A stretch of DNA of 63,439 bases, filler included, from Reclinomonas americana ATCC 50394 (Eukaryota): the NCBI GenBank assembly GCA_048213135.1. It is 7 parts of 4 records of this genome, joined end to end, with 100 filler letters (N's around TTAATTAATTAA, not from the genome) between each part and the next. Parts side by side here need not be neighbours in the genome. Positions count along the whole stretch, not along the records: positions 45,567 to 59,338 come from PS015114.1; 6 more parts are not named here. One strand, 5' to 3'. The notes under the pieces were generated by a model. That model was not told the origin of the DNA, ran no database searches, and worked only from the letters and a program-made list of their open reading frames with translations. Below are positions 1 through 63,439 of the stretch, in pieces (position 1 is the stretch's first letter; every line of letters starts with the position of its first letter). Position numbers and translations under genes: made by a program.

Positions 1-12500: not shown

Positions 12501-13453
12501 AATGGAGTGCACAAAATTACGGAAAGGAAAATGACGCAACAGAGCTCCACGGGCCAAAGCCCCACTGGCCCACAGCGCGTACGCGCACCACGTAGCCAGT
12601 GCTCGGCTGCAGCAGGCTGGCCGAGGCTGTGGCACCAGTGCCCGACACCACGCACGTCTGCTGCGAGAACGGGCCGCTCGTGAACGGGATGATGGCTGCA
12701 TTGGCGTTGTTGCCGACAGTGGTCTCAGTGTAGAAGGTCACCGGGGTCCAGGCCGTCAGCGAGTTGCCAGTCGAGCTGCGGATCTGCACCTGGAAGAACG
12801 GACTCTGCAGCTGGTTGAAGTTGGCGACGTTGCCGGAGCCCGTGGCGCCAGTCTGGCCGAGCTTGATCGGCGGGTAGAACGACAGCACAAACGACGTGGC
12901 CGACGTGTAGCTGATGGCCAGGTTGGTCGGCTGGCGCGGGGTGCCACCGAGCGGCACCGTCACGACCTGCGACGAGGTGCGAACGCCCTCACCGTACGCG
13001 TTGACCGCGTAGGCCTGTGGGTGGGGGGAAGAGATGAAATGAGTGGGGAGGGGAGGGAGAGGGAGGGAGGAAGAGGGGAAGAGAAGACGCAACAGCGATG
13101 GTGTACTGCACGCCCTCCTGGATGTTCTGGTCAAAGTAGCGCAGAATCATGCCGTAGCAGCCGTTGCCGCCGGTCGAGGGGCCGCCGTTGGCTGGGATGG
13201 CGTTGACCGCGGAGCACTGTTGGTGGGGAAGGAGAAGAGAGTGAGGGGGAGGAGGGGAAGAGGATGGAAGCGCAAGAAGACGCAACAGTGTACTTGGTGG
13301 TGCCACCAGTGCTGGCCACGTCGACACCGAACTCGGTGGGCGGCGCGTTGCCCTGGTTGATGGGGGTCGTCCAGTTGACCCAGATGGCCGACTGCGAGCC
13401 AGTCGGGGCGGAGGTGTCGAGGTCTGCCAAAGGTGAAGGAGAATTGTGAGGAA

Positions 13454-13488
<35 letters not shown>

Positions 13489-13546
13489 CACACAGAGGAG
13501 GGATGCGAAGAGAGATGTCAAAACAAAGAGGTGGGGAGAACTATAC

Positions 13547-13581
<35 letters not shown>

Positions 13582-14130
13582 GAACGAGGAAGAGAAGAGA
13601 CAGATCGATAGAGACAGATACAAGAAACAGACAGAAAGACAGAGAGCGAAGACACAGAGAGATGAGAGTGAGCGGGAATGCACACACAGAGAGAGACCCA
13701 CAGAGAGAGAGGGACACACACACAGACACTGAAAAAGAGAATGCACACACACATGAAAGAAAAGAGTCTGCGCTGCACTCACCATCCTCGCCCACAGCCT
13801 TGATAATCTGGAACTGCTCCGGCGCGTTAGAGCTGCCAGGGGCAAAAGTGGTGGTCTGGGCGTCTGCGCATCGTTTTGGGGAGAACAGAATGATATGAGT
13901 GAGTGAGCGAAAGGACAGAGAGGACAGATCACATGACACAAAACACTCAGAGACGCAGAGACGCACGCAGAGAGACACGCCTACACGTATGTACACAGGA
14001 GAGACGCATTCAAGCGCACCAAGACACGCACTCAAGACAACTCGGAAAATCATGCATGCACAGCACACTCACCAGCCAAGAGGACTGCGCCGAGGAACAC
14101 GAGGCACACAACAGAGAGGAGCCAACGCAT
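6545..14130 (-). CDS. Giant (~2,200 aa) Thr/Ala/Gly/Ser-rich fibronectin type III repeat surface protein with signal peptide and GPI-like C-terminus
   Basis: Signal exon MRWLLSVVCLVFLGAVLLA (14130-14073), then exons 13863-13783, 13423-13287, 13216-13094, 13014-12541, 12469-gap, 10988-10916, 10837-8846 and 8705-6545 (one gap). Repeated FN3 signatures (lsW..P..gG, Y.V.V.A.N..G); ends GGAGFAATSSLWTVVLMAIAALLAFAF*. Probable 5'UTR intron 14134-14837. Confidence 0.88.
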
Positions 14131-15948
14131 GACCTGTGGAGGAGAGAGAAGTTGAGTGGAAAGTGAGAGATGGCAGAGGGAAGAGCGATGGGGAGCGAGA
14201 GAGACCCGGGGAGGGGGAGTGAGAGAGAGAGAGAGAGAGCGCAGCGAGAGGAGGCGATTGAGTGAAGGCCAACAAAGAGAAAGAGACCTGCAGTGCATCG
14301 CGGAGACTGCTGCAGAGTGGTGGAGAGACGCACGCAGGGAGAGCGAGGGAAGAAGGGATATTTGAAGAGAGCAGTGCACTATGTGCTGGCTGCTGACGTC
14401 AGCACCACGCACGCACTTCTCACGTTACACAGTCATAGATCACGAATAAGAGACGGGAGAGCGAAAAAGTGAGTGAGAGAGGTGAGGAACGTGCAGAATA
14501 TGGCTGCGGTGCTGGCGAACGTGAACCGCAGCGGTATCGTCCACACGATTGCGCGCAGCGTGCGAGAGATCGAGAGTGCGTGGTGATGACGTCAACACCA
14601 CGCATCTCAGCATCAGCGCATTGCAGCATCGAGACAAGAGGGAGGTGGCAGGGGGCGCAGCTGAGTGCGACAGCAAGTACGAGGCACAGAGCAGAGGGAG
14701 CAAGGGTGGAGAGATCGAACCTCTGAATGCGAACAAACAAGCAATCGTGTACCACAACGTGCATTGGCGGGACGAGGAAGACAGAAGAGAGAAGGGAGAG
14801 AAGAGAGAAGAGAAGAGAGCTCAGGTTGCCTACTCACCACAGGCGGTGTAAAAAAAATAAACTACCAACAAATCGTCTCGTCGAAATTTTTATTCCGCGA
14901 ATGGAGGCAGCGACATGTACACGTGTCACTCCAGTCCGTTGTCTACTTTTCTGCCACACAGAGAAACTGACGTTTCTCTCGTCGCTCCTCCTCGCACGCG
15001 TGCATACTTGAGGGTCCGCATTTTCACTGAAGATTTCAAAAGGAAGCCGGGTGGATCCGGACGCTGCTAACGCGATCCGGGAATACGAAAGGGTCTCCAA
15101 GTACCGGGTGGTCAACAGCTTTCGGCGATCAGTTGCTGAATGGAGTTGGTCGTCGGCGATGAATGCCGTCAAGAGTCGCCGATCATCGGATCCGGATCTG
15201 CCGCATCAGCGCCTCATGCGCATGTTCATGCTGCAGTGTAATGACCTTGTGCACGTCTTGTTGGCTTCCAAGCGTCGGAATTCGAAGACTGTCACTCCCG
15301 GATGCTTCGTTCACCACCCGGCAATCCGAAAAGAGCGATATCGCAGCTGCAGTGTAGTACATGTACAAGAAAACGAACAAGCTTCACGTGCACCGGCAAC
15401 GCAACCAACAGCTGCAGCTGGAGGAGTGCGGTGGCACGGTTGCACAGACATGTCATTACGTCATCACAGGTGACGACGTCATCAGCAAAAACCGGCCGGC
15501 CTGTTTTAAATTTCCCCGAATGGTAATTTGGCTTTGACGTAATCAAGCATGCTTCGTTTGCTGCCAAGGATATGCAGCACAACAGAGCGGTGGGAGGGTT
15601 GCAGCACACTCAGCAGCCGCAGCTGCAGCTCCACAGATGAGCAGTCGCGGCACGAACTGCAAAACTTTTGATGCGTCCATGGCCACGTGGACCTTCTGAC
15701 GTCACTCTCCGGAAGCCGCACTCACTCACTCACTCACAGATATAACCACTGCCACCACTGATGCTGCCAAGTGACTCGCTCGTTCCGCTGCCGCTGGCTC
15801 TGTTTGTACACTGAAGTTCGAAGTCAATCTGGCGGNNNNNNNNNNNNNNNNNNNNNNNNNNNNNNNNNNNNNNNNNNNNNNNNNNNNNNNNNNNNNNNNN
15901 NNNNNNNNNNNNNNNNNNNNNNNNNNNNNNNNNNNNNNNNNNNNGTCA

Positions 15949-15998
<50 letters not shown>

Positions 15999-16095
15999 TC
16001 CGCTTTACACACCTTGACACCTCACAGACTGGCTCGCAGTCGGCCCTCTTCGTCAACCCCATCAACCACGACAACTTGCCACCACCCATCGTGTC

Positions 16096-16340
16096 TGCAT
16101 GACCACCGAGACCACCACTGTCTCGGCAAGCACGTCATCATGACTCGGTATGAGAGGAATGCATTTGTGGAGCATGTGACGGTGACAGCAGGTGACGACG
16201 TGGAGGAGGAGGAGTAGGTGTCAGCATGACTACCGAGACCACCACTGCCTCGGCAACAACGTTATGACTCGCAGCGGTATGAGAAGAGTGGAGCATGTGT
16301 GATGATGGTCAGGTGATGACGCGGAGACGGAGGATGACTG
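16096..16340. repeat. Degenerate two-copy direct repeat (~127-bp period)
   Basis: gcatgac(c/t)accgagaccaccactg(t/c)ctcggcaa...ggtatgaga...gtggagcatgtg at about 16097 and about 16224. Confidence 0.7.
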
Positions 16341-16783
16341 TGGTGATGCGACTGGTGTTGAAGCGACCATTTGACAACTTCCTCGCGACGCACGGAACAA
16401 GTCTCTGGGGATTTGTACACCTGTTGTTGCTGGGGCTCGATGCGGACTGATGAGTGGAACTTGACGGTGCACACAGCACGTGGCCACAGCTTTGTTGTCA
16501 GTGCGATTGCTGCATGATCAATCATTAGCGCAATGTGGTGGTTTCCTTCCACCCTCATGTGTACCGTGAGTGGACGGGTGGTGATAATGGCTTTGGCGTT
16601 GGTCAATTGGGTGGGTGTCTCTATCAGCGTTCAACACACGATGCACCAACGATGGGCAACATGGATGTACAATCCAACACCTTTGCTGCACGTGGTGAGT
16701 CTGTCTGCACGCTCTCTGTCTCTCCGTCTCTCTATCCCANNNNNNNNNNNNNNNNNNNNNNNNNNNNNNNNNNNNNNNNNNNN

Positions 16784-16795
16784 TTAATTAATTAA
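16784..16795. other. Artificial contig linker TTAATTAATTAA between N runs (also 25063-25074, 43346-43357, 45511-45522, 59383-59394, 61808-61819)
   Basis: Identical 12-mer with stops in all six frames, embedded in equal-length N blocks six times. Confidence 0.97.
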
Positions 16796-16933
16796 NNNNN
16801 NNNNNNNNNNNNNNNNNNNNNNNNNNNNNNNNNNNNNNNATACACACACAGGCATGACACAGAGACACACACATTCACTATACACACTATGCACTTACAC
16901 CACATACACACACACAAAAGCATGAACTCAAAC

Positions 16934-19075
16934 CTTTCCACAAGCTCCTCCTGCTGTCGGACGAGTACGGCCAAATCCTGGAACATGCGATGCAACTCCA
17001 CCAGCGTGGTCTCTATTTGCCGAACGGCCTCTGCTCTCGATTGATAGTAGTCTTGTTGGGACTGCGCGTGCAACGCGTGAGTGCGCGCGCGATGTGCAAG
17101 TGACGGGATTGACGCCGAGTACGCAACAGAGCTCTCCTGCATCTGCATCAACGCCTGTGTTTGCTCCATCGACTGGCCACCACCACCACTACCATCTGCA
17201 TCCGCGGCGGCCGACACCACTGGTGCCCTCGTCCTCCAACCACTCTGACCTTGAGTCTTGCCTGCATCCGCAACGGTCGGTACACATGTCGCAAGAGAAC
17301 TGCTCACACTCTCTTTCTCTCGCTCCCTCCGCAACTCTTTGCCGGACTCGACACAAACGCATTACGACGCTCCTGCTGCTCCTTCAGATTGGTTGTTCGC
17401 TTCTTCAGCACCTGCTCAAACGAGTCGCGCACTCCCAGCAGCTGCGAGCCAATGTTGGAGATGACGGTCTGGTGATGCGCCTTCAACTGTGGATTGTTGG
17501 CGGCGTGTGAAGCATGGAACTCCTGCAGTTCGCGGAAGCGATCGCCCAAGTCCTTCATGTCGGCCTTGACCGACACGGTGTACTCGTGGATCTCGCTGCC
17601 GCGGTCGTCGCACAGACGCGAACTTCTGGTGACTGCGCGGGGTGGCGGGAATGAGGAGGACGTGTTGTTGGAGGTAGGAGTCGCAGAACACGCAACTGTC
17701 GGCCAGGCGGCCCAGCTTGCCGATTGTGCGTGTAATGTCTTGTGAGAGGCCAGTGGCGCGGGCGTGGAACTCGGAGCGGAGAGCGCCGGGTGTTGAGAAT
17801 TCCATTCTGCCGTGGGGGAGAGGGGGAGAGAAGGAGAGAGAGGGTGAGAGGCGTGAAGGGGAAAGAGGTAGAAGGGGAAGAGGTAGAAGGGGGAAGAGAA
17901 GAGTAAGAGGGGAAAGAGAGAGCGAGAGGAAAGAGAGAGTGAGAGGAGGAAGGGAAAGAGAAGGGAAAGAGGAAGGAGAGGGATGGGAGACTGAAGGCTA
18001 AGACAGAGAAGAAGAAGATATGCAGCTGAAGAAAGGCACAAGAAATGAGAAGAGCGCGAAGAGATGAATGAGGACGGTAAAGGCTTGGGAGAGAAACGAG
18101 AGGATGGGAAGAAAGGATGAACAGGGAGAGAGAGAGAGGAGGGAGAGAAACAAGAGGATGGGAGATGAAGGCTAAGACAGAGAAGAAGAAGACAGGCAGA
18201 TGAAGAACGAAAGGCACAAGAATTACGAAAAGAAAAAGAAGAGATGAGGAAGAGCACGCAGATGGAGCTGAGAATGAGAGAGCGATAGAGAGGACGATGA
18301 AGGAGGGGGAGAGAGAAACGAGAGGATGGGAGATTGAAGGCCAAGAAAGACGAGAGAAGACGAGCAAGGGCACAGATAAGAAGGAGAAGGGAGAAGAGGG
18401 ATAGAACAGTGGCGAGAGGAAGATAGAAACACGGAGAGCGCGAGAAGAACGGGAACAAGGAGAGAGACACACATTGCGACAAGACAACTGATCCAGAGTT
18501 GCAATTATCACACGTGCTTGCGTCAATGCTGACAACAAGAAAGAGAGAAAGAGGAGAGAGGGAGACAGGCAGGCAGACGAAAGACGAGCTTCTCACACGC
18601 AGCAACACACAAGAGAGAGTCGATCCTTGTCTCACAGACACACGTGTCTCTCCTTCCCCAACTGTCTCACATACACACACACGCGCGAATGACGCGCCTG
18701 TGCTCACTGCTCTCTCTCTCCCTGCTCCCCCTCTCTCTCTCCCTCTCTCTCCATCACACAGACATACACGTGTCTACGCAACGGTTGCGCACTCTCCGCC
18801 CCAAACAACGCGCCACCCACTCCACTTCCACTCGCCCCCGCCGACCGATGAACCGCCGGCGACGAGGCCAACACTCCCAACTGTGCACTCGTCGACTGGA
18901 ACGGAGACAGAAGCGGCGGAGGCGGCTGGTGACTGTGCAAGAGAGGTTGTGGTGGCGCAGCGGCGACAATGGTCGTGGCCAGTGAGGGCGTGATGACGGC
19001 GTGCACGCCACTCCCGGAGGCGCCGAGGAGGCCGGTCAGCGCACGGAAATCGTTGGTGCGGTCGACACGCGGCAT
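16934..19075 (-). CDS. STX5: Syntaxin-5/Sed5 Golgi Qa-SNARE (3' end truncated at contig end)
   Basis: N-terminal Sly1-binding motif MPRVDRTNDF; Habc (RSEFHARA..KLGRLADITRSSRLCDDR..EI); SNARE helix SRAEAVRQIETTLVELHRMFQDLAVLVRQQEELVER. Confidence 0.92.
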
Positions 19076-19357
19076 GCTGTTCAAAAAAATAAAACGAAGA
19101 TTTGTTGGTGGGACATTGTGATTGTCCATGTCTGCGACGCTGGTGTTCTGGGGAAGTATTGGAGTGTGCAGGCTCGCCGAGTATCGTATTTGCGCATGGT
19201 GTTCCTCCTTTTTTTGTGTGGCACGTTGGCGGAGTGGACGTGGACGTCGCGAATTCTGTCCTGTCGAAGCTTTTTTTCGAGCTCGTTCCGTCGTTGTTGG
19301 CCTGCCGTGGACACTCGTGTGCCCTGCAGACTCCTGAACCCAAAACAAACACTTCAT

Positions 19358-19930
19358 TCACCACACAGAATGCGACAAATGTCCAGTCGGCGGTTGTGTG
19401 GACCCACGCTCACCACTGGCGTCAAGTTTCATGGTAACACTCGGTGGGAGTGTGCCACTGGCGAGCGCCCTGCGCAGCTCTTCACGTTTGCGTCGTTTCG
19501 CATCGCTTTTGCCAGCAGCCTCATCCAGCTCCGTTGACGAGGGCGTCAAAAGAATCGACTCTTGGTCGCCATACCATTCCAGACACCACTGGTACTTGGG
19601 TTGCGTGCTGAAGTAGTAGCATACGCCATCTCCTTGCTGCCAGATGGCGTGCACGCCACTGAGAGACAGGGCTGCATGGACAGCCACCGCGCTCTGCCTC
19701 GGCCGCGGAGAGGTTTCATGATCAAGGATCTCGCACAAAAGCTTGATGCGCTCGTCGACGGGCAACTCAAGCAGTGTGGACAACCGATGGCCCTTGTTGA
19801 ACAGTCGCTCGAGCAATGTCGCACACACGGACTCAGATCCCTCGCAGACATGCGCAGCCGCCGTGTGGCCCAGCCAGTTGCAGAGAGCACGCCGTTCGAG
19901 GCGGCAAGAGCGAGCCTCCGACGCAGACAT
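19358..19930 (-). CDS. Hypothetical protein (~190 aa uninterrupted ORF)
   Basis: Open, non-repetitive ORF with protein-like composition upstream of STX5; no family recognised. Confidence 0.35.
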   Translation of the reverse strand: MSASEARSCRLERRALCNWLGHTAAAHVCEGSESVCATLLERLFNKGHRLSTLLELPVDERIKLLCEILDHETSPRPRQSAVAVHAALSLSGVHAIWQQGDGVCYYFSTQPKYQWCLEWYGDQESILLTPSSTELDEAAGKSDAKRRKREELRRALASGTLPPSVTMKLDASGERGSTQPPTGHLSHSVW

Positions 19931-20475
19931 CACCTCCCTTGGACACGTAGGTCAAGTGGAAGTGCGCGCAACGGAGAAGAAAGGAACAGAAAACACAGGA
20001 TCCAAATTGGCTTCGAATTCGACCGTCGACGTCTGTTTACACATCAGGAAGACACTGATTTCGTGTGTTCAAGCAGAGTGGACTTTTGTGAGTGCCCATA
20101 TGCATCAGCTTTCTTCCGTGGCCCCAGACAGCTGTAGCTTGCGACTGTTCGTTGGTGTTATAACGTTGTTCGCCCTTCATGCATGCATGCAGCTGCAGCA
20201 GCAGGTGTCCCACAGAGTGACATCACTCCCACCTCCCCCACTCACTCATCTCACTCGTGCACTCCAGTCGCACTCCTCCACTGCCACAGTGCAACACTGC
20301 GCCACTGCTGCAAAAAATTCCGAACACGCAGCAGAGGCGAAAAACTCTTTCCGTCCATTTCCGCATTTTTGTTGTCGCTGTGAGCGCACCTCACCACCAC
20401 CTTTTCTCTCTCTCTCTTTGTTTCACTCTCTCTCTCTCTCCCCACTCCTCCTCCTCCTCTTCACCCCCTCCTCTC

Positions 20476-21058
20476 ATGGGCGCCGCCAATGAACCCGCCA
20501 CCGGCAACAGTTGCGTCGTCGAGTTTGTGTCACACTCGTCGCTGACTGCAAATTTGTTCGATTCCTTCACTTCTCCCTCCTCCTTCTCCGCTCTCTCTCT
20601 CCCCTTCCCTCCCCTCTCTCCGTCCGCACATCTCACTCCACACCGACATCACGCACCTCGTCATGACACTCACCGCGCGCGCTGTTCACGCAGATTCCTC
20701 CGTTGTCGCGGCAGCCGCGCCTCCGATGGACGCCAGTGTTCTCCGACAACAGCAACAACTGCACCGCCTGCGTCAGCAACAGCTGCGCCGACGACAAGAG
20801 GAGCAGCGTGCTGCAAGCCGAGAGCAGCCGGTCGTGTGGCGCGGCTCGTCCGAGTTCACGGCCGCCGTGCTGTCACCGGCCTCCCCCTCCTCGTCCTCCT
20901 CGTCGTCGTCGCTGACCGAGGCCGCCCTGGCCGCCTTCAATCAGCGCCACCAGAGCAAGCAGCGTCAGGTGGCGCAGGCCAATCGTGTGGCCGCGTGGTG
21001 CGTGGAGACGGCGGTGGATCCGCGGGCGGACGCCGGAGAGTTGCCGTCGCCCGAGGCG
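20476..21058 (+). CDS. Hypothetical Gln/Ser-rich protein (3' end in gap)
   Basis: MGAANEPATGN spliced via a GTTGCGT donor at 20510 to the CAG acceptor at 20693, in frame with SSVVAAAAPPMDASVLRQQQQLHRLRQQQ. Confidence 0.6.
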
Positions 21059-21163
21059 NNNNNNNNNNNNNNNNNNNNNNNNNNNNNNNNNNCTTGATGC
21101 CAGCAACACGCCATCCGTTACACACACAGTTGTGCGCACGCAAGAGAAAACCACCCGCCTCAC

Positions 21164-23345
21164 CTCCTCTGCACTCGCTTCCTCCACGCCGACTCTCCCG
21201 CGTCATCGTTCGTCGGCGGTCCCTCCGTCTTGGCCCAGTGCTCTACACACTCAAACTCGTCCCACAGCTCGTCGCGGCACGCGGCCACGTACTGGTCAAA
21301 CACGGCACTCGCACGCTGCCGCAACTTGGCCTCCTCCACCCTCCTCTCCTCCGGCAGGTACACGATGATACCGACCCACGAAAACAAGTCTGTCGCCTTG
21401 CCGGCGGCTGGGCTCATGTCGCTACTGGAGCCGCACGTCCATCGCTGCTCAATCGGTGCCGGTGCCGGCAGCTGGTGCTCCTCCACCAGGCGCAGCACGC
21501 GCGTGACGTAGTCGAGATCGCGTAGCGACGGCTCCTCCAAGGTGCCGCACGGAAACGCCACCTCGCACACACGCTGCTCGCCGCCACACTCAAACGACAG
21601 CAACTGGTCCGGCCAGCCGACACGCGGCTGCGAGAATGGTCGTGCCAGCCGCCGGTAGCACTCGATCTCGGCCCGATTGACTGCCGCCACAAAATCGACC
21701 GACAGCATGGCCCCACCGCACTCCAGCAGCACCGCGTCGCGAACACTGGCCAGAGAATTCGGCTGTTTGGGGGTGACGCCGGCCGGCAGGAGGTTGCGCA
21801 GTGGCGCCAGTGGGTCGTCCCAGTCTGAAGCGAGAGGAATGAGTGCATGAGGCACAGTTTCTCTCTCCAAGCCACTCTTCCTTCTCTCCTCGAGTGCAAT
21901 GACTATACACACCACTTCTACTTCCTCGTTGTTCACGTCACCGTCCTCATACTCCTCTCGCTCAACGACGAAGCATATTCACTTCCCCCACCTCCTTCTT
22001 CTTGAATTGCTATTCGACAATCAGTGCCCCGCATCCTTCCTCCCTTATTCTTCCACAACAACTCTCTCCTCGAAGTCGCCAATCCTCTTCCGTACCACTT
22101 TACTCTTGCGCAACGACAACGCATCGACACTTCTTCCTCCTCCATTTTCTTTCACCACTCTTCGACCAGTCATTTGCCTCTCATTCTACTCCTCCAGCTC
22201 TTCCACGACAACTCTCTCTTCGAGCAAGTGACCACCATCAACCCTTGCCCCTTCTTCACACTCTTGCCCTTCCCCACTCCTTCCCCTGTTTACCCTCTTC
22301 ACCCACTTTCCCCTCACCTTGCCGAGAACTCACACACCCCACATCCCCCACATCCTCCTCCGTCACCTCCACGTCCGCCGGCGCCAGCGCCACCACCACC
22401 ACCGCCTCCGACACGTACGGATACCACATGTAGCGCACGTGCCGAAAGAGACGCAGCCAATGTGCATGCCGCTGACGCACATGCTCCGGTCGCACGACCC
22501 ACACCCACTCACGCAGCTGCTGCCGTCGCACGCACTGCACCGTCACCTCGGTCACCACACCCAGCGCACCCATGCCCACTTTGGCCAGACGGAAGAGATC
22601 ACCGTCACCAGTGTCATCACTCAACTCCATCACCCCGAGCGCCGGAGTCACCATCTGCATCGCCACCACCATGTCGTTGACAGGCGGAATGCGTGCTCCC
22701 GAGCCGTGCACACCAGCTTGCACAAAGCCAGCGACCGTCTGGAGCAAGGGGGAGAGAAAACGATGAATACTGGAGGTCGAACGCCCACTGCTGCTGCTAC
22801 TGATTGTTAATGCGCAACTTGCAACGAGATCGAGCCAAAGTTCTGCAGCGTGAGGTCGTGCGACGCCAGCACCTCTGTCTGGCGATGCAACATCGATCAG
22901 CGCATGCATGCTCTGTGAATGTGATTTGGGAGACTCACCAAATCGCCCACTGTCATGCCCGCCGGAACACGCACTCGCATGCTCGCCGCATCGATCTTGA
23001 TACGCGCCCTCGCATCATCGCTCACCAATCGCAGCATGCATTCCTCCCCAAATCCCAGTGCATTTGGCGACAAACCACTGCCCATCACACTGCAATATCG
23101 CAATATGAACGTGCCACCTCTCTCTCCTGCTCAGTCAAGTGCATCACCGCTCACCGCACTCTCCATCGCCGCTGTGCACACTCGCACAACACGCACTCTA
23201 CTTCATCTGCTGTCGCGCACTCATACACGGCATGTCGCGGTCGCACACTGTGCGTGCGACTCCAGTTGAAGAACTCGCGTTGATTGTGCTCGAGGTGCTG
23301 GCAGAGAACACGCGCGCGAAGCATCCTCACACGAGAGGATTTCAT
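21164..23345 (-). CDS. GLDH: L-galactono-1,4-lactone dehydrogenase (plant-type mitochondrial FAD enzyme; last exon in gap)
   Basis: Motifs NWSRTH, GSGLSPN, LTLQNFGSI, VQAGVHGSGARIPP, PAPAPIEQRWT..SSSDMSPA, FSWVGIIVYLP and HWAK; basic N-terminal presequence. Confidence 0.9.
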
Positions 23346-23635
23346 CGCCTGGCGGATCGACTGACAGAGCACTTTTATCAGCACTTTGGTCGAGAAGCCG
23401 CAACCCCGCGCACCCGCTTCCGACGAGCATCTTGTGTGTGCGCGCGACACAGAGAAAGTCGCAGGGCGTTTGGTTTCTGCGCGATACCCTCTGGGCGTCA
23501 GTTTGGGCACTTTCACGTTGGCCGCCGCAGCAAAGTCACAGTGAAAGTGCAAAGAGGCCACTGCTCAGCGTTGTGTGAAACCCCAAACGAAAACGAAGAC
23601 TGTGTGTTGCCTGTGTGCGCGCGCGCGTGTGAGTG

Positions 23636-24439
23636 ATGGAGGGCGAGCGTGACATGGACGGAGGCATGTCGCCGCAGTTTGCGTTGCCGCCGCTGGTGCA
23701 AGAGTCGCAGCTGCCGCCGTTGCCGGATGACATGTTCCCGGCGCTGCCGACGATGCAATGGGATGGACTGTCGAGACCGGATTTGTGGGCGTGGCTGCCG
23801 GGTGAAGCGCACGACGAGGGCGACGATGACGGTGAGCGCGACGATGGTGACGAGGAAGATGAGGGTGATGATGCAGAGAGTCTGCGCGATGATGATGATG
23901 ATGATGATGGCGATGAAAGCGACGGTGGCGCCGGCGAAGGTGGGGAAGGTGGCGATGCGCAGGCGGGCGGTGAGAGCAAGCGGCGTGCGTCGAGGGCACA
24001 GAGGCAGGTGAATGTCGAGCCATGGCCCACACACACTCACACTCACACACGCACGTGTCGCCTGTGGGGTGTCGCGTTGGTCATTGATTGCTGATTCTTT
24101 GCATTGGTGGTGTGTTGCGATTGGTGATTTCTGTTGCAGAATAAGCGCAAGACGCCGAAAGCCACGCAACTCGCCGGCAAGCGTGGTCCGTTGAAGCGGT
24201 ATGTGCGAGTTGATTGATGGTTTCCTTGCACTCCTTTCTGTCTCTCCGTCTCTCCCTGCTGCATGCTTTCAAAGTGCACTTCAGTGTTCGTGTTCCTCAT
24301 TCTTCTCTCCCATCATCGCCGCTGCAGCTTCTCGGATGAAGAACGAAGGATCCTGCAGAAGACGTTCGATGTATCGCCTCATCCACAGCGTGCGGAGATG
24401 GAGCTGCTGGCCGTCAAGTTCAACACGGACTTCGCCAGG
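23636..24439 (+). CDS. Homeodomain transcription factor (non-TALE; helix-3 exon missing at contig end)
   Basis: Exons 23636-24007, 24140-24198 and 24328-24439 give an acidic N-terminus, then KRGPLKRFSDEERRILQKTFDVSPHPQRAEMELLAVKFNTDFAR (helices 1-2), with an intron just before helix 3. Confidence 0.75.
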
Positions 24440-24682
24440 GTGCGTGCAATCTCTTCTTTCTCTCTCTCCCGATTTCAGATTGTCATTCTGGTCTTGCTGC
24501 AGCGGATAGCGTGAGCGAGTCTCTCTCTCGTCGATGATTGACTTTGTTTCTCTCTCTCTTTCTTCCTTTCTCTGTCTCTCTCCCGTTTCGGATTGTCTTC
24601 TGTTCGTGCTGCAATGGATAGCGTGAGCGAGTCGTCGATGTGTCTTGTTTTCTCTCTCTTTCTTCCTTTCTCTGTCTCTCTC

Positions 24683-24719
<37 letters not shown>

Positions 24720-25118
24720 TTGGTTATCATTGGTGTTGTCCTTCTCTTCTTGCCGCAGTGGATGGCGTCAGTTAGTCCCCCTCGACGAGATTTGACTTGT
24801 TTTTGTGTGTGTCTCTCTCTCCCTTTTCCCCCATTCTTTCCTTACTCTCCTTCTCCTTCTCCTCTCCTCTCCCTTTCCCTCTCCATTTCCCTTCCCTCTC
24901 CCTCTTCCCTCTCCCTCTTCCCTCTCCCCTCTTCCCTCTCCCCTCTCCCTCTTCCTCTCCCTCTTCCTCTCCCTCTTCCTCTCCCCTCTCCCTCTCCCTC
25001 TCCCCTTCTCCCCTGTCCNNNNNNNNNNNNNNNNNNNNNNNNNNNNNNNNNNNNNNNNNNNNTTAATTAATTAANNNNNNNNNNNNNNNNNNNNNNNNNN
25101 NNNNNNNNNNNNNNNNNN

Positions 25119-28100
25119 CATCACCTCCGGGTGCGCCATCACCACCATCCATGGCACTGTGCCCGCGCTTCAGAGAGCGGTTCTTGCGCATTTCTGGTGG
25201 CAGAAACACGTTGTTAACTATCGACACAAGATCGATGCACAAAAGTGCGTGAAATGAAACCCCCCCACCTCGGCGATCGGCGCGACGAACAATGCGATGT
25301 GCGCGATTGGCCAGCAGATCTCCCACAGTAGCCTCCAGCGAGATGGCCGCACTGAACTCGGGCGCGGACGACTCGAAACCGACTATTATTGTTACAACAA
25401 CAACAACAAGAGGGCGCAGGTGAGAAGAAAGCAAAGGCAGACTGAGGGGCGCTGATTCTCCTTGGTCTCACCTCTCGCGTCGGAAAATATGCGCATGACA
25501 TCGGCACGGAAGTCCTCGAATGTCGCATACCGATGTGCCATGGCCTGGTGCATGATGGTGTGAAGATCGGTGGGCTGCGGTACACGCAGGTAGTAGTTGG
25601 CGTGGCGGTTCTTGTCCGGGACCGACATGAAGAACGCCGACTGGTCGAGGAGCTTGATTTCGTTCAACGTATCCACCAGGAACTGCTGCAAATCGTCCGG
25701 CGGCATCACTTCCTCGGGGGCCGGAATGTCAGTGTCCATGCGATGTGCAACTGCGTGACAATGGATATTTGAGAATAGAATGGAGGCAAAAGACAAGCGG
25801 AAAGGACGAAAGACTCCTGTCGCTGTGACACTCACCATCAAGCGGCAGCGGCGGCAGTGGCAGTGACAGCGACATCGGCATCGGTATCATGAATGGCAGC
25901 GGCGGCGGCTCAACAGTCACATCGTCCGCTTTCTCGGTCTTCTTGCTGGCCTTGGGAGTCTGACGGCGCTGAGAGGGAGCGCGCAGGCCAGAGCGACGCG
26001 ACTGACTCTTACGCCCGGAGGATTCCCGTTCGTCGTCCTCGGTCTCGTCGCTGTCGTTGTCACGAGAGGACTTGCGACTACGCCTGCGCTTGCCACCAAA
26101 TCTCTCCACCTCGTCATTGTCGGATGAATCTCCCTCGTCGTCGTCATCATCATCATCGTCGTCGGCGCCGTCGCCGTCGCCACCACCAGACTTGCGACCG
26201 TTCTTGCGCCTGTGATGATGGAGACATCACCAACACGCGTGAGTATCGAAGACAAGAAAGTAGGGAAAGACACGATATGCCAACGAAACATGTACGGCTT
26301 GCGCTGCGAGCCCGGCGGCACCGCATACTCCATGCGGTACGCGAAACCAGCCTCGTTTGCGTGCTCGTGCACAGTTCCGTCCATCAGCGCTCGACAGAAA
26401 GCCTGCATGTGCACGGCCGCCACATAGCGCTCATGTGTTGGCGCGAAGAAAGCTGCCGATACACCAACGAAAATCAACATGAGACGAGACCGATCCCACA
26501 GTGCAGCGGGGGGAACACGTGACGCAACAGAGGGCGTTCTGGAAGATGAGATTGACATCGTCGCGGAACGCCGCGAACGTGTCGTATGCCTGCTTGTTGA
26601 TTCGGCGCTGCACGGTGCTGAGATCCATCGGCTGCTGCACTTTGTCGTAGTAGCCTTCAATGGCATTCTTCTTGATGGCGCGCGTAAAGTACTTGTTCAC
26701 GTCAGCGGCGCGCATCTGGTCCAACAGGCGCGTCATAATCAACTGGAACTCGGTCAAGTTGACATCCAGTGGACCAGGTGATCTGTGCATGCGCACAGAC
26801 AGTCAGTGAAACGAACTCACAAGTCATAGAACTGGGAAAAAAATGACTTGGCACTCACTCAATCGCAAACGTCTTCTTCTTGCGTCCACGCGGAGTCGAC
26901 TTGGAGGCCGGTGGCGATTCGAGTGACGCGGACTCGAGTGACTCTGCCAGTGGCCCGACCGGCTGTTGCCGCAAACTCTGCGGCCCGGCCGCCGCCAATT
27001 GATGACGAGCCGTGGCGAGGGCGGAGGTGGCGACGGCGCGCAGGCGCACCGCCGTGTCATACTTGGGGTCGCCGGCAGAGAAGAAGCTTTGCGCATTGTC
27101 AAAGACACGCATCACATCGGCCTGGAACTCCTCGAACGACTTGTAGCGGTTCTTCTTGACGCGGCGAGTGACGGTGCCGAGGTCCATCGGCACGCGAATG
27201 CGCCGGTAGTATTCGGCGTAGGTGCGCTTCGGCAGCGGTGCAGTAAAGTGCTTCTCCGGGTCTTGGCTGCGCGTGGGGGAAAAGGGGGAAGGAGAGAGTG
27301 AGGGGAGGGGCAAGGAGAAGGGAGAGACAAGATAGACAGAAGAGAAAGAAGACGAAGAAGACAGAGACGAACGAGAGGAACAAAAGAACAATGGTGAAAA
27401 GATGATGATAACGAAGAGCGAGGAGGAAGAAGGAGAACGGCAAGAGGAACAACACAAGATATGATAAAGATAATGATGATTATGATGAAGGAGAGGGAGA
27501 GAAAAGACGAAGATGGACAAGAGGAATAAAGAAGAAAGGTGAAAAGATGATTACGAAGAGAGCGAAGGGGAAGAACGAGAGAGAAGGAGGAAGAACGAGA
27601 AGGAGACAAGGAGAAAGGAGAATGGCAAGAGGAGCAATACAAGAAATGAGAGAGATGACAAAGAAGGAGAGGGAGAGAAAGAGAGGAAGTGGAAAAACAT
27701 GCAGAAGGACAAGAAGAACTTGTGAAAGAAAATGAGAATGAAGAGGAAAGAGGGTGCAGAAGGATAGGAGGGAATAGGTCAAGAGGAACAACACAAATAG
27801 GAGACAGGTGATGCTGATGAAAATGGAGAAAACGGACGAACCGCTTCATGACGGCGAGCGCGCGGCTGAAGATGTTCTGCGTGACACTCACTGCAGCGGG
27901 GAGTGTAATGAGCGAAGGCACATGGTTGCAAGGTGGGAAACTGTGTGCACGTAACTCTCGTCAGCCTCATCGTCCAGGAACAGCATAGCCTTGTCATCTT
28001 GCAAATCATCGGCATCGTCATCGCGGATGCGCGCTGCGTGTGACAGGAAGAGCATGAGCACAAGGAAACAACAAGAAAGCAGATAAGATTCAGCTGGCAC

Positions 28101-31100
28101 GCACAAGTCAGAGCGCTGCACGAAACACATCAGCATCGAGTGAGACCAGCAGCTACCGAAAACACAAACAGAGAGGGAACATGACGCAACTGGAGACCGA
28201 CCAAGGACAGATCAACTCCCATCTCCTCACCGCCCTCGCTCTCCCGGCGCTTCTGCTGCAACTGCAACAACGGCAGCATGGTCAACATGGCCAGCGCGGC
28301 AGGTGGTGGAGGGGGAGGCGGCGGCGGTGGAGGCGGTGGAGGCGGTAGCAGGCCCATCGTAGAATCAGCCGCGGCGGCCGCGGATGTGGCAGCAGCGGCA
28401 GCGGCGGCGTCGTCACCTTCAGCAGCCGGAGTGTCGTCCAAGGACGGCGGTGGTGGAGGCACTGGAAAAATGCAAGAATGATTGAAATCAGTCGAGAGTC
28501 GACGACAGCACAGACACGAACACGCGACGACGACGCACGTGGAGGGACGTCGACATACGGAGGACCGGTGGGTGGGATGGCCACTGTGGTGGAACAATAT
28601 GTCAGGACCGACACTCTTGTGAGACAGCAGGTTGATCTGACGCACTGCCGGCGAGATCCGGCGGTGGTGGCATGGGGAGTGGGACGGTAATCGGTACACC
28701 CTCGACTGCGCAAGTGGTGGACGGAAAAGAGTGAGTGCAAGGGGAGCGAGGCGATACAAGAGAAAGGATGAGAAGACATTGAAAGGAGAATCAAGAGCTG
28801 CGCCACGTAATTCGGAGAAAGGTGACACGCTGCCGAAGAGGGAGAGGAAAAAATAAGCACACCCACAGGATTCAAACGCAACTGGTCTGAGTCGGCAACG
28901 GCGCGGCTGCTTGAATGCGATAAAAGGGTTAGGGATCGAGCACATCAGCATGCGCATGTCACGTTCAAACACACCAAGATCCGGGTTCACTGCACGACAA
29001 CAAGCAAGTGCGTAAGAAGATGAGCATTCTGCTGGGCACTTATATACACACGCGTGCGATTTGCACTCAACTGTTCATCGAGGCCAGGGTCGCGGCTACT
29101 TGTGTCACAAACAAGGCATCAAATGAGCAAAACATAGCGTCACATGCACACAGCACCACTGGTACACACCGTCAACATTTTGAAGCATGCATTGCACTGC
29201 GGCGTCTGCACATATTATTTTCCGTCAGCAACATGGTGGACGAGAGGAGTGGGAAATGGGTGGGGGACTCACTGAGAGCTTCTTGCTGTTGTTCCATAGA
29301 CAGCTCGCTGACTGCGCACGACACAACAACGACGCGGTGAGCGGTCTCTGTGCGGGGGAAAAGGCATAGAAACGACGCACATCCGATAGGAAGCGGCAGC
29401 GGAGCAGACTGCAAGACTCCAGAATCGGATCCAGAACCCTTGCTACAGACGGCAGACACAAAATTAACAGCTGGAGGCGAAACGATGACCACGTATGTGC
29501 AACGAACCGAGCAGACGACGGCGTGGTACTCGTGATGGCACTCGGATCGATGATCTTGTGTGCTTCGTCCCACTCTGTCTTGGCCTGCTGGAGAATGTTC
29601 ACGGCCATGGGACGGATCTTGGCGGCCGCAATGTACTGCGCTGAAGTCGGCGGGAAGTAGGCTGTACAAGAGTAGAAATGAGTCACCGCCGAGCGCGCAA
29701 CGTGCGAATCCACACGACTCACACATGGCATTGTCGAAGATAAGGAGAATGTCGGTCTGGAAGGCCTGGAACTTGGGATAGCGACCACGCTTGATGCGCG
29801 TGCAAATGGTGCGGAAGTCGCTGGGTGTGGCGATCTGCTGATAGTACTGCGGATACAGGCGCTTCTCGGCTGGGTGCGTAAAATAGCGATCCTTGTCGAA
29901 ACTGAGAGACGGGGGGCGATCAATTCCACAGTACACGACACGAGTGTGTGTGGGGGACGGAAGAGCGTACCGCTTGATGCGTTCCCAGCAGCGATTCAGA
30001 ATGTCCTCGGCCACGGACCTGGGCTTGGCGGGATCTTCCAGCCCTGTGTTGACAGATATGATGAGCACATTCGAGAGAGTGCAATAAGCCAATCGCAACA
30101 CGAGTTCAACGTACCACCCAGCGAGTCACGACTCTCGCGGCTTGACATTCTGGGAGTGGCGGGGGAGAAGGCTGTGACAAGAACACACACACACACAAAA
30201 TGTGTGAGGGAATAGCAACAATGCTTCATGACAAGGGCAGAAGAGAAAAGTACCTTGCATGCCCATCGAAGAAGCGAGGAGGATGGGTGTCGGCGAAGGA
30301 CCCGACAAGCTGACAGGGGGTGGAGAGAGTGAGGCGGCGGTGGCGAGGAGAGGACATTGTAACTATGCTGCAAGGTACACTCACTGTTGCAGGCTGCGCA
30401 TGTCCACGTCGCCAGGCTTGTCGCCGTCCACTGCGAGGGGGAACACAGTGAGAGGGGAAGGGGGAAAGGGGAGAGGGGGGGAGGGGGAAGGAGAAGGGGG
30501 AAGGAAAAGGGGGAAGGAGAGGGGAAGGAGAAGGGGAAGGAGAAGGAGAGAGGAGAAGGAGAGAGGAGAGAGGAGAGAGGAGAGAGGAGAGAGGAGAGAG
30601 GAGAGAGAGGAGAGAGGAGAGAGNNNNNNNNNNNNNNNNNNNNNNNNNNNNNNNNNNNNNNNNNNNNNNNNNNNNNNNNNNNNNNNNNNNNNNNNNNNNN
30701 NNNNNNNNNNNNNNNNNNNNNNNNNNNNNNNNNNNNNNNNNNNNNNNNNNNNNNNNNNNNNNNNNNNNNNNNNNNNNNNNNNNNNNNNNNNNNNNNNNNN
30801 NNNNNNNNNNNNNNNNNNNNNNNNNNNNNNNGATGCCGATGTGAGGTTGGCTGTGAGGATCGAGAGTGTTGAACCCCTGCGAGTGAAGATGAGAGAAGGA
30901 GAGAAGGGGGTAGAAGGAGAAAGGGGGAAGAAGAAAAGGGGGGAAGGAGAAGGGGGGAAGGAGAAAGGGGGAAGGAGAAAGGGGGAAGGAGAAGGGGGAA
31001 GGAGAAAGGGGGAGGAGAAGGGGGAAGGAACAGGGGGAAGGGAAAGGAGGAAGGAGAAGGGGGAAGGAAAAGGGGAAGGAGAAGGGGGAAGGAGAGGGAA

Positions 31101-32673
31101 AGGAAGAGGGGGAAGGAAAAGGGGGAAGGAGCAGGGGGAGGGAACAGGGGGAAGAGCGAAGGGGAAGAGCAAAGGAGAAGGAGAGGGGAAGGCAAAGGGA
31201 AGAGCAGAATTGACATTGTCCGTTTCCTGATAAGTGAGATGCTACGAGTGATTCTTGGAACTCTGCGCTATTGGAGCCCTCCGCACGTATTCGTCATACC
31301 CCATACCTGACATTGGCAACGGTGGCGGTGGCGGCGGCGCGTCCATGGATGGCACCAACAGCGCCAGTGCGATTGAATCCGGCGGCGAAGCAAGAACACT
31401 GTTCCCAGTCGACACGGTCAGGAAACGCAGCTGCGTTGCCCCGGCGAAACAAGAAAAAGTGACGCAACCTCTTGACCTTGTCCACACCACCCACGAACTC
31501 AGGCAGGTGTGCGTACTCTCGAGCCGCCTCCTCCAGGATCGGCATGCTGCCCTCGAAGAAAAGGCGAGCAGCACGGTAGCGAGCCTCGTTGGGACTGAAG
31601 AACGCTGCACATCACAAGTGGCATGTCAGCAGCACCAACAGGCACCGATTGCAAACAACTGTGACGCAACAGAGGGCATTGGAGCTAATCAAGACCACGT
31701 CGTCCACAAAGCTGGTGTAGTCGCTGTAGCGGCCCTTGTTGACACGGCGCAGCACAGTGCCAATGTCCACCGGTTTCGAAACGCGCTGCACGACAACCAG
31801 TTGAGCACAAAGACAACAGGTGGATGTGGCGAGTACAGGGAAACCGACCTTGTAGTACTCGGGATACTCGCGTGTCACCACGGCGTGCGTAAAGTACTTT
31901 TGACGATCGAGACTGCGGGCACGTCATGAGTCGTGTGAGGAATGCAACGAAAGGAGACATCAAAGGCAACTCACCGGCGCAGTTTGGTCACCGTCCGGCG
32001 CAAGGCGCGCTCGTAGTCGGTGCCCTCTGCCAAACATTAGCAGGGATCAGAGCGAGAGAGCAGCGGTAAATCTCAGCCACTCACCCGTGTCGGAATCGAC
32101 GCTCTCGATAATCTCTCGGACAGCTGCAGATGCGTTGCCTGTGAGCTACCACAAATCACTCCTTTTCATCACCACAATCACGCACCTGGAACAGGGAGCG
32201 AGGGCATCTCTGCATCTGCCACTGCTAACGACGAGATCCGCACGTGAGTTAGGATTAACAAAAAAATCAAACGCAGCAAGTCAAAATGTCGACGCAACCG
32301 GATGGTCCAGGCAGACTGTACCCAATCCGCACAAATGAGACGACAATACACGCAGGCACAAGCGCGATGCAAAGCAGGGACGCAACGGACTGGCGGCCGC
32401 CGACTCCACTTGCTGCATGTGCGCGTACCGCTGCGCGGCATTGTTGAGAATCGGAATCACTTGCCGCAGCAGGTGAGTGGCCGCCACGTAGTGAGGATCC
32501 GACTTGGGGAAGAACTCTGCATCGTCCCGCAATCAGCACACACATCACCACTGTGTATCTCTCTCTCTANNNNNNNNNNNNNNNNNNNNGCACACAGTGT
32601 CTCACTCAAAAGTGCGCGCCAACACACACGTACGTACATAAAAGTGACTTTTGTCACACTCACCGTGAAGCAT
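25119..32673 (-). CDS. Multi-bromodomain protein (five complete plus one partial bromodomain; truncated at 3' end)
   Basis: Bromodomain motifs YPEYYKRVSKPVDIGTV (~31800), YPQYYQQIATPSDFRTI (~29850), YAEYYRRIRVPMDLGTV (~27200), YYDKVQQPMDLSTV (~26640), ANYYLRVPQPTDLHTI (~25580), plus a C-helix remnant FFPKSDPHYVAATHL (~32500). Confidence 0.85.
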
Positions 32674-32844
32674 GGTTACTGCGTGTGTGCGTGAGCGTGT
32701 TGCCTCTGTGAGAATCTGTGCTGCGTCGCTGCGATTGTATGTGTGTGCGCGCACTGAGGGAAGAGATTGTGTCAATGATGACGTCATCGTGTTTCGCGGG
32801 CTTTTCGTTTTACTTCTGTTTCTGGGGGTTTCCCTCGAAGTTTG

Positions 32845-34987
32845 TCACTTGGCGCCCTTCTTGCCCTGTAAATGGGAGCGGGGGCGTGTGAGGAGAAGGG
32901 GTTGTGTTGTGTCAAAGGAGGCAAAAAGTCTGTCTCTCTGACGAATCGCTGCGTCAATTCTCAATGCTATCGGCGAGTTGGCACACGAGTTTTTTTGACT
33001 CTGGCAAAACGAAAAGAACAGAGTCTCACAGTTGTGCCTGAAATCGGAAAGGAAGCACCAAATGCTCTCTCTCTCTCTCCCTTGCAAAACGAAAAGAACT
33101 GACTCTCACAGTTGTGCCTCAAATCGGAAAGCACCGAGTACTCTCTCTCTCTCTCTTTTGCAGTGAAAGAGCTGAGCCTCACAATTGTGCCTGACATCGC
33201 GGAAGCAAAACGAGTTTGTCTCCCTCTCTCTCAAGCAAAGAGTTGAGCCTCAACTGCGTAAGCAAAGTCTGCGAGACATGTAGCACGTCCCTCCTAGCCT
33301 GCTTCACTCTCTCCCTTCTCCTCAAGAAACTGAGTCTCACTCATCGACGACTCGTTTCTCCACAGCGAGAGCAAGAACAGGTCACAACAACAGTCTACGC
33401 GACATGCGGCAGGTGTACACGAGTACGTCACTCCTTGTCTGCTTCACTCTCTCTCCCTCTCCGCAAGAACTGAGTCTCACTACTCTAGCAAGAATAAAAN
33501 NNNNNNNNNNNNNNNNNNNNNNNNNNNNNNNNNNNNNNNNNNNNNNNNNNNNNNNNNNNNNNNNNNNNNNNNNNNNNNNNNNNNNNNNNNNNNNNNNNNN
33601 NNNNNNNNNNNNNNNNNNNNNNNNNNNNNNNNNNNNNNNNNNNNNNNNNNNNNNNNNNNNNNNNNNNNNNNNNNNNNNNNNNNNNNNNNNNNNNNNNNNN
33701 NNNNNNNNNNNNNNNNNNNNNNNNNNNNNNNNNNNNNNNNNNNNNNNNNNNNNNNNNNNNNNNNNNNNNNNNNNNNNNNNNNNNNNNNNNNNNNNNNNNN
33801 NNNNNNNNNNNNNNNNNNNNNNNNNNNNNCCCTTCAATCGGTGCAACAGCTCGTCCTTCTCCGACACCTCGCGCTCGCGTCGCTGCCTCTCGGCCTCCAA
33901 CTCGGCACGGAACTTGGCCACGTCGTTCTTTGTCTGCAGTGTGGCAACGAATGAGCAACACGAGCGGCATCGAATGACACGACAAGCAGAGCACGCAACT
34001 CTTTCGTCTCTCCGCTGTGCTTCGCCCAGCGAGTCCAGACGCATGCGCTCATCCTCTGCCGAGGTCGCCAGCTTCACGGCAGACAAGTCGCGCAGAGTCT
34101 GCATCGTGTCAAGGAATCGGTGCATCGGAGTGTGTGTGTCCACCGACAAGTCGGGGCCGAGGATCTCCGGGCCGCCGTGGGCCTGTTGGTGGTGGGGAAG
34201 GAGGAGGAGGAGGAGGAAAGTGAGGGAATCAGAGGGTGAATGGGACGGAGGAAGAGGTGCTGCTTTCTTCGTTTCTCCCTTTTGCTCTGTCTCTGCAAAC
34301 TGTTTCCCTTGATTGTAGTCCTTCCCCTCTTCCATCACGCACTATGAACTGAATTCTTCTGTCTCTTTCTTATCCTCTCTCTCTCTCTCTCAGCAAACTA
34401 TTGCTCTTGTTCTCCTCTCCCTCATTTTCTTCTTCCTGTCGCTCTCTGTGAACTGTCTTTCCTGTATCTCTCTTCGTTCTTCCTCATCCTTCACTCACTG
34501 TGAACTGGATTGTTTCACTTTCTCTCTTCCTCTCTGACGGCGACGTGTTTTCCTCAAGTTCTTCTTCTACTACTCAAGGTGCATAGTCTTCCTTGTTTTC
34601 TTATTTCCTCTATCTCTGCAAGCTGTTCCCTTGTAGCCTTCTTTTTCTTCTTCTTCTCACTCTCTGATCTCTTTCCTCAATCACTGCAAGATGTTCCCTT
34701 GTTTGCGTTCACCGATCTCTTTGCTTCTTCTTATTCTCCCTCCTTGTTCTCTCTCTCTCTCTCTTTACCTTGATCAACCGACACACTTGCTTCGTGGACT
34801 CCTTCAACAAATCGGCCAACTCCAGCACCTCCGACTTGTCGGGTGTGCTCAACGACGCCTCCATTTGCTTCTCCAGATCCTCCTCCAGCAGGTAGTGCTC
34901 CTGGAGAACGACAGTGGGAGAGAGAGAGAGAGAGATGAGCGGACACCTACGGACGACTTNNNNNNNNNNNNNNNNNNNNTCTCTCTC

Positions 34988-35024
<37 letters not shown>

Positions 35025-35386
35025 CTTCTCTCTTCTCTCACGCAACATCCAAGGCCTCAATCAACGTCGGTGGCAAGTGCGAGTACGCCGACGGGTCGTA
35101 CGCCGCATAGCTTTGCGGTAGTCTGCACACACACACACACACACAGAGACACATAACAATGAGCACACACACACACTCTCTGCTCTCTCAGACACACACT
35201 CAAAAGCGGACCTGGAGAAGATGATCAGATCCTCCACTGCGTCGTCAATGACTGTGTGTGTGTGCAACAAACAGTGAGCACTTCTTCTCTCTTGTCTCGG
35301 TGTTTCCTCTTCTTCTCACACAGACCGCGCATGATCTTGCTGACATCAGTGCCGCCACCACCACCGCCTTCACTGCGACTTGCCAT
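32845..35386 (-). CDS. DRC10: Dynein regulatory complex subunit 10 / IQCD-like coiled-coil protein (middle exons in gap)
   Basis: MASRSEGGGGGGTDVSKIMRVIDDAVEDL / LKESTKQVCRLIK / LRDLSAVKLATSAEDE / RQRREREVSEKDELLHRLK; probable last exon GKKGAK* at 32865-32845. Confidence 0.7.
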
Positions 35387-35676
35387 GTTGTGTTGTTATG
35401 ATTGAGAGTGAAACGGTCGCGAGCGGGATTGGACGAATGGAAATTGTCCGCGTGATATTGGTTTTCATCGTGGCGACAACAATCCACGCTGTGGCTCGTG
35501 AACAGTGTGTGTGCTTGGGAGTGTAGGCGTGTGAGTGCGACTTGTGCAGCAGGAATTGGTGTTTTTCGAATTGGCAATCGCGAGATCGAGCGTTGCAATT
35601 GCAATTCATTCGCCAACAAACACGCAACAGCTGTCTTGATGACCAAGTCCAACCACAACCACCACATCAACACAAA

Positions 35677-35774
35677 CACCAGTCTTGAGGGCAGAAGCAG
35701 ATTTCTTGCGTGTGTGTGTTTTCGCTCTCAGAACTTCGAACAAGTCGAGAACTGCGATCGACATCTTCACCGCA
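35677..35774 (+). repeat. Dispersed ~95-bp non-coding element, copy 1
   Basis: Matches the reverse complement of 51197-51288, including an identical core CGAACAAGTCGAGAACTGCGATC and TTCACCGCA. Confidence 0.8.
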
Positions 35775-36102
35775 TAATTGTGTGAACGAGTGGTGCAGGC
35801 TGCAGTCACGGTTGAACTGCATAAGTAGGATGTACTCCTCGGTGATGAAGCAAGGCTTGCGGCAAATGCAGTTCGAAAGAACGCTGCGGATTGCTGTTCG
35901 CCAGCAGCGGCAACAGCGAGCAGATCACAAGCTCTGCAGTGTGCCCCACGAAAATCTTTGTGCGCAGTACACCCCGGAGTAAATTACCAAGACTGCAGCA
36001 AGAAGAAGCCAATTCAAATGCAACTCAGCTTCTATCGATTGTTCACTGCTTGCGCGCGTCCGGTTCGAATTCGAATCCGCAGAGCTGTGGTGTTTTGTTG
36101 GG

Positions 36103-37577
36103 ATTTGCACAACCTCGCCAGTCGACCAACTCCGAAACACCGCCGTCGGCGTCTTGGCTGGAGATGGGCTGTGTACGGCGAGATCACTGTCGCCTGGTCT
36201 CTCTAGGCCACGATATCGAAGTGGGTGGAACTCCTCTTCAACGACGATAATTGCAATTTTGTCCGTGTTTCCCGTGTCGAATGCCATCGCCGCCCTCCTC
36301 TCCCACCCTTTTCTCTCCCCTCCACCCCGTCCTCCACCCCACCCGCGCCTGCCCACCGCCAGCACGTCGCGACAGTGTGCATCGTCGACCGACCGTCAAT
36401 TTGAGCCTCCTGTCTGTCCGAGTTCGGTTTTGTGTTTTTTGCATCGCCCACCCGCCGGGCGATCGCCGCGGCTGCATAAAACGCCAACATCGCAGAGGTT
36501 GGTCCAATCATTCACACCTACCTTGTGAGCCAAGACAACCACCTCAACAACAACAACAAGCACAACAACCACAACAATCATGACGACTCAACAACGCGTC
36601 ACTGCCGCGCTCCTCGCGCTGGCGGTGCTTCTCCTCCTCGCCATCTCCTCGGCACAAGCCGGCGCTCTGCCACTGGCTGCCGCTCACCGTCCTCCCCCAC
36701 CACCACCCCCACCACCAGCAGACGGTGACTCCTCCACTCATCCTCATCCGCCGCCGCCGCCACCACCACCGCCTGCTGGTGGCGACGACNNNNNNNNNNN
36801 NNNNNNNNNNNNNNNNNNNNNNNNNNNNNNNNNNNNNNNNNNNNNNNNNNNNNNNNNNNNNNNNNNNNNNNNNNNNNNNNNNNNNNNNNNNNNNNNNNNN
36901 NNNNNNNNNNNNNNNNNNNNNNNNNACCGCAGGAGGGCGGCCAGCAGCAGGGTGGCCAGGGTCGCCCACCGCAAGAGGGCGGCCAGCAGCAAGGTGGCCA
37001 GGGTCGCCCGCCGCAGGAGGGCGGCCAGCAGCAGGGTGGCCAGGGTCGCCCGCCGCAAGAGGGCGGCCAGCAGCAGGGTGGCCAGGGTCGCCCACCGCAA
37101 GACGGTGGCCACGACCAGCAGGGTGGCCAGGGTCGCCCGCCGCAGGAGGGCGGACACGAGCAACAGGGCCAGAACCGTCCTCCGCAGCAAGGCGGTGGCA
37201 ACTCTCGCGATGAGCAGCAGCAGCAGCAGCCGCCTCGCGGTCCGCCCGGCTGGTCGATTGCGCTGATGGTGACGGGCGTGGTGGCACTGGTGGCTGCTGT
37301 GGTCGTGGCCGCGCTCATGTTTGTGCGCGTGCGACGCCTCCAGCGCCAGCTCAACACGGTGTCGCTGAACGGAAACCAGCTGCTGGTGGCCGCGCCGGCT
37401 CAAGCGGCCCCGACTGTCACTGTCATGCGCCAGTCGCACGCACTGGCCTACTCGCCGATGCCTGAGGACGCCGAGCAGCGCGTCTAAAGTGCGACAGAAA
37501 AGAACAACAACGAGCATGAAGATGATAAATGCCCAAGTGTGAATAGTGTTTTGCTTTACTTAGTCCACATACATGTC
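36103..37577 (+). repeat. Segmental duplication, copy 1 (copy 2 is 39416-41047)
   Basis: Upstream region, CDS and 3' flank are near-identical between the copies apart from small indels. Confidence 0.9.
36580..37487 (+). CDS. Type I membrane protein with poly-Pro and PPQEGGQQQGGQGR repeats, copy 1
   Basis: Signal MTTQQRVTAALLALAVLLLLAISSAQA; 42-nt tandem repeat 36926-37150; TM WSIALMVTGVVALVAAVVVAALMFVRVRR. Confidence 0.8.
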
Positions 37578-37781
37578 ATTCCTTCTGTACAGCAGCCACG
37601 ACAACACCAACAGCGGTCCTCAAGACACAAGTCACATCCACAACATCAACACAAACACTGCATTTCATCGCTATATGTACAAAGCTTGCACTGATCTCAG
37701 GCGCATCTGTGCGAGTCGCGGTGATGAGCAAATGGATCACAGCACATCGCACGGTGGAAGACTGAAGAACCATGGAGATCT

Positions 37782-39372
37782 TCACGGAGCTTGCCCTCCT
37801 CCAACCGACGGTTCCGTGTCGTGCAGGCGATCTCGCAAGGCTGCCAACTGCGCGGCGAGGTCGTCTCGCTCGGCTCTCAGTTGGAGGACAACTTCCGCCT
37901 GCTGCGCCGACAGAGCACGAACGGCGAAGAGTTCAGCGACAACAGCATCATGTCGCTGAGCCGCGGCGACGCGCTCTGCTTGCAGCTCCGCCTCGAGTTC
38001 GGCGACACGAGCCGCCAGCAACGATTCTTGACGTGCTGCGGGAGCGGGTGGCGGTCGCGACGATGGCAACGGTTCGTCTGACGCAATCTCATCGGCAAGT
38101 TCTGGCTCCGGCGATGTGGCAACTGGGCGGAGGCCGATGTTCGACACTGGGTGGGGGGGGGCAATGAGAATGAGAAACACCACTGGTAATAGACATGCGC
38201 AAACAGCTTACGTACTCCACACTTCTTCTCCACTCGCCAGTGACCACATGCGCACAGACATGTCGTCACTCCCGCTTACCACATACTCACCATCGGCGGT
38301 GACGGCGACACAGCTCACATTCGCCCAGTGTCCGTCCAGTAGCCACAGTTCCTCTCCACTCGCCAGTGACCACACTCGCACTGTACAGTCGTCACTTCCG
38401 CTCACAATGTGATGGCCGTCGGGAGTGACGACGACTGATCTCACCGCGTCATCGTGTCCCTTTAGTCGTCGCACTTCTTTTCCACTCGCCAGTGACCACA
38501 CGCGCACTGTGCTATCTTCACTCCCGCTCACAACATGNNNNNNNNNNNNNNNNNNNNNNNNNNNCTCAACACCAGCACTTCATCTCCACAAGCCAGCGAC
38601 CACAAATGCACCGAGTGACTCCAATATCCAGTCACAATGTGCAGACCATCGGGCGTGATGGCGATCGAGCGCGCACAGTCAGGGTGCACGTTCACCCGCC
38701 GCAATTCCTCACCGCTCGCCGCACACCACACACGAATCGTGCAGTCATCGCTCCCGCTCACAATGTGCTGACTGTCGGGAGTGACAGCGACGGAGTACAC
38801 CCCGTCAGTGTGTCCACTGAACAGTCGCAGTTCCTGCCCATTGTCCGTGGACCACATTTGCACTTCGTTTCTACTGCTCCCGCTCACGATGAACGTTCCA
38901 GCGGGAGCAACGGCGACGGACCACAGCAAGCCAATGTTCTTCTCAATTCGTCCCACCTGCTCTCCTGTCGCCAACGACCACACCCGCAGTGTGTTGTCGG
39001 AACTGCCACTCACAATGAACTCACCATCGGGAATGACGACAGCGACAGAGTTCACCGAATTCCAGTGCCCCTCCAATCGTCGCACTTCCTTCCCACTGGC
39101 CAGTGACCACACACGAATCGTGCAGTCATCGCTGCCACTCACAACCAGTGTGTCCACGCAGTTTGTGCACTTGCTCGCCACTGGCCAGCGACCAAACGCG
39201 CACAGTCTTGTCCTCGCTCCCGCTCACCACATGCTGGCTATCGGGAGTGACGGTGACACACTTCACGTCGCCAGTGTGCCCCTCAAAGACCTGTGTGTGC
39301 TGTGCATTCCCAAGTGAAACACACGCAGACTGCAGGAGACATGAACCCGCACGAGCGCACCTCAGCTTCCAT
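37782..39372 (-). pseudogene. WD40-repeat protein with highly similar repeats and a coiled-coil tail; frameshifting deletion near 39146
   Basis: Repeats GHxxxVxSVAVTPDGxxIVSGSDDxTVRVWSLASGEE. At about 39146, ..LRGHT joins VVSGSDD out of frame with half a repeat missing; this could instead be an assembly collapse. Confidence 0.65.
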
Positions 39373-39891
39373 TGTGTGTGTGTGTGTGTGATTGCGTGAG
39401 AGTGATTGCGTGAGAATTTGCACGCAATTCGCCGGTCGACCAACTCTGAAACACCGCCGTCGGCGTCTTGGCTTTTGATGTGCTTTGGTACGGCGCGCCT
39501 GATTCCTCTTGGCCACGATATCGAAGTGGAACTCCTCTTCAACGACGATAATTGCAATTTTGTCCGTGTTTCATGTTTCGCATGCAGCCGCCGCCCTCCT
39601 CCCCCACCCTTTTCTCTCCCTACCACCCCGTCCTCCGCCCCATCCGCGCCTGCCCACCGCCAGCACGTCGCGACAGTGTGCATCGTCGACCGACCGTCAA
39701 TTTGAGCCTCCTGTCTGTCCGAGTTCGGTTTTGTGTTTTTTGCATCGCAGATCACAAATGCTCCCACCCGCCGGGCAATCGCCGCGGCTGCATAAAACGC
39801 CAACATCGCAGAGGTTCAATCATTCACACCTACCTTGTGAGCCAAGACAGCCACCTCAGCAACAACAACAACAACAAGCACAACAACAATC

Positions 39892-40953
39892 ATGACGACT
39901 CAACAACGCGTCACTGCCGCGCTCCTCGCGCTGGCGGTGCTTCTCCTCCTCGCCATCTCATCGGCACAAGCTGGCGCTCTGCCACTGGCTGCCGCTCACC
40001 GTCCTCCCCCACCACCACCTCCTCCACCAGCAGACGGTGACTCCTCCACGCATCCTCACCCGCCGCCGCCGCCGCCACCACCGCCATCACCGCCTGCTGG
40101 TGGCGACGATNNNNNNNNNNNNNNNNNNNNACCCTCCTGCGGTGGGCGACCCTGGCCACCTTGCTGCTGGCCACCCTCCTGCGGTGGGCGACCCTGGCCA
40201 CCACCCTGCTGCGGCGGGCGGCCCTCCTCCGGCTCCGGCTCACCGGCAGCACGAGCGCGGATCAGCGAGCGAGCATGTGCCGACGGAGCCGCCATGCGTT
40301 GCAGCACCGCGTGGCCACCAGTCAGCTCGGCGCCAACGGCAGTCGGTGCCGGTGCCGGAGCATCGTCGTCGTCATCGCCACCAGCTGGCGGCGGCGGAGG
40401 CGGCGGTGGAGGCGGGTGAGTGGCATCATCATCACCATCGGCACCACCAGCTGGGGGCGGCGGTGGCGGAGGCGGATGAGGATGAGTGGAGTCNNNNNNN
40501 NNNNNNNNNNNNNNNNNNNNNNNNNNNNNNNNNNNNNNNNNNNNNNNNNNNNNNNNNNNNNNNNNNNNNGGCCAGCAGCAAGGTGGTCAGGGACGCCCAC
40601 CGCAGCAGGGTGGCCACGAGCAACAGGGTCAGAACCGTCCTCCGCAGCAGGGCGGTGGCAACTCTCGCGATGAGCAGCAGCACGGTCAGCAGCAGCCGCC
40701 TCGCGGTCCGCCCGGCTGGTCGATTGCACTGATGGTGACGGGCGTGGTGGCCCTGGTGGCTGCTGTGGTCGTGGCCGCGCTCATGTTTGTGCGCGTGCGT
40801 CGCCTCCAGCGCCAGCTCAACACGGTGTCGCTGAACGGTAACCAGCTGCTGGTGGCCGCACCGGCTCAAGCGGCCCCGACTGTCACTGTCATGCGCCAGT
40901 CGCACGCACTGGCCTACACGCCGATGGCCGACGAGGCCGAGCAGCGCGTCTAA
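39892..40953 (+). CDS. Type I membrane protein with poly-Pro and PPQEGGQQQGGQGR repeats, copy 2 (internal contig 40131-40493 assembled inverted)
   Basis: Same N- and C-termini as 36580-37487; the reverse complement of 40131-40493 reads DSTHPHPPPP..GEPEPEEGRPPQQGG, bridging the two halves. Confidence 0.8.
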
Positions 40954-41151
40954 AGTGCGAGAGAAAAGAACAACAACGAGCATGAAGATGATACTGTAAA
41001 TGCCCAAGTGTGAATAGTGTTTTGTTTACTTGGTCACATACATGTCTTTCATTGATCCGAATACAAGTACACAAAGTCCAAGTGAGTGAGTGAGCAAGAG
41101 GTAACGCGTTCCTCACACTCTCTCACTCACACTCTCTCTCTCTCTCTCAGG

Positions 41152-41324
41152 ATGAGGCGCTTGTGTGTTGCTGTTGTTGTCTTTCTTGCGCTTGTTGTGT
41201 TTGTGAGTGCATTCGTCGACGATGAGGAGATCGACAAGTGCAACAAGAGCAACCCGCACTTGCAACACGGCAATGGCTTTGTCGACGCCTTTAACAACTG
41301 TTACAAGGAGTTGTGTGCAAGAGA

Positions 41325-41359
<35 letters not shown>

Positions 41360-43273
41360 TGAGTGTGTTTTGTGTTTCTCTCTCACACTCTCTGGGATTA
41401 CGCAGTCCGACGCCAGACTCCAACATTGCTGCTGCGCTCTCACAGTTCCAGATCTGGTTTGATGTTGCGTATGCATGCAGTCTCGTGCATTGATTCCGAC
41501 CTCGGTCATTGCAGTCAGTCGGCGTTCGCTGCACAGTCAACTCATTGTTGCACTCTCCTCCGTCACTCTACTCAGTCACTACACTGTCTGCTCAGTTGTT
41601 GCTCTGTTCCGTCACTGCGTTTGCTCAGTCTACTCCTGCATCACTTCACTCTGCTCCATTGCTCACTCTGCGCACTGCTCTATTCCGTCACTGCTCAGTC
41701 TCTCCTCCATCACTGCTCTCTTCCGTCATTGCACTCCTCCACCGCTGCACTCCTCCATCACTGCACTTGCTCCGTCGTTGCAATCTGCGCAACCACTGCC
41801 CGCAGTCCGACTCATTCGTCACCCTCCCTTCCCCTTCTCCCCCCTCTCCTATCAGCCAACAACCATCTGCCAACTGTGCTTCATCATGATCCTGGTCATC
41901 CGCATTCTCACGTGGGGCAAGCGACGAAGCGCCAACTCGCACACGGCCAGCGGACATGCGCTGTTCGTGGTCGTCAATGTGCTCTTTGGTGTCGGCCTGT
42001 CTCTCTCCATGGCCACCTTCCTGCAGGCCACCATTCGCCAGGAGGGACCGTGTGTGTGCAAGAACGATTATCCGATCACAGGCAACTCGTACATGATGCC
42101 GTCGGAGAAGCTGGCGTCGACGGCCGTGTTGGGCGGATTCGCCGCCGAGTTGGTGAGTTGGCCGGTGGCGGTGGCGGCGTATGCGGGCTTGTTTGCGAGT
42201 TGTTTGCTGGATGGGTCGGCGTCGCTGGGACAGGCGTTGGCCGGCTTTGCCGGTGGTGTGCTGCTGTACGTGTACGTGTCGCGCACGCCAGTGTTGCTGC
42301 GACCGGTCGACTTTTTGGTAAACCTTATTGCCGGAAGTGTGCTGCTGGGTGTCTACAAGGTATGCAAGCAGACAGAGGGGGAGGAAGGTGGCTGAATAGA
42401 ACTGACGCACTTTGCGCAGGACGACATTGACTGGAACACGGTGGCCGACTTCTTCAACGGCGTCGTGTACCAGCTCGTGGCCCTGGTCGTGTTTGTGTGG
42501 GTGTTCACACCGACCTTTTGGCGTGTGATTGGTCGCAAGAGCTTCCTGCTGATGAAGCGCGAGGAGTTTGAGTACATCCCCGTGCCCGTGTTGCAGAGAG
42601 TGGCCAAGCACAATGTGTATGCCGGTGAGTTTGAGGAAAGGGAAGAGAAGAGTAGAGAGTACATGCACGTTGTGTCATGAGTCAGGCTGAGGAAAGGAAG
42701 AGGAGCATCTGAACTATGTTCATTTTCTCTGTCGCTCCGCCACTTCTGCTTTCACTCTTTTCTCTCCGTCTGTCGCTCTTTGTCGCTCCACCCCGCTCCC
42801 CTTGTCGCCTCATCCGCTCCGCTTGTCGCTGCACCCCGCTCCTCTTGTCGCTGCACCCTTCTCCACCCCGCGCTCCCCTTGTCGCTCCGCCCCCTCCTTT
42901 TGTCGCTGCACCCGCTCCTCCTGTCGCTCCACCCCGCTCCTCCTGTCGCTCCACCCCGCTCCTCTTGTCGCTGCACCCGCTCCCCTTGTCGCTCCATCCG
43001 CTCCCCTTGTCGCTCCATCCGTTCCCCTTGTCGCTCCATCCCGCTCTCTTGTCGCTCCACCCCGCTCCCCTTGTCACTCCCCTCTTCCTCCCTCCTTTCT
43101 CACGCCTCCCTCACCTCGCAGAATCCACCAGCAAGGACCCCGACTCCACCGCCTACTTTGGCCTCATTCGCCGCCCGAGCGGCAAGGTGCTGACGGCGAA
43201 GATGATTATCGCCGCGTGCCTCTTGTGGGGCGTCCGCATTCTCACTCCCCGAGTGCACACTATCATTAGTTAA
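41152..43273 (+). CDS. Multi-pass membrane protein, degenerate PAP2-like fold with signal peptide
   Basis: Five exons splice in frame; LQATIRQEGP..SYMMPSEK..SCLLDGSASLGQALAGFAGG align to PAP2 motifs C1/C2/C3. Confidence 0.7.
42728..43080. repeat. Intronic ~21-bp minisatellite (TGTCGCTCCACCCCGCTCCCCT-like)
   Basis: About 16 copies starting TGTCGC inside the last intron of the PAP2-like gene. Confidence 0.9.
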
Positions 43274-43469
43274 CGCAGGAGACAACAACAACAACAACAA
43301 ANNNNNNNNNNNNNNNNNNNNNNNNNNNNNNNNNNNNNNNNNNNNTTAATTAATTAANNNNNNNNNNNNNNNNNNNNNNNNNNNNNNNNNNNNNNNNNNN
43401 NGCTAGCAGCAGCAGCAAATGCCTCTCAGTATCTCTCGCCCTCTTCCCTTCATCCCTCCTACCACTCAC

Positions 43470-44805
43470 CGGAATCTTCATCTTGGGGTACGACAACGGC
43501 GGTCCAAATCGCTGCATATTGATCAACCATGGTGGTGGTGCACCCTCGGGCATGCCCAGTGCCTCTTTCAGCTCCGACGTGAGCATGCCTGGTATGCGGT
43601 CGTCCAACTTGACACCAAACTCCTTGCCCTCGTAGTACCTGCGCGAAGACGGTGAGGACGATTACTTATGGACAGCAGCGCACGTCCTTCCATGCCACGC
43701 AACAAATCGCCGTGTCCCGTCAACTTTGGCTTGGTCTGGAACTTGAAAAAGGCGTCGTGCAACACCTGGTAGTCAATGTCCATGCCGCCCGACTTGGGCT
43801 GCATGCGGTCGCGTGCCTTTTGCTTCAGCTTCTTCTCGTTCTCCTTCTCAAAGTACGCCTCGCGCATCTTGCGGATACCCGTCTCTTCGATAAACTCCGG
43901 CAGCTTGAACGGCGGCTTCTCGATACCGCGCTTGCCCTGCAGGTACTTGCGCTTCTGCGACCAGTGACGCGGCACCGGCACCGTGTTGCGGTAGGATTTG
44001 AGGAAGACGAGGAGGCGGGGGTCGGCGGCGGTCACGTCGTGGGCCTGTAGACAGAAGGGTGTGTGTGAGTGAGCGGGAAGAACAGAAGGAGTAATTTCTC
44101 CCTTCTTGCTCACCTCCACGACTTCTGGCCGCGGCACCAGTTGCTTCAGATCGGCCACCGACAGGCGCGTCAGCAGCTTCTTCTTGCGGTTGCTGAGCTT
44201 CTGCTTCTTCTCGCCATTCGCCGCCTCTTCCTCCTCGTCCGAGTCGTCGTCCATTCCACCAGCAAACAGGTCCTTCTTGGCGTCTTCCACCTTGACTTCC
44301 ACGCCGTCTTCCTCCTGAGAGAGAAGAAGGGGGGAGGTGAGCAGAGAGGGAGGGGAGAGAGAGGAGAGGACAGGAGTTATGAGGAAAGCATGCTCGTCAC
44401 GCTGTTTGACGGTTGCGGAGATAGTTTCTGTTCACGGGCTCGTGGGACAGAATGCAGACACTCTCTCAGTGGCGAAAACGAGAAAGCATGATCGACAAAC
44501 AATGGCTCTTAGTGAGGGATATACAGAGAGATTCTTACTCATCACAAACTCATGAGACGTACAAGATGGAGCTTTCTCAGTCGCGCGTGACGAGAAAGCA
44601 GGCTCGACAAACACTGACTCTGCGTGAGAGATGTGCAGACAGTTTCAGGCAAGATGGCTCTCACCCTCTGTGTGCATGTGTGCAAGCAAGGCGGGAGAAA
44701 CTGACTGGCTGTCGCTCGACAAACAGAATGGCGCAGCAGGCCGAATGGCCCTCCGCTTTCTGTACGCATAATAGACTGGATATGCTGCGCTTGCTTTTGG
44801 CTCTC

Positions 44806-44836
<31 letters not shown>

Positions 44837-45274
44837 GTGCGTGTGTGCTAATGCAAGAGCAACTGACTGGCTGTCACTCTGCAAACAGCAAGGCGCAGCA
44901 GGCCGAGCACCTCTCTCCCTCGCTCTGCAGACAGGACGAGGCATTGCTTGCGTCTGACTCTCCTTCTCACCCTCTCCAGTCCCACAAACCTTGATCTCAT
45001 CGGCGGCGGCCAACGTGGGATCAAATCGCCGCAAAACATCACCAAACATTGACGGATCCAGCATCAAAGGCTCCGCAACGTACTCAATCTCCACTCCATT
45101 CTCCTCGTCTCCACTCGCACCGTCCTCATCCTGCAGAAGAAGAAGAAGAAGAAGACAATGAGTGAGAAAGAGAGAAAGAGAAGGGAGAATGAAGGAGAGA
45201 GCGACTGAGAGTGTGTGAAGAGACTGGTTATGCATGCGTGAGAAGTGAACGACAGACAGCAGGGGAGAGGAAGG

Positions 45275-45342
<68 letters not shown>

Positions 45343-45629
45343 GTGCGTAGAGTAGACGTAGTAGGAGGGTAGGGTAGGGAAGGTAGGTACGTACGTAGGA
45401 AGGAAGGAAGTAACGTAGAACTAAGTAACGGAACGTACGGTACCTACTCGTAGACGTAAGGTTGGTNNNNNNNNNNNNNNNNNNNNNNNNNNNNNNNNNN
45501 NNNNNNNNNNTTAATTAATTAANNNNNNNNNNNNNNNNNNNNNNNNNNNNNNNNNNNNNNNNNNNNAGGTAGTAGTAGTAGTAGTAGTAGTACGGAGAGT
45601 AGAGAGAGAGAGAGAGAGAGAGGAGGAGG

Positions 45630-45703
<74 letters not shown>

Positions 45704-45795
45704 TGCGTGAGTGACATGAGAGTGGGAGAGTGACTGAGAGAGAATGACAATGAACAGGTCACTCTGCAAGTGTGTGTGAGTGCAGACAAACAAAG

Positions 45796-45827
<32 letters not shown>

Positions 45828-46154
45828 AGCGAGTGAGAAAGAGAGCGACAGAGAACATGCAATGAGATCGAGAGGCAAGCACAATGAGTCAGGCCACACA
45901 AGAACACTCATCTCTCTCTCTTCCTCTCTGTTACTCTCACACACAGAGAGCGCGAGAGTGGGAGGAAAAGAGGGGCGAAAGGGGGAGAGAGAGAAGGGAC
46001 AGTTCACCATGGCCACATCTCGAGGCGCGCCCTTTGTTGTCGACGGTTGTTGTTGTTGTTGCTGTTTGAGTTCCTTCTTCTTCGCCTTTTGCTTCTTCTT
46101 CTTCTGCTTGCGGCGCTCGGCCTCGCGCTGCGCGGCCTTGTCGTTGCCGGGCAT
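43470..46154 (-). CDS. SF3B2: Splicing factor 3B subunit 2 (SAP145/Cus1), 3' truncated
   Basis: HDVTAADPRLLVFLKSYRNTVPVPRHWSQKRKYLQGKRGIEKPPFKLP, DIDYQVLHDAFFKFQTKP, HGDL/YYEGKEF and the PSP domain PPPWLINMQRFGPP; first exon 46154-46008 lies across a linker. Confidence 0.95.
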
Positions 46155-47350
46155 TTTTTGTTGTGTGAGTGAGTGAGCGTTACAGTATAGGTTTACATAA
46201 TCGCTAGTTACCGATTGGTATACTTAGGTTTCCAGAGTGAGAAACGACCAGGAACCACTTCAATGTCCTTTCAGTTGTCCTGTTCGTTTTCACTCTTCTT
46301 TTGCTACAAGCAAATGAAAGATGCCCCGTCTTATTGGTGACTGGTCGTTCACTAGTGGAAACCGACCGCGTTTTCCTATGGCGAAGCTGGTTGCACGTGA
46401 TGCGTGCAGTGGGTTTGTATGCTTGCCAACAAGCGTGCATAAATGGATGCCGATCGCAGACAAGCTGCATGCATACTTTACAAACGAAATCGTGCTCAAC
46501 TGTGGCATGCAGCCTTCATCCACGCAGCAAGCCAGCAGGTAATGAACACCCATGGTATGCCTCTGATCCAGAAAAGAAGCGGCAACGACTGTCATGCCGT
46601 CAGGTAGCAAATGCGAGAAAGACCCGGAGAAGAAACTGCTGCCACCGCCACAGCTGCTGAACAAGCGTTGCAGATCATCCGCACACGTGCGGCTTCCGAC
46701 AACCCAACAAGCCAGCAAGTACCAACGGGAGCGAAGCGGCGACGTGTCATGCAGCTAAGGAAATTGAATGCACGACTCAGCAGAACAAGCGCTGCATTTC
46801 AAGCCACACACACTCGAACAACCCTGCGTATTCTGTACACCCAAGGTGTACCACTGAACCAACACAAGCAAAGTGGCGATGACTGTCTTGCGGTAAGGCC
46901 GCAAATGCTTGAAAACCCCGGAGAGGAAACTGCTTCCACCTGCACAAGCGTTGCATTGCTGACTACACACACGCGTGGCTTGCATCAACGCAACATGCCA
47001 GCAGGTGTTGAGCACTCAGACTATGCCGTTGAGCGAAGCGGCGACGACTGCCGAGTCAATCAGGCAGCAAATGCATGCAGATGATGATGCCATCGCATGC
47101 GTCGACCAAAAGCACTCATACACACGCACACAGCCACCGCCACCACATGACTCCAGCGTGGCTGCTGTTCTCAGACGAGAAACCAACTTCCACCAACAAC
47201 ACAAAACCTCCACAGTGAGCACACAAGGCACCACAGACACCTATGCCAGTGCTCTCATACCAGCCCTCTCTTCCCTTCCTCCCCCTCTACTCCCCCCTTC
47301 CCCCGACCACCCCTCTCTCCCTCCCTCCCTTCCCTCTCTCCCACCTCTAC

Positions 47351-48404
47351 TCACCCTTCATTCTTCTCACCCACCACCAACCCAAACCCAAACTGCTCAG
47401 CGGTCTTCCACGTGCGCCTCACAAACACCGGCACGTCGCCCACCGTGACGCCCCTCGCCCGCAAACTATTCAAGTAGCGATACGTCAACGCGTCGCCCGG
47501 ATACCCCGAACCGAGCGGCTGACCACACTCATCGGCCAGCTCGAGCACTCGCCGGTCGCGTTCCGACTTGGCCACCAGCGACGCCATACCGACCACCGTG
47601 TACGTGTCGTCGGCGCGATGCTCGGCCACGATCCGTGCCACACGCGCATCATCGGCGTACTGTTCGCGAAACGGCTGCGCAAAGCGATCCGCCCGCACAT
47701 CCACCGCGTCCAGGTACACGCCCACGCCCACTGCACGCGCACCCAGCTGCTGCAGCACGCCCTCCACCACCGTCAAGAACGCACGCTGCTCAATCGCGTT
47801 GAGGTTCTCGCCGCGCATGCGTCGCGCATCAATCTCCTCCGCCGGGATCTCCAACACAAAACTGGCGGCCGCGCGTCGCACAATCAACGAGCTGAGCTCC
47901 TACAACACGCACACACGCACACACAGAGGTGAGCCGAGTGCAATGATTGACGCTCGTGCGATCGCGAGAGATGCAACATTGCGTTTCCGACTGCTGCTCA
48001 CACGCTTCGAATCGCGCGCGCCCGTGTCGCGCCACTCACGCAACATTCGCCGTCTCTCCGCCACACCACACACAATCAGCGGACCTGCACCATGCATCAG
48101 CAAAGAGACAGGGGGAGAGCGAGAGAGATAGAGAGACAGACGTGCGCTCACCAAGCACTGCACCACGCCCGCTCTCATCGACGCCTATTACTATGTCCTC
48201 CACTACACCTCCATCCACGCGACCTCCGCGTTGCGTGTGTGTGCGACCGGAGAGAGGTCGTCCGCGGCGTTTCAGTCCGTCGACCACCTCGTTCTCCTCA
48301 GCAGAGGAGGAGGCATTGCTCTCTCCTGATGGTGGCGGAGATGCACAGGAGTATAATCTGTGCAGCGGGCGCACCGGGGGGAGGTGTCGCAGCAGCCTCA
48401 GCAT
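47351..48404 (-). CDS. Ribonuclease HII (archaeal-like) with N-terminal presequence
   Basis: IGVDESGRGAVLG/PLIV, DSK, NLNAIE, VYLDAVDV, VAEHRADDTYTVVGMASLVAKSERD, GSGYPGD and PVFVRRTWKT; two GT-AG introns. Confidence 0.88.
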
Positions 48405-48662
48405 GGAAAGTGACGGAAAGGGCGACACGCAGGACCGACGTTTGTTGCGTGGTTTAGTTCTTCCGATGACGATGTTGTGCGTATAATCGGTGACGCTACT
48501 GAGTGGATCAACGCAGGGGAATGGGAAGCTTACGTATGCAAAGAGAAAGCGTCACATCAAACGTTGCACGACTTGAGTTGTTGTGGATTCATTACTGCGC
48601 AGCGCTAATATTCTGTACATCGCGGTTGCTTGTGTGCTCTATAGATTACTGCGCGGCCTCTC

Positions 48663-50859
48663 TCAGTACTCGCCGTGGGTCGGTGGGAACATGATGTCCT
48701 GTGGCGTGTCAGAGTGAGCTAAGCGACGATCGAGAGTAAGGAGCACCAGTGAGCAGCTGTGCACGCAACTGTTCGCATCACGTACTTGACACCGTCGTCG
48801 CTCACAATGGGCGCGCCCTCGTGCAGCAGTGGATGCACAAAGAACAGCGCGGAGCCTGGTGCAGTTGTCAGTCACTTGTGATCACTCTCTCTCTCTCTCT
48901 CACAGCTGTGCTCTTGCATGATCACTCACCCTTCTTCGGGTACACGGCGAGTGACGCTCGGCCCTCGCGCACATCCTCACGTGTCGCACCGTCCAGGTAG
49001 AACTTGGTGGCGCCGCCGACCTCTGGTGGGCAGTCGCTGTGTGAGGGGAGACAAGTCAGTCGCATGAAGAGAGACAAGGAGAGGGAGGGAGGGAGGGAGG
49101 GAGGGAGGGAGGGAGGGAGGGAGGCAGTGTCTGAGCAGTATCAATCGTGGAGGCACGACTAGAACGGTTGCAAAGAACTTCTTACTCTGCNNNNNNNNNN
49201 NNNNNNNNNNNNNNNNNNNNNNNNNNNNNNNNNNNNNNNNNNNNNNNNNNNNNNNNNNNNNNNNNNNNNNNNNNNNNNNNNNNNNNNNNNNNNNNNNNNN
49301 NNNNNNNNNNNNNNNNNNNNNNNNNNNNNNNNNNNNNNNNNNNNNNNNNNNNNNNNNNNNNNNNNNNNNNNNNNNNNNNNNNNNNNNNNNNNNNNNNNNN
49401 NNNNNNNNNNNNNNNNNNNNNNNNNNNNNNNNNNNNNNNNNNNNNNNNNNNNNNNNNNNNNNNNNNNNNNNNNNNNNNNNNNNNNNNNNNNNNNNNNNNN
49501 NNNNNNNNNNNNNNGGGAGGGAGGCAGTGTCTGAGCAGTATCAATCGTGGAGGCACGACTAGAACGGTTGCAAAGAACTTCTTCTCTTGCTCCCCTTCCC
49601 TCTCTACGTCTCTCTGGTCTCCACAGGAGTTCGTAACGGAGCCAGTGCATGCATAAACGTCGCTTCCTCCCTATCGCCTTCTCATGCCCCCTTCCCTCTC
49701 TGTGCATCTCACACACTCGAGTCTCCACGAATGCTTGAGCAGCGTCGCTCTCTTCCTTCTCCGTTCCCTCCCCTTCCCTCTCTGTGCATCTTACACACTC
49801 GAGTCTCCATACACGCTTGAGAAACGCCCTTTTCCTGTTTCCTCCTCCCTCCCTCTTCTCCCATCTCCTCCTCCCTCTTCTTCTTCTTCCTTCGTTTCGC
49901 CCCCTTCCCTCTTTGTGCCTACTACACTCGAGTCTCCAAGTTCCTTTTTCCTTCTCACTTCTCTGCCCTTTTCCTTCTCACTCCTCTTCCCTTCGTCTCC
50001 CCTGCTCCCTCTCCTCCCCCCGCGCGCACTCAACTTGAGATACAGCAGCACGGTGATCTTGCTGACCTCGTGCACACGATCGCCCCAATCCTTGATGCGC
50101 GGCGATCGGTGGAAGCAGCCGTCGAAGTGTGGTCGGAAGGCTGCAGAGGAAAAAAGGAGAGTCAGCGAACAGGCAGTGCGTTGCTTGTGCAGAGTCACTC
50201 AACTCTGTCCCTTCGTGTACCTAGAGCGTCGCAACAGGAAGAGCAAAGTGAGTCGCAGAGAATGGTGAAGAGACAACATGCACGCGCGCGCAACTTGTAG
50301 AACCGGAATCGCTCGTTGACACCGCAGGCAGTGCTGGCGAACTCCGCCGGGAGGTACTTCTGCAGGCGCGGCCAGATGACCGCAGCCAGCTCCTGCGAGA
50401 CCGACAGTTGTCAGGAACTACACTCGGGCCCGACAACAACACGGCGGACATGATCATCATGCAACGCAACATCGCTGTCAATCACCACGCGCTCGTTGTC
50501 GCGCACATCCTTCATCATCACCGGACCTCGTGCTGCGCGATCGGCACACACAGTGAGCGACAGGAGTCGTGTATTTCTGGAACAGGCGAGCCGAATGTGG
50601 ACTCTTCTCTTCAAACTCACAAGTGGTGATCGGGGCATCGGCGTACCCCGCGTCCTCCGTACGCTGGCGCCACTCGTCGCACTCATCATCGCTCAGCACT
50701 CCGTCCACCGTCATGATGCATCGACTCTCCTGCAAACGACAACATGAGCGGTCGTCGAGTTGTCTTCCCTCCACACCCTCGCACGCACGCAACATCGTAC
50801 ATCGTCACACCGTCGCGCACCCACGCCGGTTGCAGCTCTCCACCATGTGCAGCACCCAT
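48663..50859 (-). CDS. 2-oxoglutarate/Fe(II) dioxygenase (prolyl-4-hydroxylase-like)
   Basis: VLSDDEC, RDNERV, GVNERFRFYK/YTKGQ/TFRPHFDG, ITVLLYL, GGATKF, LLHEG and KYVMRT/DIMF; the HxD...H...K triad is intact. Confidence 0.88.
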
Positions 50860-51196
50860 GTTGATGACCTTCGCTCGCTCGAAAAACACAGAAAATGATA
50901 ATTGTGCGGAAATAGCTATCGGCACCACATGTCCTGTTCGAGTCCAACAACGTCTCGAGTAATACGTGGCGTGGACAGCACGTGGACTCGTCCGGATAAA
51001 TATCTGTGCATGCATGGTACACGTTGCAATTGATTTGCAGTTGCAAAAGAAACCAAACATGACGTCTCCGGATCCGTTGCTTTGCAATTGCTTGCTTCAC
51101 GGATCCGGACCCGGCTTTGCTTTGCTTGCCTGGCTATAGCCGTGCACGATCGCAGAAAACGCCATGCGTCAAATCCACTGTTCAACCACGCTACAG

Positions 51197-51288
51197 TGCG
51201 GTGAAGATCGCAGTTCTCGACTTGTTCGGAGCTCCGAGAGCGGCCACACACACACACAAGGAACCTGCTGCTGCCCTCAAAACAGGTG
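51197..51288 (-). repeat. Dispersed ~95-bp non-coding element, copy 2
   Basis: Reverse-complement match to 35677-35774. Confidence 0.8.
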
Positions 51289-51575
51289 CGCTGATCATGC
51301 CCTTCCCAATCACTGCGCAGCCCCTTTCGAGAGAAGCAAAAGAGAAGGATACGGGTGCCGAGAGCATTTTGACGCTTCAAGCGTACAACCGCTACTCAGT
51401 ACGCAGTCTCAGACGTGGAGCCCACCCGACGACCGCCGCCCGTAATAGAATCTACGGTGCTGCCACGGCGCTCTTCCATGCGCATCTGCTGTCAGCACAA
51501 GTTGACTTGTGGGACACCGACAATCGCGAGTCGGAACATCTCCACTTCGCGCTCCTCATTCTTCTTCCCCTTCAT

Positions 51576-52210
51576 ATGGCCGCGCTCGACTCGCCCTCAT
51601 TCGAGAGCAAGCTCTCTGGAGGAGACACGGACGAGCGACTGGAGGCCATGCGCCTGCTGCGGGACGCCATTCGCGCGTCGACTGCTCTGCGCAGCAACTT
51701 GGGCGCCCTGCGCATGCTGCAGTGGCATCGTGTGAAGATCGCAGGCATTGGGTGAGAGAGAGAGAGAGAGCATGCACGCGCAACTCTCACTTTGCACTCA
51801 TTGATTGTGTGAGTGCAGTCTGTTGCTGGCGATGCTTGCGGCGTGGACGAGTGCGTACACGGAGTTCAAGGCGAGCGGGCGATGGGATTTCATCAACTTG
51901 TTCTCGCTGGCCGCCGCCTGCGTGTTCTTCTACTTTTTCATGATGTGGCAGCAGTGGAAGGCCACCGGGAAGGAGATTGTGGTGGTCGCCGATGAGGAGC
52001 TGCGGTACATCAAGGTGGCAAACAAGTTGCGTTGCATTTTCTTTGTGCCTTCTCTTGCTCTCCCCCTTCTCTCACTCTCTCGCTTGCAGGTACCCACCAA
52101 CAGACAAGGAGATGAAGGAGCTGGAGGCCGACGACAAAAGGGCAGAGGAGAGGCAGGCGGCTGTGGACAAGGCCGCTGCCGCGAAATCCACGCGTCAAAG
52201 GCGTCGGTGA
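51576..52210 (+). CDS. Small two-TM membrane protein, unknown function
   Basis: Three exons splice in frame: MAALDSPSFESK..KIAGIG/LLLAMLAAW..FINLFSLAAACVFFYFFMMW..VANK/YPPTDKE..RQRRR*. Confidence 0.7.
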
Positions 52211-52308
52211 TCTTTCCCCCATGCTTGCATGAATCATAGAGCGTTGTGTCACTCAGGGTCCATTCGTTCAGCGAAACACAAAGAGAGAGAGAGAGAAGGA
52301 CAAGGAGC

Positions 52309-53512
52309 TTATGCATTGAGGGCGGCCTCCAGCTGGGCGGCCAGCTTGCGAGCCGCGGCCAGGTTCTTGTGCACACGGCGGCCGCGCTGCTGCGCGCCCT
52401 GCTCAAACTGGCGGTAGGCGTCGTAAGCCTCGCTGCGCTTCGCCGCCATCTCCTCGCGCAGAGTGCGCACGTAGCCGAGCAGCGGGAAGAACTTGCCAAC
52501 GTCGGGAATGGGGATTTGCGGCGGCGGGCTCGGCGGGAAGTCGGGGAAGTCGGGGAACTCTGGGAAGCCGGGGAAGTCGGGCTCCATGGGGTCGCCCGGC
52601 TGCTGCGGCGGCTTCGGAATGGGCAGATCGGGCAGGCCGGGGATGTTTGGCAGGCTGGGGATCGGCAGGTTCGGCAAGTCGGGGCGCTTCAATCCGCGCA
52701 CCGAAAGCTCGCTGGCATCAGACGGCGGCGCAGGCGACGGGCCCGGCGGAGCCGGCGGCATCGGCACCGGTGGCTGCGGTGCCGGAGTCGGCGTCGGCGC
52801 AGGAGCCGGCTGGTTGCTGTCGCCACCGCTGGCATCTCCACCATCAGCGTCGCCCGCATCACCACCACCATTGCCGTCGTCGCCACCACCATTGTCCGGC
52901 GGCGGGGTGAACTTGTCGCCGAGCGCGTCCTTGAACGCCTGCTCAATCAGCGCCAAGATGGCGTCGTGCTCCGCGCGCAGCTTGGCCAACCTATCGTTGC
53001 GTCTCTCTCGTCAGCGGCGTGAATGTAAGCAACCAAAGCAGGGCTTGCAAGAAACGNNNNNNNNNNNNNNNNNNNNAAACTTGGCATTCAGCTCCTCACG
53101 CGCAGCCGCACTCTCATCGAGCGCACTCTGCGCCTCATTGACCGCCGCCACGGCCTCGCTCAACACCGCGGCCGCCGCACTGCCGCTGGCCGCCAGCCCG
53201 GCCTTGCTGACAATGGCAAAGAGCGAGCGCAGAGCGGTGACGTCACCGGCCACCGCACGCTGCACTTGCTGCGGGTCCCAGTAGGCGGGGAACGACGAGA
53301 ACTGCGAGTCGTCGAACTGCGGGAAGGGCTCCGAGTAGCCAAACAGCGCGTTCATCAGCTCGCCAATCATGCCGCCGAAATCGGGGTAGTATGGGTATGG
53401 GCGGCCAGAGAAGTCGCCGCCTGGAAGAGAAGGGAGAGAAGGGAGAAGGGAGGGNNNNNNNNNNNNNNNNNNNNNNNNNNNNNNNNNAAGGAGGAGAGAG
53501 GGGAGGGTGAGG

Positions 53513-53543
<31 letters not shown>

Positions 53544-53912
53544 CAAAACAAAAGGGAGAGGCGTGCTTATGTGAGGCTCTCTCCATCTCTCTTTGCATGT
53601 GCTTGCGTGTGTGTGCGCGCGTGAAGCACTTTCTCTCTCATACACACACACTCTCTCTCTCTCACACACACAACAAAGAGCATCTGTAGTCAACGATCAA
53701 AAAGTTCGCGCATCTCTCTCTCTTTGTCTCTCTCTCCTTTTCTCTCTCTCTCTCTCACCTGGGAACCCAGGCGACATCGACGTCCCGCTTCCATCAGCAG
53801 GCGGTGCGGGCACTGGCACTGCGGCCTTGAGCACACGCACCTGCGCGTCAGTGGCAATGACCGCCACACACAGCACCACAAACACAAGCGAGACTAGCGC
53901 AAATGATCTCAT
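52309..53912 (-). CDS. Secreted proline-rich protein with PxL/PxF triplet repeats between helical segments
   Basis: Signal MRSFALVSLVFVVLCVAVIATDA; PDLPNLPIPSLPNIPGLPDLP and PDFPGFPEFPDFPDFP tracts; Ala-rich helical flanks. Confidence 0.7.
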
Positions 53913-54028
53913 ACTACTAAACTCGAGTATGTGACACGAGAACACACAAAATTAACAAGTGCTCCCGCAGTGAGAGCAACGCAGCGGATTTGTGCTCGCT
54001 CGGCGTGTATTGTACTCGTTTGATTGCA

Positions 54029-55083
54029 ATGGTGGGCGGACGTGTGTCAGCGTTTGTGCTTGTGCTTCTTGTTGTGGCGTTGGCTGGTGTGGCGTTGGCG
54101 GCTGAGGAATGCGATGTGGTGATTGCTGGAGGGTGAGTGAGTCTGTGTAATGCAGATTGGTTTTTGTGGCGGAGTCATGATGATTCGATATCAGGTCGAC
54201 ATCGGCGCTCGCTGCGGCGCTCGCCTCGGCCTCGCGTGGTGTGAGCACGTGTCTGGTGAGAGCGGACGAGGAGAGGGAGAGACAGAGAGAGAGGGGGGGT
54301 GGAAGAGGGAGTCTGCATTGTGAAGATGTTGTCTCTCTGCTTGATGATCCCTCCGCTCGCTCACTGCACTCACTCGCTCGCTCTTTCACACACTCTCACA
54401 CTCTTTCACACTCTTTCACACTCTTTCACACTCTTTCACACTCTTTCACACTCTTTCACACTCTTTCACACGCTCTTTCACTCTTTCACTCACTCACTGC
54501 CCTTTCCCTGTCTGCCAGCTTGAGCCCACCGACTGGGTCGGCGGTCAGCTGACAGCGAGTGCGGTGCCTGCAGTGGACTTTGCATGGTACATTCCCCTTC
54601 TGTGATTGATCCGAGAGAGAGAGAGAGAGAGTCATTGAGGTGCTATTCTGTGTTNNNNNNNNNNNNNNNNNNNNNNNNNNNNNNNNNNNNNNNNNNNNNN
54701 NNNNNNNNNNNNNNNNNNNNNNNNNNNNNNNNNNNNNNNNNNNNNNNNNNNNNNNNNNNNNNNNNNNNNNNNNNNNNNNNNNNNNNNNNNNNNNNNNNNN
54801 NNNNNNNNNNNNNNNNNNNNNNNNNNNNNNNNNNNNNNNNNNNNNNNNNNNNNNNNNNNNNNNNNNNNNNNNNNNNNNNNNNNNNNNNNNNNNNNNNNNN
54901 NNNNNNNNNNNNNNNNNNNNNNNNNNNNNNNNNNNNNNNNNNNNNNNNNNNNNNNNNNNNNNNNNNNNNNNNNNNNNNNNNNNNNNNNNNNNNNNNNNNN
55001 NNNNNNNNNNNNNNNNNNNNNNNNNNNNNNNNNNNNNNNNNNNNNNNNNNNNNNNNNNNNNNNNNNNNNNNNNNNNNNNNNNN

Positions 55084-55153
<70 letters not shown>

Positions 55154-57719
55154 TCTTCTTCTTCTTCTTCTCCTCCTCCTCCTCCTCCTCCTCCTCCTCC
55201 TCCTCCGCCTTCTTCTCTTTCTCATGCCTTGCCCTCTCCATCAGCTTCCTCCCCCTCCGCTTCCTCTCCGAATGCGTGCAACCGGCGGTGGCGGCCCTCG
55301 GCAGCACCCTCCGCATCTACTACAACACGGTGCCGGTGGGCGTGACCACCAATGCCGCCGGCACTGCCATCACCTCGCTGCGTGCCGTGCAGCGCACCAG
55401 CCTCGACACGACCACGTGTCAGTTCATGTACCAGCAGCTGCCCGACTGGTACTCGCCGGTGGACTCGGTGCATTTCAGCAAGCGTGTGCTGCAGTTTACG
55501 GCTGCGGTGTTTGTGGAGGCCACCGAGTGGGGCGAGTTGCTGGCGTTGAGCGAGGCGCCGTACACGCAGGGCATTATTGATGTGGGTGGTACGTCGGATG
55601 TGTGTGGTCAGTCGTCGACGTTTGATTTCGCCGAGGTGAGTGGGTAAACGAGGGAGGGAGGGAGGGAGAGAGAGAAGGAGGGAAGTGGAGTGGACTGGAG
55701 TGGAGTAACGTGGAGTGTAGTGGCGTTGAGCATATCGGAGTGGAGCATATCGAGGTGGAACATATTGAGCAGAATGGTGTGGAGCAGAATGGCGTGGAGC
55801 AGAGTGGAGCAGAATGGTGCGGAGCAGAGTGGAGCATAATGGTGTGGAGCAGAGTGGAGCGGAGCAGAGTGACGTGGAGCAGTACAGAGTGGAGCAGACT
55901 GGAGCTGATAGAGTGGAATGGAGCAGAGGATGGAAGGAATGTGGGATGGTGGGAAACTGTGAGTGAATGACATCGCGCCCTCCCCTTCTCTCCCCCTCCC
56001 CTCCCCCCTCTCCTTCGCCCTCCACCAGGAGCTCCACGAAGTACCCGTTCCGGAGCCCGACCACCCGTTCGGCCCGCCGCCTCCCCAGTTCGAGTCGCGC
56101 TACTCGCTGGACAAGTACGCGTGGGATCGTGTGTGGACGTACCGCCGACTGCAGACCACGGCACCCAACGACGGCTCGGTGCGACTGGGCGACATTACGC
56201 TGCAGAACTGGTCAAAAGGCAACGACAATGTTTTTGCGTACACGCTCGAGAGCATGGCTGACGCGCAACAGCGTGTGCGCAACGGAACGTGGACGGGTGG
56301 TGTCAGCCTCGATGCCATTCGCATCGGCGAGGAACTCGCCATGGGCTGGCACTACTGGTACAAGAACGCTACCACCGATCCGAAGGAGAGCGGCGGCCGT
56401 GTCACACTCGCTCGCTCCGTTGTGGGCACCTGTCATGGACTTGCCAAGGTTGGTCACTGGCGCTGAGTAGTTTCTCGTTGGGTGCTACAATTCTGTTCTT
56501 TCAGGTGATCCAGGGTTCTCTGTTCACGCAACGCTGTTTCTATCTGCAGGTCGTGTCATCTCCTTTCTCTCTCGCTCTCCACCCTTACTGTCTCACTGAA
56601 AACAGATGCATCCTTGATCGACAACACCCACCTCCGCGCTCTGTCTTTCACTCTTTGTTCTCCGTTGCATTGCCCCGAGCCCGTGACATGGCAGCACACT
56701 TCTTACTCCTCCTTGCTGCAGCTCTTCTGTTCATGCAGTTGCTTTCTCCTCTCAGCTTGCCAGTATGCTCGTCGATTGACCTCATGTCTTTGCGGCAGCC
56801 CACCGATCCTTCTCTTCCCATTCCCACCGTGCCCTCACTTCCCATTCCCCACGCTCATCCCTTCACATTTCCACTCCCTTACAGTCCTCCTTCCCTTCCC
56901 TCATCGCCCCTCTCTTCCCTTCCTGTTTACCCTTCCCCTTCCCCCTGCCCACTACCCGCCCTTCTCCTTTCCTCACGCTCCTCCCTTCCCCTTTCCCTTC
57001 CCCCACCACCCTCCTCCCCTTCCCCTTCGCCTTCCCCTTCCCCTTCCCCTTCCCCTTCCCCTTCCCCTTCCCCTTCCCCCACCCTTCCCCTTCCCCTTCC
57101 CCTTCCCCTTCCCCCTCCCCTCCCCTTCCCTTACCCTTCTCCCTTTGCCCACAGTACCCATACATGCGCGACACACGCCGCTCGGTGGGCCTGGACCAGT
57201 TCCAGATGCAAGTGACGGAGATCTCGGGCCTGCCCACCCCCGACCTGCTGGTGGCACACATTTACGACGACCGCATGGCGATCGGCTGCTACGATGTCGA
57301 CATTCACCCGGTGCTCGGCTGCTCGTGGCCCAAGCCCGTCTTCCAGGACTGGCCCATCCTGCCCTTCTACCTGCCCTACCGCGCCTTCACCAACGCCAAG
57401 TTCACCAACTTGGTCGCCGCCGGCAAGACCATGGCACAGGTGCGCTGTACAGTGTGCACCGCTGCATATCAGCTAGTGCTTACACTCTATACCATGCCAG
57501 AGTTTCATTGTCAACTCGGCCACGCGCGTGCACCCGGTGGAGTGGTCCAGCGGCACCGCAGCCGGTGTCATTGCGGCATTCGCCGTGCAGAAATCCAACG
57601 CCGACGTGCATGCCGTCTATCGCAACGCGCAGCTGCTGGCGCAGGTGCAAGTCGAGGCCGAGAAGCAGACGCCGACGCGGTGGACGGTGAACGGCAAACA
57701 ATATCCACCCCGGTCGTAA
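54029..57719 (+). CDS. Secreted FAD-dependent oxidoreductase (FAD_oxidored/PF12831-like)
   Basis: Signal peptide, then CDVVIAGG/STSALAAA..CL/LEPTDWVGGQLTASAV, FVEATEWGELL, PYMRDTRRS, PFYLPYRA..NLVAAGKTMAQ and RVHPVEWSSGTAAG. Confidence 0.85.
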
Positions 57720-58529
57720 AAATGCTGCTGTGGTCGTGTTATATCGCTTGGCACACGATTTGGAAGGCAGTTGCCGGGCGGTGGCGATTCGGAGCCCGAT
57801 TGCCTCATCGCCCGGATAATTGTTCCTGTTTCTCCGTGTGGATGTGGGTGGAGTTGCGTTTGCCCATGCAATCCGGCTGCAGCGACCGGTGCCTGACACG
57901 ACTGGCCGCGTGGGGTGCGGTGATGCGAAGATGCGGCGCGGCCACGGCCGCGGATTCGAGGATGCATATGAGATGAAACTCCGGCCGTATTGCGAACCCT
58001 GCAAACAGACAGACAAACAGACAGGCCGTGCTCTCTCTCTCTCTACTCTCCACCACGGCATGCTCCTGCGCATGCCAACTTTTTGTATGCGCCCAACATT
58101 CGACATTGAATCCAATGCGTTGCGCGGAAAAAGAATTCGAATACCGCCAACTCGCACACACTCTCTCTCGCGTCTCTCTCCCTCGCTCTTCGTTATATGC
58201 AGCAAAGGCACTACTGAGAGAACGAGCATCCACCACGACAATGCGTTCTGAGAGAAAGACACACACGAGCGAGCGGTCATGTGGCAGCCTCGTGGTCACG
58301 ACCCCAATCAGACACGATTCGCCTTTCGCACAGTCACTCACGCAACAAAAGAGGCAGAGAGAGAGAGCACAACAGACCCCCTCTCACACACAACAACAAT
58401 CATGCGACGCCGTCGTGAGGAAATGGACGACGACGACGATGACGACGATCACCACGTGCGACAAAAAAACACTCACTCTTTGTGTGTGTGCTCTCTCACG
58501 CTCTCTCTCTCTCTCAGCGTCTTCCGACC

Positions 58530-59338
58530 ATGGCCGCCTCTCGCACACACCACTTCCACAACCACCAGTTGCCTCCGCCTCCGCCTCTGCCTCCACCATC
58601 CTCCTCTGCGCCCTCGACTGCTGCACGAGGCGGAGGAGGAGGTATGCCTGTGGCCGACTCCATGGGACTCTACGACTGGGCCACCACCGCCACTGGTGCA
58701 GCAGCCGCAGCCGCAGCTGCTGCAGCAGCTGCTGCAGCAGTCGTCGAGCATAAACCATTGGTGAGTTGGTCTCTCAGGGGCGCACTCATTGCCTCTCCCT
58801 TGCTCTTCTCTTCTTCTCCTCAATCTCCCCTTGCTCTTCCGTATTGTCTTCTTCCCTTGTCTGCTTCTCCTCCTTGTCTTCTTCCTCCTTTACTCTTCTC
58901 CTTCTCTGCTCTTCTTCCCTTGCCTGCTTCTCCTCCTTGTCTTCCACCTTTCTCTTCCCTCTCTTCTCTTCCTCATTACCTTCTCGCCCTTGCGTTTCAG
59001 CTGCTGCAACACCAACACCAACAACACCAACAGCAGCATGCATTTGCGGGACTGCCTCCGCCCTCATCGCTGTCGTCCTCGTCGGGATCGTCGTCTTCCT
59101 CGTCGTCGTCGAGGTGAGCTACACAAATCCACCTCGCGCTCACCTGTGTATGTGCTCATCCTCATCGCTTCTGCAAGTCGGCGGTTGACTGCGCCTGGTG
59201 CGAGTGGCGGTGTTGTTGGTGGGCGGTTTGCGCAGGCCGGGTCGAGCTTTGGCGGGGCGAGCTCGGCGTGGACGAGTACGGTGCCGTCGGTGGGCTCGGC
59301 AGTGTCGTCGCTGGTGTCTACAGGACCGCTGGGTGCGC
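58530..59338 (+). CDS. Low-complexity (Pro/Ala/Gln/Ser) N-terminal fragment, truncated at contig end
   Basis: MAASRTHHFHNHQLPPPP..poly-A..EHKPL|GTGAGT spliced to LLQHQHQQHQQQH; no domain visible. Confidence 0.5.
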
Positions 59339-59440
59339 NNNNNNNNNNNNNNNNNNNNNNNNNNNNNNNNNNNNNNNNNNNNTTAATTAATTAANNNNNN
59401 NNNNNNNNNNNNNNNNNNNNNNNNNNNNNNNNNNNNNNAG

Positions 59441-61139
59441 ATCCTGGCCTCGCTCAACTCGTACAACATGCCAGCAACACAACACTTCTTGCTGTCGCTG
59501 GCCGAGTCGCACTCGGTGGAGCATCCAACACGCAACAGTGCACTCATTGGATTGGTGCACCCGCGAAACGGATACACTGACGGTCAGCTCGATCTGCACA
59601 CGCACGACACGGTGACGCGACTGCACCAGTTGTGGAATGAGGACAGCGATGGGCAGGTGGGCGAAGAGAGAACGCGACATGAGTCAACTCGCATGTTTTG
59701 CTCACTCTTTTTTTGTACCGCGCAGGCGCTTCTGGTCCTTGCTGGCGTGCTGGGCTCGCTAAATATGGTGCGCCCGGCCGAGGTGGAGGATCCATACGAG
59801 CACATTGTGGCGGCTGTGGAGGAGGAGCTGCTGGAGGTGTTCCCGGCGGACGCAGATCCACGCGGACTGAACCACGCGACCATGTTGTTGCACATGCTCG
59901 GCAATGCGCAGTACACACGGTCATTGCGGCACTTGCGGCATTTCGCCACTCGCCACCGTGACCTGTCGGTGGCGCGCCTGGCGGTGGAGACCATGGCCGG
60001 CTTCGAGTCAGACGAGGGCACGCAGACGCTGGTGGAGGTGATGCGTGACGTGTATGCCAGACCCGAGGTGCGCTCGGCGGCAGCGGCGGCACTGGCTCAG
60101 AGGTGGGCTGTCGATTCGCTGTTCTCGTGCGTTCAAAGGGACGATTGTCTGACACGAAATAACCGCGCAGGTCCCTGTCGACGCGGCAAGCCACAACAGT
60201 CGGCGCCTTTGTCGCTGCCAGCTCATCAGCGGGGAGGCCGCGTGACAATGATGACGATCAGCAGGAGGAGCAAAACGACGGCGACGACGACAGCAATGAC
60301 GACAACAACGAAAGCGACGACAGCAACGACAGTGGGAGCAATGATCAGCAACAAGAAGAAGATAAGAAGGAAGGAAGCAGTGACGGCGGCGATCAGCAGC
60401 AGCAGCAAGGCGGCGATGGTGGCGACGGTGGTGATCAACAACAACAGAAGAAAGGTGACGGCGAGAAAAAGGAGCGAGGCAAGAAGCGGGAAGGTGGAGG
60501 CGGTGGACGCAAGAAGGAGGGACGCAAGAATGAGGGCGGCGACAGCGACGGAGAGAAGAAGAAGGGAGGAGATGGAGGCGAAGGCGGTGACAAGAAGCAG
60601 GAAGGCGAAGGCGGCGACAAGAAGCAGGAAGGCGAAGGAGGCGACAAGAAGCAGGAAGGCGAAGGTGAAGAGAAGAAGAAGAAGGAAGGCGATGCCGGTG
60701 AGAAGAAAGAAGGCGGGGGCGATCCAACTGATCCAGGCAAGGTGACGCAGGAGAGGAAGTGGGAAAAGGTAAGCTCATTGGTCTCGGTGGAGTCCAAGAC
60801 GGCTGCTGATGATTTTGTACAGACATACGAACAAACTCCTGGATTTGGCAACGTTGGGTGGCTGTGCGCGCCGTCTTTTGCATCTCTTTGCTGTGTTGTT
60901 GCTCACGTTCGTGCACTCTGTAGAAATTCGTGGGTGGTCGTTTCGAGGCAGGCGTCGTTGCGTCTGTTGAGAGCATCCTTGTAAGTCGTGTGCCTGTCTT
61001 GCTCACCATGTCTCTATGCGGGCAGATTCTCAATCTCAAAGCATAGTTGAGTGTTATTTTCCCCTGCATACCGCGTGTTGATTGGTATTAGATGGGAGCT
61101 GACATTTTTTTCGCAGCGAATCCATGACTCTGGAAGCCT
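59441..61139 (+). CDS. Fragment with vitellogenin/large-lipid-transfer-like alpha-helical domain and acidic D/G/K linker
   Basis: ALLVLAGVLG..LLHMLGNAQ..L..VRSAAAAAL helical repeats resemble LLT/HEAT superhelix; continues through small exons (TYEQTPGFGN/KFVGGRFEAG/ILNLKAY/ESMTLEA). Confidence 0.55.
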
Positions 61140-62586
61140 GTGCGTCAATCACTTTGGTGCTTGTACTTGAGACGCAGTGCTAGTTTGCTCATCGTATCTG
61201 CATTCGATGTCTGTGTTCTGTAATCAGCCGGCGAGGCGTATGCACGGTTCGTGATGTTCATTCCCCTCGATGATGTGAAAGAAAAGTTATTCATGTGTGA
61301 TAATGCAGGTGTCCGGTCTACGTCTGGGTGTGTGCAACGCGCTTGGGCGTGTCCAAGCACCCTCCGCCTTTGTTACTCAATCGTCTTGTGTGTGATTGCA
61401 GAAAATCAAGATTCGCGTATTTGAAGTGGTGAGCTTGAGAGGAGAAAGAAGAGAGTCTGTCGTGGTTTTGCAGGTGGCAACCCTGTTGCTATTGCTTTTG
61501 TTTGTGTGCCACTCTTTCTGTAGGCAGAAGCCAAGGTGCTTGGGGCTTTCTTTCGTCATCATCCTTATTGTCTCAGTCACTGTGTGCTCTCGCTTGATTT
61601 CTTCTTTTCGAGATCGTATGATCCTACCTCGATTCCCAGTAGTCCCGTGTCCTCTCTCTCTCTCTCTCGCCTCTCTCTCTCCTCCACGACGACGTACTAC
61701 TACTCTCTCTCGTTCGTTGGTGAGTAGGTTAGTAGTCGTCCGACCGACAACGAACGACCGCGTNNNNNNNNNNNNNNNNNNNNNNNNNNNNNNNNNNNNN
61801 NNNNNNNTTAATTAATTAANNNNNNNNNNNNNNNNNNNNNNNNNNNNNNNNNNNNNNNNNNNNGAGAGAGAGAGAGAGAGACGAGTGAGGTTTCTTTTCT
61901 GTATTTTCATTTTGCAAGGCATTGTTTTCTGCACCACAGTCGTGCTTGAAAACAGCGGGATTCTTGATGTTGAGTGTGCCAACTCCTTCACTCTCTTTCT
62001 CCTCGTCATTTTTTTTTTTTTACCATCGCCTACCTCTGTGAACCATGGGCGACAGCCTTTCGTGCTTGCTCTCACAAAATGCCATTCGTCGTGTTGACTC
62101 TTTCGGTGCCTTCATTTCTCCTCACCATGGCGTGTCCTTTTTCTGCATGATCGCTCCTTGTCGCGCTCTTTCTCACTCGTTTGCGCATCTTCTGTGTGTA
62201 CGACTGTGCTTGCTCCTCGCGTTGTCATGTTCCTCTGCTTTTATCTTCGATGACACAGAGCATGATCGCACTTGTCATACTTCTCTCACTGTGTCAGTGT
62301 GCGTCTCTCTCTCACTCTCTCTGAGTCTCTCACTGTGCGTGTGTGCCATCTCTCGACCTTGGCAAGATCATTTTTCGCGTCTGTCTTCTCTGTGCCCCTT
62401 TATTGCTTGCACACAATCACATTCGTGATGTTGACTGCTGCGTTGCTTTGTCTCTCATTCTTTGCCACCTCAGTTCCCCGAGTTCGTTGCCTGGGCTCTC
62501 TCTCTCACACACACACGCTCTCTCTTGTCTTACTACCTCAAACTTTCTTGCCCTTTCGTCCCTCTCATTCCCTTCTCATCTCGCAG

Positions 62587-63391
62587 GTCAACCTCGCGCG
62601 CAATCTAGCCGAAATGGGCGGCACCGAAAATCTGAAGGAAGCCGAGGAGCTGCTGATGTTGCGTTCTTGAGGCACCCTGATCGTCCTTGTCATTTTGCTC
62701 ATACCCGTGCTTCTCTCCAGATCGGCGCTGGAAATTCTCGACTCCACCGTCGGCAAGGCACACGACGACACGCTCCTCACGCGCGAACAATGTAAGTCAC
62801 TCTTCCCCTCCTCCATCAAAAATGTCGCTAACCACGTGTCGTGTTGTGGTGCACAGTGGCGCTTGTCATTACAGTTTCGCACACAAATCCCCCGCTTTTT
62901 CGCCATGATAACGAATTCTCACTGTCGCCTCCATGCGCAGCAACGTGACACGGATCGCCAGGAGGAGAGTTTTGAGATTCTCAAGGAGAGCATCCGACTG
63001 CGCACCGAGATTGTGGGACCAGATCATTTGGTGTGCATGATTCACCTCCCCTCTGTCTCCCTTTTGTTGTCCTCTCACCCGCGCGTCGCAGATGGTCATT
63101 GGAACCGAGCAGCGGTTGTGCGAAGCCTACTTTTTTGCGAATCGTCTGGACGACGCCCTGCCGCTGCTGAACAAGGTGTTCGAGCACCGCCGAGAGTACT
63201 ATGGCGAGTTGTCGCCGGACTTTTTGCTGTGGTCGTGCTGGGTGGCGGAGAGACATCGTCGGTTGACGCAGTGGGACAAGGTGACGGAGACCGTATTGGT
63301 GACGTTGCCGCGGCTGGAGGTCATGGCGCCCAACGATCCCAGCATCGAGTACTGCGAGAGCATTGTCAAGCAGGATTTGCAATGTGAGTGA
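62587..63391 (+). CDS. Tetratricopeptide repeat protein fragment (kinesin-light-chain-type TPR)
   Basis: NLA..EAEELLI/SALEILDSTVGKAHDDTL, ESIRLRTEIVGPDHL and DALPLLNKVFEHRREYYGELSPD. Confidence 0.75.
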
Positions 63392-63439
63392 TGTGGCCAA
63401 CTAGAGGGTGCAGCGAGAGAGCATAGACAAGCAGGATTT

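Follow-up and report, generated by a model that had tools for sequence, protein, structure and literature searches.

An archaeal-type RNase HII gene with a presequence-like leader and its probable place in an overlooked protist family

To our knowledge, human and other animal mitochondria and those of yeast lack RNase H2-type ribonucleotide excision. In RNASEH2A, the C-terminal extension that follows the RFSW motif is the B/C-binding part of the protein, and RNase HIII works without the junction-sensing GRG motif and the invariant tyrosine. According to a 2026 review (PMC13492167), type 2 RNases H detect a single ribonucleotide by means of a module formed by GRG and a tyrosine, and archaeal RNase HII is a monomer that binds PCNA via a PIP box. 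A mitochondrial type II RNase H of Leishmania (Misra et al. 2005) is cited as a rare exception in passages of PMC6753483, PMC9181182, and PMC10489836; passages of the first of these add that the match between the Leishmania genes and H2A/B/C of T. brucei is not simple to discern, and that a mitochondrial role was not found for T. brucei RNase H2A. The Paulinella chromatophore is associated with a bacterial-pathway RNase HII (K03470; PMC9450145), and a 2025 replisome study divides eukaryotic RnhB into one archaeal and one bacterial clade, with two copies in Dictyostelium, and no mitochondrial archaeal-type RnhB lineage is mentioned in passages of that study (PMC12680538). Moreover, an excerpt of a maize paper reports a slot-blot detection of RNase H2A in organelles with an anti-human antibody, and PMC11589745 merely names RNase HII among replication genes. 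In our literature search, whose coverage lay largely outside subscription journals, no description of a group of archaeal-type protist RNases HII was found; the group related to DDB_G0277705 that is considered below is delimited here and corresponds to no published family.

Dictyostelium possesses, beside DDB_G0292584 (Q54D13), which we take to be its canonical RNASEH2A, a second RNase H2-type gene, DDB_G0277705 (Q54ZA4), whose product is mitochondrial by proteomics in two datasets. In the first of them, DDB_G0277705 shows an enrichment ratio of 0.82 and a mitochondrial-cluster probability of 1, and DDB_G0292584 shows a ratio of 0.039 and is non-mitochondrial (PMC9118663); the words "ribonuclease" and "RNase" occur nowhere in the main text of that paper, where DDB_G0277705 is only listed in tables. 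In the second, an independent spatial proteomics preprint, the SVM value for mitochondria is 0.915 (PMC13648671). The proteomic tables label this protein as belonging to the "RNase H2 subunit A" family. In a table of PMC13632651, orthogroup OG0001887 contains two Dictyostelium members (Q54ZA4 and RNH2A_DICDI), one human and one yeast member, two RNase H2-type genes of Entamoeba, and three members of Acanthamoeba, none of which belongs to the mitochondrial inventory of that amoeba.

The window analysed here, i.e., the whole stretch of DNA (63,439 nucleotides), contains on an intron-rich eukaryotic scaffold a minus-strand RNase HII gene at 48404-47351, with three exons and about 302 codons (Table 1). 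In the translated window, the RNase HII motifs are spread over three pieces in two reading frames and the region is not one ORF; two GT-AG introns are needed to join the frames, and both gene models, of 302 or 294 amino acids, are open. When scored against homologues, the 302-residue model is about 13 bits ahead of the other. Its intron 2 donor, GTTGCAT, looks weak, yet it falls within a GTTGCRT motif that is enriched in the window (52 matches on both strands versus 19 expected, 2.7-fold, a count reached in 0/100 shuffles) and that also lies where homology would end an exon, both in SF3B2 and in the next gene upstream of the RNase HII gene. The perfect GTTGCGT found within exon 2, at 48044, does not qualify as a donor, since its use shifts the frame and loses the DSK motif. 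The frame is free of stops and frameshifts, every invariant residue is retained, and GC3 in exon 3 is 0.78. Between the in-frame stop lying upstream and the catalytic Asp-Glu pair, the frame contains no ATG other than that at 48404, where the N-terminus quoted in the earlier note (MLRLLRHLPPVRPLHRLYS) does occur. From these sequence features, we infer that the gene is spliced through two introns as modelled.

Table 1. Features of the RNase HII gene and related motifs, in window coordinates.
Feature	Position	Strand	Basis
Exon 1: leader, low-complexity linker, first catalytic strand	48152..48404	minus	in-frame translation
Predicted mitochondrial presequence, residues 1-19/20, with R-x-Y-S at 17-20	48345..48404	minus	import and cleavage presumed
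Catalytic D76 and E77, with GRG junction-sensing motif (79-81)	48162..48179	minus	62-row alignment
Intron 1, 67 nt, GTGAGC...TGCAG	48085..48151	minus	required to link two frames; presumed
Exon 2, carrying the DSK motif	47978..48084 (other end 48002)	minus	Pfam RNase_HII E 8e-4, homology
Intron 2, 78 nt, GTTGCAT...TTGTAG	47900..47977	minus	donor choice presumed from homology
Intron 2, alternative donor GTGAGC, 102 nt intron	48001	minus	gives 294-aa model
Exon 3: remainder of RNase HII fold, stop TGA	47351..47899	minus	profile and fold matches
Signature ID..RR..GENLN, common to the eukaryote-like group	47798..47833	minus	10/21 eukaryote-like rows vs 1/157 others
Catalytic D184	47708..47710	minus	D in 62/62 rows
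Catalytic D217	47609..47611	minus	D in 60/62 rows
Y253 in GSGYP, likely junction-sensing tyrosine	47501..47503	minus	Y in 62/62 rows, including bacterial
GTTGCRT apparent intron starts	43697-43703, 48763-48769, 47971-47977	minus	SF3B2, upstream gene, RNase HII gene

The gene upstream stops at 48663, leaving 258 bases between both genes. The segment 48663-49036 (minus strand), together with the sequence upstream of it, is the 3' end of an intron-split gene which, from its motifs, is presumably a prolyl-4-hydroxylase-like 2-oxoglutarate/Fe(II) oxygenase; Pfam returned no match for its two short exons. The flanks of an N gap (49116-49190 and 49515-49590) are near-identical copies and, thus, the gap probably conceals an overlap rather than missing DNA. 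The start of a short Lys/Gln-rich ORF at 46011-46154 (minus strand), without a match in Pfam, is assumed to be small-EDRK-rich-factor-like. Elsewhere in the window, a very long Thr/Ala/Gly-rich gene with a hydrophobic tail at about 6500-13500 (minus strand) probably encodes a fibronectin-III-repeat surface protein, and two tandem paralogues at about 36500-37500 and 39850-41000 (plus strand) each combine a signal peptide and one transmembrane segment with Pro-rich and GQGRPPQ-type repeats.

The reading of the window protein as an archaeal-type RNase HII rather than RNASEH2A is supported, and its active site is complete. The peptides on which the earlier note had based this assignment (NLNAIE, YLDAVDVRADRF, IVAEHRADDTY, ADECGQPLGSGYP, and VRRTWKT) are all encoded at the place it had given, in exon 3 on the minus strand, and the early end after VRRTWKT is likewise real, with the protein stopping 18 residues past RRTW. 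The greater proximity to archaeal RNase HII holds in the PDB, where exon 3 matches nine archaeal sequences (E 1e-18 to 3e-13) and four human or mouse RNASEH2A sequences (E 6e-5 to 7e-4), i.e., 1e-18 versus 6e-5 for the best of each. The RNASEH2A features that the earlier note had set against these hold in three RNASEH2A-type rows, with RFSW in 3/3, DTVG in 1/3, and C-terminal extensions. Exon 3 matches NCBIfam TIGR00729 with an E of 4e-27, under the whole-protein cut-off because exon 3 is a fragment; Pfam PF01351 (RNase_HII) gives 60 bits (cut-off 25.8), and the top three clusters for the Atlas features of the window protein are archaeal (0.96-0.97). With phmmer, the protein scores 93-148 bits against archaeal-type rows versus 22-54 against three RNASEH2A rows, and 24 against a bacterial row. 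The structure predicted for exon 3 (pLDDT 94.5) superposes on 1eke with a Foldseek TM of 0.71, and in this model-based search only archaeal RNases HII (12 chains) reach E<=0.001, with RNASEH2A next (1.5e-3 to 1.4e-2).

In an alignment of 62 rows, D76 is conserved in 60, E77 in 58, G79 in 60, R80 in 46, and G81 in 60, and the DSK motif of the window protein occupies near-invariant columns. The arginine of GRG is replaced by Lys or Ala in some of the relatives aligned and, therefore, substrate preference may vary within the group. Y253 probably corresponds to Tyr163 of T. maritima. By analogy with described RNases HII, the protein is predicted to cleave DNA on the 5' side of a single embedded ribonucleotide. 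In comparison with the three RNASEH2A rows, the window protein has no RNASEH2A-type C-terminal extension, which suggests that it may be active as a single chain; a PIP-like C-terminal tail, searched for with a crude pattern, is also absent. Thus, the window protein would resemble the archaeal enzyme in its working, yet it is no standard member, as the PIP box is missing.

The N-terminus is basic and acid-free, as had been noticed, with four Arg and no Asp or Glu within the first 20 residues, and the hydrophobic moment of the leader is 0.68. Its R-x-Y-S is taken to be an R-3 processing site. Among the 654 open 45-codon stretches of the window that start with ATG, 52 are equally basic and acid-free, 10 are also as amphipathic, and the leader of the window protein alone combines all features, in a generous test run with a script of our own rather than a trained predictor and with thresholds taken from the leader itself. 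Moreover, the leader cannot be skipped without loss of catalytic residues, because ATG 48404 is the only in-frame start upstream of them. Hence, the protein likely goes to the mitochondrion, as far as its sequence can tell.

With exon 3 as a direct query, the homologue search returned eight archaeal-like matches and no eukaryote; eukaryotic relatives surfaced only in a profile-free full scan, where the best 150 of 1076 matches include proteins with long, often basic N-termini. The eukaryotic relatives named among the matches listed or looked up are Balamuthia mandrillaris, Paulinella chromatophora, and seven dictyostelids (D. discoideum DDB_G0277705, D. purpureum, D. citrinum, Tieghemostelium, Heterostelium, Acytostelium, and Polysphondylium). 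The eukaryote-like set comprises 21 rows, eight with species names, 12 others assigned through sequence features and tree position, and a further one whose gene lies head-to-head with that of mitochondrial ATP synthase d. N-terminal extensions of at least 20 residues are present in 17/22 eukaryote-like rows (window included) versus 18/130 rows of the other pool, which consists mostly of unlabelled rows assumed to be archaeal. A basic acid-free start is found in 10/22 eukaryote-like rows (window included), with exceptions, as several N-termini are acidic or very short (P0037, P0182, and P0183 start acidic). A PIP-like tail occurs, by the crude pattern, in 0/21 eukaryote-like rows versus 62/128 rows of the other pool. 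Three motifs are common with the eukaryote-like rows, namely the signature of Table 1 and two more (2/21 versus 0/157 and 9/21 versus 2/157 others), all picked post hoc after viewing the alignment. Among the matches listed, the best single match of the window protein is archaeal-like and the highest identity to any relative is about 45%; identity to DDB_G0277705 is 28%. Heimdallarchaeota and Kariarchaeaceae proteins score high on the profile of the eukaryote-like group.

Several relatives present peculiarities of their own. Some of them (P0162, P0014, P0048; L081 1041-1724) carry a Cys-x-Cys...Cys-x-His motif between leader and nuclease, presumably a SWIM-like zinc finger, although Pfam did not call a zinc finger in these proteins; in them, GAG replaces GRG, and one is the relative encoded head-to-head with mitochondrial ATP synthase subunit d. 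In the Paulinella chromatophora protein (P0240), which begins with a basic leader, the RNase HII domain is interrupted by a Myb-like domain (PF00249, E 8e-7). Viral contigs were considered as a source of the window protein and rejected: in the 80 loci kept, of 395 confirmed, they hold distant relatives only, with top identities of 27-34% to the Balamuthia protein and none close. The best viral-contig matches (L001-L003) are RNase HII genes of archaeal appearance that lack leaders and share 31-34% identity with the Balamuthia protein.

A phylogeny, named in the earlier note as a check, disfavours nesting inside RNASEH2A, while the placement among archaeal versus protist rows varies between trees. 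The trees sampled archaeal, eukaryote-like, and bacterial rows and three RNASEH2A rows, viral rows being left out. In a quick IQ-TREE of 141 rows (24 short rows excluded), the window protein falls in a 21-row group (SH-type support 83) with eukaryote-like rows and a few archaea. FastTree with 371 of 402 rows (those dropped include P0185 and P0240) places it in a 28-row group (SH-type support 85) of 24 eukaryote-like and three uncertain rows, and the next well-supported node (95) takes in Heimdall/Kari-like rows as well as the three RNASEH2A rows. In a careful IQ-TREE of 62 chosen rows, it pairs with two Gly/Ala/Arg/Pro-rich archaeal rows (95/87) inside an archaeal group (94/94), and the other 21 eukaryote-like rows form a 32-row group with Asgard-like rows (92/60). 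Once the five most composition-biased rows are removed, the quick tree again puts the window protein beside the eukaryote-like group (SH-type support 81), and in the careful tree the pairing with archaeal rows vanishes and no placement is supported. The nearest row in three trees, P0013, has no match among GTDB genomes.

The eukaryote-like rows form one clade in 0/200 bootstrap trees, and an AU test of a single clade of all 22 (window and 21 eukaryote-like rows) gives p 0.41. The three RNASEH2A rows constitute a 100/100 clade with the window protein outside; attaching it to the RNASEH2A stem gives p 0.50, nesting it with two fungal RNASEH2A rows p 0.034 at a cost of 47 log-likelihood units, and nesting it with the third p 0.050 at a cost of 43. 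In a leave-one-out profile test, the window protein has a score difference of +6.0, above 151/155 rows of the other pool, while every one of the 21 eukaryote-like rows scores higher (+29 to +163), and it obtains 265 on eukaryote-like profiles versus 240 on profiles of the archaeal group from the careful tree. On as few as 211 columns, the protein does not appear to be a nested RNASEH2A and leans to the protist group; common membership with DDB_G0277705, Balamuthia, and Paulinella seems likely. If the host is a jakobid, the group would reach across Discoba, Amoebozoa, and Rhizaria, in favour of an old origin.

With moderate confidence, we favour the reading that the locus is a nuclear gene for an archaeal-type RNase HII that is likely mitochondrial, is predicted to nick at ribonucleotides or primers as a single chain, and probably belongs to the protist family of DDB_G0277705. 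The separate organelle-targeted enzyme proposed in the earlier note is partly upheld, with regard to archaeal type, an active site that is intact, a leader inseparable from the catalytic residues, and a mitochondrial homologue in Dictyostelium; what the note did not see is that the enzyme is probably no one-off and part of a wider protist group. The gene presents an open three-exon frame with a complete active site and a predicted RNase HII fold. Its basic amphipathic leader would bring the protein into the matrix and may be cut near residues 18-20. D76, E77, D184, and D217 would hold two metal ions for a cut 5' of the ribonucleotide, which, on the model of archaeal and bacterial RNases HII, would be recognised via the GRG motif and Y253. 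Without an RNASEH2A tail and a PIP box, the enzyme may need neither B/C subunits nor PCNA, and independence from PCNA would suit an organelle that lacks it. A family-A polymerase with 5' nuclease and a ligase could then complete the repair, and the proposed targets are embedded ribonucleotides as well as primer remnants or junctions in mitochondrial DNA. For jakobid mitochondria (Andalucia), passages of PMC7050145 list a Pol A-family ancestor, Twinkle, RNase H1, and an ATP-dependent ligase. That RNase H1 is the only RNase H in the predicted mitochondrial proteome of Andalucia speaks against the favoured reading, as does the absence of the Acanthamoeba orthogroup members from the mitochondrial inventory.

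A mitochondrial enzyme could also have been gained separately from an archaeon by lateral transfer, its likeness to the Dictyostelium group being convergent. The careful tree, where the window protein has two archaeal sisters inside an archaeal group, speaks for such a gain, as do archaeal-like best matches, a closest identity of about 45% among the matches listed, and the weakest score of the eukaryote-like set. However, both sister rows belong to the five with the strongest compositional bias and the pairing is gone once these are removed, the eukaryote-like profiles score the protein higher than those of that archaeal group do, and the three common motifs, although chosen post hoc, are rare elsewhere; consequently, we regard a separate transfer as unlikely. 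Still less probable, in our estimation, is a monomeric nuclear or cytosolic RNase HII that replaces or backs up the RNase H2 trimer, whose leader would be no more than an Arg-rich extension in a GC-rich genome. Starts equally basic and acid-free are indeed not rare in the window (52/654), Acanthamoeba has no orthogroup member in its mitochondrial inventory, and Entamoeba, which is not known to have mtDNA, has two members. Against it, only 10/654 starts are also amphipathic and hydrophobic and the cleavage-type motif is found in the window protein alone among them, the PCNA-binding tail that would be useful in the nucleus is missing, and in Dictyostelium a mitochondrial homologue exists beside RNASEH2A.

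Two further readings seem very improbable to us. An RNASEH2A that has diverged strongly and no longer has its tail would be compatible with the stem attachment and with the borderline result of one nesting test (p 0.050), in a comparison with three RNASEH2A rows, but the 100/100 clade of these rows leaves the window protein out, both nestings are costly in likelihood, and the phmmer scores to RNASEH2A rows fall well below those to archaeal-type rows. As for an archaeal contaminant or a dead gene, equally remote in our view, the scaffold is rich in N gaps; nevertheless, the gene has two spliceosomal introns, one with the unusual donor class of the window, its eukaryotic neighbours, including SF3B2, are intron-split, GC3 in exon 3 is 0.78, and neither a stop nor a frameshift interrupts a frame that keeps all invariant residues.

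The enzyme type is known, and what is new is the presence of similar archaeal-type enzymes across protists, one relative being mitochondrial by proteomics. The finding probably goes beyond an isolated transfer and concerns an overlooked protist family. If such enzymes act in protist mitochondria, these would possess a repair step that is absent from human and yeast mitochondria, and an archaeal-derived part would belong to organelle DNA machinery that is commonly portrayed as bacterial and phage-like. Dictyostelium offers a tractable model for a direct test of a mitochondrial archaeal-type RNase HII, and the window-type enzyme is a candidate one-gene tool to strip ribonucleotides from yeast or human mtDNA. 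As a tentative and rather doubtful extension, the last eukaryotic common ancestor may have had two archaeal-derived RNase H2 enzymes, a nuclear trimer and a single-chain mitochondrial one, the second of which was lost in animals and fungi. In that case, ribonucleotide excision repair in mitochondria would go back to that ancestor, the second enzyme having persisted in jakobids, amoebozoans, rhizarians, and other protists, and the many ribonucleotides in human and yeast mtDNA would reflect a derived loss.

Among the known systems, the archaeal monomeric RNase HII (PDB 1eke, 1io2, 1i39, and 3p83; TIGR00729) provides the best sequence and fold matches of the window protein, with the same fold, DEDD, GRG, DSK, GSGYP, and RxxW end; unlike it, the window protein has spliceosomal introns and an N-terminal extension of 73 residues whose start is presequence-like, and it lacks a PIP-box tail. 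RNASEH2A of the eukaryotic RNase H2 heterotrimer has the same type 2 RNase H active site and an archaeal ancestry, whereas its three rows differ from the window protein in acidic N-termini, RFSW, a C-terminal extension, and a clade of their own (100/100). The Leishmania enzyme, compared through passages of the papers that cite it, is an earlier case of a protist mitochondrion with a type 2 RNase H. Bacterial-type organellar RNases HII (Paulinella K03470, PMC9450145; the bacterial-origin RnhB clade in passages of PMC12680538) are likewise nucleus-encoded monomers thought to be organellar, but they are described as of bacterial pathway or origin, whereas the window protein scores 24 bits against a bacterial row and up to 148 against archaeal-type ones. 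The dictyostelid proteins differ from the window protein in long C-terminal tails and in GKG instead of GRG, apart from the low identity of DDB_G0277705. Nevertheless, DDB_G0277705 (Q54ZA4, XP_642511.1), the Balamuthia protein KAL6075705.1, and the Paulinella protein P007692 (EukProt EP00457) combine, as the window protein does, an archaeal-type core with an N-terminal leader, the absence of a PIP tail, and common motifs.
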